Positions 1-64,000 of a DNA stretch of 64,000 nt are shown here, piece after piece; positions within the stretch are counted from its first letter, which is position 1; the number at the start of each line of letters is the position of its first letter. This DNA is from a virus (taxonomy: Duplodnaviria > Caudoviricetes). The notes below the pieces were generated by a model that saw only the letters and a list, made by a program, of their open reading frames with translations, was not told where the DNA came from and did not search any database. Where the stretch lies: the IMG/VR virus record IMGVR_UViG_3300012983_000001, positions 144,434 to 208,433 of that record; one strand, 5' to 3'. The position numbers were made by a program, and so were the translations under genes.

Positions 1-220
1 TTGTGTATTTCAAAGCATGAAACGCATCTATTAGGGTACCATGTTTACCGAATTTATTGTAAAGACCAACGGTTGATTTAATCAACACAGGTTCATTTGT
101 TGGTCCAAATTCAGCGGAGCCCAATAAGTATATATGCTTACCATGAAGTGTATCTTGTAGTATGGATGAGATTAAGCTTTGGCGGTATGCCTTTAATTCT
201 TGAGTAGTTTGCTCGGCCAT
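1..220 (-). CDS. Tail sheath protein, N-terminal part (runs off the window)
   Basis: Manual translation from ATG at 220 (RBS GGAGGT): MAEQTTQELKAYRQ...IYLLGSAEFGPTNEPVLIKSTVGLYNKFG. Matches the GxAxxGPxxxPVxIxS...FG signature of contractile sheath N-termini. Not in the ORF track. Confidence 0.6.
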   Translation of the reverse strand, partial: MAEQTTQELKAYRQSLISSILQDTLHGKHIYLLGSAEFGPTNEPVLIKSTVGLYNKFGKHGTLIDAFHALKYT

Positions 221-789
221 ATACATTTACCTCCCTTCAGTAATTGAGAAACTGCTTTTCTAGGTAATGAAGATAAGATGTTTGTAAATGGTCTGACTAG
301 GTCAGTACGGCTATCAATTAAACAGCCGTTAAGCTCTACTCTACCCTTGTCTCCACGCATTTCGTAAACATTTGTTATTTCTAACACTTGTAAAACATCC
401 ACAGGATAGCCTTGCTTATCCCAAGTAACTTTCAAAATCATGTCGCGTTCTTTTGGGTTGTATTGGTGACGGATATAATATATTTCATTTTTCTGGTTTG
501 TGACGCCAGTTGGATTCGTTGTGATGGAGTTTTCTGAAGAGTAAGCACTATTAGAACTTTCGATTGCTCTAAGTTTCTGAATGCTGGCAAAATGTCCCGT
601 TCCCATACATAATTTACAATTAGGGTCACCAGTCTTATTCAGGTCATCAAAGCAAGTGCATCTAACAAACTTACAGTTACGAATATACAAGACGTTGATG
701 CCAAACTCATCTGTAAGAAGTTCAGCATCATGTCTAAGGTTAATCTCAACATTTTTCATTTCCAAGGTTTTGTCTGTAAACTTATACAT
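193..789 (-). CDS. Putative neck/head-completion protein with Cys motifs
   Basis: CTC...PNCKLCMGTG motif; lies just upstream of the sheath gene. Confidence 0.4.
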   Translation of the reverse strand: MYKFTDKTLEMKNVEINLRHDAELLTDEFGINVLYIRNCKFVRCTCFDDLNKTGDPNCKLCMGTGHFASIQKLRAIESSNSAYSSENSITTNPTGVTNQKNEIYYIRHQYNPKERDMILKVTWDKQGYPVDVLQVLEITNVYEMRGDKGRVELNGCLIDSRTDLVRPFTNILSSLPRKAVSQLLKGGKCIWPSKLLKN

Positions 790-1673
790 TAGAAATTAGT
801 CTCCCTTGCCCAGTCTTCGTAACTATAGTTATTGATAGCTTTTACGCCAGATGCAACGATATTGATACCTCTGATAGTGTTATCAGCTTCCTGGAACTGG
901 TCTTTAAGACCATCAAGAAGATTATCAATATACGGTAACTTAGTGCTCTTCTCTATAGAGATATCTCCAATTTCTTTACGAACAGAACCATATCGGTATG
1001 AGATACCGTAATACCGAGCCATTATCAGGGCGATTTCTGTTTTATATCGAACCCAATTCTTTACGGCACGATTCGGAGTCGTATAGTTTCCATCACCATC
1101 TACTTCATAAGTAACGTTTTCTACTGCTTCGTCTGCGTTAGCTAATTCATCAATCAATTCTATTACTTCAACGCTGTTTCTGTAAATCATTGAATTGATA
1201 TATTCTTCGGTAAAGCCTTCAATGAATTCACCGATATCCTCCCATACTTTCTTCGAGGATACAAACAGAGGAGATAACTTTGACACGAATGACCATTTAA
1301 AGATATCTTTACCGATACATATCTGGACTTCGTATTTATTATTACCCTTCAGTCGTTTTACGGTGCCATATTTCTTATATAAGGCATTTGGCTTATCTGC
1401 CTTACCAGAAGATACAATTTCAAGATTGATTTTCTGTGAAGCAACGTTACTGATAACAGAAACAATATCTCCTTCGTTTAATGGGCTATGAAAGATTACC
1501 TTACCAGTATCTTGTACAGTAAGGTAATCTTCATCTTCTCCAAGTGTTTGAAGCATCCCATTAACGAAAATAGATATAGTGTCATTGATGAAAGGTTTTT
1601 CGACATTGAAAACCTGCTGTCCTTGTGTAGCAGTAAATTTTTCATTCACCGAATACTTTCTCATCATTTTCAC
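789..1673 (-). CDS. Putative head-tail adaptor/virion protein
   Basis: 294 aa; N-terminal FTATQGQQVF...VNG...DY beta module common in virion proteins; gene context. Confidence 0.4.
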   Translation of the reverse strand: MKMMRKYSVNEKFTATQGQQVFNVEKPFINDTISIFVNGMLQTLGEDEDYLTVQDTGKVIFHSPLNEGDIVSVISNVASQKINLEIVSSGKADKPNALYKKYGTVKRLKGNNKYEVQICIGKDIFKWSFVSKLSPLFVSSKKVWEDIGEFIEGFTEEYINSMIYRNSVEVIELIDELANADEAVENVTYEVDGDGNYTTPNRAVKNWVRYKTEIALIMARYYGISYRYGSVRKEIGDISIEKSTKLPYIDNLLDGLKDQFQEADNTIRGINIVASGVKAINNYSYEDWARETNF

Positions 1674-1680
1674 CTACTTT

Positions 1681-1992
1681 TTATTCCTGGTTTAACTGAG
1701 TATGTAATCCTGTTAATTCAGGATGCAATCTTTCGGTCATAATCATTGTATGCTCGATATTGCTGATTTTTTTAGAATGCGCTGCAATAATCTCATCCTG
1801 CTCGCTATTATGGTCCCAAAGTCTTTTATGACTTTTTTCATTATCTTGTTCGATACGATTAATGGCATCACGTAACACATCTACTGAGTTATTTAACTTA
1901 GTGATGCTAGTGTTAAGTTTCATCATTGGACCAGTAATAGCAATAACGAAGGTAACTAAAGCAGCGATACCTAAGAAGATTTCCCATGTCAT
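1681..1992 (-). CDS. Holin-like small membrane protein
   Basis: One N-terminal transmembrane helix followed by a coiled coil; strong RBS. Confidence 0.45.
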   Translation of the reverse strand: MTWEIFLGIAALVTFVIAITGPMMKLNTSITKLNNSVDVLRDAINRIEQDNEKSHKRLWDHNSEQDEIIAAHSKKISNIEHTMIMTERLHPELTGLHTQLNQE

Positions 1993-2007
1993 AGCCTATT
2001 CCTCCTA

Positions 2008-2802
2008 TTATTGTGCTGTGCCATCATCTATGGCATATGTAACTACTGTTTCTAATGCGTCCTTGATAGCCTCATCCACTGCTGGTAATACAGAGTTAAT
2101 GATGTAATTAACTAATGCTTCTTCTGTTACTAATTTTGTAGCAGAAGGAGCTGTGCCACCTTCGGTGGTTCCGTCGCCATCATTAATGGATGTAGCTTTG
2201 TCAATATACACGCCACCATTAGTCTCATCGACTTTAATAGATTCCTCTCCTGCTTTGATTTTCAGTTCTCCAGAAATCTTATTGTCAGCAGAGATAGACA
2301 TCTTGATGGAATTCGTGTCTTGGGTGGTATATACATTCTGTAAATAATTCTTCAGAGAGATGAAGTAATAGCTTTCGCCACCAGCTTCATTGTCCGTATC
2401 TGCTGTAAATAACAGACCAACTTCGCCTGCGGTTACACCCTCTGGTTTAGTAATCGCACTGTTGGTTAAATCATCAGCTGTCAGTGTATGGCTTTCTACT
2501 TTTCTAAAGAACGATGTAGACAATACAGAAGATACATTGCCGACTTTGTCTGCTACATAATCAACGATTGCCTTTGTGCTTGCAACCGATGTATTGTCAG
2601 CCGTAAATCCTTCAGCAAGCATATCAGTTACGATATTGCTAAGAACATTGTCGTCATCAGTAGCATCAAAAAGCTTTACAGAGCCGAGATAACCAACGCC
2701 AGTATTTAGCAAATAGAAAGTCATCGGGTCTTTAGTTACAACGGCATCGTACTGTGCTTGTGGGTCTGCGCTTGTAAACAATTTGAACTTAAAAGCTGCC
2801 AT
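2008..2802 (-). CDS. Virion structural/fibre protein
   Basis: Start moved to MAAFKF behind AGGAGG; Thr/Asp/Ala-rich. Confidence 0.4.
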   Translation of the reverse strand: MAAFKFKLFTSADPQAQYDAVVTKDPMTFYLLNTGVGYLGSVKLFDATDDDNVLSNIVTDMLAEGFTADNTSVASTKAIVDYVADKVGNVSSVLSTSFFRKVESHTLTADDLTNSAITKPEGVTAGEVGLLFTADTDNEAGGESYYFISLKNYLQNVYTTQDTNSIKMSISADNKISGELKIKAGEESIKVDETNGGVYIDKATSINDGDGTTEGGTAPSATKLVTEEALVNYIINSVLPAVDEAIKDALETVVTYAIDDGTAQ

Positions 2803-2879
2803 AGTTTTGCCCTCCTTTTTATTTTTAGTGTATAGCATACCGAAGCTTATTAGTACTTCGGTATGCTATATTATTGTGA

Positions 2880-3692
2880 TTATACGTTTTTAATAACAGA
2901 ATAAGCATCACCTGTATTCTGTACAGTGTAACCATCAGCAACATAGTTAACAGGGTTATTTTCTGTACCGTTATCATCAGTAGTTGCACCAGAAGGGTCG
3001 AACTGATAGAAAGTACCACCCTTGACGGTGATGGTACCGCCAACAGTATTATTGACATTTAAAGTCCAGCGAGGAGTCTGGCAGGTAAAAGTACCGCCGT
3101 TGATAGTTGCAGAACCACCTTTGACGTAAATCAGGTCATAGTGGTCATGTTCACCTGCACCTACGTTGGTAAAATTACCACCATTGATGATAACATTACC
3201 GCCATTGACGAAAACACCGATACTCCAGTCATTATTACCAACGCTATTAACAATACTATTCTCGTCACCATTGATGGTTAGAGTACCTGCGGTAACCCAG
3301 AATACACCGTTACCATCGGTATCTTCAGGCATTGCAATATTCATGCCGTTTAGGTCAATGGTCAAGTCTTTTGTAATCTCGATTGCAGTCTTTAAAGTAA
3401 CATCGCTCAACAGAGTAATAGTCTGACCTTCAGTTGCAGCAGCAACTGCCCCTTCGAGAGTGGAATAAGATTGCTCACCAATCTTTACTTGGATTTCGCC
3501 AAGCTCAACTAAAGTATCTTCAATAGCCTGTTGAACTTCTGCATCTGTTACTAAAGCCTCACCACTAATTTGCCTACCATTAAAGAGCAGTATACCATCT
3601 TCGCTTTCGCTTAACTTATCCAAGACAGCTTTGTTAGGAAAATATCCCTGAAGTACGCCTACAATGTATGTTTGTAATTGATTTAATGTCAT
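2880..3692 (-). CDS. Fibre/adhesin protein with beta-helix-like C-terminal domain
   Basis: Repeated (V/I)xINGGxF motifs and YSTLEGAVAAA..TITLLSDV..TIDLNG, typical of clostridial adhesin repeats. Confidence 0.5.
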   Translation of the reverse strand: MTLNQLQTYIVGVLQGYFPNKAVLDKLSESEDGILLFNGRQISGEALVTDAEVQQAIEDTLVELGEIQVKIGEQSYSTLEGAVAAATEGQTITLLSDVTLKTAIEITKDLTIDLNGMNIAMPEDTDGNGVFWVTAGTLTINGDENSIVNSVGNNDWSIGVFVNGGNVIINGGNFTNVGAGEHDHYDLIYVKGGSATINGGTFTCQTPRWTLNVNNTVGGTITVKGGTFYQFDPSGATTDDNGTENNPVNYVADGYTVQNTGDAYSVIKNV

Positions 3693-3695
3693 GGT

Positions 3696-4298
3696 TTATC
3701 CCTCCTTTTTTAATAAAATGTTTAAGGTATCAGTAATTGCTTGTTGTATTTCTATATCTGTAACTACAGGAAATACAGGAATTCCTTTATAGTTTAACAG
3801 CCCATCTGTATCAGATAAGTCATTGAGTACTAATAAATTTTCATGTTCATGACTATCTGTTTTAAGTAAATAGTCCTTAAGTAATTCTTCAACTTCGGTC
3901 TTTAGTATGTATTGTTCAAGATTTACTCTTGTGTTGCCGATAAGTTCCCATTGACCATCAAGATACATGTATTCTTCATAGTAATTCTTATCTATTGGGT
4001 CAACTGCAAGAAAATATATACATGCTGTTTTGATATCTTCAGTAGGCAATTCAGTGACTTTAATAATTTGCAATGAAGTAGATGCATTAAATAACTCTTT
4101 TGCATATTGCTTAGCATTATCTAGTATAGCGTTCCATGTATCTTTGTCTTCTTGAGTAACGTGAATTACAAGATTACTAGTATGGTCATTTAAGTTGTTA
4201 CCGCCAGTACTTTCTATCAAGGCCTTCACTTCATCTATTTTACCAAGCAGAATAAGATTATTTAGATACAATGCATCCTTAAGGTTTTGCAGGGTCAC
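3696..4298 (-). CDS. Fibre-type virion protein
   Basis: Likely GTG start behind GGAGGTGAT; HVTQEDKDTWN and HEHENLLVLNDLS motifs shared with neighbours. Confidence 0.45.
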   Translation of the reverse strand: MTLQNLKDALYLNNLILLGKIDEVKALIESTGGNNLNDHTSNLVIHVTQEDKDTWNAILDNAKQYAKELFNASTSLQIIKVTELPTEDIKTACIYFLAVDPIDKNYYEEYMYLDGQWELIGNTRVNLEQYILKTEVEELLKDYLLKTDSHEHENLLVLNDLSDTDGLLNYKGIPVFPVVTDIEIQQAITDTLNILLKKEG

Positions 4299-4677
4299 TT
4301 GTATCACCTCCCGTATTGTCTTCATCGCCTCCGTCATACTCAGGGTCTATTTCTAACCACAATTCGTGTATCATTACAGTAATCTGAGTTTTCGTGTATT
4401 CCTGAGAAACAGTTACGTCATTAAATACCAAAACATTGTTGATATAGTCGAACTTTGAAAGCAAATCATATTGTTTTTGACTTAACATCGTTACGTTACT
4501 TACATATAAGCCATCTGTTTCTAAGGTTACAGCGTTATTGTCTTTCTTCGATACGGAAGGAAATACAGGGGTGTCCTTATAATATAATATACCGCCAACA
4601 TCAGAAAGCTTGTCTATTACATCAAAGTTTTCATGAAAATGTAGCTGTATTAAACTTCCTGGGCTGTTATTATTCAT
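4279..4677 (-). CDS. Fibre-type virion protein
   Basis: HFHENFDVIDKLS and DNNAVTLETDGLYV repeats shared with neighbours. Confidence 0.4.
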   Translation of the reverse strand: MNNNSPGSLIQLHFHENFDVIDKLSDVGGILYYKDTPVFPSVSKKDNNAVTLETDGLYVSNVTMLSQKQYDLLSKFDYINNVLVFNDVTVSQEYTKTQITVMIHELWLEIDPEYDGGDEDNTGGDTSDPAKP

Positions 4678-5866
4678 TACTATCGTCACCCTTCCTTATT
4701 CCTGTAATTCGATAGACACACACGTTATGATAGTAGTTTATCCATATCTTGTTTTCGTGCATCCTAATCTTTGAATTAGATACGAGAATACCATATCCGT
4801 ATTCTAACATGTAGTCTATGCCTTTCTCGTAAAGAAGATTGAGTACATCAGTATCAATGACTGCTGTTTTTGCACACCCTGGCGTATCTTGAGGGTCATT
4901 TGGTTTATAGTAATATTCTACCAGAAGTATGTTGTAATTGTCTATAAAATCTTTTAATTCATACACGCCTGAATCAGTTAACTCGTAATCTAAAAGATTT
5001 ATCTTTGCAAATGCCGATGATATCTGCATTGTTTTGATTTCGTCTGTATAGTCACGCACATAAAGCTGGCCGTTAATCAATTGTGCTGCGTTTTTGTCTT
5101 GACTAGACACTCCAATGTCATGAATATTAGCGCCGTCATAAAGCAATTCACCATTTTCATTTTCAGTAAACTTATCAATAACAGATTGGTTATCATGAAC
5201 ATGGCTATTATCTATAGCATCTTGCGCATCTGTTTTAAGTACATAATGATTTAATATGGTATTGGTAACGCCAAGCTTAATCCATTGTCCCATGATATAC
5301 ATGTTCATAGTACATGGACAACCTTCAGGACACTCTGGGTCATTATCAAGTAAGTATATAGTTGTTTCAGAAATATCATCTTCTTCAGGTAATGTAGACA
5401 CAGGACGTATTTCCAGAATTTTTAACTTCTGAATTTCATCTAATGTAAACACTTTGGCATCTGCCAGCATTTGATTCCACGTATCTTTATCTAATTGTGT
5501 TACATGAATTTCATTATCATTTGTATGGTCTGTATGCTGCTGAATTTCTGTTGAGTAATCTGTGACAAATATACCATCAGGTAATTGTTGTATTGCATTA
5601 TCTGCTTGTGCAGACACACGACATAAGAGATGTGTATCATAATAGATATTACCTTGGTCATCAGCAGTAATTTTGTTCAAGATTGCCTTAATGGTAGCAT
5701 CAACATGTACGTCTGTATTATTCATGTGCGCATTCAAGTCATTGGTGTAATCTTTTACATATAAACCATCACTAAGCATCTGGAAGGCATTATCAGCTTG
5801 TGCAGACAATCTGAAGATACCATTCAGTATGTAGATTAAATCGTCTTTCGTTAACGCTTTCTGCAT
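4670..5866 (-). CDS. Fibre-type virion protein
   Basis: Internal repeats SAQADNAxQxLxDGxxV and HxNxxxxHV; start MQKALT behind GGAGG. Confidence 0.45.
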   Translation of the reverse strand: MQKALTKDDLIYILNGIFRLSAQADNAFQMLSDGLYVKDYTNDLNAHMNNTDVHVDATIKAILNKITADDQGNIYYDTHLLCRVSAQADNAIQQLPDGIFVTDYSTEIQQHTDHTNDNEIHVTQLDKDTWNQMLADAKVFTLDEIQKLKILEIRPVSTLPEEDDISETTIYLLDNDPECPEGCPCTMNMYIMGQWIKLGVTNTILNHYVLKTDAQDAIDNSHVHDNQSVIDKFTENENGELLYDGANIHDIGVSSQDKNAAQLINGQLYVRDYTDEIKTMQISSAFAKINLLDYELTDSGVYELKDFIDNYNILLVEYYYKPNDPQDTPGCAKTAVIDTDVLNLLYEKGIDYMLEYGYGILVSNSKIRMHENKIWINYYHNVCVYRITGIRKGDDSNE

Positions 5867-5877
5867 ATCACTTCCTC

Positions 5878-6399
5878 CTACCAAATGTTTTGTATAATCT
5901 CATCAAGCTCTTCCTGTGTATATGGCTGAAAATCAGTTTGTGTAGACTCTTCTTCTTGCTTCAAACGATAACCACGCTGTATGTCGACACGTAATCCGTC
6001 TGGCATTTGTACTGCAATCTGTTTGTGTATCATATTTGGAGCCATACTAACTAATTTACCTGGTATAAGCTCAGACAAATATAATGGCGTATCGACATCG
6101 AATTTAAGCCTATCAGTTAATATATATCCTGAAGTGATAAACTTACAAGTGTGATTATCAATAACAGATGATATTACTCCGCAGACTTCTGATTCCATGG
6201 TGTTAATTGCCAGAGCTTTCTCAAAAGTTTGCTTTTGTATATTATAATATATCACATCGCCAACTTGAAATCCATGGTTTTCTTGTTGAATTGTAACATC
6301 TTTATCTATATGCTCATACACTCCAAGGAATTCCAAATCATGAATGTCGTGACCATAAGGCACTTCTAATATCAATGAATTATTCTTTGTTTTTACCAT
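5878..6399 (-). CDS. Virion protein with a shared ~110-aa beta domain
   Basis: QENHGF.VGD...KALA...PLYLSE..PG domain also present in the 6399 and 9485 ORFs. Confidence 0.4.
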   Translation of the reverse strand: MVKTKNNSLILEVPYGHDIHDLEFLGVYEHIDKDVTIQQENHGFQVGDVIYYNIQKQTFEKALAINTMESEVCGVISSVIDNHTCKFITSGYILTDRLKFDVDTPLYLSELIPGKLVSMAPNMIHKQIAVQMPDGLRVDIQRGYRLKQEEESTQTDFQPYTQEELDEIIQNIW

Positions 6400-7829
6400 T
6401 ACATCACCCCAGTCACTGTTTGTGCAATAATATCATCAAGCTCTTGCTTTGTGTATTTCTCAAAGTCATCTTGATATGTCGAGTACGGTGCCAATTTAGA
6501 ACCAGTAGAACCTTGCTCAATTCTAATAAGAATTCTGTTGTTGGTATAAACAGCCACTGGTACATATACCATTGAAGTAATCTCTTGATATTGAACTAAA
6601 GCTCCAGGAGTAGTATCTGATAAGTATAATATTGTTGTATCTTTACAGTCTAATGTGGTCCATGGTATTGCGCCTGTAGTTACAAGAGTAAAAGTGTCTT
6701 TATCATATACATCAGCTATAATACCAACTGGTGGGTTGAAATCCGTAACAATAGCAATCGCTCTTTCATACTTGCCATCGGACGTTAAACAGACAACATC
6801 ATGTTTGTGCAATCCGTGATTTTCTTGTACTACATCTTCTGGCGTCAGTAATTTATCGGGCGTAACATTTAAGTAATCAAAACGAAATACCGTTCGTCCA
6901 AATATATCTCTGTCTATATTAGTATTCTTTTTGTTTTCCTGAAAGACAGCTTCAATTGTTATATCATAACCAGGAGAAGTAATATTTAGCACTTCGTTAT
7001 ATGCTTGATATTGTAAATCGTAATCTTGACATGCCCACTCTTGAAATAATTTCAATGCGTTGTATGGTTTCTGTAATTCGATTCTAACAGGATATCGTGT
7101 ACATGCACGATATAACTGTGTATCAAACGAATTCTTTACAGTGATTTCGTATACATCACTAATACGTTCAATAGTAGCATAGCCATCAATACGGTCTGTA
7201 TCACTGCCTTCTTGTGTAAATGCATCGTATAGACACGGATTACAGAATCCAGAACCACCACCTGCATTAAATGAAGTGGAATCCGAACTGTATCCACCAT
7301 ACCATCCGCCACCGCCAGCAGGCTTATTATCAACACCATTTTGTCCTTGACCAAAAGCATATCCTTTGGATTGAGTTGCTCTTCTGTTACCGCGTCGCTC
7401 TGGTCCAGCCTCTAATCCGCCACCATGACCATAGTTTTCTGGATTTGTTTTTCCTGCACCACCGCCACCACCTGCAACTAAAAGAACATCAAGTTCATGT
7501 TCAGAATATCCTGACAATGTACCATGATTACTAATGGCAATATGTGTAGCTCCACCACCACCATTATTATTTGGACTACTTCCACCACCATTATATCCAT
7601 TGGTAGGGTCTGACGATGGACCGCCAGCCTTACCAACGCATACATATAACGTGACATTATGCTGAGCTAAATAAAATCCTTCGCTATAACCACCATTGGA
7701 CCGAGAATATGGATTATTGCCATTATTCGTACCGCCTTTGGCTCCATAGCAAGTTATTTTATATAACCCAGCAGTTAAATGGATTTCTTGTACTTGATTC
7801 ATATAATTGAACTCATACATGAATATCAC
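6399..7829 (-). CDS. Glycine-rich-domain virion protein
   Basis: YKITCYGAKGG...LYVCVG...GYNGGG...GGGGATHIA...LLVAGGGGGAG...GGGGWYGG (ALK/LTK-type glycine-rich domain of phage tail proteins) plus the shared beta domain. Confidence 0.6.
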   Translation of the reverse strand: MIFMYEFNYMNQVQEIHLTAGLYKITCYGAKGGTNNGNNPYSRSNGGYSEGFYLAQHNVTLYVCVGKAGGPSSDPTNGYNGGGSSPNNNGGGGATHIAISNHGTLSGYSEHELDVLLVAGGGGGAGKTNPENYGHGGGLEAGPERRGNRRATQSKGYAFGQGQNGVDNKPAGGGGWYGGYSSDSTSFNAGGGSGFCNPCLYDAFTQEGSDTDRIDGYATIERISDVYEITVKNSFDTQLYRACTRYPVRIELQKPYNALKLFQEWACQDYDLQYQAYNEVLNITSPGYDITIEAVFQENKKNTNIDRDIFGRTVFRFDYLNVTPDKLLTPEDVVQENHGLHKHDVVCLTSDGKYERAIAIVTDFNPPVGIIADVYDKDTFTLVTTGAIPWTTLDCKDTTILYLSDTTPGALVQYQEITSMVYVPVAVYTNNRILIRIEQGSTGSKLAPYSTYQDDFEKYTKQELDDIIAQTVTGVM

Positions 7830-9104
7830 CTACAGTTTTAATAAGAATGAAAAGTCATAATAAAGCTGCCAATATGTTGTGTTATATGCTAAATTAGACC
7901 AGTTAGCAATGGTATCTCTCATATAGCTACCCATGCACCAATATTGCTCTCCATTGATTTCATAGTTAGCGTTCCATTTTTGCAATCCAGACGGTGCGTA
8001 ATATACATTATCAAAATCAATAAAACCATTGATACATATTGGTTTGGTTAACAGAGTGTTATCTGACCTTGCAAGACTATATAAACCAAAGCAATATGGC
8101 TTTGTTGTAGCGTATAGATTAGAAAATAAACAATATGGGTTGATATTTATAGCACCTGTAATGTCTTTACCACCAGGATAAAATAAATCATATAGTGGCT
8201 CAATATGGTGACCAAAATAAGTAAATGCATTTAAGTTCGGCCACTGGCTTGCCTCGTTTGTATGGGATTTTTCTCCTTCATTTAAGTTTCCGTTTACTAC
8301 ATGTGTAATAGCATCTAAAGAAATAGTATTAAAATTATACCATCTTGAATTTACTGCACCACCTAATGTCGTAAAAACAACGTTTTTTTGATTGATATCT
8401 TGTCCTTGCATAACAAATAATAATGGTATTTCATTACCATTCCAGTTTTCATAGCTAATGTGTAAGAAATTTGTATTGTATCGTATTTTAATAGTATAAA
8501 TGTATTGTAATTTATTTTGTGTTGTAATAGAAGAATATGCGCCCTTACTAAAACTACGTATGGAACTCATTTTAGAAGTAGTATTTGATTGTATATTTGT
8601 TTGATTATTGTAACCATAACTAGGACTACTCCACATCGTAATGTGCATACTAATACTACGATTACAGCTCCATCCTGGTGTAACAATTTTACCTTTACGA
8701 TACACTACAGGAATCGACAGGCCACATTGAATATTAGTCGATGCTCCTGATGCTGCATTATCAAATAAGTTTAATGCTCTTATGTAAAAAGTAGTATCAA
8801 AAATTGTAAATGAAAAATTACTATCTTCAAATTGAATAGATAAAATTTTATCATCTAAGGCGCTAAGTATTTGCTTAAGGTCTTGATAAAATATACTAGT
8901 ACCTTCTGTATGCAAAAAGATGTTTGTAAATGTACCCCAACCGCTAGTGTTTACATATCCTGCTACATGCGTAATTTTAGCAATACTTTTTAATGTACCT
9001 GTATTGTCTTCTACTGCATACTCAGGATAATTCAGGACACTGGGAGTATCCAATAATGTATAACTATCTGCTGTATGGTTATAAGTTTTTTGAATAAATG
9101 GCAT
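7830..9104 (-). CDS. Hypothetical protein, possible receptor-binding tail component
   Basis: 424 aa, Asn/Tyr/Thr-rich, AT-rich DNA within the fibre cluster. Confidence 0.35.
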   Translation of the reverse strand: MPFIQKTYNHTADSYTLLDTPSVLNYPEYAVEDNTGTLKSIAKITHVAGYVNTSGWGTFTNIFLHTEGTSIFYQDLKQILSALDDKILSIQFEDSNFSFTIFDTTFYIRALNLFDNAASGASTNIQCGLSIPVVYRKGKIVTPGWSCNRSISMHITMWSSPSYGYNNQTNIQSNTTSKMSSIRSFSKGAYSSITTQNKLQYIYTIKIRYNTNFLHISYENWNGNEIPLLFVMQGQDINQKNVVFTTLGGAVNSRWYNFNTISLDAITHVVNGNLNEGEKSHTNEASQWPNLNAFTYFGHHIEPLYDLFYPGGKDITGAININPYCLFSNLYATTKPYCFGLYSLARSDNTLLTKPICINGFIDFDNVYYAPSGLQKWNANYEINGEQYWCMGSYMRDTIANWSNLAYNTTYWQLYYDFSFLLKL

Positions 9105-9107
9105 CTC

Positions 9108-9485
9108 TTATTCCTCCTCTACTAATGTAATGGTATTACCTTTAGAGAAGACATGGTTAATATCCACATCAAACTCATCGCCTTTATATAATGTAATTGG
9201 TTCACGATGATACTCATCATTGATTGGTACAAATGTAAGTTTTCCCATATAGTTAAATACATGATGAGGGTCAACAGCAAATTGTTTAGTACTAATGATT
9301 TCTTCTATCGTTGTATCTGATATACTACCAGAAATTGCACCACCTTCGGTCCTGAGGCGACGAATTAATGCACCATAATCTCTTAGAACGTATTTTGACA
9401 TTACAAAACCTTTTTCGTCTAACGCATCTTCAATGTCTTGAACAGAAGTTAATGCAGCTAAGACTTTCTTTGGTAATGGCATCAT
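9108..9485 (-). CDS. Hypothetical virion protein
   Basis: 125-aa ORF in the operon. Confidence 0.4.
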   Translation of the reverse strand: MMPLPKKVLAALTSVQDIEDALDEKGFVMSKYVLRDYGALIRRLRTEGGAISGSISDTTIEEIISTKQFAVDPHHVFNYMGKLTFVPINDEYHREPITLYKGDEFDVDINHVFSKGNTITLVEEE

Positions 9486-11368
9486 TATTCAATCACCTCA
9501 CGATTCAATATATCAAATACTCTGGATAATTCAGAAATTTCTTGTCGTAACAGAGCATTTTGTGCTTTCAGTTCTTCGAAGGAACCTGTACCAGATGCAT
9601 CAATATCAAAGGCACGTATAAAGAGATTTAATCCCTCAGGAACATGTTTCTGTGCATATAACGTTGCTGTATTGATAAACTGCACTACATTATCTGTTAC
9701 TAATATATGTTGTGCCTTGAATTCATCTGATAAGATAGCCAGTAAGTCTTCTACAAAGGTTAATTTATAATCTATGCCTTCTGCAATGCGGATATAACCA
9801 TCAGAACGTACATTATAAGCGTTGGCTGATATCTTAAAGTCACCAAGAGCAATGCTACGATTGTATTCAACACCTCGTTCGATACTAATGATAAGACCAA
9901 GATTTTCCACAGGATACCCTACTGCCTTAGACATATCAGGTTGTATTTGTACTACTCCGCCTGGAGTTGTTTCTGCTAAATACAAAGGCATACCTTGTGT
10001 ATAGCCATTGGCTTCAGTAAAAATATCAGTTGCAAAGAATCCTGTCCACCTGTATTCGAATGTATCGGTATCAAATACTCTTGATACAATACCAATAACA
10101 TTAATGCTTAAGTCATCTATTGCCAACGCTTTTTGATAACCTTTATCATGATGGTAGTAAATAAACTCTCCGACGCTAAGACCGTGTTGTGCTTGTGTTA
10201 CGATATGTGCATTACCACGGTCTGTAATGTAATAACCATCTGGTAGCTTTTCTAAATAATTACCAGCTTCTGCTGATATATTAAATTGCTCGCTCCAATA
10301 ACCATCTGGCTTCAATACAATACCATTGTTTTCTTCTTGAGACAGTGGTACTTCTACAAATTGACCATCGTAATATATTTGATTATCTGCAATACTTAGT
10401 TTGTCCAAGAAGTCCTTGTTAGCATGACTATGAGCACTAACAAGTTTCTGACGTAAATTCGCTTCTAAGTCACGTTCTTCAATGGTAACTTCGTGATGGT
10501 CACACACAATCGGAGTAACAGTCATTGTGGGAGCTCCATTACCTTTAATGATTGCATAGCACGGTTCGCCAAAATAAGTCTGGAAGTCTGTCATTTTTGG
10601 ACAGGTAATGGCAAAATGCTCATATCTACCACCATCAGTACCGCCATACCAGGTTTGTACTTTAGCAATTTTACCTGCAATTTTCTGACCTGTGTTAAGA
10701 AATACTGTTTCAGTATTAAACATTGATGTCCATGAACCGCCACCACTAGTTTGAGAACCAATTTTAATATAAGCAACACGCTTACCGCTTTTTGTGTAGA
10801 TATCGCATAGAACATTAGCTTCTCCAGTATAAGTACCAGCTTTTTGCCATCCAGTGCCATTACCACCAGTGGTCCATCCAGCCGTAGCACTAAAGGCATA
10901 CATACCACTGATATCATACTTATAGAAATAGCTTCTAATGGTTTCTATAGCCCCTAATGTTTTATTTGCCTGTAATACAGCAGGAACGAATCTGAAATCA
11001 ATGGCATCAGCTAAATGAGCAATAGCAGCGTATTTGTTATCTGCTTGTTTCCATGTAGGATAATCAAGTAATACTTCTGTCAATTCTTCTTTGGTAAAGT
11101 ATGTATCTATAACCGCAACCATATCTAAGACTTCTTGTATTCTCTTATTGGTTTCGTCGACAAATGCAGTTAATAGCTTACTTAACTCATAATCTGTATC
11201 TTCCAATAAGTTTAATACTTCCTGAAGGCCAGTAATAGCGTAAATGGGATGCTGGTTCATTAGGTCTTTATTGATAAGTTCATCGTGGTCACTGGCCATG
11301 CCACCAGAGCCAGAGCCGCCAGAGCCAGGATTCATGCCATGATTATATCTGACTAATCTCACTCCCAT
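9485..11368 (-). CDS. Tail fibre-like protein
   Basis: DHDELINKDLMNQHPIYAITGL motif typical of fibre N-termini; shares modules with the 4670 and 5878 ORFs. Confidence 0.5.
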   Translation of the reverse strand: MGVRLVRYNHGMNPGSGGSGSGGMASDHDELINKDLMNQHPIYAITGLQEVLNLLEDTDYELSKLLTAFVDETNKRIQEVLDMVAVIDTYFTKEELTEVLLDYPTWKQADNKYAAIAHLADAIDFRFVPAVLQANKTLGAIETIRSYFYKYDISGMYAFSATAGWTTGGNGTGWQKAGTYTGEANVLCDIYTKSGKRVAYIKIGSQTSGGGSWTSMFNTETVFLNTGQKIAGKIAKVQTWYGGTDGGRYEHFAITCPKMTDFQTYFGEPCYAIIKGNGAPTMTVTPIVCDHHEVTIEERDLEANLRQKLVSAHSHANKDFLDKLSIADNQIYYDGQFVEVPLSQEENNGIVLKPDGYWSEQFNISAEAGNYLEKLPDGYYITDRGNAHIVTQAQHGLSVGEFIYYHHDKGYQKALAIDDLSINVIGIVSRVFDTDTFEYRWTGFFATDIFTEANGYTQGMPLYLAETTPGGVVQIQPDMSKAVGYPVENLGLIISIERGVEYNRSIALGDFKISANAYNVRSDGYIRIAEGIDYKLTFVEDLLAILSDEFKAQHILVTDNVVQFINTATLYAQKHVPEGLNLFIRAFDIDASGTGSFEELKAQNALLRQEISELSRVFDILNREVIE

Positions 11369-11384
11369 AACTATTTCTCACCTT

Positions 11385-12689
11385 CTATTCTATAATAATT
11401 TTAAACCTGTAATCGTTTGCAGTCATATAAAAATCTTGTATTGGCTTATCTGTTAGCTTGATAAATATACTACGCCCTTCTGATGGTTCAATGGCGTCTA
11501 TTACCACTTCTTTATCGTAGACAAGCTCATCTTCTTTTCTCTCTTCGTTATATAAGGCAACAGAAACTTCTTCTTCGCCTTCATAATATTCGGAATATTT
11601 AATGACCTTAATTTTAACATCATGAATAGTATATTCTTCCTTGTTGTAAACATCAAGTTGTATCTTGTAAGCACCACGATAGAATGTACCCAAATCGTAC
11701 AATTCCAATGGACTTAACTCAGTATTGTCAATAAACAATCTGATGTCTCTTTCAAGAGTAAAACCATCACCACCGTACACGGTAGTTCCAAGGTCATATA
11801 CACCAATAGCATTGTCATACTGCCATCGAGGATAAATCCTCATTTTAGCATTTCTAATGGGTGCTGGTAACGTTGTTGTATTGATTAAACATCGTTTATT
11901 GGAACGGTTAATCATGTGCATATACTGAATACTATCAGTTCTCATTAACACAGCACCGTTCTCATCAAGAATTTCCATTTCATGCGTTCTGTCGATACCA
12001 TCAAAAGTAATATACTTACTCTTGTATAATGCAAAAGATTTAAAATAGCAATGACTGTTCTTGAGAACATTGGCATTTCTTGTACCATACACGAAAAAGC
12101 CAATTACTCCAGCATCATCAAATTTTACATTGCCAATATCAATCCATGTAATGCCATCCTGACTTGCGCTGAACATATACTTGTACTTAATTTTGGTAAA
12201 CTTGATATATGGATATCTTACATCGACAAACTTAATATCAGGGTCCGTACTAATGTTTGTTGCATCTGGATTATCAGCAGTTATAGTGCCATCATCCATG
12301 CTCCAAAGCACATAACGCTCATCCAGAAGTTTGTCTACCATACCTTCTACATCAGCATATACATCTTCTGAATTTGTCATTGCCGAGTCTCCTGTGGCAA
12401 TATATGATTGACATTCAGCGTATTCTTTAGTATTGGACATTATAAGTACTCCTGCAATGTCTTCCATTGCCGCAGGGACATGGTCTAAATGAACAATGCA
12501 GGAATACTCATCTACACTTGGCTCAACTATGGTATATGTCGTGTATCGCCCATGATGCTTTATCTGTAGGCCATTATCTCCAAATGATAAGCAATTAGCG
12601 TCAGATGGAGATAATGTCCACAGTAACGTCTGTTCCGAGAAGTCGTCATAGAAAAACAGTCCATCACTTGTTTTATTAAGTTTTGCCAT
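11385..12689 (-). CDS. Virion protein with a lectin/concanavalin-like beta-sandwich
   Basis: FYDDFS...W, IAGVLI, YMFSASQDGITWIDIG pattern. Confidence 0.4.
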   Translation of the reverse strand: MAKLNKTSDGLFFYDDFSEQTLLWTLSPSDANCLSFGDNGLQIKHHGRYTTYTIVEPSVDEYSCIVHLDHVPAAMEDIAGVLIMSNTKEYAECQSYIATGDSAMTNSEDVYADVEGMVDKLLDERYVLWSMDDGTITADNPDATNISTDPDIKFVDVRYPYIKFTKIKYKYMFSASQDGITWIDIGNVKFDDAGVIGFFVYGTRNANVLKNSHCYFKSFALYKSKYITFDGIDRTHEMEILDENGAVLMRTDSIQYMHMINRSNKRCLINTTTLPAPIRNAKMRIYPRWQYDNAIGVYDLGTTVYGGDGFTLERDIRLFIDNTELSPLELYDLGTFYRGAYKIQLDVYNKEEYTIHDVKIKVIKYSEYYEGEEEVSVALYNEERKEDELVYDKEVVIDAIEPSEGRSIFIKLTDKPIQDFYMTANDYRFKIIIE

Positions 12690-12702
12690 AGTTAATCACC
12701 TA

Positions 12703-13389
12703 CTATACAATATCAATATACTGGTCAAGCGGAACTATCTTTCCGATTTTAACAGCATCCTTTCCAAGCAGATTTGCTAATTCCTTAGCTTTTGCCATTG
12801 CAGAATTTAACGATGCATGAGTAGAATACAAGAACCAAGGGTCCAGCTGAAGACGCTTCATTCTGTCATAGTACAGATACGGAGTTTGTTTAGATTGATT
12901 TGCAGGGTCTCCATTACGGTCCACAATATCACTCTCGGCATAAGCCATACCGTCATAAATAAACACCATATCATACTTAGGATTGTTTGCAGATGTTTCT
13001 TCCGTAATAATTTCATAGTTATCCAGGTCAATTTGTGCCTGTTTCTTTCGTAATATACCATTGACATCGTTATAGAAAGAATTTTCTGGCTCAATGATAC
13101 AGTTTTCAACAGACATTTTATCTTTACTAGTCTTATCTTGCATTTCTTCGTATCTTTGGCCGATATTATAAACCTTCAGTTCTGGAACACTTAAGTTAAT
13201 GACTTTGGTTTTACCGCTGACAATATCCGCTTTTAAAGCAAGATATTCAGCTTCGTTTGCAGCGTAATCTGCCTCAAGTTTTGTTTTTTCTTCGGCACCA
13301 ATCCATTCGATATTCGTATGGTTGGTCAATGCACGGTTAACGGTTTCATTAAGATATCTACAAAATATCTGATATTGTGTAACAGCCAT
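12703..13389 (-). CDS. Hypothetical virion protein (paralogue of 13401-14390)
   Basis: Shared MAxTQYQIxCRYxNET start and PWF...KxVPxDQ end. Confidence 0.45.
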   Translation of the reverse strand: MAVTQYQIFCRYLNETVNRALTNHTNIEWIGAEEKTKLEADYAANEAEYLALKADIVSGKTKVINLSVPELKVYNIGQRYEEMQDKTSKDKMSVENCIIEPENSFYNDVNGILRKKQAQIDLDNYEIITEETSANNPKYDMVFIYDGMAYAESDIVDRNGDPANQSKQTPYLYYDRMKRLQLDPWFLYSTHASLNSAMAKAKELANLLGKDAVKIGKIVPLDQYIDIV

Positions 13390-13400
13390 GTCATTACCTC

Positions 13401-14390
13401 CTATTTAATCTTTACGAACTGGTCAAATGGAACAACCTTGATAAGCTTAACATTTTCAAGGCCAATCTTTTCAACTAAAAGTCTAGCCTTAATTAAAGCT
13501 GCTTCCAGAGAACCAACTGTAGTGTTAACAAACCATGGACTTAACTTGATACGTGTGTATGTATCTTTAATAAGATACGGGGCTTCGTTTATTTCTTCGT
13601 AATGACCAGGTACTGTTTTACGTGCAATATCTTCCTTGGTAATATTAACACTTTCGTATAAATGCGTTTGTGTACGAGACCCCCATGTTTCTCTACCATT
13701 TGGCAACATAAGCTTATCCATTGGATTGTTGCCAATTGCTACTGGACCATCATAATATGTAAACATGATGCCACCATAACTTGAATCAATTGGCTCATCG
13801 ACTACGGTATAATCTTCCCAGCTAAGTTTGCTTTCTTTTGCCTGGAATATATCTAAAGCTTCGTCAATAAGAGCTTGGATGCGTTCTTCAGAATAATATC
13901 TATTCTTTTCTTTACCCTTATCGGCTTTACTAAGGTCTCGAATATATGTATCTTTAAAATGTTTTTGAATAGAGTGTGATTTACAAACAACAATCCCACC
14001 ATCTTCTGGTGTAGTACGCTCAAGAGTAGTAAAATCTTTAGAATAATCCCCAAGGTTTCCGATTTTACTACGGTCAAGACTCTGCCAATCTTTTACTACA
14101 TAGCCTTCTGCTTCTGGATACCATTTCTTATGTCTAATTTTCTTTGTTCCATCATAAGCAAAAATCATGTTGTTCTTAGGATTCTCACTGCTGTTACCAA
14201 AGGAAATCAGTTCTTGCTGTTCGTCAATCGCATCTGATTTCTCGATTTCATTACCAGCAAAGAGCTTATGATATGGGTCAGTATAGAATTCACACACTGG
14301 CTCATAATCATAGTGCAAATCATTGGTAACTGGAGTATTAGTAGTTTCATTGATGTATCTGCAAAGAATTTGATATTGTGTTGCAGCCAT
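13401..14390 (-). CDS. Hypothetical virion protein (paralogue of 12703-13389)
   Basis: Shared N- and C-terminal motifs. Confidence 0.45.
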   Translation of the reverse strand: MAATQYQILCRYINETTNTPVTNDLHYDYEPVCEFYTDPYHKLFAGNEIEKSDAIDEQQELISFGNSSENPKNNMIFAYDGTKKIRHKKWYPEAEGYVVKDWQSLDRSKIGNLGDYSKDFTTLERTTPEDGGIVVCKSHSIQKHFKDTYIRDLSKADKGKEKNRYYSEERIQALIDEALDIFQAKESKLSWEDYTVVDEPIDSSYGGIMFTYYDGPVAIGNNPMDKLMLPNGRETWGSRTQTHLYESVNITKEDIARKTVPGHYEEINEAPYLIKDTYTRIKLSPWFVNTTVGSLEAALIKARLLVEKIGLENVKLIKVVPFDQFVKIK

Positions 14391-14409
14391 TGTTACATCC
14401 TTCCTTTCT

Positions 14410-17400
14410 TTAGGTTTCTTTAATGGTTAATCGCTTACCTTTTGATTTGTCTTGGTGATGGAGGTCCCAATATTCTTGTAATCGCTTATAGATTTCTCCA
14501 ATACCTAAGTTACCTTTTCTAAGCATCTCATATATAGTTGCTCGGTCTTCATACAAGTTTGCATACTCAATCATCTTTCTTGCGATGTCATTCAATGGTT
14601 TATTGCCTGCTTTCAGAACAGGGTCAAAATCAATAGAAAGATTTTTGAACGTACAGTTCGGTACTTTAATATTACCGATGTAGAAGAAAGCATTCAAGTT
14701 GTGTTCTTTTGGTTTTTCTATTCTTACTATATTGGGCTCGCCAGTATAAGGTAACTCATACATTAAGTTTAATGTTGACCGTGAAACTGTATCAACGAGT
14801 GCATCGTTTATATATATATTAACCGAACCTATCGTATTTGACAATGAAAAAGTGAATGAACTATTCTTTTTATTCTTAATTTCGAAAGTTACAGACGCTT
14901 CTCTTTGTCCAATTAACTCAGGTTTATTACGAATAACTCCAAGTTTGCCGTCAACATACATAGTTGCATCGGGGTCGTTAAGATTATTTGGTATCAAACA
15001 TTCGCCAGTTGTAAGCTTTGATTCTAGTGTATCATATTCGTAAGAAATAATATACTGTGAATTTTGAATAATACTTGTTTCGCCATACCATCGAATCAGC
15101 TTAAACACTCTTAGTGCTTGTTCCAGCTGGTCCAATGAGAAGTATTCCATAATCCAAGCATACATATATTCCATCATTAACTTTACCGACTGCATCATTG
15201 TCATTGTACCAAACTCAAAGATTTTGCTTTGCCATAAACGATAGAACTTCAAAAATATCGTATGCATAACACTAGTTTCGATACCATAGAATTGTTCTAT
15301 CTTTATAGCACTGTCGTCATAGTTAACTGCAATGTCGGCATGTTTTGACGTTAAAGGGTGCCTAATTGGGAACTTTGCTATAAACGTATGGTCGTCAATA
15401 ACCTTAACAGGGTTACGTGGCCTCATGGTTTGTCTATTAAAGATAATGTCTTCGAATTGTTCATAGCGAGTATCGTTTTCTGGTAATAACAATTCATCAA
15501 TACCAAAGACATTACCAGGGAACGGGTCTGGTGTTTCATATACCCAAGCCCAATTGCCAAAGTCATCAGGACGAATACCTGCATCATATGCTTTTGTATG
15601 AACTTCATGTAATTGTTGAAACAATGCAGACTCACGAATAATTTTATGGGTAAATACTCCGTAATCATAAAAAGTATCAACGTGCTTTTTGATTGTAGGA
15701 GAAATACAATCTAACATATAACCATGTCTTTGGTCTCTGCTAACGCTAAATGTTTCATCTAGCATAACACTATATTGTTTTTGACTCCACAAAGTACTGT
15801 AATCATAATAACACATTTGACTGATTTTATCTACAAATATTGAATTATTGCAATAAATATCTCTTGAAATTACAATAGTGCTCAGGTCACCTTCTATATG
15901 GCCGTCATATGACTTTCTATGGACTTTTATTTCTTCGTTTAACCAACACTCGCTTATTGTCTTATCGACCAAAATTGAGGCGTTTAGCGCGGTCAAATGT
16001 TGATATTTATCCACAAAAACATCTTCAAAGACAAAGCCACGTACTTTGACTTTCGTAATCTGAGTATTTTTATAGTCTAAGTAAACATCAAAAGCTTGTT
16101 TATCGCAAAATAAATCTAAATCTGGAATGCTCGTGTCTTTCGGAATAACAGAGCCACTTACATCATGATTGATATATCCATTACCTGCGAGCTTTTGTAC
16201 CATTGAATTGATACTATCAATATATGCTCTGTGTTTTACTTTAGATAACGGAATAATCATATTTGTAAAATTACTGTCTCGTATTTTTTCAATATAATGT
16301 TCTGCTATCTCGTTCTTGAAAACGAAATCCACATCAGGTATATATACAGGCTGTGGTGCCTTGTTTGCCAATACATTACGGAATAACGAAGCATTGTGCA
16401 TCAATTTATCAGTAAATAATTGGTTAACTATAGCAATATCGTGTTGACCCTTAAACGCCCAATCATCATCAAATGTGTATATACTGTGACTATATTTTGT
16501 TGCTAGTTTCATTTGAGTATCTAACATAGTCCCAAGTTGATTTTTAAACGCAAATACCGAATCATGCATCTCGATGCTCATGTTGCTTTTATGACCAAAA
16601 GAACCAAGGTTTTGTATAAATATACTTGCTCTGTCTTTATTTGCTTCTTCAAATCCATGCCACAAACTAATTCCATATTGGTCTTTATAAGCAAAGTCAT
16701 TGTCACCAAAAACAGAGATAGATGCTTTATCTTTAGAGACAAAAATCTGACTCCAATTCTCAATAGAATGATTGTCTTTGTATGCAAACCATGTATTGTC
16801 TTCGGCCCAAATACTTTTCTTATCAAGAGATAGGTCAACATTTGTAACTGGAAGCGTTAGGACTGCTTTGTCTTTGTACATGTATAATTGCCATGGGTCT
16901 ACAATAACGCTTTTATCACCGAGCATACCCGACACAGAAGTGTATAATGTAATATTTTTTCCATTATCTCCAAGAAACGTACTATCGGCAATACTTGCAC
17001 CACCATTAAATTTGGTACCATGAACATCATTATCAAACAATGCAATTACTGCTTTGTCTGCTGTCATCCATATGCCCTCAAAAAGTGACGTTAATGGATT
17101 ATCTAATGTACCTGTGGTTATTATAAAATCTTTTAAGATTTTATGGTCCAAGCCAGCAAAAACAGAACGAAGAGGTGTTATGGTATTTTTATCTTTAGAT
17201 GCTGTATTTGTAACAAACCTAGAAACAACATGTTTGTCTCTAAAAACCATTGTAGGTATTACATAATTCATTACATTGTCGTCTTTGAATGCTGACTCTA
17301 AGTTATGTTGGCTACCAATAGTAAGAACTGCTTTACTTACAAATGCTGACTGAAACATAAAAGCAGTGTTGTTATGTCTATATCCCCATAAAACTTTATG

Positions 17401-18468
17401 GCTATCCAGATGTTTTAAATAAACACTACCAGATACTTGTTTAAAGACATTTCCATGCTTATCACCTGGTTTGCCAAATAAAATTCTAAATGCATTTGCA
17501 TACTTACGCTGTGGAGTACAAATAAGTGTTTTATTGATATTACCAATAAACGACGAACGTTCTCCGTATATTTGAGGAATAATGTTCATTCTATGTGTGC
17601 GCGGATACTGTTCTGCTATTTGTGGCAAAATATTCATATGTATTGTATCATCTGCACGCTCTAACATATATACAGGCAGAATATTCATTTCTAAATCGAA
17701 TGGAGCCATAAATATGTTTTCCAGACGACTTAAATCATTATCAAGAAACCCGCCTTGTGGATTAATCCATCGGTTTAATCTAAATGTAGGTAGTTTCAAT
17801 GCAAATGTATCATAGATATTTAGCTCTTTATCAAACGTTGCGAGCATTCCAGGAGATTGCATTATGTCAAGATGATTTGTAAAAGCAAGATGACGCCACT
17901 CTTGGAAATATCTTAAATGATTATGATAACGTTTTTGTAAAAGTAAATTCGAATACTTTGATAGAACATAATCTTGTTGAAGCCAGATGTCTTGACCTAA
18001 AACCTGCTTGCTTAGGGCATCTCTGTCCATACTAGCAATAGGATTCTCGTATTTGTTGAGAATAGTATCATGTCTACTAAGATAATAATCGTCATAAACA
18101 TTTAATACGTATAATGGTAATGCCATATTGCGCACATCAAGAAATGTACTTAAGTTATAATGGGTTCTGTGTGCTTGCTCTTGCGTAGTATCAGAAAACA
18201 TATCGTCTTTTACGATATCGAGACTTAAAAACAAGTTATGGTATTCAGTCTCATAAGGCTTAAGGTCAACAAATAGACCATATAACTGGTAAAGCCCAGT
18301 TGCTACCTTTGTGATAGCAACTGGGCTATTGAATGTGCTTGCATCAGAAAGGGCGATATATCTTTGATACACTAAACCATATTCGATTGATTCAGACGGC
18401 CAATATGCAAATCTAGCTTCGTATCGTGGTTCAGATTTTGTTTTGTATTGAAAGGATATTTCGCTCAT
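14410..18468 (-). CDS. Large repetitive virion protein
   Basis: 1352 aa; central degenerate ~17-19-aa periodicity (..F.xKD/DK..) suggesting a beta-solenoid. Confidence 0.45.
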   Translation of the reverse strand: MSEISFQYKTKSEPRYEARFAYWPSESIEYGLVYQRYIALSDASTFNSPVAITKVATGLYQLYGLFVDLKPYETEYHNLFLSLDIVKDDMFSDTTQEQAHRTHYNLSTFLDVRNMALPLYVLNVYDDYYLSRHDTILNKYENPIASMDRDALSKQVLGQDIWLQQDYVLSKYSNLLLQKRYHNHLRYFQEWRHLAFTNHLDIMQSPGMLATFDKELNIYDTFALKLPTFRLNRWINPQGGFLDNDLSRLENIFMAPFDLEMNILPVYMLERADDTIHMNILPQIAEQYPRTHRMNIIPQIYGERSSFIGNINKTLICTPQRKYANAFRILFGKPGDKHGNVFKQVSGSVYLKHLDSHKVLWGYRHNNTAFMFQSAFVSKAVLTIGSQHNLESAFKDDNVMNYVIPTMVFRDKHVVSRFVTNTASKDKNTITPLRSVFAGLDHKILKDFIITTGTLDNPLTSLFEGIWMTADKAVIALFDNDVHGTKFNGGASIADSTFLGDNGKNITLYTSVSGMLGDKSVIVDPWQLYMYKDKAVLTLPVTNVDLSLDKKSIWAEDNTWFAYKDNHSIENWSQIFVSKDKASISVFGDNDFAYKDQYGISLWHGFEEANKDRASIFIQNLGSFGHKSNMSIEMHDSVFAFKNQLGTMLDTQMKLATKYSHSIYTFDDDWAFKGQHDIAIVNQLFTDKLMHNASLFRNVLANKAPQPVYIPDVDFVFKNEIAEHYIEKIRDSNFTNMIIPLSKVKHRAYIDSINSMVQKLAGNGYINHDVSGSVIPKDTSIPDLDLFCDKQAFDVYLDYKNTQITKVKVRGFVFEDVFVDKYQHLTALNASILVDKTISECWLNEEIKVHRKSYDGHIEGDLSTIVISRDIYCNNSIFVDKISQMCYYDYSTLWSQKQYSVMLDETFSVSRDQRHGYMLDCISPTIKKHVDTFYDYGVFTHKIIRESALFQQLHEVHTKAYDAGIRPDDFGNWAWVYETPDPFPGNVFGIDELLLPENDTRYEQFEDIIFNRQTMRPRNPVKVIDDHTFIAKFPIRHPLTSKHADIAVNYDDSAIKIEQFYGIETSVMHTIFLKFYRLWQSKIFEFGTMTMMQSVKLMMEYMYAWIMEYFSLDQLEQALRVFKLIRWYGETSIIQNSQYIISYEYDTLESKLTTGECLIPNNLNDPDATMYVDGKLGVIRNKPELIGQREASVTFEIKNKKNSSFTFSLSNTIGSVNIYINDALVDTVSRSTLNLMYELPYTGEPNIVRIEKPKEHNLNAFFYIGNIKVPNCTFKNLSIDFDPVLKAGNKPLNDIARKMIEYANLYEDRATIYEMLRKGNLGIGEIYKRLQEYWDLHHQDKSKGKRLTIKET

Positions 18469-18479
18469 TTCACCACTCC

Positions 18480-19907
18480 TTATGCTGCTGCAATTTTAGA
18501 TGTATCAATCTGGAAGGAAGCAGTACGGTCAGCTGTTGTAGAACCGCCACCGATTTCATCACCTGTTGCAGAGTATCCAGATACGCCAATCTTAATACCA
18601 CAAGTGAATCTCTTCTGTTCCTCGCTTGCATCCTTAAGCTTATCAAAGTCGATAGTAAGAATAGCTAATGTGTCATCAACGTTACGATTGAAGCCCTTAT
18701 TATATGCGTCAACAAAGATTGCAGGATGGGTTTCCTTGAAGAGAGTCATTGTACCATAGTTATACATTACGCTTTCAAGTGTTACGCCGATAATCTGACC
18801 AAGACCAAGCTTAAGCTCTGGAGCTTCAAATAATTCACTACCTCTGTTACTGAATGCTGTCAATGTCATTGTGCCACCTGTTGTTGGAGCAAGAAGGGTT
18901 TCGTAAGAAGAGCTACCATCTGTCTTGTACTGATACTTGCCTTCATCGTCTGTTTGCAGATACAGATTGTTGAGTACAACGTCAAGAACTTCTTCATTGG
19001 TAATATATTTACTAATGGTAGAACAGTTAAATACAACATCTCTGGTAACCTGGCCAAGAGTAAGAGTTGCAGTAAGAACAAGACCGCCAATGCGGACGCG
19101 ATTCTGTAATGCGTTATTCGTACTACCAACAACCTTAACGGTAGCAGTTGCATTAGGAATAACATCAATCAGCGTACATGCTTCTTTGTATGTACATCTT
19201 GTAACAGCACCTGTTTCGATATTAATACGAGGCTCTGTATAAATACCAGTTGTAAACGGAAGCGTTTCATCTACGACACTCCATTTAATGGTTACAGGCT
19301 CTGTAGACATATCAGGAATGCTTCTGCTCTGAACAAGACTAAGTGGCTTTAAAATGTTATTGTGACCAGAAGCTTCACTGTTCTGCTGATAAGCTTCATT
19401 TGCACCACCAATCAGAGCCCATAAGCCAGCCTGAGTAAATGTAGTGCTATTCAGTACTTCTTCAGCAGTAATTGCCATAACAGTTGTCTGTATTCTGGAA
19501 GTTACCATACCAGTATCGCCCTTGGTAACGGTAATCTCAATATGACCAACAGCATTGCCTTCGCCAAACTTTGGTCTTCCTAAGACCTTACCGTCGTCAG
19601 TCATATAGGTACTAAGATACGGAACGTCAATATCGACAATACGATATGTAATAGTTGTTCCATTAGCGCCGCTATATGTCAATGTAACATTGTCCACAAG
19701 CTGACTTAAATCGTGGGCAGTAGTAATTTTTTCTACCGCAGTTGCATGGTCAAGAATACAACATGTCATATCGTCAATACCAGCTGCTTTAACGCTTACA
19801 TTAAATGTCTTCTTAGCCCATTTCTTCTTATTCTCTGTAACAACCTTGGCCATCAAACGAACGCCAGTAGGTTTATCTTTTCGAGTTACTAAACCAACAA
19901 AAGACAT
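18480..19907 (-). CDS. Ig-like-domain virion protein
   Basis: Thr/Val-rich beta modules (VLTATLTLGQVTRDVVF). Confidence 0.4.
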   Translation of the reverse strand: MSFVGLVTRKDKPTGVRLMAKVVTENKKKWAKKTFNVSVKAAGIDDMTCCILDHATAVEKITTAHDLSQLVDNVTLTYSGANGTTITYRIVDIDVPYLSTYMTDDGKVLGRPKFGEGNAVGHIEITVTKGDTGMVTSRIQTTVMAITAEEVLNSTTFTQAGLWALIGGANEAYQQNSEASGHNNILKPLSLVQSRSIPDMSTEPVTIKWSVVDETLPFTTGIYTEPRINIETGAVTRCTYKEACTLIDVIPNATATVKVVGSTNNALQNRVRIGGLVLTATLTLGQVTRDVVFNCSTISKYITNEEVLDVVLNNLYLQTDDEGKYQYKTDGSSSYETLLAPTTGGTMTLTAFSNRGSELFEAPELKLGLGQIIGVTLESVMYNYGTMTLFKETHPAIFVDAYNKGFNRNVDDTLAILTIDFDKLKDASEEQKRFTCGIKIGVSGYSATGDEIGGGSTTADRTASFQIDTSKIAAA

Positions 19908-19959
19908 ATATTTTTCCTCCTTTATTTATTCCCCCAGGCGGTTAGCCTGGGGGTTATTG

Positions 19960-22900
19960 TTATGCAATTTCGGTAAATAATACCTTTAACTGGATGTTCT
20001 TGGATACGTTCTTCAATCTCACAGCCTTATAGGTTACGTTATTGATAATCATATCTTCGAATGCTTCGATAACTTCTACAGTAGAAGCATCTGCCATATT
20101 GATAACAGTAACAGCGGAAACTTCATAACCATCCGCAGGTACTAAAGGCATATCAAATACGCCGTCATACTCAACAGAAGTTGTGATAGTATTTACTGTC
20201 TTGTTATCGTACAGCATTGCGCCCTTACCACCTTCAATATAAGCACTGATAGAGCAAGGATACTGCAATAACCAGTTTGTATCATTAGTACCGTCCTTAA
20301 GAGGTACACATGCAAACTTGGAAATTGTATAAGTCTTTGTTGTAGTGCCGCCTGTTTCTGTAGTATTTGTTTCCTTAACGGAATATAACATCAAATACTT
20401 ATCAGGAGCAGCGTCGGTAAGCTGTACATCACCAGTAGGTAATACATCACCGATAACACCACCATAAGGTACACCCTGAATATTGTATTCAAAGGACTCG
20501 TTTTCGGTTGTGCCATCGTACAGTACTGCCTTAATGTGAGCGCCAGTACCAAAAGAGTCAATTGGTGCAGGAGCAATACCGTAATAGATTTTCTCACCTG
20601 CTTCAGCAGTAAAGCCACTAATCTTAAGATAAGATGTAGTATTATCTGCTTTATTATCGCCCTGGTCAAGCGTTACGCCAGTTTCAGGTGCAATCGGTTG
20701 ACTTAAATCGCCCTTATATTCACTAGTATTAACGACTGCAAGCTGAATTGGGCTGTAAGCGGATGGAGTGTTAACACTACCAATCCATGCGCTATTTGGA
20801 ACAATGCTCCAATATACACTACATTCATCAACCTTATCTCTTGGATAAATGTCAGATTCAACATTCTTCCAGTGCTCAGTGAACAGAGACAAGCTTTGTA
20901 TTGCAAGCTTTAACAGGATTTCTTCGTCTTCATAACGAGGTTCGATTTCCTGTTTCTTGATAGCTAAACCATATCTTGCATTTGGAGAGTCACTTAATGG
21001 AGAGAACGGTGCGGTAATCGGGAAGAATACAAAGGTCTCTTCATATTCATTAGGGTCTTTTTCGAAGTCCTTATTGATTACCAGTTCATCCAGTGCATAT
21101 AAGCTTGCGCTGTCGATAACGAGTAAGTCACTAAGAGTACCACGAGGACCATCGTTACTATGTGTAACTTTGATGCGGTCTGCATAGTATTCACCAGTGT
21201 AACTGGACTTACCATACATTACCTTACTCATGTATTCTTCTGTGGTTGCAAATAACATATGGTGTTTCTGATAGTAAGCCTTAGAACGGGTATGATACAT
21301 CATAATAGATGTAATACCGTCAGAGGTATTGATACCATAGTCCTTTACCTTATCTACGTCAACAACGTTACCAAAAACGTCTCTGGATACACCACTTGTA
21401 ATTACGAATTTCTCCTGATAATCACTGAAGTTCAACAGGATAATATAATTATCGTTGTTGTACTGAAGATGTTCAGGGTCAATCTTGATACGCAACAGGT
21501 CGGACTTACCATTGTTCATGTAGAACTCTCTTTCAGTAGCATTTACGAAAGGAGTTACTGGTTTTCCAGTTCCCTTTTCGATAATCATGTACTTAGGCCA
21601 TCTTTCACGATTGAAATAGGTCTTGTCGGTTAACTGAATATCGTAATATTCATCACCAGTACATTCAGTACTCCAAGGACAAACGGTAATGAATGCTGCA
21701 AGCGCATCCTGGTCATATGTACCGTCTTTTACTTCAGCCGCACTTAAGGTATACTCGTACATTTCACGAATGGTCTTCTCAGTTGTCAGAGTAGTATTAC
21801 ATGGCTCTGTACTGGAAGAAGTAAATAATGCAAAGTTACCTGCGGTATCATTGATGGAATTATCGAAAGATTCGATACGTCCACAATAACAACCAGATAC
21901 TAAGTGACGGTCTCTCTCGTAGTCAAGAGACGGATTACCCATTACGATAATGGAGAATCTGTCGTTGTTGGTGTTAATCCAGTATCTCATCTTTGTGTCA
22001 GCGTTTAAGCCCGCTGTTTCCAATGGAACAAGGATAGTACCATCGTGAATACTAGAGATGCTAACGTCAGCATCAATAGAGTCAACAATGATTTCTTCGA
22101 AATCCTGGTACCAAGACAGCTTAGACCAAGGAGAAATGTGTGAATTAGTCTGCACCAATTCGCCGCTGGCATTGTACACGTTATCCATCGGACCGTTCAT
22201 CTCGTCATTGATGATATCGAATAATCTCATTAAAACATAATGGTTATTCAACAGAGTTACTCTTTCAGAGATAACATCCTGCTCGTTGGTCTCGTAAGTA
22301 TATCTAACTACTAAGCGGCCCTGGCTGGATTCCTCAAAGGTAATATCTTCATCAAAGATGATTGTCTGATTATCAAGGTGATATAAGCTGGTACTTAATG
22401 GAGTGTAAATACCATTCAGGCAAAACTCAGGAACTAATTTTTCGGTTGGTGACTTTGCTACTTTGTAAGTAGAATTTACACCAGTCTTAATGCTGTAGGT
22501 CTTAAGTTTCTTAAGGCCTTCAAACATCATGTTATATACGTTACCGAGTCTTAAAATGGTAATTGTAAGCTTCTCCAATAAAGTATAAGTCTTCGGCTCA
22601 ATACCTTCGCCACTGTCCAGGCTGTTCAGAATTAAGGAATACAAAGCCGCATCGTCCTGCTTAATCTTTGTGAGCTGTGCTGCATTAAAAGTAACGAATG
22701 TACTAGCTCCATCAGTTAACGGCGGGCTAAATGTATCGTCACCGATGATACCACAAATCTTTCTTACGTAATCATCACACTCAGTATAAGTGAGTTTGAC
22801 GGTACCAGAAGTTGGGTCATTCTGGTGCAACAAGCTACCGTCTTCCTCTTTACAGAGAAATGCACTAATGTCTTCTTCGGTAGAATGCTGAAGTTGTAAG

Positions 22901-23433
22901 GAATCGGAATATAACTCCTTGGTAATCAGCTTAGGAGTAATACCGTGTCTTTCACAATCCAACGGATACTCTTCTGGATTTGCCAGATATGCTGGTTTGT
23001 AAATCTCCAGATACATTGTTAAGGATGCCTTATTGGAATCAGAGTCTACCGTAAGGTCATCAAATTCAATGTCTGCCAAATCTTTTGGAGTGGTAGTTGT
23101 ACGTAAGATAACGGTATCTGCAATCTTGCTTACCTGATTGAGAATCTTCTTCTGATATTCTTCAATAGATAAGTATTCTGTAGTGTAATTGCCTTCCTCG
23201 TCATACAAGGTTAAGCCGAGAGAGTCATCAGGCTTAGGATAAACAATATCCCAGTTCTTGTCGATTGACACCAATGCTTTTTCAAGCTCATTGCCATCAA
23301 CGTCCTTCAGGGCTTCTGTTCTAACGCCTAAGGCCAATACTTTGGCGATTTCCTTCGGGAAATCTGTAGAAGAACATAAGCCTTCATAATACTTGAACAC
23401 TTTACGTTCTACATTATTGACATTTACAGCCAT
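19960..23433 (-). CDS. Large virion structural protein
   Basis: 1157 aa, strong RBS, codon usage similar to the capsid gene. Confidence 0.45.
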   Translation of the reverse strand: MAVNVNNVERKVFKYYEGLCSSTDFPKEIAKVLALGVRTEALKDVDGNELEKALVSIDKNWDIVYPKPDDSLGLTLYDEEGNYTTEYLSIEEYQKKILNQVSKIADTVILRTTTTPKDLADIEFDDLTVDSDSNKASLTMYLEIYKPAYLANPEEYPLDCERHGITPKLITKELYSDSLQLQHSTEEDISAFLCKEEDGSLLHQNDPTSGTVKLTYTECDDYVRKICGIIGDDTFSPPLTDGASTFVTFNAAQLTKIKQDDAALYSLILNSLDSGEGIEPKTYTLLEKLTITILRLGNVYNMMFEGLKKLKTYSIKTGVNSTYKVAKSPTEKLVPEFCLNGIYTPLSTSLYHLDNQTIIFDEDITFEESSQGRLVVRYTYETNEQDVISERVTLLNNHYVLMRLFDIINDEMNGPMDNVYNASGELVQTNSHISPWSKLSWYQDFEEIIVDSIDADVSISSIHDGTILVPLETAGLNADTKMRYWINTNNDRFSIIVMGNPSLDYERDRHLVSGCYCGRIESFDNSINDTAGNFALFTSSSTEPCNTTLTTEKTIREMYEYTLSAAEVKDGTYDQDALAAFITVCPWSTECTGDEYYDIQLTDKTYFNRERWPKYMIIEKGTGKPVTPFVNATEREFYMNNGKSDLLRIKIDPEHLQYNNDNYIILLNFSDYQEKFVITSGVSRDVFGNVVDVDKVKDYGINTSDGITSIMMYHTRSKAYYQKHHMLFATTEEYMSKVMYGKSSYTGEYYADRIKVTHSNDGPRGTLSDLLVIDSASLYALDELVINKDFEKDPNEYEETFVFFPITAPFSPLSDSPNARYGLAIKKQEIEPRYEDEEILLKLAIQSLSLFTEHWKNVESDIYPRDKVDECSVYWSIVPNSAWIGSVNTPSAYSPIQLAVVNTSEYKGDLSQPIAPETGVTLDQGDNKADNTTSYLKISGFTAEAGEKIYYGIAPAPIDSFGTGAHIKAVLYDGTTENESFEYNIQGVPYGGVIGDVLPTGDVQLTDAAPDKYLMLYSVKETNTTETGGTTTKTYTISKFACVPLKDGTNDTNWLLQYPCSISAYIEGGKGAMLYDNKTVNTITTSVEYDGVFDMPLVPADGYEVSAVTVINMADASTVEVIEAFEDMIINNVTYKAVRLKNVSKNIQLKVLFTEIA

Positions 23434-23489
23434 TTTGGTTACCTCCTTATAAGATTGTATACTATATAATATACCAGTCTAACGAACGA

Positions 23490-24020
23490 TTATGCGTCTG
23501 GAATAGGGTTCATTTCTGCTCCCGTGATTTCAGCTGTTGGTGTAGATACCGTAAAAGTATCTATCAAATCAACAGTAATCTGTTCGGCTTTAACTGGATT
23601 TCTTAATAGTCTCACACCTAACCATACTTTCTTAGATGTACCGCTAATATTAACAAATTTTAGTTTGAATTTGGATTCAGGCGGTAATACATATACATAC
23701 GTTGATGTACCAATGTACAAACCTTCTTTAACTTCCGTAGGAAACCAAGTATCAAACCAAAGTTCATCATTAACGAATAAATTATAATAGTCATTCTCGC
23801 CATATCCACTGCAAGTTACGACAATCGACATCAATTCCATCTCTTCATCTGGGCTAGTGTAATCTAAATCATAAACGCCAGCAATGGCAGGAATGTTTAT
23901 CATAGTCATCTTATTGTACGGTTGGCTTAAGTAAGCAAAGTTTCGAATTCGGTCTACGTAATTGACGCGCTTGACTTTATCAAGCTCACCACCTGCAACG
24001 TATACAACTTGGAATCCCAT
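23490..24020 (-). CDS. Hypothetical virion protein
   Basis: 176 aa with RBS GAGGTG. Confidence 0.4.
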   Translation of the reverse strand: MGFQVVYVAGGELDKVKRVNYVDRIRNFAYLSQPYNKMTMINIPAIAGVYDLDYTSPDEEMELMSIVVTCSGYGENDYYNLFVNDELWFDTWFPTEVKEGLYIGTSTYVYVLPPESKFKLKFVNISGTSKKVWLGVRLLRNPVKAEQITVDLIDTFTVSTPTAEITGAEMNPIPDA

Positions 24021-24030
24021 GAACTCACCT

Positions 24031-24696
24031 CTATCCTATGTTTTGTACATAAGGTACACGATTGTTAAAGTAGTCAGGGTCTCCAACAAACTTGTACTCG
24101 TGTTTGTCTTCAATCGGCAGCACAAACGTTACTTCTGTATCATCCATAGTAATCATGATATCGTCGTATGTAATGCCAGCAATCTGATTCTGGTCTAAAT
24201 CAAAGTGAGCTTTAATATAACCGATATTACCTTCTGGAACAATATCACTTACCTCGCTTGCGTCATGAATACTATAAGATGCACTTTTGACATAAACGTC
24301 ATCTACCAATACGTTGATAATAAAATCTCTGCCACACTGACCGTCTGCATCTGGCATCAGCAATGCTTTGATTTCATCACCTGTCAGCCATTTGTCTGTA
24401 TTTATGTCTTTCAGTGTAATGAAGATATCACCTGAAGCTGCATCGTTAATTACGGTGTTCATCTTAAAAGTTAACAGCTCTGAGATAACATACTTAGAAG
24501 CCTGTAATGAGTGGATAACGCTATCCATCATTTCGTTAATCAGCATTTTGGTACTCTTGGTAATACCATTGTTCATTAAGTAGTCACGAAACTCTTTGAC
24601 TGTAATCTTTTTGGTTTCAGCACTATCTTCGATTACAAGGATATCGGTATCCTGAATCTCAATAGCAGTCTTGGATGTAAGATTACTAATCTTCAC
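24031..24696 (-). CDS. Hypothetical virion protein
   Basis: KISNL...DTDILVIED..TKKIT N-terminal motif common in fibre/appendage proteins. Confidence 0.4.
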   Translation of the reverse strand: MKISNLTSKTAIEIQDTDILVIEDSAETKKITVKEFRDYLMNNGITKSTKMLINEMMDSVIHSLQASKYVISELLTFKMNTVINDAASGDIFITLKDINTDKWLTGDEIKALLMPDADGQCGRDFIINVLVDDVYVKSASYSIHDASEVSDIVPEGNIGYIKAHFDLDQNQIAGITYDDIMITMDDTEVTFVLPIEDKHEYKFVGDPDYFNNRVPYVQNIG

Positions 24697-25777
24697 TATT
24701 CACACCTCCAGTCGTAGCTTGAATAAGATTGCCACTTCGTAAAGTCTCAAGATACTCAAGCTCTTCGACTTCGTCAATATTGACTGGAGTAAAGATAACA
24801 TAAGTTACATCGAAGTACGCATCATATACTACAGTCCATTTGCCGTCCACTGTTTCATGGGCATATTCTTCGTGCTCTTCGTCGAAACTTTCTCCATATA
24901 CATAGCAATCATCTAATCTAAGCCTAGATTCATCAATTTTCCCTTTTATTTTAATATAAATAACATTAGTTTTCAAGCTAATATTTACATTATCTTCAGC
25001 TGGAAAAAACTCAAGAATCTCGATTGGCTCTTCCAAGCCATCAAGGAATTCATCAAGATGAAGAATTTCAGGAGTATCTTGTTCTGCAACTACAGCATCT
25101 GTTATTGCTTTGATAAATATCTGATGAACATCGCTCCATTCACCATTCTCACTTTTAACCCTAACATGGTACATACCTTCTTCGGCATCAAAGACAGGAG
25201 TAAATCGCATCAGTTCTTCTATCTTATTGCCAGGAATAACTTCGTTACATAACAAAAGCTCGAAAGTATTACTCTTCGAAACCTGGAAAATATATGATTC
25301 AGAACATTGATTCTTCCATACAAATTCAGGTATTGCATTTATGATACTTCCATATTTAGGCGATGTGATTTCACATCTAGGGAAGCTTGCGACTGACTCT
25401 GTATAGAAGCAAGACACATGCTTCTTAATCATTTTATTCCCAGTAATATCAGTGATTCCATCGCTTAACATTACCACATAACAGGTATCTGTATTAAATG
25501 GTTCGTCAGGCGTATACGTGAGAACCCTATCCTTGTAGGATATTGCGCCCTTCACTACACTGTATTGCGAATAATCTTTCAAGCTATTGATATTCTTATA
25601 TATTTTGTTGTAATCTTCAAGAACTACAATGTTTTTAACGAAGCTTGCTGGGTTAATGTCAGCGCTAAATGTTATTTCAATACTGGAATGCACGTTAACG
25701 CTGGCCATTTGATGATTTGGAGATACGCTCAACACTCTAAGACCGATTGTTTCATTATTGTTGTTCATGTATCTCAC
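24686..25777 (-). CDS. Ig-like (SbsA/Big_5-type) head-associated protein
   Basis: VLSVSP...V...IEITFSADIN...LTYTPDEPF...Y.V.LSDGITDITGN. Confidence 0.65.
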   Translation of the reverse strand: MRYMNNNNETIGLRVLSVSPNHQMASVNVHSSIEITFSADINPASFVKNIVVLEDYNKIYKNINSLKDYSQYSVVKGAISYKDRVLTYTPDEPFNTDTCYVVMLSDGITDITGNKMIKKHVSCFYTESVASFPRCEITSPKYGSIINAIPEFVWKNQCSESYIFQVSKSNTFELLLCNEVIPGNKIEELMRFTPVFDAEEGMYHVRVKSENGEWSDVHQIFIKAITDAVVAEQDTPEILHLDEFLDGLEEPIEILEFFPAEDNVNISLKTNVIYIKIKGKIDESRLRLDDCYVYGESFDEEHEEYAHETVDGKWTVVYDAYFDVTYVIFTPVNIDEVEELEYLETLRSGNLIQATTGGVNSED

Positions 25778-25788
25778 CTTCTATTCAT

Positions 25789-26265
25789 TTATTCAGCTTT
25801 TGCTTTGCGTCCGCCTCTCTTTGGCTTATCTCCTGTTTCAGCAGCAGGCTCAACAGTTGCTTCTGCTTGCTGAGTTTCGTCAGCAGATTCAGTAGTTTCA
25901 TCAACCGTTACAGTCTCATCAGGATTTACCTGTGCGGTATCGCTATTCTCTTCGTCATTGGTTTGTTCAGGTTCAGAATTCTTCAGTTCTGGTGTTTCCT
26001 GAGCTTCCTGAGGCTTCTGTGGTGCAGGAGCAGGAGTTTCTTCCTTCTTTGGAGCTACTTCTGCGTTACCCTTCACTGTACCTGTTTCAAGGTCAATTAC
26101 ACCATCAACGTCTAAGACCGTTTTAGCTTTGACTGCTCTTAAAATAGCAGCAGTAACCTCGTTGGCATAGCCAACGGGGTTACTTACTGTCAAATGCAAT
26201 CTTGAAACAGGACAGAAGAAAGCGTAATTGTTAAATTTATGTGTGTTCAACATCAACTTAATCAT
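25789..26265 (-). CDS. Hypothetical protein with acidic low-complexity tail
   Basis: Immediately downstream of the capsid gene; E/T/Q-rich region ending KPKRGGRKAKAE. Confidence 0.5.
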   Translation of the reverse strand: MIKLMLNTHKFNNYAFFCPVSRLHLTVSNPVGYANEVTAAILRAVKAKTVLDVDGVIDLETGTVKGNAEVAPKKEETPAPAPQKPQEAQETPELKNSEPEQTNDEENSDTAQVNPDETVTVDETTESADETQQAEATVEPAAETGDKPKRGGRKAKAE

Positions 26266-26287
26266 TGTCTTTCTCCTTCCGTTCTAA

Positions 26288-27463
26288 TTACTGGTTGATA
26301 ACAATCATGCGCTCTGGTGTAGCGTAAGACTTAGCCATGCTAATGTTCTTAGCGGAGCAGATTGCACGACCTTCGTTATATGTACCGAAGCCATAACGCT
26401 CGATAACCTTAACGTTGTTGAGGTCACGGGATGGGTCTCTGAACTCTTCAGTCTTGAGCTCATCCTTAACAATCTGTACACCAACATTGTTTGCGTCTAC
26501 GCAGAACATGTCAAAGGTCTTGCCTGCTCTGTCGATAGGAGCAAATGGAGACAGATTAACATTGAAAGAGAATGGGAGACGACCCTGAATGCTTTCAGGT
26601 CCGAGCTTGAACTGAGCGTTCGGCATCTCTCTCTTAGTTTCACGGTCAAACGGAGCTGTAAGAGAACCAGTAAGACCATTACGAGCAAATACTGTCCATA
26701 CAAGCGGATGCATGATAAGGTCAGTAGGAGTGTACTCGTTGTTGTAAACAGCAATGATGATATCGAGCAAGTCGTCGATACTCATTGTGTCATTCAGGTT
26801 ACCCTGGAAGTCAAGACCAGTAGTACCAGCTTCTGGAATAGTACCTCTTAAGCTGTTATCGAATACGGTCCAGCCATGGCGTAACCATTCATCAAATGCC
26901 TTCTGTTCCTTAAGACGAGCCATTGCGCGGCCTGCTTCCTGAAGCAGAATAGAGATAAGGTCAAATTCCAAATCAGACTGTAATTCATCGGAATACTGGA
27001 TACGTACACCGCTCTTACCAACGCTGATAAGAGAATTCTTGTGTAACTGCCAGTCAACAGTCTCTTCTGGAATTTCCTGACCTTCGGCAACATCATGTGC
27101 TCTCATAACGCCGATGGAAGGGAACATAACAGCCTGACCGTTCTTAAGACGAATCTTCTTATAGAACTTGGAAGCCAGGTATACAGGGTCAGCCGCCTGT
27201 CTCATGGTACCAACGATAACTCTCGGAATAAGAACCTTTGCGGATGGAGATGCAAGGAAATCCTTAAAGCTAAAGCCAGGTACATTCTTGCCGTCCAGAA
27301 CATTACTGAAAGCAGTAAATACTTTCTGGTCATCTTCGGTAAGTTGATACTGGTCTAACTCAGCATCTGTAAGCGGTAAGCCCTTAGTCAGTTTATCTTG
27401 TAATTCTCTCTGGATTGAGGCGTTTGCCTGTTCCATCTGGTCTAAAATATTAACTAATGCCAT
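26288..27463 (-). CDS. Major capsid protein (HK97 fold)
   Basis: 391 aa; LIPRVI, VAEGQEIPE, KSGVRIQYSDE, LIMHPLVW, ERYGFG motifs; portal-protease-X-capsid gene order. Confidence 0.85.
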   Translation of the reverse strand: MALVNILDQMEQANASIQRELQDKLTKGLPLTDAELDQYQLTEDDQKVFTAFSNVLDGKNVPGFSFKDFLASPSAKVLIPRVIVGTMRQAADPVYLASKFYKKIRLKNGQAVMFPSIGVMRAHDVAEGQEIPEETVDWQLHKNSLISVGKSGVRIQYSDELQSDLEFDLISILLQEAGRAMARLKEQKAFDEWLRHGWTVFDNSLRGTIPEAGTTGLDFQGNLNDTMSIDDLLDIIIAVYNNEYTPTDLIMHPLVWTVFARNGLTGSLTAPFDRETKREMPNAQFKLGPESIQGRLPFSFNVNLSPFAPIDRAGKTFDMFCVDANNVGVQIVKDELKTEEFRDPSRDLNNVKVIERYGFGTYNEGRAICSAKNISMAKSYATPERMIVINQ

Positions 27464-27517
27464 TGTAATATCCTCCTATTTTTATTTTTGCTGGCTCTTG
27501 CGAGCCAGCTTGAATAC

Positions 27518-28717
27518 TTATTTCTTAAGCAGCACGTACATAGCACCCTGAACACCCTTGAAGTCTGCCCAAGACGGTGTGCCATAATGCATTGCCTTAT
27601 AAGTTGCGGTTACAGTAGCGTCAGCATCTGGAGCTTCAGCAACAGTGACGGAGATTAAGCCCTTCTGATAGTTAATAGCAACCTTATCAGCAGCTACTTC
27701 AGTACCATCAACGAATACCTTAACGCCGTTCTGGAGATTGGTTAACTTACCACCTGCGAAATCCTTTGCCTGGAACTGAACGAGAGTACCAGCAACAGTA
27801 CCAGCAGGGATAGCACCGATTTCCATATTGGTGTATTCGGTATCATTCTTGCCGAATCCATCGTAGTTACCAGAACCGTCATGAAGACCAATAATACCAG
27901 TTGGATTATTGATAAGCTTGGACTGGTAGTTCTGGAAGATAGTATTACCTTCAGCATAGCCTGGGTCAAACGGATATCCCTCATCGGAAGGAAGATTGGA
28001 AACGCCAGAACGATTAATGAACTCATTGTCATCATACTTGTACTGTTCTTCCCACAGCATCCACTTAAGCCAGCCAGTAGGCTCAGCATTAAGGTCGGAA
28101 GCGAGAACCTGACCAACGATTTCATGAGGCTTATCTGTATTTGGATTCCACTTGGTTAAACGACCAGATGGAGTAGCCTTTAAGTAATCACCGTTCTGAC
28201 ATTCACCGATAACAGCACCCCATGGCATTCTGTTATCAACAGAAAGCTCCTGCTCTTCCTTGAGGACACCAGCTACGTCGAAAGTAGTCTGAGCGGTAAA
28301 GCCAGGCATATAAGGAAGCTGTACGTAATCCAGAGTAATGATGGAAGGCTGATTGCCGCCGAATCTGTCCATCTGGAACCAATCCTTAGTGAAGTTGTAT
28401 GGAGCCATACCGATGGTGTTGCCACCTAATGCCATACCTGGCAGAGTAATGGAAGCAAGGAATTTCTTGGATACGTAATCCTTAACGGATGCGCCGACAC
28501 CAACAACACGTCCCTTTGGAATAACTACTTCGTCCATTCCAGGACCGCCGTATTGGTAGTTGAATAATACACCGTCCTTAAAGATGCTGCTCATCTTCTT
28601 ATCTAAGAACTGTGGGTCGAGAATCCACTTCTCTGCTGGAGACATATGACCAGAACGCACTAACGCGGTATGAGAACGTGAACCCTGCTGGTTTTCATAA
28701 CCTCTAAATAAAGCCAT
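27518..28717 (-). CDS. Capsid decoration/accessory structural protein
   Basis: Lies between protease and capsid; VVIPKGRVVG motif; start moved to MALFRG behind GGAGG. Confidence 0.55.
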   Translation of the reverse strand: MALFRGYENQQGSRSHTALVRSGHMSPAEKWILDPQFLDKKMSSIFKDGVLFNYQYGGPGMDEVVIPKGRVVGVGASVKDYVSKKFLASITLPGMALGGNTIGMAPYNFTKDWFQMDRFGGNQPSIITLDYVQLPYMPGFTAQTTFDVAGVLKEEQELSVDNRMPWGAVIGECQNGDYLKATPSGRLTKWNPNTDKPHEIVGQVLASDLNAEPTGWLKWMLWEEQYKYDDNEFINRSGVSNLPSDEGYPFDPGYAEGNTIFQNYQSKLINNPTGIIGLHDGSGNYDGFGKNDTEYTNMEIGAIPAGTVAGTLVQFQAKDFAGGKLTNLQNGVKVFVDGTEVAADKVAINYQKGLISVTVAEAPDADATVTATYKAMHYGTPSWADFKGVQGAMYVLLKK

Positions 28718-28739
28718 CTTTATTTCCTCCTTATTGATA

Positions 28740-30206
28740 TTATTTGAACAACTTACCAACAATGTCATTTGCAAAGTCGTCTACGGTCTTCTTTGCGGCG
28801 TTGTTGTCAGTAGTTTCTTTATTAGTATCGGCGGAGCCGTTACTATCTTTGTTGTCGTCCACTTTTACTGGACTTGTTACCTGTGCAGGCTTGCGTACTT
28901 CCTTGGAGTCAGTAGTGGTCTGCTCTTCAGCCAACTTGTTAAGGTCCTTCATAGACATTGCCACAAGTGCTTCTTTACGAGCATCCTTTTCTTCGTCCTT
29001 AAGAGTACCAGCTGCGATTTCCTTAGCAATGATACCATCAGCTACAAGTTCTTTGTTAGCTGTTGCAAGTGCTAAGCACTTATCTTTCATATCATTTGCT
29101 TCGGTTTGAGCTGCGGTCAGGTCTTCCTGTGCTTTTGCTAATGCGTCTTTAGCCTCATTGAGTTCTTTCTCAAGGTTAGCTACTTTTTCATTAGCATCTG
29201 CCAAGTCCTGCTTGAGCTGCTCAGCCTCGTTATTAGTTGCATCTTCTGCTTGACCTGCTTCTGCTTCTGGTGCCTGGTCGTTTACTACAGGTTGCTCAGC
29301 TTCATCTTTATTCTCAGGAGTAGCTGAAGCATCTGAAGTTGTCGCTGCACCGTTGCCTAATAACTGGTCAATCATGTCGCAGACATTCTTCTTTAATTCT
29401 GCGCTCTTGTTGTCTGTGTTAGTTCCAGCCATTGGTTCTTCCTCCTTACTATCTTTCTTATTATCACTGTCTGTAACAACAGTAACTTTCATGATTTGTG
29501 CGAAATCATCAGCAGGGTTGTTTACTGTGGATACCTCATGATATTCGATATCTCTTGCTCCCCAGTAACATACCTGGTCTTTGTAGGACTCACCACGCCA
29601 ATGACCACAGAACTTGAATTTGCCATCCTTCAGAATGGTCTTACCACAAATATTACATGTGACTGTACCCATTGTACCGCCGATACTTACTGTACCATAT
29701 CGACCATCCAAGAACTTTGGAATGGCATCTTGGTCTGTAACTCGTGTTCTCAAATGAATGGCGCTGCGCTCATCTGTGAGTGCTGACGGTCCATACCAAG
29801 ATTGAGTAATACGACCAAGTGGCTCTGAATAAGAGTCATGGTTCTTAAGCATTGGCTTCTTAAATGGATTAGTGAAAGATTCAGCGTCTTTCTCCATGCT
29901 GTCTTCATAATACACACAGTAATTATGATTCTTACCAGAATGGGTAGCTTCCATTTCAACATCAAGGGCAAGTACTTGAGTCTTACCAGCGGCCATGTCT
30001 TTTAATAATTGAAGATTATCAATCGCTTCGCCGTTCTGATTGACATATGTAATGTCATGGACTTTTTGTACTCTGTTCTTCATGTTGTCAGTAATAGAAG
30101 CGGAGGCGCTATCACCTAAATCACCGTTAATGTCACAAATCTTGGATACATCTACAGAAAATGTTTTTCCATTAGCATCCTGAACTTGTTGAATTGCATC
30201 TGCCAT
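28740..30206 (-). CDS. Prohead protease fused to a coiled-coil scaffold
   Basis: PMLKNHD...LGR, TVSIG, CNICG...CGH, EVSTVNNPAD; acidic coiled-coil C-terminus. Confidence 0.8.
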   Translation of the reverse strand: MADAIQQVQDANGKTFSVDVSKICDINGDLGDSASASITDNMKNRVQKVHDITYVNQNGEAIDNLQLLKDMAAGKTQVLALDVEMEATHSGKNHNYCVYYEDSMEKDAESFTNPFKKPMLKNHDSYSEPLGRITQSWYGPSALTDERSAIHLRTRVTDQDAIPKFLDGRYGTVSIGGTMGTVTCNICGKTILKDGKFKFCGHWRGESYKDQVCYWGARDIEYHEVSTVNNPADDFAQIMKVTVVTDSDNKKDSKEEEPMAGTNTDNKSAELKKNVCDMIDQLLGNGAATTSDASATPENKDEAEQPVVNDQAPEAEAGQAEDATNNEAEQLKQDLADANEKVANLEKELNEAKDALAKAQEDLTAAQTEANDMKDKCLALATANKELVADGIIAKEIAAGTLKDEEKDARKEALVAMSMKDLNKLAEEQTTTDSKEVRKPAQVTSPVKVDDNKDSNGSADTNKETTDNNAAKKTVDDFANDIVGKLFK

Positions 30207-30207
30207 T

Positions 30208-32076
30208 TTAGGAACCCCTTTCTATCAACTGCGCTTGCATTGATTTATAGTTTTGAATATATGTCATTAATGAATCCCGATAAATACTTATGCGGACATC
30301 AATAATGTCAATAATAGAAGATTCCGTACTGGTTAATGTATTTGTTCCAACCATGTCTGTATGTATGTGATTAATCAAATTGGTTGAGTGCTTAGCAATA
30401 GCATTTTGGATATCGTGTGCAACAACTTCGGAACCCCTTGAAATAATATACATTATTTCTTTGTTACAAGCAACCACTTTTTCAACTAATCTGGTTTGTA
30501 AGATTTGTGTATCGGTTGCAAAACATTCTTTAATGTAATTATCTATCGAAAGTTCAAGATTGTCAATCGAATCCTTTATTAAACCAATACTTTTTGCATC
30601 AATACTGTCACTCTTTTTGGATGCAGCTTTCTTATTGCCTGAACCACCAGATGTTTTACCGCCTTGATTCTTCTGCTTGTTGTTGGTCTCTGAAGTTCCT
30701 TGTTGCTTAGCTGCTTCCTTCTGAGCTTGTAAGTTAAGCTCTGCTTCAACTCTAAGATTTTCTCTAGTGATAAGTTCAACAAACAGTTTTGCCCGTTCAC
30801 CTTCAGGAATAGGGTCCATACCAATTTCATCTCGCATTTCATCTTCAGTGATAGCATTATGCTCGTATTTATAGATAGCATGAACTTCTTTCTTAATCAT
30901 GACATCGACATCATTATCGTTAAATTTAAACTCAACGGCCTGGTCTGGATTAAGTACTGGGTCATAACCGCCCTCCATCAAAAGCTCTTTAATAATAAAT
31001 GAGTTAAAAAACATTTCTATAACTCTACTAATAGCTCGGATACGGTCAGCCATTTCGGAAGTCATGTTGTCGCCTGTACTTCTGTTAGCAGTGTTACCTC
31101 TACCAAACATGATTTCAGGAATGCCCATGCCAGAGAACACTCTGGATTCCATATATTTTAAGTATGGCTCAGCATCTATAACCTTATCAGAAGCGATAGG
31201 TGTTATCTTTACTCTTTCTGTGGTTACTAAGCCACCTTCTACATCCATTCCGTCCAATGCTTCTTTGAGTTGGTCTACTTCTTTGGAAGTACCTGTTTGC
31301 TCTTCAGTACCAACTGCAATATGATAAAACGGATAAATGTTACGATACATCATTTTCAGTACATTTTCTTCTGCCTGTCTTAATGCTCTTACGTCATCAA
31401 GTACTGGAATCAAGAAGCTTGTACCATAAGCATTGCCTTTTTCGCGTTTATAATAGAAGTGGACAACGTCTTCTGGTGGAAATGTTTGTGTACCACCATC
31501 ATTGTCTTGTTGCCATTCTGTTACTGTTCCAAATTCATCTCGCTTACATTTCATTGTTACTGGATTGGCACAAAAATAACCGACAACTGGGTCTTTACCA
31601 TATAAGCCTGTAACGGTTGTTCCTTGCGGTATTGCATTTGGGTCGTTGTTTCTTGCCTTAACAATCATACAGTTACCATACTTTACAACGTCTTCTGCAA
31701 TATCCATTAACAATTGATTTGTTGGAGTGCTACTTGCTTCTGCAATATATGCAAGTCTAAGCTTTAAGTAATCAACTGCATTTGAGTCTGTCCCATAAAA
31801 GCTATAACCTTCTTTGAATATCTGGTCTACGTATTTGTCGACACCCTGGCGGACATATGAATCGGTATTGTAACCGTTTTGTATGTCTTCCAGGTCAAAG
31901 TCAGGGTCTTCAAAATCAGTATCGCTATTCTCTTTATAGGTAACTTTCTTGACAAACTCAGATGCTAACTCTCTACCAGCTCCTCCACCAGAACTACCAG
32001 ATGCATCTTCTTCAGTTACAGACGGCAGTAATTCTTTGAAGAATTTTTTGGCTACAAACATTTTTATTCGATTCAT
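30208..32076 (-). CDS. Portal protein
   Basis: VVKYGNC, EDVVHF...AYGTS.L.PV, GIPEIMFG..NTANRST, AITEDEMR.EIGMDP. Confidence 0.85.
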   Translation of the reverse strand: MNRIKMFVAKKFFKELLPSVTEEDASGSSGGGAGRELASEFVKKVTYKENSDTDFEDPDFDLEDIQNGYNTDSYVRQGVDKYVDQIFKEGYSFYGTDSNAVDYLKLRLAYIAEASSTPTNQLLMDIAEDVVKYGNCMIVKARNNDPNAIPQGTTVTGLYGKDPVVGYFCANPVTMKCKRDEFGTVTEWQQDNDGGTQTFPPEDVVHFYYKREKGNAYGTSFLIPVLDDVRALRQAEENVLKMMYRNIYPFYHIAVGTEEQTGTSKEVDQLKEALDGMDVEGGLVTTERVKITPIASDKVIDAEPYLKYMESRVFSGMGIPEIMFGRGNTANRSTGDNMTSEMADRIRAISRVIEMFFNSFIIKELLMEGGYDPVLNPDQAVEFKFNDNDVDVMIKKEVHAIYKYEHNAITEDEMRDEIGMDPIPEGERAKLFVELITRENLRVEAELNLQAQKEAAKQQGTSETNNKQKNQGGKTSGGSGNKKAASKKSDSIDAKSIGLIKDSIDNLELSIDNYIKECFATDTQILQTRLVEKVVACNKEIMYIISRGSEVVAHDIQNAIAKHSTNLINHIHTDMVGTNTLTSTESSIIDIIDVRISIYRDSLMTYIQNYKSMQAQLIERGS

Positions 32077-32115
32077 TTTTCTTCACCATCCTGCCTTAAT
32101 TTATAATATACACTA

Positions 32116-33156
32116 TTAAACATCCGATTTGTAGCTAAAACTAGCGTAAAGATTCTTTAAAAAGTATTTTTCGCTTTCTAATTTAGCCATTTCGGACAAA
32201 AAATACTGATTTCCAACAAAGCTTCTGTTAATGTTCTCAAGTGCTTCATCCAGTTGCTTTCTACAGGCTTGTATTCTATTACCTATAAAGACAGAATTAC
32301 TGTTGGCACCAAAGATATCATATAATGCTAACATCTCTTTACGCTTATTATAATAATTGTATAATGTTTTCTGCATTATTTCAATACTTTGTTGTGTATC
32401 ATATGCATCTTTTCGGTATTTTATTTCATTATTGGCGTCTTCAAAGTACTGAACCAACAAAGATGCCTTGGATTCATCAGTTGTTGTATCATCTGTTTTG
32501 TTCACGACATTTGCCAATCCAATTACTTGTTCGTTTGCTTGAAATGCATACATGTTAACAGACCTATTAACAGATATATCGGATGAAATTGCTAAATATC
32601 CTATTTGTGCCATGTTGCCGTCTGCTTCAAAGGCTTGTATTTTCTTTAGATAGTCTTCGTCTTTTTGCTTGGCATCCTCAGTGCTAATAGATGCAGTACC
32701 ATAATACAGTTCTTTAATGACTGTACTAAGAACTCTTAATCGTTTTTCTGTATCATAGATTGTACCAATAAGCTCTGGAACTAAACTACCAGTAATGGAT
32801 TGTTGATGGTATGCAATAAAACTATCAATATATTCTGTATTATTACTCTCTATTGCGCTCAACAAAGATGAGATTTCTCCATACTGATTCCAATTGCCAT
32901 TTTGAAACGTTGCGGCTAATTTGTCAATAAGTAATTTCATATTTTTGAGAACAAAGTCAATGTTTTTTAGAGACGTACTTGGTAAATTATTTTTTAAACC
33001 AATAATAGTATTACTATACGTAATTTTACCAGAATGATTAGTTTCTAAAGATTGCTTAGCGCTTTCATCACCATTATTGATGCGTTCTTTCGTGTATTGC
33101 AATGTAGGCTGATAACCTATAACCGCACCATCATCATGAAGTTGGTTAATACTCAT
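32116..33156 (-). CDS. Hypothetical helical protein between terminase and portal
   Basis: 346-aa ORF whose start overlaps the terminase stop. Confidence 0.5.
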   Translation of the reverse strand: MSINQLHDDGAVIGYQPTLQYTKERINNGDESAKQSLETNHSGKITYSNTIIGLKNNLPSTSLKNIDFVLKNMKLLIDKLAATFQNGNWNQYGEISSLLSAIESNNTEYIDSFIAYHQQSITGSLVPELIGTIYDTEKRLRVLSTVIKELYYGTASISTEDAKQKDEDYLKKIQAFEADGNMAQIGYLAISSDISVNRSVNMYAFQANEQVIGLANVVNKTDDTTTDESKASLLVQYFEDANNEIKYRKDAYDTQQSIEIMQKTLYNYYNKRKEMLALYDIFGANSNSVFIGNRIQACRKQLDEALENINRSFVGNQYFLSEMAKLESEKYFLKNLYASFSYKSDV

Positions 33157-35072
33157 TAAAACTTCCTCCTTTGATAAGCTGTGGCACGCTTATTTACGGG
33201 TTTATTATTATAATTAGTTACACCTATGATACCATAAGTACTACTTGGTACTGCATGAATAGCCTCAAACGGAAGGTCTTCAGTGTCTCCAACCAGCAAT
33301 GCACGGCTTTTAACGTCAACATCTCTATTATCAAGAGTGCCAATAAACACAGTCTTGATAGAAAATACTTTCTTTAGAAGAGCTCCGTATTTCTGCTCAA
33401 ATATCAACAAGGCAAGGTTCATAGAGTCAATAGCGTGTTCATTTTCATCAGTATATTGTGGTAAACCTGCACTACTGATAGATTTTACTCTATATTCTTC
33501 CAGTTGTTGAATCATAACCTTGTCTTTAGGGTCCAGAACAATCTTGCCTTTCTCGAATAGATTAACTGAATTGTTAACCATGAATGGCTTGAGATGTTTT
33601 TGGTCTTTCTTACGGGTATATGGGTCGGTAACTTCAATTTTTTGTGAGAACTGATAACCCACTACCTTGTCTGCTAATCCAGTTTCTGGATGTTCTTCTC
33701 CGTATTTGTGAAGCATTTCAAGCTGAACTTCGCCATAACCACGGTCAATAGCTATCCAGTCAAATTTATATTCATCGTTTAGTTCAACAATTTTATTCAT
33801 GGCATTGACATATGTAAACTCTGAACGGGCAATTTCTATACGGAACAGCATTTTAAATATCGGAACGATACGCCCTTCATGGTCTTGATGGAATCTATCA
33901 AATTCCATACATACCATATTGGTTGCTGCTGCATATTTATCCCAGTCAACACCAAGAATACGAATACATTGACCTTGAGTACGCTTAAGATATGCTTCTC
34001 TTTCTTCAGGTGTCCACTTGGTAATGTATTTATATTTAAGCCTTTCGCCTTCAGCAACGGCTTCGTAGATATATTTCTTTTGGTATACACCAAGTTCTTC
34101 TTCACCAAACTCTGCCATAACTTCTTGAACATAACGCATTTCAGATAATTCATCGCGAATATCTTCAAGATATGTTTGTAATGTGTCTGGATTCATCTTA
34201 AGAAGCTCTTTGTTAACGTTAGAAGGCGCATATATTTCTGTCCAACCATTACCTTCGCCAATAGGCTTTTCTTCGATTTGATAACCACTAAATCTATTAT
34301 TTTTAATATCGTCTTGTGTTGGAAAATACTTTTTAGACGCACCCACACACCAACGATAATACTCTTCGTGCTTACCAGATGGAGTTGAAGCACATATAAG
34401 TCTGATACGCTCAGGTGCTTCATTACGAATATTAAGGATATTTGTTACTTGATTTGAGCCTATATAGTCACATTCGTCTAAAATAATAACGTCTGCACGC
34501 TGACCACGAGTCGAGTTTGCTCCGCCAGTAGCATTGTTAGCTCCTGCTGTCAAACCAAGGATATTACTAGTTACCCCATTGATATTAAAACATATATTAT
34601 GATGAACATCTCTGGATATCAAACCTGTTAACAACGGAGAAACTTCGATTAATTGATGCAAACGCTTAAAAATCAAGTCAATTTGCGTCTCATACGGGGT
34701 TGCAATAATGATATCATACTGATTATTTGGTCCTTTATTGTATTGAGTATATGCAAACCACAAAATAAGTACGCACATATCGTCAGTTTTACCAAGACGA
34801 CGACCTAATCTTAGCACTAATTTCTTAGATTTTTTGCCTTCAGTAAGAATTGCAAACTGATAATCTCTGGCTTCCCAGTCAAGATAGACTTTTGCCCAGA
34901 GCACAGGATTATCGGTAATTATGTATTCCAAAGCTTCGTTTTTGGCCATTTTATAGGCATTCATGACATAATTGACCCGTTTATCCAGTTGATTATCTAA
35001 TGGAGTCAATAATTTAATGACTTCATCAAGCTGTTGGTCATTTAATTCCATAATCGTTTGACTTGCTGCCAT
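33156..35072 (-). CDS. terL: Terminase large subunit
   Basis: Walker A GRRLGKT, Walker B IILDE, motif III ASTP, nuclease LGVDW...IDRG...EHAIDS. Confidence 0.92.
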   Translation of the reverse strand: MAASQTIMELNDQQLDEVIKLLTPLDNQLDKRVNYVMNAYKMAKNEALEYIITDNPVLWAKVYLDWEARDYQFAILTEGKKSKKLVLRLGRRLGKTDDMCVLILWFAYTQYNKGPNNQYDIIIATPYETQIDLIFKRLHQLIEVSPLLTGLISRDVHHNICFNINGVTSNILGLTAGANNATGGANSTRGQRADVIILDECDYIGSNQVTNILNIRNEAPERIRLICASTPSGKHEEYYRWCVGASKKYFPTQDDIKNNRFSGYQIEEKPIGEGNGWTEIYAPSNVNKELLKMNPDTLQTYLEDIRDELSEMRYVQEVMAEFGEEELGVYQKKYIYEAVAEGERLKYKYITKWTPEEREAYLKRTQGQCIRILGVDWDKYAAATNMVCMEFDRFHQDHEGRIVPIFKMLFRIEIARSEFTYVNAMNKIVELNDEYKFDWIAIDRGYGEVQLEMLHKYGEEHPETGLADKVVGYQFSQKIEVTDPYTRKKDQKHLKPFMVNNSVNLFEKGKIVLDPKDKVMIQQLEEYRVKSISSAGLPQYTDENEHAIDSMNLALLIFEQKYGALLKKVFSIKTVFIGTLDNRDVDVKSRALLVGDTEDLPFEAIHAVPSSTYGIIGVTNYNNKPVNKRATAYQRRKF

Positions 35073-35079
35073 GTTATAC

Positions 35080-35307
35080 CTACTTTCCGAGTATTTTCTT
35101 TAATGCCAATACGGTACCTGCTGTACCAGCACCAATACCCATACCGACTAAGCCATGTGTAAATCCTCCAGCAATGGACCCCGCTATAACTTTAGCATCA
35201 GATGCTCCCTGATTTTCTAATTGTTCGCCTTTACGCATAAAGCCAACTGCTGTACCGATACTGCCACCAGCAAAACCTGCTGTAAGCAAGCCAGGATGTA
35301 TTTGCAT
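35080..35307 (-). CDS. Small Gly-rich hydrophobic protein
   Basis: 75 aa, two GxxxG-rich segments, RBS GGAGGTG. Confidence 0.6.
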   Translation of the reverse strand: MQIHPGLLTAGFAGGSIGTAVGFMRKGEQLENQGASDAKVIAGSIAGGFTHGLVGMGIGAGTAGTVLALKKILGK

Positions 35308-35319
35308 AATTTACACCTC

Positions 35320-35751
35320 CTAAAAAGAACCACGATAATAAGTACGTGCTTCATTACCAAGCACTGATTGTGTATTCAAACCATTATTGCGAATTGCATT
35401 CAAGCTACGTTGTCTCATTGTATACCCTGCCTCTGTCATATTAAAATGACCAGAGCCAAATTTACCAGCAGAACGATATCGTTGTCCCATGCTTTTTGCT
35501 GTATGTTGAGCAGTCGCTGGGACCAAAGAGCCAACAACTTGCGCTCCAATTAATGCAAATGAAGCTGGGCCTAACATTTCATAAAAAGCAAACGAACCAA
35601 CTGCTTTAGCAATAGATACAACAGCGTTGTTGCCTTCCTTTCTTGCCTGCTTATAGTCTGATATACCACCTACAACGTTTAAAACGTCTCCAATGTTTGC
35701 TGCTTTAGTAACACTTGAGAGACTTGCTTTTACCATTGCACCTGCGGCCAT
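35320..35751 (-). CDS. Small Gly/Ala-rich membrane-type protein
   Basis: 143 aa with a central hydrophobic segment. Confidence 0.55.
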   Translation of the reverse strand: MAAGAMVKASLSSVTKAANIGDVLNVVGGISDYKQARKEGNNAVVSIAKAVGSFAFYEMLGPASFALIGAQVVGSLVPATAQHTAKSMGQRYRSAGKFGSGHFNMTEAGYTMRQRSLNAIRNNGLNTQSVLGNEARTYYRGSF

Positions 35752-35753
35752 AT

Positions 35754-36170
35754 TTATCTACCTCCCATGTGATATAATGCAGAAATCAATTCTGGGGTTG
35801 CTCCATAGTTTTCTATTGCACTACCCAATGTATTGCCTTGCATTGTTTCTTCTGCCATATCCGAGAATGCTGCGTAATTACCACCAGATGCTCTATGCAT
35901 TGCAGGAACTACGCCTGTTGTATACGAATTCGTCATTCGCGCTAATCCATCTGAATAGGATACTCTTCCAAGTACTGCTTTATTTCGTCCCTTTAAACCT
36001 TCCTTGCCTAAATTAAAGGCACTAACTCCGCCAACAACTAATGTTGCGCCTAATGCATTAAATTTGCGAGGAACTAATAGTGACGACAAACCACCACCAT
36101 TTGCAATAGTATTTGGTTTTGTAACAGCTTTACCTATTCCTTTAAGAATCTTGTGCTCCACTATCTTCAC
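35754..36170 (-). CDS. Small Gly-rich protein
   Basis: GTG start behind GGAGGTG; hydrophobic LGATLVVGGVSAF segment. Confidence 0.55.
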   Translation of the reverse strand: MKIVEHKILKGIGKAVTKPNTIANGGGLSSLLVPRKFNALGATLVVGGVSAFNLGKEGLKGRNKAVLGRVSYSDGLARMTNSYTTGVVPAMHRASGGNYAAFSDMAEETMQGNTLGSAIENYGATPELISALYHMGGR

Positions 36171-36975
36171 CTCCAGGATTCATAACTGTATGAACCTCAG
36201 ATTTGCCATTTTCATTTACTACTGGCTCATCAATTATTACACTACCGTCATCATCGAATTCCATATCGCTAATATTGATGATTTGTTGAGCTTTTTCCAG
36301 TTCTTTTACTTGCTGGAATATCTTGATTGCCGTATCAGATGCAGACTCTTTACGCTTATCAGCAGCTTTATCTTTACGAGTAGCGTTCAGTTGATTCAAA
36401 ATTTTAATCTTTTTGTCTTGTAATGTCATGAGAAATTCTACTTCAGGAGCAACTATTTTACCATAATATGGTTGGCATTTCTTATCAATATCAAGTAATG
36501 TATCGGCCATAAAATCACCATTTAAGGCTATTTTATTCTCTGCTCTTAAGATTTGTACCTCAATATTGACCAAATCCTTGATTAACGTAGCGTCAACAAG
36601 GTCTTTTGAATCAATAACATCGTTAACAGTATCAATTTCAAAGTGATAACACCACTGTTCGTATCTGGATAAAATAGCTGCAATTTCCATTGGACATCTT
36701 TGACCAACAGTACGTTGAGCCTGACTTACCATGCAAGTGTCTTTGTATGCACAATCTGCACCTCTACATATGATAGGCACCGATGCAAACATACCGTGCT
36801 TTGAAGAATAGACCCTGTTCATATTACCAATTTCTTTGATAACTGCTGGGTCTATTCCCCACATTGCTGTTGTAATTTCAGTACCAGATTTATTTGCAAG
36901 GTCTGGTAATGTACTGTCTGTATTGTATGTAATAGGCTTATTTACGTTTATGCCTTGCGTTAAATTATTACTCAT
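36142..36975 (-). CDS. Putative terminase small subunit
   Basis: Upstream of terL; Cys cluster (C..DC...DTC...CPME) and helical coiled coil; start moved to MSNNLT behind AAGGAG. Function inferred from position only. Confidence 0.4.
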   Translation of the reverse strand: MSNNLTQGINVNKPITYNTDSTLPDLANKSGTEITTAMWGIDPAVIKEIGNMNRVYSSKHGMFASVPIICRGADCAYKDTCMVSQAQRTVGQRCPMEIAAILSRYEQWCYHFEIDTVNDVIDSKDLVDATLIKDLVNIEVQILRAENKIALNGDFMADTLLDIDKKCQPYYGKIVAPEVEFLMTLQDKKIKILNQLNATRKDKAADKRKESASDTAIKIFQQVKELEKAQQIINISDMEFDDDGSVIIDEPVVNENGKSEVHTVMNPGGEDSGAQDS

Positions 36976-36985
36976 GTTGTTCTCC

Positions 36986-37549
36986 TTATAAGAATGGCAC
37001 TCCAGCAATATCTTTACGGCCATAATTATCAGTTGTTAATGTTCCACCAGATAAGTATCTGCCACCAATTGCTACACCTGCATAGGCAGCAACTGCGGTT
37101 TTAATACGTGTACTTTTTACTTTTGCATCTTCTGGATTAAAATATGCTTTAGGTATTGCCCAGGCACGTTCGAGACTTGACATTCTTTTAGTAACTTCAC
37201 CACCATTAACATCTTGTACGGCCATTGATGCACGTTTTTTAATCATTTCCAGCATTGATTCAGGAATGTCACCCATGTCTTTAAATTGCTCATCAATAGA
37301 TGCTTCAAGGTTTTTTGCATTTATTTGCTTAATTGCAGCTTCTATGTCGTCTGTTAGGTGAGTACCAAATGTAGCACGAACTTCGTTCTGAGCAATGTCA
37401 TTCAAATATTTTGGTGAACGTGCAACATATGAAGCCAATTCATCTTGCATACTCTTTGGCTTAACAGCAGCATACCAATCACTTTTTGCAATGGAACCTG
37501 CAACATCTTCAATTGATGCCCCCACTGAATTCAATACGCCTTTATTCAT
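36986..37549 (-). CDS. Protein with C-terminal hydrophobic helix and RYLSGG..IAGxPF motif
   Basis: C-terminus paralogous to 37564-38151. Confidence 0.55.
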   Translation of the reverse strand: MNKGVLNSVGASIEDVAGSIAKSDWYAAVKPKSMQDELASYVARSPKYLNDIAQNEVRATFGTHLTDDIEAAIKQINAKNLEASIDEQFKDMGDIPESMLEMIKKRASMAVQDVNGGEVTKRMSSLERAWAIPKAYFNPEDAKVKSTRIKTAVAAYAGVAIGGRYLSGGTLTTDNYGRKDIAGVPFL

Positions 37550-37563
37550 GTGTCTTCACCACC

Positions 37564-38151
37564 TTAAATAAATGGAATGCCTGCAATATTACGCTCTCCT
37601 TGTGCTGTAGTTGTTAAATTACCACCAGATAAGTATCTAGCAGCAACACCTACGCCTACTGCACCAGCGATTGCAACCTTAGTACGAGCTTTACCGAATT
37701 GTTCGTCGCCAAAATATCCTCTTGCAGTATTTAAAGGACCAAGGCCTTGTTTGCCTTCTCTTCCGATAAATTTCTGAAAGTCAGCACTTTGTAAATCCGC
37801 TCCTTCGCCTGTATGTTTAGCAAAACTTTCAACAGCATCAGCGTATGCAGTTTGCATTGCGCTATCCTTTAAAGGTTCAAAACTACCTGTTTGTTTTAAT
37901 GCTTGATTCAATTCATCAATACCACGAACAGAAACTCTTTCGCCTTTTTTAATAATACGCTTTGCCGCGTCATCACCAAGCGTGATATCAGATGCCGCTA
38001 CTCTCCCAAAGCCATTAAAAGCACTAACTGCCTTGGAATTTGCAAGTGAACGAGCTACGCTTACATTATTAAATGCCATAGTAGTTTTTAAAGAGCTCTT
38101 ACCAAAAGCTGTTGAAAAAACATCATCAAGTGTTCCCCAAAGATTAGCCAT
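37564..38151 (-). CDS. Protein with C-terminal hydrophobic helix and RYLSGG..IAGxPF motif
   Basis: C-terminus paralogous to 36986-37549. Confidence 0.55.
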   Translation of the reverse strand: MANLWGTLDDVFSTAFGKSSLKTTMAFNNVSVARSLANSKAVSAFNGFGRVAASDITLGDDAAKRIIKKGERVSVRGIDELNQALKQTGSFEPLKDSAMQTAYADAVESFAKHTGEGADLQSADFQKFIGREGKQGLGPLNTARGYFGDEQFGKARTKVAIAGAVGVGVAARYLSGGNLTTTAQGERNIAGIPFI

Positions 38152-38169
38152 TGTAATTCTCCTTTCTGA

Positions 38170-38523
38170 TTAAACTATATTATAGTCACCACGATTACGG
38201 TATCCGTCCCGTGGTGCTTTGCCATAATGTATCTTATTTTTCATTTTTTTATGTACATTCTTATTAGATGAAACAGTGGTATTGCTGCTAATAATGGTAT
38301 TACCATATACATCATAACCAGAAGCCGCCATTTTTGCTTGCATATTTACATTACCAGCAGTTAATGAAGAATATGATTGTACAGTTCCATTGTACTTGGC
38401 ACGCTGATTATCCATCTCGATACGTATTTGCTTGGATATTTCAGCCTTTACTTCGTTGTTGTTAAGAGCAGCAATGATTAAATTTACTATTTCTTGACTT
38501 ACGCTTTGCCCTGGAAACCACAT
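38170..38523 (-). CDS. Hypothetical protein
   Basis: 117 aa with RBS. Confidence 0.5.
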   Translation of the reverse strand: MWFPGQSVSQEIVNLIIAALNNNEVKAEISKQIRIEMDNQRAKYNGTVQSYSSLTAGNVNMQAKMAASGYDVYGNTIISSNTTVSSNKNVHKKMKNKIHYGKAPRDGYRNRGDYNIV

Positions 38524-38540
38524 TCTATCACCTTCTCTTT

Positions 38541-39734
38541 TTAATCGTCGTCATCCAGGATGGAAATCAGACCAATACCTGCTGTTGCAATACCTGCGGC
38601 AGTGATAATCTGATTATTTTGAGCAAATTCCGCGATACCACTCTTTTTATTTGCCCACCATTCCGCATGTTCTTGTGCTTTAGCAGCTGCTTCTTGATTA
38701 GCTCTCTCAATATCGCTTACATCAAAATCTTCACCATACTGTCTTTGCATTTGTCTCATTTGTCGATTACTAGTTACATAATCAATTTGTTGTTCAGGAT
38801 GCATTCTATTGTAAGCATCAATACTTTGATTTAACGCTCTTCTGTCTTGTGTACTTGGTCTATGTGAACGATGAGTTACATTATGAAATGCTCTACCTAA
38901 TGGACTTCTGTTTGCATCTTCTAATGCATCATTTGTGTTAAATACAGATGTTTGTCTGGTTGGTGTACGAGCTTCATTTACACCACCACGCCTAGCTTCA
39001 TTAATGAGACGTTGTGCTTCTGGCTGAGGAACGCTACGACTTCTTTCTCCACCCATGCCTTCCAGGTCACCTTTTTCTTGCACAGGTTTACCTGCTTTTC
39101 TGTCGGCAATTCTTTGTCGAATCTCTTCTTTACGAGCCTCTAATTGAGCTTGACGCTCTGCCGCCTCTTTTTCCATTTGTCTTGCTTCACGGTCAATTCG
39201 TCTTTGAGTAACTTCTTCGCCTCTACGTTTCTTCTCTGCTCGTGTTGTAGCTTCATGATATTCATCATAAGAACGGCCAGAAGTATGTCCCTTTTCTGCT
39301 CTTTGTTCTGCTGTTAATGGCGACTGTCTACGCTGTTCACTTTGTTGACGTCTCCAAGCTTGCTGTGGAGTTTCACCATCCAGTTTATTACTAACTACTC
39401 GTTCTGGTGCAGCTTCTTTGCTTCTCAGCTCTTCCAAACGCGCCCTACGTGCTTCAGGATTAGCACGCATGTCATCCATATGAGTTCTGTAGCGTCTAAC
39501 TAAATCAAGCTGGTCTGACTGATTCATTTTACTAAAGTCAGCAATACCACCCCACTGTGCGGCTTTAGTGCCGATTTCGTCAAATTCTCCTTGTAATTCT
39601 TTTAGTACTTGCTTTTTAGCGTTATTGACAGCGTTTTTTCCTGTGCTTTTGGTAGCTCCTTTGACGAGGTCATCTGCATTTTTACCTAATGCTTCACCAA
39701 GCTCTCTTAAGCTACCGATACCAAATCCAGCCAT
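38541..39734 (-). CDS. Arg/Glu/Gln-rich protein with C-terminal membrane anchor
   Basis: Highly charged helical body ending IITAAGIATAGIGLISILDDDD. Confidence 0.55.
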   Translation of the reverse strand: MAGFGIGSLRELGEALGKNADDLVKGATKSTGKNAVNNAKKQVLKELQGEFDEIGTKAAQWGGIADFSKMNQSDQLDLVRRYRTHMDDMRANPEARRARLEELRSKEAAPERVVSNKLDGETPQQAWRRQQSEQRRQSPLTAEQRAEKGHTSGRSYDEYHEATTRAEKKRRGEEVTQRRIDREARQMEKEAAERQAQLEARKEEIRQRIADRKAGKPVQEKGDLEGMGGERSRSVPQPEAQRLINEARRGGVNEARTPTRQTSVFNTNDALEDANRSPLGRAFHNVTHRSHRPSTQDRRALNQSIDAYNRMHPEQQIDYVTSNRQMRQMQRQYGEDFDVSDIERANQEAAAKAQEHAEWWANKKSGIAEFAQNNQIITAAGIATAGIGLISILDDDD

Positions 39735-39748
39735 GTATATTCACCTCT

Positions 39749-40054
39749 CTATTCATTGCAATACTGTTCTTGAATCTTTTGATTCAATTCTGTTTCACAT
39801 TTCGGGCAACAAATTCCAGGCTTCTCGTTTCTGCGGATAAGATATTCTCCGCAGCATTGTGGGCAAATCACTTTCTTGTCCTTACGTACATCCTTGTTGT
39901 ATGTTGGAATATTATTCTCATTGCGGATACGCTGGATACTTACTCTGTTATATTTAATTATATCAGCAATTTCAGAATCCTTCAATCCTTCTTCTTGAGA
40001 TAATCTTCTGATTTCATTAACAATAACAGGACTAGTTACGCTCATGTTTCTCAT
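39749..40054 (-). CDS. HTH plus zinc-ribbon DNA-binding protein
   Basis: GLKDSEIADIIKYNRVSIQRIR (HTH); CPQC...CPKC. Confidence 0.65.
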   Translation of the reverse strand: MRNMSVTSPVIVNEIRRLSQEEGLKDSEIADIIKYNRVSIQRIRNENNIPTYNKDVRKDKKVICPQCCGEYLIRRNEKPGICCPKCETELNQKIQEQYCNE

Positions 40055-40175
40055 TCCTTTCTTATAAGTATCTTAATATATAATATACCCGATAAGGTAC
40101 CAGTTTTGCAACATAATATTACTAATTTGGGGCGAAGCCCCCGTTTTTTCCACTCTTTTTTTGTAACATCGTATG

Positions 40176-40262
40176 ACAAAGGGCTCCAGAGAGTAACACT
40201 CTGGAGCCCTTGCCGTAGGAACAAATGCCTATAAACTTACACGAAGGAGAAGCCTATGCTTC
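40176..40262 (-). ncRNA. Candidate sRNA 1 (anti-SD motif)
   Basis: TTGCAT-17-TGnTATGAT promoter (40297-40269), 13-bp terminal hairpin 40179-40211, internal CUUCUCCUUC. Confidence 0.5.
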
Positions 40263-40335
40263 AATCTCATCATAGCATGACTTTGGCCATTATGCAAGCA
40301 AATTTTTAATATATATATTTTTCAGACCAACGTTT

Positions 40336-40423
40336 ACAACAAAGACCAGCGAGGCTAATGCGAACCCCACTGGTCTTTTTAGTTGACTCGAAAAGGAATG
40401 TAGAAAGAATTATTCTCACCACA
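40336..40423 (-). ncRNA. Candidate sRNA 2 (anti-SD motif)
   Basis: Extended -10 TGTGnTATTCT (40440-40430); terminator hairpin 40341-40378 whose G-U pairs form only on the minus strand; internal AUUCCUUUUC. Confidence 0.45.
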
Positions 40424-40466
40424 TGTTAAAGAATATCACAGTTTCATTTAATAAACTACTGGAAAT

Positions 40467-40643
40467 CTATTCCTTATTAAAGTCTACTTTAAATAGAAAC
40501 TGCTTAACCTCTTCGAACTCAAAGTTATGTACATCCCCAAGGACTTCTTTGACATGGTTATAAGCTGCAAGTAAATTTACATGATTGTCCTGAGAATATC
40601 GAAATGTCATTTCTGACACTTCTTCAAGTTCCAGATTTCTCAT
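40467..40643 (-). CDS. Small hypothetical protein (58 aa, MRNLELEEV...)
   Basis: RBS AGGAGGT; own promoter TTGCTT-17-TGnTATAAC (40696-40668); below the ORF-track cutoff. Confidence 0.65.
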   Translation of the reverse strand: MRNLELEEVSEMTFRYSQDNHVNLLAAYNHVKEVLGDVHNFEFEEVKQFLFKVDFNKE

Positions 40644-40994
40644 TATAAATTACCTCCTGTGTCTAAAGTTATATCACATTTTGTCACAAAAAGCAAATTT
40701 CACTCTATTATTCGGACCGTAGGTCCGTTTTGTTATGGTTGTATCGGGCCGTAGGCCCGCTTAACCATGGGCGCAAAAGAAACACTAATCGTTGCAACAG
40801 ATATATAGTCGCAAAATAAAACCCACCAGTTGCTTTACATTTTGGTACATGATACTCGAACAGATGTTCGGCCAGTATAGGGTAAATTTATATATATATT
40901 TTTGGGGGGAACCTGCTTTTAATCTTGTATGATGTTCTTTAGTTCGATACCCCACCCTATGTGTGGAAGACAATAAAGATTGGAGGAATTGGTT

Positions 40995-41441
40995 ATGAAG
41001 AAACATGAGAAAAGATACCATGAAGTAGTTAGTAACAAAGTAGCAAGTGTATATGTTCAGGAGTTTTATTTTCCAAAGTTTAGAACATTCACAGATGGCA
41101 CAGATACTATTGAAACACAGTACACTGAGAATATCAGTATTTGTGTAGGTAAGAGTAGACGTGCTAATAATGATTGGTTCAATGGTGATAAGACTGGAGA
41201 TAAGATACACAATAAATCTACAGGTAATATCGCTACATTCATGAGTATCGTTGATACCTTGACACTGCATATCCTTGAGTTCCATCACATCTATGGATAC
41301 TACTGTTGTACATTCACCCCTACTGATGATAAGAGACGTAAGACCTATCTTAAGGCTATCAAGCATCTGTGTAGGGAGTGCTATCTCACATTCAAGTATG
41401 TAATATGTGATGATAACGAACTAATGATATGGATTGAATAA
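40995..41441 (+). CDS. Hypothetical early protein
   Basis: ATG behind GGAGG; first gene of the plus-strand arm. Confidence 0.55.
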   Translation: MKKHEKRYHEVVSNKVASVYVQEFYFPKFRTFTDGTDTIETQYTENISICVGKSRRANNDWFNGDKTGDKIHNKSTGNIATFMSIVDTLTLHILEFHHIYGYYCCTFTPTDDKRRKTYLKAIKHLCRECYLTFKYVICDDNELMIWIE

Positions 41442-41464
41442 CTCACATTAAAGGAGGGATTGTT

Positions 41465-41656
41465 ATGAATAACCGCATAACCCTGTCTCATGATGACATG
41501 ATGCTTATCGTATCTGCATTAGCTGCATATCCAGGTGTAGTTAAGAAAATGCATCACAATGATGATTCCATGGGTGACATTACCCGTGCTACGAACCAGT
41601 GTGTCGAAATCGGTATGAAGATTATTGACATGATGGATGCAATCGAGCAGCAGTAG
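41465..41656 (+). CDS. Hypothetical early protein
   Basis: RBS AAAGGAGG, 63 aa. Confidence 0.6.
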   Translation: MNNRITLSHDDMMLIVSALAAYPGVVKKMHHNDDSMGDITRATNQCVEIGMKIIDMMDAIEQQ

Positions 41657-41660
41657 TGTA

Positions 41661-41687
41661 TGTCCTGAGCATGACAATAAAAGGCTC
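41661..41687 (+). ncRNA. Post-stop-codon H-type pseudoknot motif, copy 1
   Basis: TGTC-CT-GAGC-AT-GACA-ATAAAAG-GCTC. Confidence 0.6.
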
Positions 41688-41751
41688 TCTCCTCTGGGGG
41701 AGACTAAATAGGCAGTTAGGCCCAGAGCGTTAGTAGAAATACTAGGTCTGC
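41688..41751 (+). ncRNA. Pistol self-cleaving ribozyme
   Basis: P1 TCTCC/GGAGA with loop TCTGGG; CTAAATAG; P2 GCAG/CTGC; pseudoknot partner CCCAGA; conserved GCGT; P3 TAGTA-GAAA-TACTA; cleavage G41746/U41747. Confidence 0.9.
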
Positions 41752-41807
41752 ACACAACAAAAAATAAAATAAAGACCCATGTGTAGAGGGCAGATTGGAG
41801 AAACCAT

Positions 41808-42077
41808 ATGAGTTATCAGATGAACAACCAGGAAAACGAAGCTATGAGACAGTACAGCTACAGAGAACGTAGTCGTATAGCAAGAGAGAAAAAGAGACAG
41901 GAATTTATCTCTAACTTTATTGCTGTTGTAGTAGGTGTACTCATGATGCTTGCATTTGCGTATGCATTCGTATATGCACTTGCTAATGAACCGTTTAATG
42001 CACCTGTTGCTAATCCAGCGTACATAAACGAGTATGAAACACCAGATGTACCAAGATACATCTACCCTGAAGAGTAG
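41808..42077 (+). CDS. Small single-pass membrane protein
   Basis: Basic N-terminus then FIAVVVGVLMMLAFAYAFVYALA; flanked by two ribozymes. Confidence 0.65.
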   Translation: MSYQMNNQENEAMRQYSYRERSRIAREKKRQEFISNFIAVVVGVLMMLAFAYAFVYALANEPFNAPVANPAYINEYETPDVPRYIYPEE

Positions 42078-42163
42078 TACTACATGCAGAGTGGCATAGG
42101 GACTGTACATCCCTATGTTAATGCACTATCCCATATAGGGATACTGGTCACAAGTCCAGGTGC
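42077..42163 (+). ncRNA. Twister self-cleaving ribozyme (permuted, type P5)
   Basis: ATGCAGAGTG; closed P1 GCATAGGGA/TCCCTATGT; U/AAUGC cleavage site 42119/42120; P3 TATCCC/GGGATA; P4 CTGG-TCACAAGT-CCAG; pseudoknots CAC/GTG and AC/GT. Confidence 0.85.
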
Positions 42164-42190
42164 AAATATAATCCTAAGGAGGATAAGGTT

Positions 42191-42865
42191 ATGAAGATTA
42201 AGAATCTGTATTATGGCATTATCGGTCTTATTGCTTACTACAAGCAGACCAAGGCAAACAAGGTTAATCTTAAGGCTACTAAAGCTAATAAGGTTGACGT
42301 AGTAACTGTTGATGATAGGGAATTAAGTATTCACTACATCCCTGACATGAATAAGCGTGGTGTTGCATATGGAGCAATCTTTGTTTTCCCACATCTTGAC
42401 AAAAAGACATTCATCGGTGTGGATGACAAATTCTATGCATTACCGCAGGAATTACAACAGGCAGTGATTTACCATGAGGTAGGGCATTATGCACATGGTC
42501 ACTTTAGTAACAAGGGGTTCCGCTATATCTGGCAACAGTGTGTACAGTTAGGCAAGATTGCTGTTGCTTCTGAAGACCAGAAGGCTAACCTGTTATACGA
42601 GTTTACCATGATGACTCGTAATGACAACGAGGAGTATGAAGCAGATGCCTATGCAGTTAATAAGGTAGGAGCTCATGCTGTTGCTGCTTTGCTCTTAACG
42701 TTCTATAGCTTGTACCCTAGTGAGGAACTTGCTATCAGATATCAAAAGGTTACTGGTGAAGCAATCGAAACAAGTAGTGCTTTTCTGGAGCTTAAGAAAC
42801 AAATGGCACAACAATTTACTTCTATCTTTAAGGATGCTGAAGTAGTATCCATTGAGACTTTATAA
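42191..42865 (+). CDS. Zinc metallopeptidase-like protein (M48-type HExxH)
   Basis: AVIYHEVGHYAHGH...EYEADAYA. Confidence 0.7.
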   Translation: MKIKNLYYGIIGLIAYYKQTKANKVNLKATKANKVDVVTVDDRELSIHYIPDMNKRGVAYGAIFVFPHLDKKTFIGVDDKFYALPQELQQAVIYHEVGHYAHGHFSNKGFRYIWQQCVQLGKIAVASEDQKANLLYEFTMMTRNDNEEYEADAYAVNKVGAHAVAALLLTFYSLYPSEELAIRYQKVTGEAIETSSAFLELKKQMAQQFTSIFKDAEVVSIETL

Positions 42866-42897
42866 ACCTAGATTACATTAAGGAAAGGATGGTAGTT

Positions 42898-43518
42898 ATG
42901 ATGAACACTACAACAAACAAGGTATTGGAGAAACTAGTAAACGCAGGCGCACTGGAAAGAATCGCAAAGGACTTAAAGCTAGACAAGGTTCCAACTATTG
43001 TATATGACGGAGAAGGTGATTACGTCATGGCAGCGTCTGGACAAGTATGGGCTCGTGGTAATCTGTTCCATGAAACAGTTACAAAGACTGAAAGTGACTA
43101 TGTTATTCATGTCAACACCAAGGCCTTAGCTGATACTCAGAGACAGTATTGTATGCTGACTTTAAACCCTCAGATTATGACAGACATTACACTGATATTA
43201 CTGAAACACGAATGCCGTCATATCTGGCAATATCAGAATCAGTTCACGGTTGGTGATGTTCGCGAAAAATTCTCTTTTCGTTTAGAAGCTCATGGAGATT
43301 CCAAGGTAGAGCGTGATGCAAACGAGTACGCAGTACAGAAAAGCAAAGGCAGACGCTATATCTTAGCTCTTCATGCAAAAATGTTACAAGAGAAAAACCC
43401 ATTCTCATTTGGACCTTCTACAGAAGAGATACATTTAAACCATGAGGTAATGCGTGCGTATTTTCCTATTGCACATTACATAATCAATAAACTTACAGGA
43501 GGTAAGAAATATGTATAA
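42898..43518 (+). CDS. Zincin-like metallopeptidase (HExxH)
   Basis: LLKHECRHIWQY...VERDANEYA; RBS GAAAGGATGGT. Confidence 0.6.
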   Translation: MMNTTTNKVLEKLVNAGALERIAKDLKLDKVPTIVYDGEGDYVMAASGQVWARGNLFHETVTKTESDYVIHVNTKALADTQRQYCMLTLNPQIMTDITLILLKHECRHIWQYQNQFTVGDVREKFSFRLEAHGDSKVERDANEYAVQKSKGRRYILALHAKMLQEKNPFSFGPSTEEIHLNHEVMRAYFPIAHYIINKLTGGKKYV

Positions 43519-43825
43519 GATTAGTCAAATTGTACAGGACTGTGTCAACGGTTGCACTGCAAACAATCTCATCGAAGACTACATGCATTTCATGATTAAC
43601 TATTATGTTAATACTGAACATGGTCAGGGTACCAAGTATCGTTGTTTCGTATACAACATACAAGACTTAGAGGTCAATCTCTATCATATTATTAGAGAAA
43701 ATATCTCTCCTACTACTGATGTTGTTATTACAGACATCACCGTAAAAGACAGTGGCGAAATCATTCGTGTGAACCCTAAGAATTATTCTTACAGCATGGA
43801 CTATTTCATGGATATGCTTCGTTAA
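43511..43825 (+). CDS. Hypothetical early protein
   Basis: RBS AGGAGGT, 104 aa. Confidence 0.6.
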   Translation: MYKISQIVQDCVNGCTANNLIEDYMHFMINYYVNTEHGQGTKYRCFVYNIQDLEVNLYHIIRENISPTTDVVITDITVKDSGEIIRVNPKNYSYSMDYFMDMLR

Positions 43826-43913
43826 TCATCTTCTATTCTTTGAGGGCATCACAATGAGTGGTGTCCTTTCTAGTGTAGAAGATACACTAATTCACTATAA
43901 GGAGGTGAGCAAT

Positions 43914-44066
43914 ATGACTACTACTTATACCAAGCACACACCAACAAAAGAACCTAAGAAAACATATAATAACCATGCTAGTTTTGGTTTTTATCTTAGA
44001 ACTGGTGTGCCATACAATCCTCGTATGAGCGAGAGAGAAAAGAAGGCTTTAATAAGCCGCAGATAG
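43914..44066 (+). CDS. Small basic hypothetical protein (50 aa)
   Basis: Start moved to MTTTYT behind TAAGGAGGTGA. Confidence 0.55.
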   Translation: MTTTYTKHTPTKEPKKTYNNHASFGFYLRTGVPYNPRMSEREKKALISRR

Positions 44067-44070
44067 CACT

Positions 44071-44100
44071 GGGTCCTGGAGTATGACCTAAAACTGCTTC
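44071..44100 (+). ncRNA. Post-stop-codon H-type pseudoknot motif, copy 2
   Basis: GGGTC-CT-GGAGT-AT-GACCT-AAAACT-GCTTC. Confidence 0.6.
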
Positions 44101-44143
44101 TGTTACCAGTAAACATCCTAACATGGATTGGAGGTGATACGCC

Positions 44144-44320
44144 ATGGATGTTGATATTACACTGTCTAGTATAGCTGTGACTTATATTAAGCATGGACTT
44201 ATGAGACAAGAAGAACTGGAAGGACATAAAGACCTTCTAAAAGACTGCTTGAATAGACGCGCGATTCAAGTATTTAACAACGGCCACGAGTACGATACTC
44301 GCAAAGACTATTTTCTCTAA
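44144..44320 (+). CDS. Small hypothetical protein (58 aa, MDVDITLSS...)
   Basis: RBS GGAGGTGAT; open frame to TAA at 44320; below the ORF-track cutoff. Confidence 0.6.
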   Translation: MDVDITLSSIAVTYIKHGLMRQEELEGHKDLLKDCLNRRAIQVFNNGHEYDTRKDYFL

Positions 44321-44336
44321 GAAAGAGGTGTAGGTC

Positions 44337-45407
44337 ATGGAAGTATTAAATGTATACGTTGGCAAAGAACAGGTAAAGTTCGATTTAGGTAATCTATTGG
44401 GTGTTGATGTAGAGATATGGGATAAGCTTACATATCAGACTGCAAAGAAACATCAAGATTTAATTCCTGCGATTGAGATATGTATCGAGGATTGCCTTGG
44501 TACTGCGGTAAATATCGTAGATGAGGTTAGTTTTAAACTAGCCATTGCTGATTTAGTGAACATTATCCAAGGTGATAATGCAATAAATATTAAGGAGGAT
44601 ACTATTATGATGAACAACACTACTAACCAGAACATGGAAATGGCAATGGAAGAGATGCAGAAGAAGGCAGGCATCGGAGAATTACTCAAAGAAACAAAGG
44701 ATGCAGTTATCCACGGAGTAATTTCTAAGACACACAAGACTAAGGAACAGTACGTACAGCAGGTTGATGAATCTGCTAACGTGGTTAAGGGTGCAATGGT
44801 TGTTACTCTTGACAAGATGTCCGCAGTGCTTGGTTACAATGCTCTAAAGGAAAGTATCTTAGGCATCATTGAAGCAGGTACTTGTAATGGCAAGACTGAT
44901 TTATTCGCAATGGCCGAGGAATGCAGAAAGCGTATTGACCTTGAGGTTGAGACACTTCTTGCATGGGGTAGCGAAGAAGATTTCAGAAAGGCTGCACAGT
45001 TAAAAGCTTTATCTAAAGACCAGAGAGGCAAGTCTATCTTTGAAGCTTTAGTATCCATGTTAATTTGGATTGCTAAATGGGTAGCTAAGACACTCAGAAA
45101 ATGGTTCCAGGTAGACAATGAGAAATCCATTATTGGTGCTCTTTGCCGTGCTCTTTCTGGTTTTGCTGCTGTGGTACGTGAAGGCGTTAAGTTAGTATGG
45201 CACACTGCAAAGTTTGGTGTAAGCTTTGTAATTGCTGGCGCTATTAAGCTTGGCGTGTGGATTATCAATACATTTAAGACTTTCTGTGAAGGCATCAAAG
45301 GATGGTTTAACAAGAAGAATGAAATGATTGATGATGAGGAAGACCAGTTCTTCTTTGTTGCAGATGAAGAGGGCAATCTTGTAATTCCTGACGAAGACGA
45401 AGAATAA
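44337..45407 (+). CDS. Helical protein with amphipathic/hydrophobic C-terminal half and acidic tail
   Basis: 356 aa; possible internal start at MMNNTT behind AAGGAGG. Confidence 0.55.
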   Translation: MEVLNVYVGKEQVKFDLGNLLGVDVEIWDKLTYQTAKKHQDLIPAIEICIEDCLGTAVNIVDEVSFKLAIADLVNIIQGDNAINIKEDTIMMNNTTNQNMEMAMEEMQKKAGIGELLKETKDAVIHGVISKTHKTKEQYVQQVDESANVVKGAMVVTLDKMSAVLGYNALKESILGIIEAGTCNGKTDLFAMAEECRKRIDLEVETLLAWGSEEDFRKAAQLKALSKDQRGKSIFEALVSMLIWIAKWVAKTLRKWFQVDNEKSIIGALCRALSGFAAVVREGVKLVWHTAKFGVSFVIAGAIKLGVWIINTFKTFCEGIKGWFNKKNEMIDDEEDQFFFVADEEGNLVIPDEDEE

Positions 45408-45417
45408 TCGTCACTAC

Positions 45418-45459
45418 TAGTCCAATGGGTGTGTAAGACTATAAACTGCTATCACCCAT
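45418..45459 (+). ncRNA. Post-stop-codon H-type pseudoknot motif, copy 3 (extended)
   Basis: TAGTC-CAATGGGTGTGTAA-GACTA-TAAACT-GCTAT-CACCCAT. Confidence 0.6.
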
Positions 45460-45565
45460 AACTACTATACATATACATGAACTATACTCCCTGGTGTTAC
45501 TTGAATACGTTTACGGGTTATCTTTAACACCAGGGGGTATATGTATATATCCCACCTTAATGGTT

Positions 45566-45621
45566 TGCTGTCGTAGCGGTAAAAGTCCGTTACCTGATGA
45601 TTGGCATGAGCCGAAACAGCA
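45566..45621 (+). ncRNA. Hammerhead ribozyme (type III)
   Basis: Stem III TGCTG/CAGCA; GUC triplet (cut after 45572); stem I GTAGCGG/CCGTTAC; CTGATGA; UU insert; stem II GGC-ATGA-GCC; GAAA. Confidence 0.85.
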
Positions 45622-45719
45622 TCAGAGATTCTCACGCGGGGATGGTAAGGATAACATCGTTAAGACTTCCAAACACTATAAACTATTTTATGGGTTGATA
45701 ACCCAGAAAGGAGTATAGC

Positions 45720-46592
45720 ATGAAACAGAAAACAACTACTAGTCATGCAAAGAAGGCGACTACTACAAGTAACGCCAAGACCGCAACCAACAACCAGAAC
45801 ACTACACAGGAGGTAGCTACTATGAAGAACGCAAACGTACACGCAACTGATTATTTATCCAAGGATAAGATTCGTGAAGAACTTAAAGTGCTCGGTATTG
45901 AGTTATCCAACTCTAAGTTCAAGAACACCAAGAGAGAAGTATTACTTGAGATGCTTGAAGCTAAGAAGGCAGAGACTACTACTGCTAATGCAACTAAGCC
46001 TGCTATGCCAATTGCACCTGTATCTACTGACATTCCTGTTGGTGATTTAGAGATTACCAAAGACAATGCTCCTCAGGAGATTCCAGTAGAACAGGAACAA
46101 CCGAAAAAGAGCACCGTACAGATTCTCTACGATGTAGTTGCTAACTGCTGTTACGTACAGTATTACAGCAAGAAGCAGGTTGCTAAGAACTATGTCAGCG
46201 ATTATATGTTGAAGTCCTGTATTAACCATGTACTTCACGGCAAGTACTCCAAGGAAAAGAATGGACAGGATAATACATTCACGGATATTCAGCAGAAGCA
46301 GACCGAGTTCATTAAGGATAAGTTAATCCAGGCTGGTTTTGTTACCGAACATAAGGGTACAGGTTATATCATCAAGGCAAGACTCATGGCATGGTACTAC
46401 GAGGGAGCTCTGAAGCTTCATGTTGTTTACAGATTCCGCTACGAAGATAAGTCCAAGGGCTATGTAGACTACAAGGTAGACTTTGCTAAGAACGAGCTGC
46501 TTAATCTCCGTGACAACAAGGTTACCAAGCTGGATGATGCAGGCTGGGCTAAGGTTGATGCAACTCTCAACTTCAACAGAACTATGAAATAA
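45720..46592 (+). CDS. Hypothetical protein with a possible HeH/Rho-N-like nucleic-acid-binding motif
   Basis: LSKDKIREELKVLGIEL...TKREVLLEML; alternative start MKNANV behind GGAGGT. Confidence 0.5.
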   Translation: MKQKTTTSHAKKATTTSNAKTATNNQNTTQEVATMKNANVHATDYLSKDKIREELKVLGIELSNSKFKNTKREVLLEMLEAKKAETTTANATKPAMPIAPVSTDIPVGDLEITKDNAPQEIPVEQEQPKKSTVQILYDVVANCCYVQYYSKKQVAKNYVSDYMLKSCINHVLHGKYSKEKNGQDNTFTDIQQKQTEFIKDKLIQAGFVTEHKGTGYIIKARLMAWYYEGALKLHVVYRFRYEDKSKGYVDYKVDFAKNELLNLRDNKVTKLDDAGWAKVDATLNFNRTMK

Positions 46593-46631
46593 TGCAACAG
46601 CTCCTGGATGTGCTGAAAGGAGGTGATTAAC

Positions 46632-46685
46632 ATGCACATTCAAAACCTTTACCAACCGCTTGCTCCCGCTTTCCCAAACTGGTAA
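46632..46685 (+). CDS. 17-aa peptide MHIQNLYQPLAPAFPNW
   Basis: Perfect RBS AAAGGAGGTGAT just upstream of the ATG. Confidence 0.4.
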   Translation: MHIQNLYQPLAPAFPNW

Positions 46686-46754
46686 CCATAATACGATGAT
46701 AATACAACAGCGCCCCGTTAGGGGCGCTGACTCCAAGAAAGGATGGTGCTTTAT

Positions 46755-47168
46755 ATGTCTTACAGTATCTTTGACAAATGTCTTACCGCAGATGGTTGCA
46801 AATATTACTGCAACCAGGTGGCTAATCGTCTCGGCCTTAAGCCGTTCTTTTATTATTACGACAAGCTCAACAATCTTCAATTCCCTGGGAACTCTAATGT
46901 ACATTCATTCAAGGAGTTTCGTGAATATGAGAGCTGGAGAATTAAGTTCAACTTAACTAATCCAGCTACTATTAAGAAAGCAGGCCTTGATGAGTATGTA
47001 TTGAAGCATAAGGAGCTTGCGTTCCATTTAACAATTAAGGGTTACTCTTTCCTGTTAATGTGCAAATTCTCACAGCCTAACCATAATGAAGCTGCTTGTA
47101 CTATACAGGAAACTGTTAAACCCATTTATATAGAAGAAACTAATGGCCAGTTAAGATTAAACTTATAA
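46755..47168 (+). CDS. Hypothetical early protein
   Basis: Start moved to MSYSIF behind AAGAAAGGATGGT. Confidence 0.55.
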   Translation: MSYSIFDKCLTADGCKYYCNQVANRLGLKPFFYYYDKLNNLQFPGNSNVHSFKEFREYESWRIKFNLTNPATIKKAGLDEYVLKHKELAFHLTIKGYSFLLMCKFSQPNHNEAACTIQETVKPIYIEETNGQLRLNL

Positions 47169-47181
47169 GGAGGAACTCATT

Positions 47182-47751
47182 ATGAAGAACACAATTATCG
47201 AAGCTATGAAGAAACTCAACCAGGAACTTGTTCACCGCTGTATTGTTTATGATGCTCCAGATATTCCTGACCAGTACAATCAGTGTGCATCTCTGGATGG
47301 AGTGTACGACTGGGGATTTACTGTTGTTACCTACTGTGATGTTCTTGACCCAATCATGACTTTCTATGACTGGGAATTTCAGAGCATTGTATCCATTGAT
47401 TTGGATGATGAGACTCAGTATCACTTACGTCATGGAATGTTATCTGTCAAGCAGTCCTATATGTTTAGTGATACGGTTCAGAAGTTTGTTGTAAATCTTA
47501 CCCGCGGTGCTGCTGTTCATGAGAAAGATATCCAGGCAATTGGGTACATGCCAAACTTAGGTCTCTCTGATGATAAGAGATTCTATGCCTTAAAGGATGG
47601 ACGTATCTATTATAAGAAAGACGGGGATTCTTTAAGATTATTGAAGGATACCACAGTACTTGACTTGATTCGACAAGGCTTTGAGATTATTCAGCCAGAG
47701 AACTATGGTGCGAATATTAATATCTTGAACGATATGATATGTAGAATGTAG
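47182..47751 (+). CDS. Hypothetical early protein
   Basis: RBS TAAGGAGG, 189 aa. Confidence 0.6.
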   Translation: MKNTIIEAMKKLNQELVHRCIVYDAPDIPDQYNQCASLDGVYDWGFTVVTYCDVLDPIMTFYDWEFQSIVSIDLDDETQYHLRHGMLSVKQSYMFSDTVQKFVVNLTRGAAVHEKDIQAIGYMPNLGLSDDKRFYALKDGRIYYKKDGDSLRLLKDTTVLDLIRQGFEIIQPENYGANINILNDMICRM

Positions 47752-47813
47752 CCTTCGGCCCTGACTAAGAGGCGCGTTCTAGTCTCTGTGAGGTACTAAA
47801 CTGAACTGCGTTC

Positions 47814-47842
47814 AGTTTAGCATGTTTTAGAGGTTTTGTCAA
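47814..47842 (-). promoter_or_regulatory. sigmaA-type promoter, leftward
   Basis: TTGACA-17 bp-TAAACT with extended TG. Confidence 0.7.
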
Positions 47843-47909
47843 GACCTAAAAATAAGGTTCCCCAAGAAGAGGAACCTCTGTGTCGCTTAGCGTATCTGTC
47901 GATACGCTA

Positions 47910-47938
47910 AGTATAACACGGAAATAGAGGTTTGTCAA
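47910..47938 (-). promoter_or_regulatory. sigmaA-type promoter, leftward
   Basis: TTGACA-17 bp-TATACT with extended TG. Confidence 0.75.
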
Positions 47939-48738
47939 GTGGCACACTACAGAGTTGAGGTTGCTGTGTAAAACCCAACGGTTTAACGGAGCATAAATAT
48001 GCATGTCACTGTATACTACATCCGAGGATTTTGATATCTCTATACATAAAATCCTAGATGTCAGTGCATATATATGCATTTATGCGAACAATCAAAGGAT
48101 TAGTAGCCCCCAGATGTAAGGAATTCTCCTGGAATATATGCCTTCGGCACTGGGTTGGCGTTACGAAGTCCGTGTTGATGAGATGTAATATATAGAATAT
48201 ATTCAGTCTCTCGACGAGGGTGGCTGGCACTCTTATCATGTTTTTATCTTTTCTTGAGGAAAATGTAACATAACATGGCAGAAGCCCCGTTCACTGAATA
48301 GTATAGCTCTCATGAGGAGGATTCTTTGATTCTATTCTCATATAGCTATACTCTTATTCTATATATTTGTCTATATATATGCCTATGGTATGATACGGTT
48401 TTATATATATCATAGGCATTCTATATCTTTCTCTCTATTATTCATTATGGTTTATCCATGATGAGGTTCTTTTATTCTTATCTCTATTCATGATTATTCT
48501 TATCATGATTCTTAGAGATTTATTGCTTTAGTTTTGACAGTATTTGAGGTTTTATTCGTATCTTATCGCTTTAAATAATATACGATGCTTAAATCAAATC
48601 TGTCGGGTATGTTTCCAATTTTGTTGCAAAACCTCTAGGTAGAGCACGGACTATCGTCCGTGGGTGACTCTTTCTTTGAGGCTATTCCATGGGCATGATG
48701 AACCCATGAGATTCTAATTTATGAAAGGATGGTACGCT

Positions 48739-51700
48739 ATGATGAATGGTACTACAAACTACGAAGATTTAAAGGTTGCTGAACTTAAAGACTTATGCCG
48801 TAAGGCTGGCATTAAGGGTTATTCTAAGATGCGTAAGTCTGAACTGATTGATGCTCTTAACAATTCCAAGGAACTGAAGAAAGTCATCCACAATGAGGCT
48901 AAGGACTTTGCCCATACCGAACTGGGAAGAGACTTCAACAAGGCTGTAATGTTCTGGAAGAGAGTGAACAACTTAAAGCGTATGGAGACTGACGATTACT
49001 ATCGTATGATTGATGCGTGGAAGCTCCTGGTTGGTTTACTGGGACTGGTTGATGATGATATTAAGCACATCAACATCACTGACAACTTACAGAAGACTGC
49101 TCAGGCTATCTCCAGCATTTTCTGTGTTAATGAGGTTGATTTCAGCGCTCAGACTGATGAAGAAGCTCGTGACTATATCCTGGAAACATTGAACAGCTTC
49201 AGTTTATCCGTGTTTTCCAAGAAGCTCACTAAGGACAGCGATACAATCATTAAGATGTCCATGGAGCATATTGATTTTACCAAGGATGCTCTGATATTTG
49301 ACAGCCGTGAGGCACGCAAGTTCATCGGTGACGACGCAAAGAACCACAAAGGTGACATGCGTATTGTTGAAACTGCTGAGGATGCTATTACCCGTATGTT
49401 ACAGTCCCGCGAGAAGCCGTTGTCTTCCATCACTGTATTCATGGGACAGACATCCCAGGATGAGGTTGCCATGGCTCAGATTTTGGGCATGAAGCGTCGT
49501 GTATTCTCTGAAGGTTTCACTGATGTGGCTACTGGCAAACACTACATGTTTGCATTCCAGAATCCATCCAGCTGTAGAAAGGCTAACTTCATGTTCGTTG
49601 AAGCTAATAGCTGGGATGAAGTGTTTGCTTTATGGCTGGAAATCACTGGTCTCAAGACATGGAGCGACTTCGAGAAGGCATTCTATGATGAGAACGGCAA
49701 TGTTAACATGGCTAAGTTACTGGCTAGAGTATCTACTAGAGGTTCTAACAGTTTCTCTGTTGACAAGACCGCTCCAGACCTTGCAGATGTTATCCGTAAC
49801 TTCAGACCATACTATTGCAAGGATACCAAAACAGAGGTATTCAAGGACTACAAGACCCTTAAGGGACCAGGTCTCATGGATTTGGTAACTGGTCAGTCCC
49901 GTAAGCTTACCGATGCGGATGGTCAGGGTATTGTATCCTTCCACGCAGCGGCAATCATTGCCGCTGCTCTGTGCCGTATCTCCCGCTATGAGCTGGCTGA
50001 ATTCCAGGATGAATTCGCCAAGGCTAAGAACGATATCCACAATGTCAAGCCAGGTAGCCGTTTGGAATCTATCATCAAGAAGATTCCTGCCGCATTCCAG
50101 ATTCGCCATGGCGAAAAGAAGGGAATGCTTGTACGCTGGAACTTAGAAGCTATCGACACTACTAAGGATTACGATGTAATCATTCCAGACTCCGTCAGAA
50201 AGTTCATCGGTGGCGAATGGTCTGACTATCCGTTAGAGGTATGTAACTTCCTTAAGCCAAAGGGAGACTGGGCATACCTTAATCCGCAGTTCATCAGTGC
50301 ATTAGGCTGGGAAGACCCTAATGCGTTAATTCCTATCGCTAATTACTGGGCTGAATACGAAAGAGAATCCATTGTCAACATGGCAAAGGCTCAGCAGTTC
50401 CACGGCATCATCAAGAGTGTTGATGATGAGGACAACAAGACCAATGCTGGTCATCTCAATGCCGCATTGCGTGTATCCCCAGACTTACTGGATGATTTCC
50501 AGATTCTGAAATGGCGTAAGGAACAGTACAACACATTCAATTCCAACATGACTATCGGCAGAATGATGGTTAGAGGTCAGTATACCTATATGATATTCGA
50601 CCCTGCATACCAGATTAACAAGTACTTCAACCTTGAGCTTCCTTGTCTGGCAAGTGGTGAGTTCTATCACAACGGTAAGGAGTGTAATGCCGCTTTATTC
50701 CGTAGTCCGCTGATTGCTCCGTATGAGGCTAAGAAGGTTACTCTTGTGAACAACGAAGAGTATAAGTATCTTGCTGATACCGTAATCTTTAATGGCTTTG
50801 ATGGTGCCGCAGACGATATGGGAGGCGGCGACCATGACGGGGACACCTGTGAAATTGTAACCGATGACAATTTCTTTGGTAAGATTATCGTTGATGGTGT
50901 GCGTGACATTCCGTATGTTGTATGGGAGAAAGGTCAGGATGCTCAGAAGGTTAAGTTCTCTGTAGCTACACTCATTGAACATCTCACCAATACTGCCGTA
51001 CAGTCCAGAGTTGGCGTTATCACCAACTATGCTACCTGTGCTATGGATATTGCTAATCATCTTGTAGCATCTGTACACTTTGCAAAGAGACTAGGTTGTC
51101 AGTCTATAACCATGCTTCATCCACGCTCCTTTGGCAAGGGCTTAGGCTGGAATTACATTCCAAACAAACAGCCAGATGGCAATAGTGGATACACTTTCTT
51201 GATGAAAGGCTATGTTGAATGCCAGCTTACACGCCAGGGATACAACAAGCATTACACTGATATTAAGTCTCAGAGATTCCATGTGCGTAATGTTGAGCCA
51301 TGCGATGTAATCTTCAGCAATGAGGGTAATATCATCGGCACATATACATTCGAGCAAGTTGAGGATATTGCAAAGTATTTCTTAGGTCTTGTAGAGATTT
51401 TAAGAATCTTACAGGGCAGAGAGATTGACGGTGCAAAGACTGGCGTCTATGCTGAGGGTGTTTCTGGTAAAGATTTCATCGAAGCTGTTAAGGTTGTATT
51501 TGCACCGAAGCACTTACTGACCAGACAGGATACTCTGGAAAGAAGTATCTCCACTGCCGCTATGCTGAATCAGTATACTTCCTTATCTCCTTTGGGTAGA
51601 TTACATGATTACTCTGTTAAGGTTACCGAGGATATCACCGACAAGCTGGCAAATGGTTCCAATAAGATTTTCTTGCTTCAGTCTTTATTGAGCGAGGAAG

Positions 51701-52578
51701 AGGTTACTGCAATTACTAAGACACAGTACATGATGCCTAACAACAAGGTTTCCACTCTTGTTGCTTATCTTACAGAGCGTAAGCAGGCATACAACACCAA
51801 TATGTACAAGCTCAAAGAGCATTACAGCGGTGAGGAATTAACCGATGTGCGTCAGGCTATTAAGGACATTGAGCTTTATGGTACTAAGCTGGATGATGGC
51901 TCCCGTGCAAACGATGGCTTATACAGCCTTGCTGAAGCAATGGGTATTGCTCCAGAGTTAGTTGCTGTTGCTAGTTACATTGCAACATATACCAAGAATA
52001 GCAAACCTTCCGATGGTTTAAGCTATGCATGGTTAATGTTTGATGAGTTACTGTCTGTATTCTCCCGTAACAACAAGAAGTTTGAGTTGTTCCGTCTGCC
52101 TGCATCTGTTGAAAGCGTATGCATCATTGACAAGGCAATGTATGTCAATGGCAACAAGTACATCAACATCAATGCTTATGACCAGGAGAATGTTCCGATT
52201 CAGGTTATCAACGGAAGACCTTATGCATTTGTGCATAAGACCGTTGACAACACTGTTGCACAGCGTAAGGGTAACATTACCATCGGTAATAGATACATCA
52301 TCGGTGTTTATGGTTTCAAATACCATACAGCACAGACTCCTGCTGGTTGGCTGAATACAGTCAACAACAATGGTCTGATGTTTGACATCGTGCTGGTTGA
52401 TGGAAGAGTTGTTACCCGTGTAAACAATGAATCTGTCGGTGCTCTGATGCCTGTTGGTGCAGATTTTGACCTTAACAACGCTAAGGTTCGTGTCATCAAC
52501 GATATCAACAATCCTGTAAAGGAAACCAATGCTAGTCTCACCAACATCATCGTTGAAGTTGTTGGTGAAGCTGACTAA
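48739..52578 (+). CDS. Single-subunit two-barrel RNA polymerase (YonO/QDE-1 RdRP-like family) with N-terminal Rho-N/HeH domain
   Basis: DADGQG, FQIRHGEKKG, LFRSP, catalytic GGGDHDGD (50830-50844), IDGAKTG; N-terminal LKVAELKDLCRKAGIKGYSKMRKSELIDAL; start moved behind GAAAGGATGGT. Confidence 0.88.
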   Translation: MMNGTTNYEDLKVAELKDLCRKAGIKGYSKMRKSELIDALNNSKELKKVIHNEAKDFAHTELGRDFNKAVMFWKRVNNLKRMETDDYYRMIDAWKLLVGLLGLVDDDIKHINITDNLQKTAQAISSIFCVNEVDFSAQTDEEARDYILETLNSFSLSVFSKKLTKDSDTIIKMSMEHIDFTKDALIFDSREARKFIGDDAKNHKGDMRIVETAEDAITRMLQSREKPLSSITVFMGQTSQDEVAMAQILGMKRRVFSEGFTDVATGKHYMFAFQNPSSCRKANFMFVEANSWDEVFALWLEITGLKTWSDFEKAFYDENGNVNMAKLLARVSTRGSNSFSVDKTAPDLADVIRNFRPYYCKDTKTEVFKDYKTLKGPGLMDLVTGQSRKLTDADGQGIVSFHAAAIIAAALCRISRYELAEFQDEFAKAKNDIHNVKPGSRLESIIKKIPAAFQIRHGEKKGMLVRWNLEAIDTTKDYDVIIPDSVRKFIGGEWSDYPLEVCNFLKPKGDWAYLNPQFISALGWEDPNALIPIANYWAEYERESIVNMAKAQQFHGIIKSVDDEDNKTNAGHLNAALRVSPDLLDDFQILKWRKEQYNTFNSNMTIGRMMVRGQYTYMIFDPAYQINKYFNLELPCLASGEFYHNGKECNAALFRSPLIAPYEAKKVTLVNNEEYKYLADTVIFNGFDGAADDMGGGDHDGDTCEIVTDDNFFGKIIVDGVRDIPYVVWEKGQDAQKVKFSVATLIEHLTNTAVQSRVGVITNYATCAMDIANHLVASVHFAKRLGCQSITMLHPRSFGKGLGWNYIPNKQPDGNSGYTFLMKGYVECQLTRQGYNKHYTDIKSQRFHVRNVEPCDVIFSNEGNIIGTYTFEQVEDIAKYFLGLVEILRILQGREIDGAKTGVYAEGVSGKDFIEAVKVVFAPKHLLTRQDTLERSISTAAMLNQYTSLSPLGRLHDYSVKVTEDITDKLANGSNKIFLLQSLLSEEEVTAITKTQYMMPNNKVSTLVAYLTERKQAYNTNMYKLKEHYSGEELTDVRQAIKDIELYGTKLDDGSRANDGLYSLAEAMGIAPELVAVASYIATYTKNSKPSDGLSYAWLMFDELLSVFSRNNKKFELFRLPASVESVCIIDKAMYVNGNKYININAYDQENVPIQVINGRPYAFVHKTVDNTVAQRKGNITIGNRYIIGVYGFKYHTAQTPAGWLNTVNNNGLMFDIVLVDGRVVTRVNNESVGALMPVGADFDLNNAKVRVINDINNPVKETNASLTNIIVEVVGEAD

Positions 52579-52645
52579 CATTGTTATGCTCCCTGTGCGA
52601 CTGTCGTCGCATGGGGAGCTATATTCTCATCTAGGAGGTGTGCAT

Positions 52646-52801
52646 ATGTGGAATGCAATCAAGAAATGGATATTCAGAATGTTCTGTTTCGGCACCAAAG
52701 AGGATGGCGTTACAGATTCGTTTCCTTGTTATTATTGTAAGCATTATGATAAAGAGAATGATGAGTGCAAACTATACAAGGCATTAAAGATAAAGGAGTG
52801 A
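52646..52801 (+). CDS. Small Cys-containing protein (51 aa)
   Basis: RBS AGGAGGTG; CYYCKHY...C. Confidence 0.5.
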   Translation: MWNAIKKWIFRMFCFGTKEDGVTDSFPCYYCKHYDKENDECKLYKALKIKE

Positions 52802-52805
52802 TACT

Positions 52806-53354
52806 ATGAAAATGTGTTTTACTGGGCGCAGACCCAAAGACCTTCATGGGTACAATCATGATTTATATATCCCTATTGTTGATGCAACTAAAGATGCTCT
52901 TCGTAAGCATATTGCCAGCGGTTACACGACATTTGTAACTGGTGGAGCCCAGGGCTTTGACCAGTTAGCTTTCTGGGCAGTAAATGCTTTGAAGCGTGAG
53001 GGATATCAGGTTCAAAACATTGTTTATGTTCCATTTGAGGGACAGGAGAAAGCCTGGAAAGACACAGGCTTATTCTCCAAAGCAGAATATCAGCTGATGT
53101 TAAGACTTGCAGATGAAGTGCGTGTCCTTCGGCACATCAATACTGCTAACAAGCAAGAGGTTGTTGATGCTTTATATGGACGCAATCATGCAATGGTTGA
53201 TGATACTGATGCTACCTTCGGTCTTTATCCAGACTACGGTTGGCAGTTGCCAACCACAAGAGGTGGCACTGCTGAATGTTTGAGATATGCTCATGAGCAT
53301 CACAAATCTATTTTCCAGTTGTCAAATGAAACACTAAGAGGTCAGTGGCTGTAA
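52806..53354 (+). CDS. SLOG-superfamily protein (YspA/DUF1273-like)
   Basis: CFTGRRP, FVTGGAQGFDQ, RNHAMVD, GGTAECLRYA. Confidence 0.8.
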   Translation: MKMCFTGRRPKDLHGYNHDLYIPIVDATKDALRKHIASGYTTFVTGGAQGFDQLAFWAVNALKREGYQVQNIVYVPFEGQEKAWKDTGLFSKAEYQLMLRLADEVRVLRHINTANKQEVVDALYGRNHAMVDDTDATFGLYPDYGWQLPTTRGGTAECLRYAHEHHKSIFQLSNETLRGQWL

Positions 53355-53427
53355 GAGGACGCACGCCTAACGGCGTGCTAGTGGTTAAAGAACCATCCTT
53401 TCTTGCCAAGGGCTTCATCACCCCTAC

Positions 53428-53460
53428 GGGCTGGGCTTACGCCCAGCCCTTTGTTTTTTT
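53428..53460 (+). terminator. Rho-independent terminator
   Basis: GGGCTGGGC-TTAC-GCCCAGCCC followed by TTTGTTTTTTT. Confidence 0.85.
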
Positions 53461-53507
53461 AATCGGCTTCAATTCGACGAGGCTTCTGAACTGAAATGGA
53501 GGGAATC

Positions 53508-53771
53508 ATGAAATACAACACTGCTATTCAATATTACAAATCTATTCCATTACATCTCATTAAACGAAATTATGAGGGCTATAATGCGAAACGCTTTACC
53601 ATTAATCATACTAATCAAAATGTATGGATACCTAATAAGCATTTGTTGGAGGACGGAACTATCAAACCGAATGAAGACCTTGATTATATCTTTCGTAAAG
53701 CGCACAGACAACTTACCCTAGCGGGTATAACACAACCAATTGTCGGTATCAAACGAAGAACGGAGGTATAG
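53508..53771 (+). CDS. Hypothetical protein
   Basis: RBS GGAGG; NVWIPNKHL. Confidence 0.55.
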   Translation: MKYNTAIQYYKSIPLHLIKRNYEGYNAKRFTINHTNQNVWIPNKHLLEDGTIKPNEDLDYIFRKAHRQLTLAGITQPIVGIKRRTEV

Positions 53772-53772
53772 T

Positions 53773-53946
53773 ATGCCAGATACAAGCAGATATTTTGAAA
53801 TAGTAAACGAATTTAATCATAGTGGCTTACCATATAATGGTACTCATGATTTATTAAACTTTGTTCGTGAAAAATATCCGAACGAAGTAGATTATGTATC
53901 GACAATCTATGAAGCTTTAGCTAAAGGAGGTAATCATGAAGATTAA
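53773..53946 (+). CDS. Small hypothetical protein
   Basis: ATG behind GGAGGT. Confidence 0.55.
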   Translation: MPDTSRYFEIVNEFNHSGLPYNGTHDLLNFVREKYPNEVDYVSTIYEALAKGGNHED

Positions 53947-54088
53947 ACCTTTTGTTAGTATTAACTTTTGCTATAAATGCAAATGTCCTGTTCCCAGAAT
54001 AGGATTATCTGTAAGAACTCAGGCTGGCAATGTGTCAGCCACAACTCCGTTTGTTTGTCCTAAATGCAAGAAAAAGAGAAAGAGGTGA
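53936..54088 (+). CDS. Small basic zinc-ribbon protein (50 aa)
   Basis: RBS AAAGGAGGT; CYKC...CPKCKKKRKR; not in the ORF track. Confidence 0.6.
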   Translation: MKIKPFVSINFCYKCKCPVPRIGLSVRTQAGNVSATTPFVCPKCKKKRKR

Positions 54089-54092
54089 TTGT

Positions 54093-54257
54093 ATGGCAAA
54101 AAGTTATTGTCCATGTAATACATGTCAGGGCGGAGACTGTGCAGATTGTCCTACATGTGATATCTGTTATGCACAAACTAATTGTGTTGATGACATACCA
54201 GATAATCATGTTGTTGACTACATTCTTGAAAAGCTGGAGGTATACTCAAATGATTGA
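54093..54257 (+). CDS. Small Cys-rich protein
   Basis: MAKSYCPCNTCQGGDCADCPTCDIC; RBS GAGGTGAT. Confidence 0.55.
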   Translation: MAKSYCPCNTCQGGDCADCPTCDICYAQTNCVDDIPDNHVVDYILEKLEVYSND

Positions 54258-54762
54258 ATTAAGAGGAAATTATAACATCTTTGAGCTTCCTCAACAGCCA
54301 AATCCATTTGCTGTAACAGAAGCTCTTTGTGTTACCACTAACGGCATTGTCAAGAATGACGGACATGCCGTTATGGGTGCTGGCATTGCTTTACAGGCAA
54401 ACAAAATGCTTCATTTATCCGAGAAATTAGGCGGATACCTTAAGCAATATGGCAATCGTGCCTTTAATTTAGGTGTGTATCAGCGTGCTTATGTTAACCA
54501 ACCGTTGGTTCACTTTACTGTTTTTTCGTTCCCAACTAAACATCACTATAAAGAGGATAGTGATATCAATCTTATCTGCCAGTCGGCAGAACAGCTTGTT
54601 GAGATGTGCAACAAATTTGGCATTCACAAATGCTATCTCACACCACCAGGTTGTGGTTGTGGACATCTTAACTGGGAACAAACAGTTAAGCCATGGTTAT
54701 CCATGATACTTGACGACAGATTTATCGTGGTAGATAGCAGGACAAGCTTTAAGTTATGCTAA
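54250..54762 (+). CDS. Macrodomain protein (ADP-ribose binding/hydrolase, DarG/TARG1-like)
   Basis: VTTNG...VMGAGIALQ, FPTKHHY, PPGCGCGHLNW; start MIELRG behind GGAGGT. Confidence 0.75.
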   Translation: MIELRGNYNIFELPQQPNPFAVTEALCVTTNGIVKNDGHAVMGAGIALQANKMLHLSEKLGGYLKQYGNRAFNLGVYQRAYVNQPLVHFTVFSFPTKHHYKEDSDINLICQSAEQLVEMCNKFGIHKCYLTPPGCGCGHLNWEQTVKPWLSMILDDRFIVVDSRTSFKLC

Positions 54763-54940
54763 GCCCATGCCCCTATCGGGGCATGTGTGATAAATTCGTT
54801 TCTTTTTTATAGATTTTCTTTACGAGAAAAGAAAATTAAGGGACTGGTTACTCAATAGCGAGTATTGCAAAGAAAGGAGAAAAACCAGTATGCGAGCAAA
54901 GAGGTGGTAGTGCTCTATTTACTATGGGAGGTATAAAGTT

Positions 54941-55102
54941 ATGGCAAGACCAGAGGTAGCAGTTTGCATGGTAATCGAATACATACTCAGTGCAGGATTG
55001 TACAGTTTTAAATCCTTAACTGAAGATACTCAATCTAAGCTTATTGAGGCTTATGGTGAGGAATTTGAACACAAAGTCAATGCACAGTTGGCTTTAGACT
55101 AA
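54941..55102 (+). CDS. Small hypothetical protein (53 aa)
   Basis: RBS GGAGGT; MARPEVAVCM...; not in the ORF track. Confidence 0.55.
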   Translation: MARPEVAVCMVIEYILSAGLYSFKSLTEDTQSKLIEAYGEEFEHKVNAQLALD

Positions 55103-55119
55103 GAGGAGGTGCATGTCAC

Positions 55120-55590
55120 ATGTCAAGCGTCATCATTGATGTTCTTGACTGTCCTCAATGTGGGTTACCCGCTACGAAAGACCATTACTATGTAGTCGAA
55201 GAGGAGCGGGTTACCTGCCAGTGGTGTGGTTATAACCATTTAAAAACTATCGAGGGGACTATCGTCCATAAAGGATATGGAAGTATCCATTATATCTCCA
55301 AGAATGCAAATGGTTCCAATCAACAATCCGAAAAGATTGTTCGGCTTAACAGTCCGTTAAGTATGATTCAGAGGCACAACACGATTGTTGACATCGAACA
55401 GAACTATGATGTCGAGCAATCTAGTGTTTATGTGTGGAACGATGAAACGAACTCTATCGACTGTTTACTGGGTAAGAAACCACAAACACTTGAAGAGGCA
55501 TATCAAGAGCAAAAGCAAGTAGCGGAGTACTATAGGCAGATTGCCTATGAATCCTCAAATATTCCAGGAGAGGATTGTACTCAATTCTAA
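55120..55590 (+). CDS. Zinc-ribbon protein
   Basis: CPQCG...CQWCGY. Confidence 0.6.
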   Translation: MSSVIIDVLDCPQCGLPATKDHYYVVEEERVTCQWCGYNHLKTIEGTIVHKGYGSIHYISKNANGSNQQSEKIVRLNSPLSMIQRHNTIVDIEQNYDVEQSSVYVWNDETNSIDCLLGKKPQTLEEAYQEQKQVAEYYRQIAYESSNIPGEDCTQF

Positions 55591-55644
55591 TTCACTGGCC
55601 TATCGGCCAGTAAATAGCATGAAATCTAAAAAGGAGGTTTTACT

Positions 55645-56115
55645 ATGCAGAATTCAACTATTCAGGGCGTTGATTGTGTTGTTCGTCCTGTTGGCAGTAA
55701 CGGTGGAAATCTTGACCAGGTATTGCACAGTACCGCAGAGGCATTTAACAATGCAATGAGCGGTTTATCTGAAGAAGTACCGTGTCAGGAAACGGCTAAA
55801 GAGAAAGAGGCGAAAGGCTTCTTGAACCATCTTAAGTCGTACATGCAGTCCGAGGCTTTTAAGAAAGATATCAATGAGACTGCCGTGAAGTACAATGTTC
55901 CGCCGAAGAAACTGGCTCAGAACTTTTTCACCAAGGCTCTGGGAACCGTTGGCGATATCTTAGGTATTGCCATTAGTGCCGTATGCAATGCTGGACACAT
56001 GGTTATCAATATCGCTGGCACGCTGTTACACGGTATCGTTGATTTGATAAGAGGCATCGCTAACGCTCTTGCGAGTGTTGTTACTCTTAATCAGACCAAT
56101 GTATGCCATGCTTAA
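55645..56115 (+). CDS. Hypothetical protein with amphipathic/hydrophobic C-terminus
   Basis: RBS AAGGAGGT. Confidence 0.55.
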   Translation: MQNSTIQGVDCVVRPVGSNGGNLDQVLHSTAEAFNNAMSGLSEEVPCQETAKEKEAKGFLNHLKSYMQSEAFKKDINETAVKYNVPPKKLAQNFFTKALGTVGDILGIAISAVCNAGHMVINIAGTLLHGIVDLIRGIANALASVVTLNQTNVCHA

Positions 56116-56249
56116 TCGCCCCTATCGGGGCGTCAATGAATAGCAATATTCACCTGTTGTGCCTATCGGCACAAACATAGTGTGGCTTAGCCTCTTCCAC
56201 CTTGAACTAGAGGCATAACTATTAACTGTTTTTATAAGGAGGTAATACT

Positions 56250-56996
56250 ATGAACAGAAGCTCTTTTGATTGTCGCACCGTTGCGATTGTGCGTGATTTA
56301 AGAACTGAAGTACACCAGGGTGCAAACGGCACCTATGAAAGCAAGGATATCCTTGTGAGAATCGCTGTTGACCGTGACTATAAGGTTACACGCCAGGAGA
56401 ACGGCAAGACCATCAGCGAATACGCAACCGATTACTGGTTGGCTAAGTTCACAGGTAAGTTGGCTCAGGCATTTGCAGACCACTGCTCTGGCACCAAGGA
56501 GAACGGCAAGTTACAGTCCCGTCATCTCTGGCTTGAGGGTAACTTTGAGAACTACACCAATACCCGTAAGGTAACCAAGCAGATTAACATCGGCGGTCAG
56601 TTGTATGAGGTTGAGTTCGATGTTGAGAACAACTTCAACACCATCTTCGTTGTTAACAGCATGAAGTTCCTTGATAAGAACCCGAATGCTAACAATGCTC
56701 AGCAGAGTTCTGGTAACGGCGTAACATCCATTACTCCTATCGGTACTGTTGCTCAGCCTGTTGCTCAGGCTATGCCTGTTGCAAATGCACAGGTAGCACC
56801 TGCTGTTGCTAATACTGTTCCGCAGTCTATTCCTGTTGTATCCACTCAGGTTGCTCAGCCTGTAGCGCAGGCAGTACCTGTTGTTCAGACTGTTCCTGTA
56901 GCACAGGTTGCACAGTCTGCTGAAGCATTCACCGCAATGCCAGCACCTGTTGTAGACCCGAACTTTGTTCCTGCTGGTGCAACTGCTCCGTTCTAA
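56250..56996 (+). CDS. ssb: Single-stranded DNA-binding protein (divergent)
   Basis: OB-fold cues RIAVDRDY...TDYW..F.GK.A...LEG...Y...VV....FLD; low-complexity linker; C-terminal PF. Confidence 0.7.
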   Translation: MNRSSFDCRTVAIVRDLRTEVHQGANGTYESKDILVRIAVDRDYKVTRQENGKTISEYATDYWLAKFTGKLAQAFADHCSGTKENGKLQSRHLWLEGNFENYTNTRKVTKQINIGGQLYEVEFDVENNFNTIFVVNSMKFLDKNPNANNAQQSSGNGVTSITPIGTVAQPVAQAMPVANAQVAPAVANTVPQSIPVVSTQVAQPVAQAVPVVQTVPVAQVAQSAEAFTAMPAPVVDPNFVPAGATAPF

Positions 56997-57008
56997 GAGC
57001 GTCATCTC

Positions 57009-57054
57009 TATCCCTCTCCCAGTGAGTTTTCGCTGGGAGAGGGATAAACCTTTT
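57009..57054 (+). terminator. Stem-loop/probable terminator after ssb
   Basis: TATCCCTCTCCCAGTGA...TCGCTGGGAGAGGGATA followed by a short T run. Confidence 0.6.
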
Positions 57055-57065
57055 GTAATATCATG

Positions 57066-57094
57066 TTGCACTTCTGTTTCTCTTGAGGTATAAT
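57066..57094 (+). promoter_or_regulatory. sigmaA-type promoter
   Basis: TTGCAC-17-TATAAT. Confidence 0.65.
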
Positions 57095-57116
57095 GTTCTT
57101 GAAAGAGGTGAATATT

Positions 57117-57626
57117 ATGAAACTTAATATCGACGAGGCTCTCAAGAAAGACGAGAAGATGCAAGCTGGTCTTGAAGAGTACGCGAAAATGGAGAAACAG
57201 GCAAACGATGTGGCTGAAGAAATATCTTCAACACTGATTGAATCCATTGTCAAAGAACAAGGCAAGTTTAATATCAGTGTTGCAATCTTAGCAGTCGCTA
57301 AGTCCTTATCTCATCTGGCTTCTTATCTGTATGATACCGAAGAGGAATTTTTAACTGATGTGAAGAAAGCCAGAACCGCCACTGTTTCTGATGTTATTCC
57401 TGCTCTGTTAGACCCACAGCCATGTGGGAATTGTCAATCTTGTAAGGATGGCAATCCTATGGAATGTATTAACCCAACGGTTCGAGGCGACCATACTACC
57501 AGTCGATTCTTACCAATTCTTTGTAATATGGTAGTTGAGTACGATTTATTCAACAAGGTATTACATATGTATACTGTTGGCAGAGACCAACACGACGAGG
57601 CTATTTCAGACAACAAGGAGGACTAA
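57117..57626 (+). CDS. Hypothetical protein with Cys cluster
   Basis: PCGNCQSC...C; start behind GAGGTG. Confidence 0.55.
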   Translation: MKLNIDEALKKDEKMQAGLEEYAKMEKQANDVAEEISSTLIESIVKEQGKFNISVAILAVAKSLSHLASYLYDTEEEFLTDVKKARTATVSDVIPALLDPQPCGNCQSCKDGNPMECINPTVRGDHTTSRFLPILCNMVVEYDLFNKVLHMYTVGRDQHDEAISDNKED

Positions 57627-57629
57627 ACT

Positions 57630-57824
57630 ATGAAAGTTTATGTTATGACAAAAGCAAAGCCATTTGGAGACGAAATATTTGTTGATGTTAAAGCAACCCG
57701 TAAGGCTGCTGAGGCGGCATTCAGACAGGAGTTTCCGTACATGAGAATAGACAAGAACACTGGTGACATTATATCCGACAAGGATATCACATGGCTCTTG
57801 TTTATCCGCGAGAAAGAAATTTAA
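57630..57824 (+). CDS. Small hypothetical protein
   Basis: RBS AAGGAGG. Confidence 0.6.
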   Translation: MKVYVMTKAKPFGDEIFVDVKATRKAAEAAFRQEFPYMRIDKNTGDIISDKDITWLLFIREKEI

Positions 57825-57838
57825 GGAGGAATAACGAC

Positions 57839-58354
57839 ATGGCTATTACAAACGAAACATATGACACAGTAGCGAAAGAAGCAAAAGGCTATCTTGAGGT
57901 GAGTGCCAGTGATTTCTATTTCAATAAGGTTCGTCCATTCATGAAAGACATGTTATTAACTTGTAAGACCGACGGAGAATTGATTAGAACCTTAGAAAAG
58001 GTTATCAATGCCGCAGACTCTTTCTGTGTAAAGAAAGATTACGAAAGCATGATGGAATCTTTCCGTACACTTGAACGAGCTATCACTGATAAAAACTATT
58101 TCAATGGAGTGATGCGTAAAGCTCCAGAGGCAGAGCGTGAAAAGGTTCGTGAACTTATCACTAAGATTACGGACTTACGCATGATTGCTAAATGTGAGAG
58201 ACCGCATCAACCAGAGGAGAAAAAGGTTAAAGAGCGTTTGAATTATAACGCACCTAATGGTCATTCCCCTGTCGGGGAAAATAAAGATTATCTCACACAT
58301 AACATGAAAAAGTTAAGTGAGGTTAGTCCGAAGACCAGAATACCAAATGTATAA
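57839..58354 (+). CDS. Hypothetical protein
   Basis: Start moved to MAITNE behind AAGGAGG. Confidence 0.55.
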   Translation: MAITNETYDTVAKEAKGYLEVSASDFYFNKVRPFMKDMLLTCKTDGELIRTLEKVINAADSFCVKKDYESMMESFRTLERAITDKNYFNGVMRKAPEAEREKVRELITKITDLRMIAKCERPHQPEEKKVKERLNYNAPNGHSPVGENKDYLTHNMKKLSEVSPKTRIPNV

Positions 58355-58368
58355 GAAAGGAAGTAGCT

Positions 58369-59193
58369 ATGGATATTAAAGACATTCAGAGTAGCGAAGA
58401 TTTCGCTAAGCTTACACCAGAAGAGAAACACGAATATATCCAGGCACTAATGCATTCAGAGGCAACGGGAGTAACCGCTGCCTTTTATAATCCTCATACA
58501 CATGAGCGTGTGACGATTGAAGAATTAGTTGCCGAAATGGGTGAGGAAGCCGTTATTGCAATGATTGAACAGGCAATGGAACATGCACCTGTTGAGACAC
58601 TTGAGCTTTCTGTTGGCGACTACAAGGAGCTCCGTAAGAAAGCAAAAACTGGCACTCTTACTCAGAAGGAAGAATTAGCACTCCGTCTTCTTGAGGAGCA
58701 AATGCTTCTTACACCGCAGATACAGTTCGAAAGAACTTTTGTTAGCATGTTGTGTGAACTTATTGAGTATGGCCAGTATGAAGAAGACTTTAAGGCCAAG
58801 TACATCAATGTCTTTGCATCTTTGCAGGCATTTACCTTTGCGTCGTTACAGATGACTGACGGCAATCCTTTAGGGCCGTTTAAGAATTACAATATCGAAT
58901 CTTTACGCGAACTGGAAGAGCAGATTGGTGACGATATCCTCAATACATGGAAAGCTTCCTGTACTAATGAGCCAATACCAGCGTTGGTATTGTTGGGACT
59001 GTTACACGCAGTATCCAAGGTTGCTCATGAAATGGATATGGAGCTTCCTGACGGCAAGCAGTTATATGCTATCATGTCATGTAACGAAGATGCGAACGGT
59101 GAGGAAAATGGTTCCAATATGCCACCGAATGTATGCAAACCAGCAACTTACAAGGCCGAAGACGAAGAAATGAGAGATTTATTAAAAGAGTAA
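58369..59193 (+). CDS. Hypothetical acidic protein
   Basis: 274 aa, RBS AGAAAGGA. Confidence 0.55.
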   Translation: MDIKDIQSSEDFAKLTPEEKHEYIQALMHSEATGVTAAFYNPHTHERVTIEELVAEMGEEAVIAMIEQAMEHAPVETLELSVGDYKELRKKAKTGTLTQKEELALRLLEEQMLLTPQIQFERTFVSMLCELIEYGQYEEDFKAKYINVFASLQAFTFASLQMTDGNPLGPFKNYNIESLRELEEQIGDDILNTWKASCTNEPIPALVLLGLLHAVSKVAHEMDMELPDGKQLYAIMSCNEDANGEENGSNMPPNVCKPATYKAEDEEMRDLLKE

Positions 59194-59222
59194 TTGACAT
59201 TTCATGTTACATTTTATATAAT
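59194..59222 (+). promoter_or_regulatory. Consensus sigmaA promoter
   Basis: TTGACA-17-TATAAT. Confidence 0.8.
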
Positions 59223-59376
59223 CTAATTAACCCTAACGGGTTAATAATGGTGTTGTTTTGGTTATAGTAGTTGTTTATCATGCTATTAAAGGCCTTCCGT
59301 ATTGAGCCGTGGTACAGTCCTTTCCCTAAATCAATGCGGGTTTCCATTTATCTTCTTGTAGTTTGGAGGTATATGT

Positions 59377-60102
59377 ATGAAACCACTTGTTTGGTTAGTG
59401 TCAATTACGACACTAATAAGTTCTTTATGGTGGCAATTCGATTTTATGCGATTGCGCACTCCGTATAGGTTCCTACCTGTCAAAGTAGTACAGAAAGTAA
59501 AAGAAAAAGAGATGGATTACACTCATTTTCGTTCTGTTGAATTGGCAGTAGATAACATTATGCAAGAACCTGAATTACCTACAGGTTGTGAAATTACTGC
59601 ATTAACCATTGTGCTAAATTACATGGGATATAATGTCGACAAACTTACTATGGCTGATAAGTATCTGCCACAAGGAGAGGTTGGTAAAACTCACCCCGAC
59701 GAGGCTTTCATAGGAAACCCTAGAAGTGCTCGCTCTTATGGTGCTAACGCACCAGTGTTGATAAAGGCTGCAAATAAATATTTTGATGATGTCTTAGCGA
59801 CTCACAAGATATATGATGCATCAACAGAAGATTTCGATTCATTGCTTGAATACATAAACGATGGTTTTCCCGTTATCATATGGGCTACCATCAATATGAA
59901 AGCAAGCTATCCAACTACCAAATGGATTATCAATGGTGAAACTGTTCAATGGACATCTCCATTTCACTGTATGGTATTGATTGGATACACTGAAGATACA
60001 TATATTATTGCAGACCCATTGCAAGGAATTGTGGAATACGACAAAGACCTTGTAAAACAAAGGTATAACGAACTGGGTAACCAGGCATTAGTTATATATT
60101 AG
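59377..60102 (+). CDS. Membrane-anchored C39-like cysteine peptidase (YvpB-like)
   Basis: IMQEPELPTGCEITAL, GFPVIIW, HCMVLIGY, IADP; hydrophobic N-terminus. Confidence 0.8.
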   Translation: MKPLVWLVSITTLISSLWWQFDFMRLRTPYRFLPVKVVQKVKEKEMDYTHFRSVELAVDNIMQEPELPTGCEITALTIVLNYMGYNVDKLTMADKYLPQGEVGKTHPDEAFIGNPRSARSYGANAPVLIKAANKYFDDVLATHKIYDASTEDFDSLLEYINDGFPVIIWATINMKASYPTTKWIINGETVQWTSPFHCMVLIGYTEDTYIIADPLQGIVEYDKDLVKQRYNELGNQALVIY

Positions 60103-60165
60103 GTCATAAGAGACCATCCTTTCAGTATTTTGTAGGTACAGCGCGGGTCTCATCAACCCGCAAAC

Positions 60166-60238
60166 CGAGGTGTAGGACAGTTGGCAGTCCGCTAGTTTTG
60201 GGAACTAGACGTCGCAGGTTCGAGCCCTGTCACCTCGA
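60166..60238 (+). tRNA. tRNA-Pro(UGG)
   Basis: Cloverleaf, acceptor CGAGGTG/CACCTCG, anticodon loop TTTGGGA, no encoded CCA. Confidence 0.9.
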
Positions 60239-60270
60239 CTCTCCCCCTGTCACAGACAGGGGGATTAAAC

Positions 60271-60343
60271 GCCTCAATAGCACAGTTGGCAGTGCGGCTG
60301 ATTTGTAATCAGCAGGTCGGCGGTTCGAGCCCGTCTTGGGGCT
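60271..60343 (+). tRNA. tRNA-Thr(UGU)
   Basis: Acceptor GCCTCAA/TTGGGGC, anticodon loop TTTGTAA. Confidence 0.9.
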
Positions 60344-60785
60344 GATGTTTATTCGTAGGCAGTAATGTTTAACTTACAAGGTTCTAAGTAGCAGGGGACT
60401 AAGTAAGTGCGAGTAAACAAGTTCTGCTATGCGTTACATATTTGTTCTAACATGCCAGAAGTTTCAGTACGCAAACTTAAAGAAATTAGCACAAGGGCAT
60501 CGTCGGTTTACGTCTACGTATGGCGTACCCAGTTCATCATTCTTCCTGGGTAACATGGTATTGGCAATGATATTGAATCAGCGTACAAGCCGAAGATTAA
60601 GCTGTAGTGTGGTGTCAAAGCTACATTACGGAATCAGGTAGGGTATTTATACCAGACCTAACATATTCATGAGTTGAGACGAAGGTAATCCAACAGTGAA
60701 CCGCAGTACAGACGGTGGGCCTAGTTGCTCGTAATACAAAGTTGTATCGTGCGGGAACAACGCATGTATCTCATGATTATGGTTT

Positions 60786-60871
60786 GGAGTAATGGCCGAG
60801 TGGTTTAAGGCGCTGGTCTTGAAAACCAGTGATTCCGAAAGGGACCGTAAGTTCGAATCTTACTTACTCCG
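60786..60871 (+). tRNA. tRNA-Ser(UGA)
   Basis: Acceptor GGAGTAA/TTACTCC, loop CTTGAAA, long variable arm, G73. Confidence 0.9.
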
Positions 60872-61240
60872 CTAAGGTTAAGCATAGGTAATCTTAAAAT
60901 CAACACACCTTGGTAGGTGGCAAACTTATCCACAATCACACCGCCTATGCAGTTTTTCGTGTACTTAACACGAGTTTTACTTTATGTGTACATAGAGTAA
61001 GACAACAGAAGGAAAACTGTAAACCGCTAAGAAGAAAGGTCTTAGCTGTAACAAAACCTTAATCGTAAGGATTCATGAGCTATGGGTTGACATCCATAGA
61101 GCTTACGTCTCTGAGAACACCAGCGATGGCTAATCTGCTTTTTCTTGTTAGCATGGAAAAATAAGAGAGTTTTACTGAATAGTTATCTCAAATAAACTTA
61201 TTTAGGGTGGTAACCTCACGTCAAAGAAATAACCAAATTC

Positions 61241-61328
61241 GGAGACTTACTCAAGTGGCTGAAGAGGAGGACTTGCTAAGTCTTTAGTGTCCTAAGGGGC
61301 AGCGAAGGTTCGAACCCTTCAGTCTCCG
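61241..61328 (+). tRNA. tRNA-Ser(GCU)
   Basis: Acceptor GGAGACT/AGTCTCC, loop TTGCTAA, long variable arm, G73. Confidence 0.9.
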
Positions 61329-61594
61329 CTGGGTTGAAGTGCTAAACCAGCTATGTAATACGCACGCCTGTAAAAGACGCCAGGAGGTTGAGGACAATGA
61401 GTATGGAAGTGGCCTTTCGAGGCCTAACGCGAAAGTTCGACAAGAGTACCGAAACATATGCCTGACCAGTTAGATGTTGCGCCAGTAGGAAGAAGTTACA
61501 TAGATATGTTGATACTACGAAGAAGTATCTGCTTGGAAAACGAATAAAGTGGTCATTCCCGTTTCTATCATTTCTGTACGTTAACAGAATTTAA

Positions 61595-61689
61595 CGGAAG
61601 GTAGCTCAGAGGCCAGAGCTTCTTGCCTTAGAACGGGTAACTGCAAGTGATAACACCGTTGGTCGCGAGTTCGAATCTCGCCCTTCCGA
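61595..61689 (+). ncRNA. tRNA-like RNA 1 (anticodon arm replaced by a ~40-nt pseudoknot)
   Basis: Acceptor CGGAAGG/CCTTCCG, D arm GCTC/GAGC, T arm GCGAG-TTCGAAT-CTCGC; no canonical anticodon arm. Confidence 0.75.
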
Positions 61690-61910
61690 TTTGACCTATA
61701 CGGTCAGGTACATGTCTATGAGCTCAGAAATGACATGTACTATTCAGAAAGAGTAGAGCCGAAATAGCATGGAACTTGCTAAAAGTTAAACGGATGCCGT
61801 GGTTACTACGAGAGTGTAACAAATCAGAGTTGTTGGCTTGATGTTCCCTATTCCGTGATTAAGTTCATATGTTAGGTCAAGAGTCAAGCGGGTACATGTG
61901 GTGGGATTTT

Positions 61911-61984
61911 GGACCATTAGCTCAGTTGGTTAGAGCGCTCGGCTCATAACCGAGTGGCCTTAGGTTCGAGCCCTAAATGGTCCA
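61911..61984 (+). tRNA. tRNA(CAU), most likely Ile2 (lysidine type)
   Basis: Acceptor GGACCAT/ATGGTCC, loop CTCATAA; body resembles Firmicutes tRNA-Ile2 more than initiator or elongator Met. Confidence 0.85.
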
Positions 61985-62159
61985 CGCATAGCAATCTGGC
62001 ACTATACCATGGTTAGTGAAGCTACTCCGAGATGCACCAGAGGACGTAAGGAGGCCGAGTTCGTCGGTGCAGACAGTAGGTGAAATGTCTAACGAACTAT
62101 CACAAGTGGCTGGGGCGGTGAAACCCCAGCTGCGAATCATTACCTAACGATAATATTAT

Positions 62160-62267
62160 GGAGAATTAGCTCAGTTGGCTAGAGCCCTGTGAGGAATTTC
62201 GATTGGGTGAGCAATATGCTCCTAGACACCAGAGGAAATAGCCCCAGTTCAAATCTGGGATTCTCCA
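62160..62267 (+). ncRNA. tRNA-like RNA 2 (57-nt domain in place of anticodon/variable arms)
   Basis: Acceptor GGAGAAT/ATTCTCC, D arm GCTC-AGTTGGCTA-GAGC, T arm CCCAG-TTCAAAT-CTGGG. Confidence 0.75.
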
Positions 62268-62622
62268 TTTTGCGCCTGGTTGGAGACTGTTTCAGTCGGC
62301 ATAGTCCCTTGTTTGACCATTGTTCATTCATACTATGTACTGGATAACAGGTACTGCTAATTGAACCAGATATGAGACACATATCGAAAACGAGCGGGCA
62401 GTAAGTAGCATGTCTAGTCAACATGTGAAAAAAAGCAGAGAACACGTCAAATCATTGCTGTTTCGAGTTGAGGACTGTCAATCCCCCAGTAAGCAACAAC
62501 GAAGAGATGAAAGTGTATAAGTTGATGACAAGACTTACGTTGGTGTAACCCCAACTCTCTGTCTTTGGTGTACCAATGGTCATTGAGGGCGAGCCTATGG
62601 CTCGTCTGGTACGCCTAACTAG

Positions 62623-62769
62623 CGGGAGTGGGCTGTGGCAAGCAGCCGCTTGTGAGCGGTGAGATTTAAAATATGGAGTTGTGTTATGTGCGATATTCGC
62701 TAAGTATCACATCGACTATTACTATGGTGAAAACCCATCCTTCATTGCGGTTCGATTCCGCGCTCCCGA
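62623..62769 (+). ncRNA. tRNA-like RNA 3 (~100-nt insert)
   Basis: Acceptor CGGGAGT/GCTCCCG, D-like arm GGCTG-TGGCAAG-CAGCC, T arm GCGG-TTCGATT-CCGC. Confidence 0.6.
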
Positions 62770-63097
62770 CTTATGCCTAACGGCATTACAATGAATATGG
62801 AAAATCCATATCATCGACAAACTTTTATACTTCCCAACCCCATCCCCAAGACTACTTGAGCGAACCACGACATTTACATGGTCTGTTGTGGCTGGTAGAA
62901 TGACCTAGCTCAGCTCCCTATTGTGCTTTAATATATGCATAACATTGTTGTGTATGTATTAAAATGCAATATGCATTCAATTAAAGAAAGGAGAGTGGTG
63001 AACTCTATGATGATATTTGTATATGATGTTATTCTGGGTTATATTGCACTGCTCTTCTTGAGTGACAGCATTGCATTCAAATGTAAACTGTCAGGAG

Positions 63098-63288
63098 GTG
63101 CGCCAGAAAACACAAGCAACGGATTTGTTTGTTTGAGGCGGTTGAGAGTGCGCCATTCGGATTACTGGCGACCAGAACCCAGATAGCCCATGAAGGCTAT
63201 GTTGGGCGGATTTTGAATATTGGTCGAAACCGACACTCTCGATGGTGGTAATCCACTGAAACCCAGCAACGGTTGGATTGGGCGTCAC
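63098..63288 (+). ncRNA. Unassigned multi-stem structured RNA
   Basis: Closing GTGCGCC/GGCGTCAC, several nested helices, possible GGATTAC/GTAATCC pseudoknot. Confidence 0.5.
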
Positions 63289-63590
63289 TATTTTGATTTT
63301 ATAAACTAGATGAAAAGTGTACGCGCACAACCTTATCTCCTAATGGTATTAACATATATCATATCCCAGAAGGAAAACTGGTTATCAAACCCGCTAAGAT
63401 ATTACAAAAATTGAAGTCACTTAGATGGTTAGTAATAAAGAACATGCAGTAAACAAATAGTATATTAAGAATAACTGCAAATGCGTACACAAAAAATGAA
63501 ATAAGCACAACGATGTGCAACGATATCAAGGCGACGGGAACGCCTGCTAAGTCCCGCCGCTTTCTGCTTAATACGATAATTTGTTAATAT

Positions 63591-63633
63591 GGCGGCTGGA
63601 GGGCTTGACATCCAGCCGCTGTTTTTGTATAAT
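63591..63633 (+). promoter_or_regulatory. Terminator hairpin overlapping a consensus sigmaA promoter
   Basis: GGCGGCTGGA/TCCAGCCGCT plus T tract; TTGACA (63605-10) in the loop, 17 bp, TGTATAAT (-10 at 63628-33). Confidence 0.75.
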
Positions 63634-63648
63634 TGAAACAATTCATTT

Positions 63649-63731
63649 GGGTAGATAGGTAAGTGGTTAAAACAAGCGGACTGTAACTCCGTCGCCTCAC
63701 GGCTTCGCTAGTTCGAATCTAGCTCTGCCCA
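63649..63731 (+). tRNA. tRNA-Tyr(GUA)
   Basis: Acceptor GGGTAGA/TCTGCCC, loop CTGTAAC, long variable arm; weak D stem. Confidence 0.85.
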
Positions 63732-63930
63732 CTACACCGAGGGACAAGAAGAAGAAAAGGGATGACAGCAAATTTCCGTCTGTCGAAGGGATAAGGGCAA
63801 TTCATGTTACCGCTTATCGTTGTAGGTGTAATATTACAGAGTGTATTGAGCGAGTATTCTGTTAAGGAAGAAAGTCAATCTTAAATGTGAAGTGCCTATT
63901 GAAGAGGGCCAAGTAGCAGCTTTGTATTAT

Positions 63931-64000
63931 AGAATATTAGCTTAACGGTAAAGCACACGACTGATAATCGTGGTCAGCAGTTCGACTCTGCTATGTTCTA
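63931..64000 (+). tRNA. tRNA-Ile(GAU)
   Basis: Acceptor AGAATAT/ATGTTCT, loop CTGATAA, short variable loop; ends at the window edge. Confidence 0.8.

Follow-up and report, generated by a model that had tools for sequence, protein, structure and literature searches.

Three classes of self-cleaving ribozyme between the genes of one phage operon, and neighbouring RNA folds that may shield the cut ends

Operons punctuated by ribozymes were described in prophages by Perreault et al. in 2011, where several intergenic hammerheads flank individual phage genes or short runs of them, mostly unknown ones; the identity of these genes is variable, and processing of long transcripts was proposed (PMC3088659). 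Clustered hammerheads cut polycistronic RNAs of ~2 kb in vitro and in E. coli (PMC3088659), and segmentation of the polycistronic message is a published hypothesis for such clusters (PMC3088659; PMC6765202). Summaries of the work in which twister, pistol, twister sister and hatchet were discovered (Roth 2014; Weinberg 2015) also place ribozymes of mixed classes near one another and near phage genes (PMC4604425, PMC5737381, PMC10085705); there, the strongest link is with Mu-like phage genes and the biological reason is stated as unknown (PMC4604425, PMC10085705). Another relevant system is glmS of Firmicutes, with cis self-cleavage in an mRNA, a 5′-OH end and a host of the RNase J type. The locus described here would share these traits, with cleavage being predicted; glmS is ligand-dependent and destabilising, whereas here a ligand domain is not evident and the product ends are predicted to be structured.

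We analysed a stretch of 64,000 nucleotides (the window) from the 208-kb genome of an uncultured large phage and compared it with its clade, 13 loci in all. The spacers of one operon hold a pistol, a twister-P5 and a type III hammerhead ribozyme, all of them on the sense strand, intergenic and confined to the operon, with several ribozymes placed in a few kb of small phage genes. The core nucleotides, stems and pseudoknots of the corresponding families (RF02679, RF02684 and RF00008) are all present. The initial annotation of three ribozymes of different classes in intergenic spacers within ~4 kb was confirmed by the Rfam scores and by the core and covariation of the hammerhead: the cluster between the operon genes is real. 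Identical spacers were found in other public contigs (pistol, n=5; twister, n=7; hammerhead, n=2), one of which may be the source of the window, and an assembly artefact is therefore ruled out. The rest of the genome (144 kb) had no further ribozyme at the Rfam gathering score, and no strong plus-strand terminator was found inside the operon. The cluster is not new in kind; it cleanly illustrates an arrangement already known from 2011–2015. It differs from the hammerhead operons of Perreault et al. in that it combines three classes, in a phage of 208 kb that has its own RNA polymerase and in which no tyrosine integrase was detected, and in the structures found flanking the ends, which were not described there. 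As for the Mu-like link summarised from the later work, this clade is a different phage, in which the operon is preceded by a LexA-type box.

The pistol ribozyme (41688–41751, plus strand) scored 44.7 bits with Rfam RF02679, the gathering score being 34.5. In the alignment P1, P2, P3, the pseudoknot between the P1 loop and J2/3, the conserved core and the G-U cut site were all present, which gives a predicted cut at G41746/U41747; the pseudoknot is a perfect one of 6 bp and is compensated in the related loci L026/L028. The ribozyme is abutted by a small H-type pseudoknot (class A; 41661–41687, plus strand) that follows the stop codon of a 63-aa gene, and L026, L028 and L030 have the same element before their pistol. 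On the other side, a strand at 41780–41787 (plus) complements the initial 8 nt of the 3′ product of the pistol and is a candidate for a post-cleavage 5′ stem of 8 bp (shuffle p=0.0007). L030 has an equivalent stem of 7 bp (p=0.05) and L026/L028 one of 10 bp (p=0.002), with compensatory changes, and the 3′ strand of P2 covaries with two partners, the ribozyme strand and the downstream strand. In L030 and L026 the stem was not in every test the dominant predicted fold, and it is just as possible that the downstream strand inhibits the pistol or merely helps product release. A translation switch, in which product release would open the downstream ribosome-binding site, was rejected because the changes in opening energy at four loci (−1.4, +0.4, +1.0 and +0.3 kcal/mol) had no consistent sign. 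Pattern scans of IMG/VR found no member of this pistol subtype.

The twister ribozyme, of type P5 (42085–42159, plus strand), scored 47.1 bits with RF02684 (gathering 37.6). P1, P2, P4, the pseudoknots T1 and T2 and the U-A cut site are present in the alignment, with a predicted cut at U42119/A42120, and both T1 and T2 are maintained through compensated departures from the consensus. After this cut, its own P1 hairpin is predicted to remain at the 3′ end. A possible replacement strand (42160–42164, plus) that may re-pair with 42122–42126 after cleavage is seen in the predicted fold; its pairing was not significant (p about 0.1).

The hammerhead is of type III (45566–45621, plus strand), with stems of 7, 3 and 6 bp and a predicted cut at C45572/G45573, so that the three alignments give the cuts first proposed at 41746/7, 42119/20 and 45572/3. 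The core is intact: CUGANGA and GAAA, a GUC triplet of the NUH type and the A15.1-U16.1 pair are present and invariant across homologues. Stem II does not follow directly after the core, as UU at 45601–45602 lies between them. This element is the sole match to the type I/III descriptor on both strands of the 208-kb genome. The Rfam models recommended as a check recovered pistol and twister-P5 above gathering but not the hammerhead, for which RF00008 gave no match at E≤5 or E≤10; the homologue in L032 reached 25.6 bits against a gathering score of 48.5. The miss concerns the Rfam model and not the structural class. Among 10 homologues all three stems covary, with 96.9% of cells pairing against 33–48% in slid controls, and 9 of 16 pairs are changed on both sides, a value reached by 0 of 500 shuffles. 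Compared with RF00008, it is a member of a subfamily whose loops are fixed and in which an insert precedes stem II. The insert is usually 1 nt (2 nt in the window, 3 nt in L032 and 28 nt with hairpins in L044), and in known hammerhead alignments inserts at this place have at most 1-2 nt (PMC10085705), a range that includes the UU of the window. Loop I and loop II are near-invariant, which is only suggestive of a tertiary contact between them. The same subfamily occurs in unrelated viruses and MAGs; the clade exposes a common hammerhead subfamily overlooked by Rfam.

Considering its position, as the first genes after the strand switch and upstream of the phage RNA polymerase gene, it is plausible that the operon is early. 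The polymerase gene (48742–52578, plus strand) is RdRP-like/YonO-like (PF05183, E=5.5e-20) and distantly matches the RNA polymerase predicted for Bacillus phage 0305phi8-36. Between pistol and twister lies an 89-aa gene with one hydrophobic segment (41808–42077, plus), whose family occurs in most relatives, whether or not a pistol precedes the gene. It is followed by two HExxH metallopeptidase-like genes on the plus strand, one of 224 aa, M48/M56-like (42191–42865; Pfam Peptidase_M48, E=0.001, below the cut-off; Atlas), and one of 206 aa (42898–43518; DUF6782, E=9e-5, below the cut-off). Downstream of the hammerhead, a 290-aa gene (45720–46592, plus) has homologues and weakly matches an Arc-like repressor family in PHROG (E=0.001). 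The description of these as host-takeover genes was unsupported: they are unknowns, the two metallopeptidase-like proteins and a small membrane protein. No tyrosine integrase, RtcB or ParA-type ATPase was found in the phage genome. Upstream of the operon, in the promoter region, there is a palindrome of the Firmicutes LexA/DinR-box consensus (40857–40870; consensus in PMC4551915). It is the only strict copy in the genome (0.09 expected) and stands at the same place in 9 of 12 clade loci, with fixed arms and a variable centre. We infer a Bacillota host solely from this box and the strong ribosome-binding sites of 121 of 180 long ORFs. The site may serve a phage-encoded repressor with a similar operator instead of host LexA.

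Other spacers had been said to hold pseudoknots or long stems, and pseudoknots were indeed located at 41661, 44072 and 45418, and stems at 43828–43883 and ~45467–45549. The first stem-loop (43828–43883, plus strand) is long and interrupted, a putative RNase III-type site or stabiliser, with similar stems in L023, L032, L034 and L035. A second class A pseudoknot (44072–44100, plus) follows a stop codon with no ribozyme behind and has orthologous copies in L023 and L034. The longer class B pseudoknot (45418–45459, plus), after the stop of a 356-aa gene, is kept in L023, L030, L032, L033, L034 and L054, with or without a hammerhead behind it, and the stem-loop between it and the hammerhead (45467–45549, plus) is conserved with changes in relatives. 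The pseudoknots were searched with the stricter descriptor, the loose one being too noisy; a third class, C, stands where the hammerhead would be in four relatives, and a scan for it gave one match, inside a probable coding region, which was judged chance. Within the same spacer, a pseudoknot lies upstream of eight ribozymes of the clade (the pistol and hammerhead of the window and those of L023, L026, L028, L030 and L032). Class A is present in up to four copies in L030, and about half of the pseudoknots are not followed by a ribozyme. The pairing count of 159/162 is a circular measure, since the sequences were selected by that very pairing. In an independent set from unrelated viruses and MAGs, selected solely by the hammerhead core (n=14), 13 had a strong hairpin or the same pseudoknot ending a few bases before the cut (hairpin with z≤−2 in 9; pseudoknot in 4, with 0.003 expected per scanned window); the four viruses with pseudoknot and hammerhead may share kinship. 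The predicted downstream products begin in or beside a stem, with 0–2 free bases. These pseudoknots and hairpins upstream of cuts are uncatalogued candidates for end-protecting folds.

Ribozymes are optional in the clade. Only 6 of the 13 loci carry any, and the other 7 include L034 and L025, which have close orthologues of the flanking genes; the ribozymes are therefore not essential. At orthologous spacers there is either a ribozyme, or a long stem, or nothing. In the suggested comparison of relatives, ribozyme class changes before related genes, and gene order is shuffled. Mixed-class clusters are also found elsewhere, at L038, L040 and L046, and same-class duplicates occur within one operon: L030 has a pair of hammerheads, and L040 and L046 have a pair of twister-sisters each. 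Wherever a ribozyme occurs its core is intact and its stems are compensated, implying that activity is selected for. When the alignment of the 356-aa protein was used for profile searches of viral and genome contigs, no additional loci came up.

It was initially proposed that the ribozymes segment the mRNA, that the 5′-OH chemistry of the cut stabilises host-takeover messages, and that different folds were selected against recombining repeats. Segmentation stands as the best reading; the 5′-OH logic is weak. RNase J and RNase Y do prefer 5′-monophosphate ends (PMC3997798) and the operon has no long direct repeats, but RNase J1 rapidly degrades the 5′-OH product of the glmS ribozyme (PMC3997798; PMC11780869), which makes 5′-OH stabilisation poorly founded for a Firmicutes-type host; any stabilisation more plausibly stems from structure at the new ends. 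The avoidance of repeats is contradicted by the same-class duplicates, the class A pseudoknot is itself reused, and takeover is annotated on no gene, so this version is very improbable. The glmS precedent may also be read the other way: the 5′-OH end would admit RNase J1, the downstream genes would be short-lived and the operon would give a brief pulse, in keeping with the inducible, switch-like control suggested by the LexA-type box. However, every predicted product starts in or beside a stem and structure upstream of the cut is nearly universal, and we hold such a decay trigger to be decidedly unlikely.

It could be thought that the ribozymes are for the most part carried along neutrally by gene cassettes that pass from phage to phage, where they insulate 5′ leaders, their mix of classes being a sampling of a common pool. 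The patchy presence, shuffled gene order and class swaps, the mixed clusters elsewhere and the occurrence of one hammerhead subfamily in unrelated viruses and MAGs agree with this. Nevertheless, the selection for activity speaks against neutrality, and the proposal, which accounts for distribution rather than function and is compatible with cutting and capping, seems unlikely to us. Pistol and twister would also excise a 373-nt RNA with the 89-aa gene, and the predicted ends are the substrate pair of RtcB (PMC8782182), so that a host RtcB-type ligase might circularise it. This has very little to recommend it: the phage genome lacks RtcB, the flanking of the 89-aa gene by two ribozymes is not conserved (L026/L028 have the pistol only, L034 neither), and Perreault et al. 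sought spliced or circular products and found none (PMC3088659).

The reading that we favour, segmentation of the mRNA by cutting and capping, is as a whole somewhat better than an even prospect. The operon would be transcribed as a single message, which the three ribozymes would constitutively cleave into pieces of one or few genes, as expected from their family membership. Comparison of the relatives suggests that the cut ends owe their protection to nearby RNA folds, not to the chemistry of the cut. The spacers would then be interchangeable cut-and-cap cassettes, in which the upstream pseudoknot or hairpin would serve the upstream piece as its protected 3′ end and the downstream piece would begin with at most 2 unpaired bases. 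In hammerhead III and twister-P1 the ribozyme's own stem would start at the new 5′ end, while in pistol, and perhaps in twister-P5, a spare strand would re-pair the released 5′ end; mRNA is stabilised by 5′ hairpins in B. subtilis (PMC3997798). The outcome would be an mRNA lifetime and translation tuned gene by gene. The sequences show the folds, where they lie, how they covary and how patchily they are distributed; the single transcript, cleavage in vivo, protection from nucleases and this effect on expression are what we infer. A wider proposal, which we advance tentatively and put below even, is that phages use a modular RNA-only cassette (an uncatalogued pseudoknot at the gene end as a barrier to 3′ exonucleases, a swappable ribozyme of any class and, after cleavage, a 5′-sealing strand exchange), here tuning an SOS (LexA)-gated operon that leads to the phage RNA polymerase.

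Why bacteria and phages carry self-cleaving ribozymes is acknowledged to be an open question (PMC6765202, PMC10085705), and the cut-and-cap cassette, if true, would give these ribozymes a concrete purpose. The clade offers natural pairs with and without a ribozyme at orthologous spacers, and it leads to a specific prediction, namely, that the structures flanking the cut protect both products.

The Rfam search placed a pistol ribozyme at 41688-41751 (44.7 bits against a gathering score of 34.5) and a twister-P5 at 42085-42159 (47.1 bits against 37.6), on either side of the 89-aa gene (41808..42077), and detected no further ribozyme elsewhere in the genome. In the pistol, a 6-bp pairing joins the P1 loop with J2/3 and the predicted cut is G41746/U41747; in the twister, cut by prediction at U42119/A42120, both pseudoknots deviate from the consensus yet remain paired. 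The hammerhead, between the 356-aa ORF (44337-45407) and the 290-aa gene (45720..46592), had no match in Rfam. The three-class cluster described by the initial annotation is real and correctly located, with two of its members above the gathering score and the hammerhead outside the reach of the Rfam models. The spacers of the window were found identical in several other public contigs.

The hammerhead was the sole descriptor match in the whole genome and is formed by a 6-bp stem III, GUC, a 7-bp stem I, an intact core, a UU insert and a 3-bp stem II. Homologues were found in three relatives (L023, L030 and L032) and also in unrelated viruses and MAGs. Among 10 homologues, 96.9% of the cells were paired and 9 of the 16 pairs changed on both sides, and this pairing and covariation exceeded 500 of 500 shuffles and every slid control. 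The insert before stem II measured 1 nt in most copies, 2 in the window, 3 in L032 and 28 in the contig L044; its routine presence in the hammerhead copies argues that it is tolerated. In L044 (5040-5134), which has a hammerhead of the same subfamily, the insert forms two hairpins between the core and stem II, and its 28 nt exceed the 1-2 nt given for known hammerhead alignments (PMC10085705).

Thirteen syntenic loci were compared (the window, L009, L013, L023, L025, L026, L028, L030, L032, L033, L034, L035 and L054/L055). The window has three ribozymes and L030 four, namely a twister-P1 (E=5e-9, under its gathering score), a pistol and two hammerheads; there is a single hammerhead in L023 and in L032, a single pistol in L026 and in L028, and none in the other seven. 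In four loci the spacer 5' of the 290-aa gene is occupied by a hammerhead, in four others (L025, L028, L033 and L054) by a pseudoknot of another kind that covaries, and in the rest by neither element. This third pseudoknot type occupies the hammerhead's position (L033 ~7200-7250, L025 and L028 ~7930-7980, L054 ~2585-2630), with conserved loop words, a covarying second stem and no Rfam match. Orthologues in L034 keep the order of the window (89-aa gene 75% identity, peptidase 51%), the pistol being absent and a long stem standing at the twister position. L025 is without the pistol, yet has the gene that follows it in L026, and L030 has a hammerhead, not a twister, ahead of a weakly related peptidase gene, an exchange of class before related genes. 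Considering that related genes occur with, without and with swapped ribozymes, these elements are, on comparison of the sequences, modular and dispensable in the clade. Mixed clusters were common beyond it: hammerhead and pistol in L038, and a hammerhead with two twister-sisters in both L040 and L046. In L046, an unrelated virus, these three and a pseudoknot followed by twister-like sequence lie within 1.3 kb (23-1302).

A compact H-type pseudoknot recurs behind stop codons (41661 and 44072, with a longer form at 45418) and had no match in the Rfam searches run. Across L026, L028 and L030 it directly adjoins pistol, twister-P1 and hammerhead. Its stems show many pair types, a count that is circular, the sequences having been chosen by pairing. 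A non-circular set was provided by hammerheads picked by the core alone in unrelated contigs (n=14): the same pseudoknot was just upstream in 4 of them, possibly kin, versus 0.003 expected per window, and a strong upstream hairpin in 9 more, giving 13 of 14 with upstream structure. On the other side of the cut, hammerhead-III and twister-P1 products start, by construction, inside a stem or two bases ahead of one. The pistol product would leave the ribozyme with its 5' end unpaired, but a candidate strand downstream is complementary to its first bases, over 8 nt in the window (p=0.0007), over 7 in L030 (p=0.05) and over 10 in L026/L028 (p=0.002); three compensated pair differences between L030 and L026 track the P2 partner too. 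The equivalent re-pairing strand for twister-P5 was not significant. A test of whether cleavage opens the ribosome-binding site gave no support for such coupling. Spacers in L023 (4500-4746) and L030 (5625-5811) open with the small H-type pseudoknot and continue with more multi-stem structure without Rfam match. A small hairpin (45692-45706) directly precedes the 290-aa gene's ribosome-binding site; most relatives keep it, usually with a loop that contains UGAUGA, and it is a possible protein-binding or autoregulatory site. Another hairpin, GC-rich and kept in relatives, follows the region of this gene (46708-46729), with a T-run in the window on the - strand only.

The ends of the 208,433-base record overlap by 123 bases, so the phage is complete and circularly assembled, the window being its final 64 kb. 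The GC skew changes sign near 40.7 kb of the window, and from 40995 on the genes run on the + strand toward the phage RNA polymerase gene (1278 aa, RdRP-like, PF05183), whose only named cultured-phage relative is a distant protein of Bacillus phage 0305phi8-36. We infer a host in the Bacillota. Searches of the genome found neither a tyrosine integrase nor ParA. Ahead of the operon, 40857-40870 matches perfectly the Firmicutes LexA consensus (PMC4551915); it is the sole copy in the genome (0.09 expected), is present at the equivalent position in 9 of 12 loci, and hints at SOS-gated, not immediate, expression. Behind the palindrome (the two together span 40857-40960) comes a ~90-base leader that is highly conserved across all close relatives, and the stretch may be a promoter, an RNA leader or a genome-end signal; the leader contains an AT-alternating tract, a G-run and a T-loop-like word, and L030 and L035 keep it without the palindrome. 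Two of the operon's genes encode proteins with HExxH motifs and metallopeptidase matches below threshold, the product of another has one hydrophobic segment, and protein-family searches assigned no function to the remaining ones; no annotation among them marks the host-takeover role that had been attributed to the operon. The 356-aa ORF contains a further start at 44607 with a strong ribosome-binding site of its own, which makes a nested shorter product possible. A cluster of at least 13 distinct tRNA genes spans the assembly join (window 60166-64000 and genome 54-7669), and at 61595-61689 the anticodon loop is enlarged in the Rfam alignment. A tmRNA is also present in the relative L009.

Ribozyme clusters of this kind are already known. 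Clustered hammerheads flank prophage genes, where processing to gene-length mRNAs was proposed and cleavage of such polycistronic RNAs demonstrated (Perreault et al. 2011, PMC3088659), and the pistol class was discovered because ribozymes of distinct classes lie near one another and near phage genes (PMC4604425; PMC10085705). Differential stability after processing was suggested, not shown (PMC6765202). The present analysis adds the hammerhead subfamily missed by Rfam and, usefully, the LexA box, the comparison of orthologous spacers with and without ribozyme, and sequence evidence for structural protection on either side of the cut.

The initial annotation had proposed that the 5'-OH ends left by cleavage stabilise the mRNA. 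RNase J prefers monophosphate, yet it rapidly degrades the 5'-OH glmS product (PMC3997798; PMC11780869), whereas B. subtilis mRNA is stabilised by 5' hairpins (PMC3997798). Where the host has RNase J, reasoning from the end chemistry therefore carries little weight; we regard the proposal, taken literally, as very improbable. The same precedent would make cleavage a glmS-like trigger of decay, which we consider quite unlikely. Circularisation seems to us hardly credible, and searches of the phage genome found no RtcB. That the ribozymes are passenger cassettes insulating mobile genes is doubtful, and would be compatible with the reading toward which we lean: the message would be cut constitutively into small units, structure would shield their new ends, and the ends thus protected would permit mRNA lifetimes specific to each gene.

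Follow-up and report, generated by a model that had tools for sequence, protein, structure and literature searches.

What does a phage keep in a kilobase of DNA that holds no open reading frame and lies directly 5' of an RNA polymerase gene? The question is raised by a stretch of 64,000 nucleotides, here called the window, which comes from a ~208-kb phage that is 0305phi8-36-like. Its ORF-free region has several parts and runs from 47752 to 48738; the end is probably at 48738, since gene callers place the start of the polymerase at 48739. An earlier note had described most of this gap as a strand-specific array of hairpins, and had offered four roles for it: a non-coding RNA or 5' leader controlling the polymerase, a partner RNA of that enzyme, a replication origin, or an injection-stop signal like that of phage T5. 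The first of these roles is the best supported. With a probability of roughly 0.55, we propose that the block is a composite control region heading the polymerase operon, and that it contains a new structured 5' leader RNA predicted to control polymerase expression. The arguments for a leader are sequence conservation, compensatory changes, a G-U bias on the plus strand, constant linkage to the polymerase gene, and an antisense partner for hairpin H and the SD.

Table 1. Features in and around the gap upstream of the polymerase gene, and the partner element downstream of it (window coordinates).
Feature	Position	Strand	Description
Module 1	47796..47842	-	sigma-A promoter and perfect 11-bp palindrome
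Predicted intrinsic terminator	47845..47878	-	GAGGTTCC..GGAACCTT, then ATTTTT
Module 2	47885..47938	-	sigma-A promoter and perfect 11-bp palindrome
Block A	47950..47995	+	hairpin, stem 47961-47966 / 47976-47981
Long variable hairpin	47991..48085	+	conserved tip GGAUUUUGAUAU
Domain 1	48091..48179	+	branched, 8 helices, 28 pairs; best conserved part of the element
Hairpin GAGAUG..CAGUCUC and stem-loop	48180..48234	+	encloses an AU hairpin; followed by the conserved stem-loop GACGAGGGU.GCUGG
U-rich strand	48235..48271	+	pairs with the A-run of block C, AAAAUGUAACAU (48260-48271)
U-rich zone	48272..48470	+	poorly alignable; T 46%, A 24%
Helix E	48480..48519	+	AUCUCUA 48480-48486 pairs with UAGAGAU 48513-48519
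Long hairpin F	48533..48607	+	conserved UUUAAAUAAUAUAC and UUUCAAAU.UGUCRGG
Hairpin G	48645..48662	+	CACGGAC-UAUC-GUCCGUG, invariant core GACUAUCGUC
Hairpin H	48687..48710	+	stem 48688-48693 / 48703-48708, loop CAUGAUGAA, consensus AGUGAUGAN
SD region and probable start codon	48723..48741	+	SD region GAAAGGAUGGU 48723-48733, probable start codon at 48739; 1279-aa YonO-like polymerase
Partner element	53392..53425	+	3' end of the polymerase operon; anti-SD ACCAUCCUUUC and hairpin AGGG[CUUCAUCAC]CCCU

The polymerase, P0001, starts at 48739 and is a YonO-like two-barrel RNA polymerase of 1279 amino acids, with a match to PF05183 (E = 5.6e-20), an N-terminal Rho_N domain, and a catalytic DxDGD motif whose residues D698, D700, G701 and D702 are invariant in 16 relatives. 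It is 27% identical to ORF099 of phage 0305phi8-36, the only relative in INPHARED, and a scan of GTDB genomes yielded a single distant YonO-like gene, from Thermoanaerobacterium. In every relative with upstream sequence, the polymerase gene is preceded by a gap of 0.6-1.4 kb that is poor in ORFs. The gap of the window holds an element of ~720 nt with many hairpins (47947-48668), which nhmmer recovers at full length in 14 distinct loci, with two more cut by contig ends; its core is found in four distant loci. Other neighbours vary, but the element invariably accompanies the polymerase gene, and no match to it was found away from such a gene. The core DNA pattern AGGATTAGTAG..AAGTCCGT run over IMG/VR gave nine extra loci, L015-L023, all of them chance matches in two unrelated coding sequences; exact 18-20-mers led only to L001 and L002, both already found.

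Folding was compared with dinucleotide-preserving shuffles on both strands. The minimum free energy (MFE) of the 969-nt block is -314.6 kcal/mol on the plus strand, against -238.6 +/- 8.4 for shuffles (z = -9.05), and the minus strand reaches z = -9.76: both are clearly better than shuffled sequence, control stretches of 969 nt giving z = -1.47 in the polymerase coding sequence and -3.34 in the upstream genes. The plus-strand MFE lies 30 kcal/mol below that of the minus strand, and the single-sequence z-scores do not tell the two strands apart. All seven hairpins that had been named are where they were said to be. The inverted repeats at 47796-47820 and 47885-47912 are each perfect over 11 bp, and the hairpins at 47991-48085, 48296-48359, 48379-48419, 48441-48465 and 48533-48607 are seen in the MFE fold and the repeat lists.

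As judged from sequence comparison, the left edge of the gap (47796-47940) is made of one or two modules, in each of which a plus-strand palindrome resembling a terminator is fused to a strong minus-strand sigma-A promoter. Promoters were recognized by TTGACA and TATAAT-like hexamers 17 +/- 1 nt apart that are kept while the spacer varies, and both modules have this form. In module 1, the -35 hexamer TTGACA (47842-47837) is separated by 17 nt from the -10 hexamer TAAACT (47819-47814), itself inside the perfect 11-bp palindrome 47796-47820; read on the plus strand, this palindrome and CATGTTTTAG resemble an intrinsic terminator, predicted to end the upstream operon. In module 2, TTGACA (47938-47933) and a 17-nt spacer precede TGT and the -10 hexamer TATACT (47915-47910), and the palindrome 47886-47896 / 47901-47911 covers the end of the -10 and the predicted start site. 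The minus-strand terminator between the two modules would stop the transcript of module 2 at roughly 55-60 nt. The common form, TTGACA-17-TAnACT on the minus strand, agrees with the sigma-70 consensus at 11/12 and 10/12 positions, with a TG 5' of the -10 in both modules, and these are the only promoter-plus-palindrome units in 208 kb. Most relatives keep the modules, as TTGACA-17 followed by TATACT, TAAACT or TATGCT, with unrelated spacers and palindromes of varying sequence; none was found in relatives L009 and L013. On the plus strand from the modules to block A, the search for a promoter gave an AT-rich word like a -10 without a -35, which is not convincing. The earlier note had missed the promoter modules that contain its first two hairpins.

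The element to the right of the modules opens with block A, whose hairpin has a near-invariant loop UGCUGUGUAAA and 3' flank GGUUUAACGGAGC; across homologues, 92.9% of the cells of its helix are paired, with 17 G-U. We take the word GGUUUAAC in block A to resemble the boxA of rrn and lambda. The long variable hairpin that follows is missing from L011, L013 and L031, and is replaced in L010 by an ORF with weak HNH similarity (below the Pfam cut-off) and in L012 by an extra promoter module. The motif GACGAGGGT..CTGG, in the segment 48180-48234, is retained even in the distant group of relatives. The stems formed by the U-rich strand and block C differ from relative to relative; a terminator after domain 1 was considered and rejected, the U-tract being better read as part of the next hairpin, whose 5' strand it would form and whose stems vary. 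Block C reads as a start-stop mini-ORF, AUG-UAA or AUG-UAG, in all relatives, with no conserved SD. The U-rich zone has hairpins at 48296-48359 and 48441-48465, as well as the conserved hairpin D at 48379-48419, where 9/14 pairs show double changes. The 3' side of helix E falls within the most widely conserved block, AUGGUUCUUAGAGAUU. In hairpin G, 96.3% of the cells are paired and 4/6 pairs show double changes; directly 3' of it, eight relatives have an SD and an ORF of ~100-130 amino acids. The small ORFs that adjoin the element in relatives gave weak matches only (membrane-like, HTH, and HNH below the Pfam cut-off). Blocks B, E and F occur once each in the 208-kb genome, which rules them out as recurrent promoter motifs; AAAATGTAACAT occurs three times. 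No terminator or ribozyme was found between the element and the downstream ORFs, and neither a terminator nor a gene break lies between the element and the polymerase SD.

Is this structure conserved as RNA? Conservation and covariation upstream of homologous polymerases, which the earlier note had suggested as a check, are both found. Domain 1, present in a single copy in the genome, scores 127-166 bits in 13 phages and falls to 15-26 bits in distant relatives; few blocks are therefore universal. Its nucleotide identity is 68-92%, compared with 59-72% for the polymerase gene. In its alignment 96.4% of the cells are paired, and double changes affect 18/28 pairs against 9.7 +/- 1.7 in shuffles, of which 0/500 attain the observed values. 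The covariation score is 0.489, while slid partners score 0.03-0.11, or 4-16 times lower. Hairpins D, G and H covary as well, whereas for helix E, hairpin F and the U-rich zone the signal is at best weak. Compensatory changes in independent sequences are thus above controls.

Selection on one strand is indicated by RNAalifold, which gives -92.4 for the plus strand and -68.7 for the minus strand of 14 homologues, and by a G-U bias: the non-Watson-Crick cells of conserved helices read on the plus strand comprise 99 G-U and 13 A-C, and pairs predicted on both strands comprise 27 G-U and 8 A-C, an excess that is expected in part from the G+T-rich composition. Twelve homologues keep a strong skew of T over A (T 42-50%, A 21-29%). 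The claim of strand-specificity thus stands for the MFE difference, the G-U bias, the RNAalifold energies and the skew; it does not extend to the z-scores, nor to the two leftmost hairpins, which are not strand-specific because they are perfect palindromes within minus-strand promoter modules. Sequence comparison shows most of the block (47947-48710) to be conserved as an RNA structure of several domains, read in the direction of the polymerase gene, on the plus strand.

Hairpin H carries an invariant GUGAUGA loop on at least 12 different stems. It lies just 5' of the polymerase SD, and is so placed in the twelve tabulated relatives showing it; this placement, and the small-ORF SD directly after hairpin G in eight relatives, favour a leader over a separate gene. 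The operon carries at its 3' end a conserved hairpin and an anti-SD that complement hairpin H and the SD: the loop of the partner hairpin is complementary to that of hairpin H, and a plus-strand terminator follows at ~53426-53460. The combination of anti-SD, loop CUCAUCA and terminator is present in the window and is clear in 8/12 relatives examined; L014 and L037 have weaker candidates, L011 and L036 have none. The position flanking the loops forms the pair A:U in the window and in L009, G:C in L001 and C:G in L010; the SD and the anti-SD have changed together in L009 and L010. The predicted energies of cognate duplexes are -24 to -36 kcal/mol; in 9/11 of them z lies at -1.9 to -5.3, and the duplex of the window reaches -36.0 kcal/mol (z = -5.0). 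The predicted complementarity, loop to loop and across the SD, is kept across relatives.

These observations suggest the following mechanism. The RNA would be the 5' leader of the polymerase mRNA, and the amount and timing of the YonO-like polymerase would be set at the RNA level. The loop of hairpin H would kiss the loop of its partner, pairing would then extend across the SD, and translation would be shut; the partner may be a small RNA derived from the 3' UTR, or the transcript itself may supply it from its 3' end. The extensive upstream part, made of block A, domain 1 and hairpins D-G, may bind a phage or host factor, or may gate read-through and stability by their folding. The modules would halt transcription coming from the upstream host-takeover operon and fire the host polymerase back against that operon, which would insulate the leader.

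There are other ways to read the block. The ~720-nt RNA may be a free-standing ncRNA acting in trans, maybe released by processing, that serves the polymerase as cofactor, scaffold, decoy or template; its place before the gene, constant despite varied neighbours, would then reflect co-inheritance and not regulation in cis. The size, branched architecture and conserved unpaired loops are closer to large phage ncRNAs than to typical leaders, and the junction of block A with domain 1 tolerates the insertion of a weak-HNH ORF or a promoter module, as do the peripheral loops of stable RNAs. Matches to pistol and twister predict that self-cleaving ribozymes already cut transcripts of the upstream operon of this phage, and phage SPbeta has an unannotated ncRNA at the start of its late operon, where YonO begins transcription (PMC5467207). 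However, no terminator or ribozyme parts the RNA from the downstream ORFs, and the element is in single copy, with no match away from the polymerase gene; we consider a free ncRNA possible but unlikely. A bolder proposal is unlikely: the RNA would represent a new class of large structured phage RNA acting with an RdRP-like polymerase, the kiss between H and its partner looping the operon transcript. Such an RNA could assist the enzyme as a cofactor of specificity or assembly, act as a decoy, or even serve RNA-templated synthesis as template or primer; the eukaryotic relatives of this polymerase copy RNA. As for the idea that palindromes and folds are the functionless by-product of an AT-rich, low-complexity spacer, the central zone is AT-rich and TATATA-type words pair easily. 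However, z = -9 holds even against dinucleotide-preserving shuffles, the blocks are conserved above their coding neighbour, and compensatory changes go far beyond controls: this explanation is effectively refuted.

A different family of explanations places the signal in the DNA. The block, or at least its left third, would mark the inner boundary of a long terminal repeat, as a terminase cutting or recognition site, a T5-like injection stop or a transcription-activated origin, and the hairpins would be DNA palindromes. In 0305phi8-36, the gap of ~775 nt that precedes ORF100 and the polymerase contains one end of a 6479-bp terminal repeat. The seven genes of this repeat have the orientation of the polymerase gene, and at its far boundary the strand switches, beside the virion and terminase genes. 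The gene order of the window is the same: the terminase gene (33156-35072, minus strand, 47% identity), a strand switch at ~41 kb, ~6.5 kb of plus-strand genes, the gap, the polymerase, and a PF06908 gene. At least one relative, 0305phi8-36, thus has a function of the DNA itself at this place, its syntenic gap holding the boundary of a terminal repeat as well as repeated 20-nt motifs. The iss of T5, too, lies within a terminal repeat and is large, untranslated and rich in palindromes (bioRxiv 10.1101/866236), and perfect palindromes and strong promoters are features of DNA. In the window, the palindrome-rich untranslated region is present, and its position in a terminal repeat is suggested only by synteny with 0305phi8-36; the record does not give the physical ends of the phage because its 123-bp end repeat is an assembly overlap. 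Contig ends proved uninformative as evidence for physical termini, L024 beginning with a Nextera adapter and L039 in non-homologous sequence. Against a DNA-level signal, there is no DnaA box TTATCCACA at up to one mismatch in 47752-48720, window-wide counts being at chance level, and hence no ordered array of such boxes as in T5; the position, which matches the gap where the terminal repeat of 0305phi8-36 ends, is a better argument for an injection stop than the earlier note could know. Beyond hairpin H, no similarity to the gap of 0305phi8-36 is apparent, the GC skew turns at ~40 kb, not at the gap, and duplex DNA is not expected to extrude branched helices that keep G-U pairs and bulges and show compensatory changes. 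The role of replication origin has no specific support: an AT-rich zone is present, but there are no DnaA boxes and no iteron or other repeat family common to relatives, and the conserved blocks are unique in the genome. We regard a DNA-level signal as improbable, slightly more so than a free ncRNA, and retain the structured leader as the preferred reading.

Conserved structure is rare in bacterial and phage RNAs of more than 500 nt, and every such RNA has been a source of new biology. The present one has no Rfam counterpart, and selection on the nucleotides of its domain 1 is stronger than on the adjoining polymerase gene. It is linked to a poorly understood single-chain RNA polymerase, similar to RNAi polymerases, whose owners are widespread, uncultured ~200-kb phages of gut and rumen. 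The complementarity between the 5' hairpin with its SD and the 3' hairpin with its anti-SD points to a directly testable feedback circuit, and synteny with the terminal-repeat boundary of 0305phi8-36 leads to a prediction on the genome end and on the first DNA to enter the cell.

How does the element compare with known systems? Rfam 15 gave no match over 47000-49500 at E <= 1; over 47940-48740 at E <= 10 it gave only sau-19 (21.5 of 80 bits) and PK-repZ (16.3 of 44 bits), both far below threshold, so that nothing reaches the gathering threshold of GOLLD, ROOL, phage pRNA, group I and II introns, riboswitches or ribozymes. The same scan recovers the pistol and twister ribozymes elsewhere in the window. 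The text of a catalogue of viral structured-RNA candidates names none near RdRP-like genes (PMC10690425). GOLLD and ROOL also span several hundred nucleotides, have many helices backed by covariation, and occur in phages and prophages with tRNA clusters; their function was unknown when they were first described. Unlike them, the present element, which matches neither model, is fixed directly 5' of one gene and continuous with its SD, and is limited to one clade of ~200-kb gut and rumen phages.

Translation can be controlled by antisense RNAs through kissing loops, as in the CopA/CopT system of plasmid R1, and small RNAs can derive from 3' UTRs. The predicted circuit shares with the CopA/CopT type a 5'-UTR hairpin loop complementary to the loop of a second RNA, an adjoining anti-SD stretch, and a partner that ends in a terminator. 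It differs in that the predicted partner lies in cis: it is encoded on the strand of its target, ~4.7 kb further downstream where the operon ends, and not antisense to that target.

With the T5 iss, the block shares the character of a large untranslated region rich in repeats, inverted repeats and palindromes, placed after the first early-gene block; the array of eight DnaA boxes typical of iss is missing here, and the conservation is RNA-like. The gap before the polymerase gene ORF099 of 0305phi8-36 is alike in gene order, in its ~775 gene-free nucleotides and in a hairpin with a GUGAUGA loop before the polymerase SD. It differs by about six copies of a 20-nt motif, AGTATCGCACACGTTATGTC, and by having neither sigma-A promoter modules nor a detectable domain 1; the 20-nt motifs are probably the 21-bp candidates for phage-specific promoters of Hardies et al. 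(PMC2147016). Finally, in SPbeta too an ncRNA stands at the head of an operon tied to a YonO-type polymerase (PMC5467207). Compared by description only, the two arrangements differ in order: the SPbeta ncRNA heads the late operon that YonO transcribes, downstream of yonO, whereas here the RNA precedes the polymerase gene itself.

The window covers the last 64 kb of a virus record of 208,433 bp; the 123-bp repeat at the ends of the record results from assembly overlap. Virion and terminase genes fill positions 1-40 kb on the minus strand, the terminase (33156-35072) sharing 47% identity with gp117 of Bacillus phage 0305phi8-36, and plus-strand genes start at about 41 kb. The gene downstream of the structured block encodes a polymerase with N-terminal Rho_N/SAP followed by PF05183, the eukaryotic-type RdRP family of which SPbeta YonO is a member. 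Its relatives fall into about 73 clusters, most of them on ~200-213-kb contigs of gut and rumen metagenomes; the DxDGD motif is unchanged across 16 relatives, and the sole cultured relative detected is ORF099 of 0305phi8-36 (27% identity).

Features of the polymerase locus and its surroundings (window positions)
Feature	Position	Strand	Description
Pistol ribozyme; type-P5 twister ribozyme	41688-41751; 42085-42159		both above Rfam gathering scores; in plus-strand operon upstream of structured block
189-aa ORF	47182-47751		upstream neighbour of structured block
Two promoter/palindrome modules	47796-47940	promoters on minus	TTGACA, 17 nt, TAAACT or TGT-TATACT
Structured element	47947-48668	plus	block A, variable hairpin, domain 1, further hairpins, U-rich zone, helix E, hairpins F and G
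Hairpin H	48687-48710	plus	at least 12 different stems carry the loop (A/C)GUGAUGA(N)
Polymerase ORF, 1285/1279 aa	start 48721 or 48739, end 52578		downstream neighbour of structured block
Partner element	53392-53425	plus	ACCAUCCUUUC..AGGG[CUUCAUCAC]CCCU; between gene after polymerase and terminator

A perfect TTGACA followed by a 17-nt spacer marks three plus-strand promoters of the window, at 40549, 59194 and 63605, the last two of which also have a perfect TATAAT; the first, located where the strand switches, could drive transcription of the operon containing the ribozymes. The 12-mer AAAATGTAACAT of block C occurs three times in the genome (48260-48271, 59203-59214 on the minus strand, and genome position 63312), where a rough composition-based estimate predicts ~0.1 copies; one copy lies inside the spacer of the sigma-A promoter at 59194. 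A cluster of eight tRNAs includes, at 61595-61689, a 95-nt ARAGORN prediction whose type is left undetermined and whose anticodon has four bases (ttag), scoring 45 bits with the Rfam tRNA model; it could be a suppressor, frameshift or intron-bearing tRNA.

All the hairpins listed in the earlier note are present in the block, and its structure is far above chance, since on the plus strand 969 nt fold at -314.6 kcal/mol (z = -9.05 against shuffles), while two control stretches of equal length give z = -1.47 and -3.34. That the structure is specific to one strand, as also claimed, does not follow from these scores: the minus strand is equally extreme (-284.7 kcal/mol, z = -9.76), and a single-sequence z is no discriminator. 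The plus strand is favoured instead by RNAalifold on 14 sequences (-92.4 kcal/mol versus -68.7) and by the G-U bias: G-U outnumbers A-C by 27 to 8 among pairs predicted on both strands, and by 99 to 13 in conserved helices. A skew towards T is kept as well, the zone between blocks C and F having 42-50% T and 21-29% A in all 12 relatives tested. Part of the G-U excess is due to composition, but conserved wobble pairs, such as a U-G pair of domain 1 retained in 12 of 13 sequences, are not so explained. Judged by these comparisons, the selected strand is the coding strand of the polymerase.

An ORF-poor gap of 0.6-1.4 kb lies 5' of the polymerase in all relatives with upstream DNA. A profile search with the gap retrieves 14 distinct full-length copies, two truncated by contig ends, and the core alone in four distant phages. 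The structured element occurs once in the 208-kb genome; matches remote from polymerase genes were rejected as chance matches within coding DNA. The alignments alternate near-identical blocks with variable hairpins. Block A is a hairpin with an invariant loop, domain 1 is branched, hairpin D sits inside the U-rich zone, and hairpin F is long. Nucleotide identity in domain 1 is 68-92%, versus 59-72% for the adjacent polymerase gene; 96.4% of its cells are paired, 18 of its 28 pairs show two-sided changes, against 9.7 +/- 1.7 in shuffles, and controls with slid partners score 4-16 times lower. With a covariance model of this domain, 13 phages score 127-166 bits and the distant group only 15-26 bits.

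Several relatives differ locally. The variable hairpin that separates block A from domain 1 gives way in L010 to a 124-aa ORF (1643-2017) weakly similar to HNH endonucleases (E = 0.0023, short of Pfam's cut-off), which suggests that this interval tolerates insertions. In L009 (1574-1858) and L013 (1983-2264), a ~93-aa gene lies directly 5' of block A, in the usual place of the promoter modules, which were not found in either; the L013 copy has a putative Crp-like helix-turn-helix. A small GCCUUCGGC-type hairpin (47751-47763) immediately follows the stop codon of the upstream gene, and also starts the gap in L003, L008, L011, L012, L014, L027, L030 and L033. The public metagenome contig of L024 starts with the Nextera adapter TCGTCGGCAGCGTCAGATGTGTATAAGAGACAG (1-37), so this end is an artefact.

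The simplest account would be that the element is a structured 5' leader controlling synthesis of the phage polymerase, because no terminator or ribozyme lies between it and the ORFs downstream, in eight relatives hairpin G is directly followed by a small ORF's SD, and hairpin H adjoins the polymerase SD, 15-35 nt 5' of the start codon. A similar hairpin precedes the polymerase gene of 0305phi8-36.

The partner element, found through the loop word of hairpin H, is complementary at two places: ACCAUCCUUUC complements the polymerase SD exactly, and the hairpin loop CUUCAUCAC complements that of hairpin H. Among 12 relatives examined, this arrangement of anti-SD, CUCAUCA-loop hairpin and terminator 3' of the polymerase operon is clear in eight, has weaker candidates in L014 and L037, and is absent in L011 and L036. 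Three observations support the pairing as real: the loop-flanking positions of the two hairpins pair as A:U, G:C, A:U and C:G in the window, L001, L009 and L010; L009 and L010 combine GGUGAUU by the start codon with AAUCACC in the partner; and cognate duplexes have energies of -24 to -36 kcal/mol (-36.0 in the window, at z = -5.0), with z from -1.9 to -5.3 in nine of 11 pairs. Read from sequence, this is the layout of antisense control by kissing loops that also occludes the SD, in which the partner would be either a small RNA derived from the 3' UTR or another part of the same transcript. A factor may bind the ~600 nt 5' of hairpin H, to judge from their conserved loops and junctions.

In both modules a perfect 11-bp palindrome overlaps the promoter -10; a minus-strand intrinsic terminator comes next, downstream of module 2, and the first palindrome, read on the plus strand, resembles a terminator ending the upstream operon. 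Such units occur nowhere else in the 208-kb genome, and most relatives have them, with palindrome and spacer sequences that differ. They extend to the distant group, in which a module adjoins the reduced core; L012 has an additional one between block A and domain 1. The modules would terminate the upstream operon and aim the host polymerase back at it, leaving the leader insulated.

The block could instead serve mainly as a signal in the DNA, and the layout of 0305phi8-36 speaks for this: its right terminal repeat (6479 bp), at the genome end argued to enter the cell first (Hardies et al., PMC2147016), stops within the ~775-nt gap 5' of ORF100 and the polymerase, comprises seven genes facing the polymerase, and has its other boundary at a strand switch by virion genes. 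The window has a matching layout, so the plus-strand genes between about 41 and 47.8 kb may form a terminal repeat whose inner boundary is the left edge of the structured block. The T5 injection-stop region, likewise untranslated and palindrome-rich, lies within a terminal repeat. Against the T5-like injection stop or origin proposed earlier, 47752-48720 has no DnaA boxes with up to one mismatch, no iterons are common to relatives, and the conservation pattern is that of an RNA; a DNA signal is thus unlikely to be the main function. For the palindrome/promoter modules, a DNA-level role is a live possibility.

The gap 5' of ORF099 in 0305phi8-36 (L041, 3690-4200) is filled by a 20-nt motif (AGTATCGCACACGTTATGTC and variants) repeated directly about six times, which probably corresponds to the 21-bp candidates for phage-specific promoters published by Hardies et al. 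in 2007 (PMC2147016); the word TTATGGTTCGTCGT lies on either side of its terminal-repeat boundary. No Rfam family, named motif or paper was found to match the element of the window, fragments of which may be contained in a large automated catalogue of viral structured-RNA candidates. The element is best filed, on its predicted features, as a new structured phage leader RNA family with an unusual long-range antisense pairing between 5' and 3' ends.
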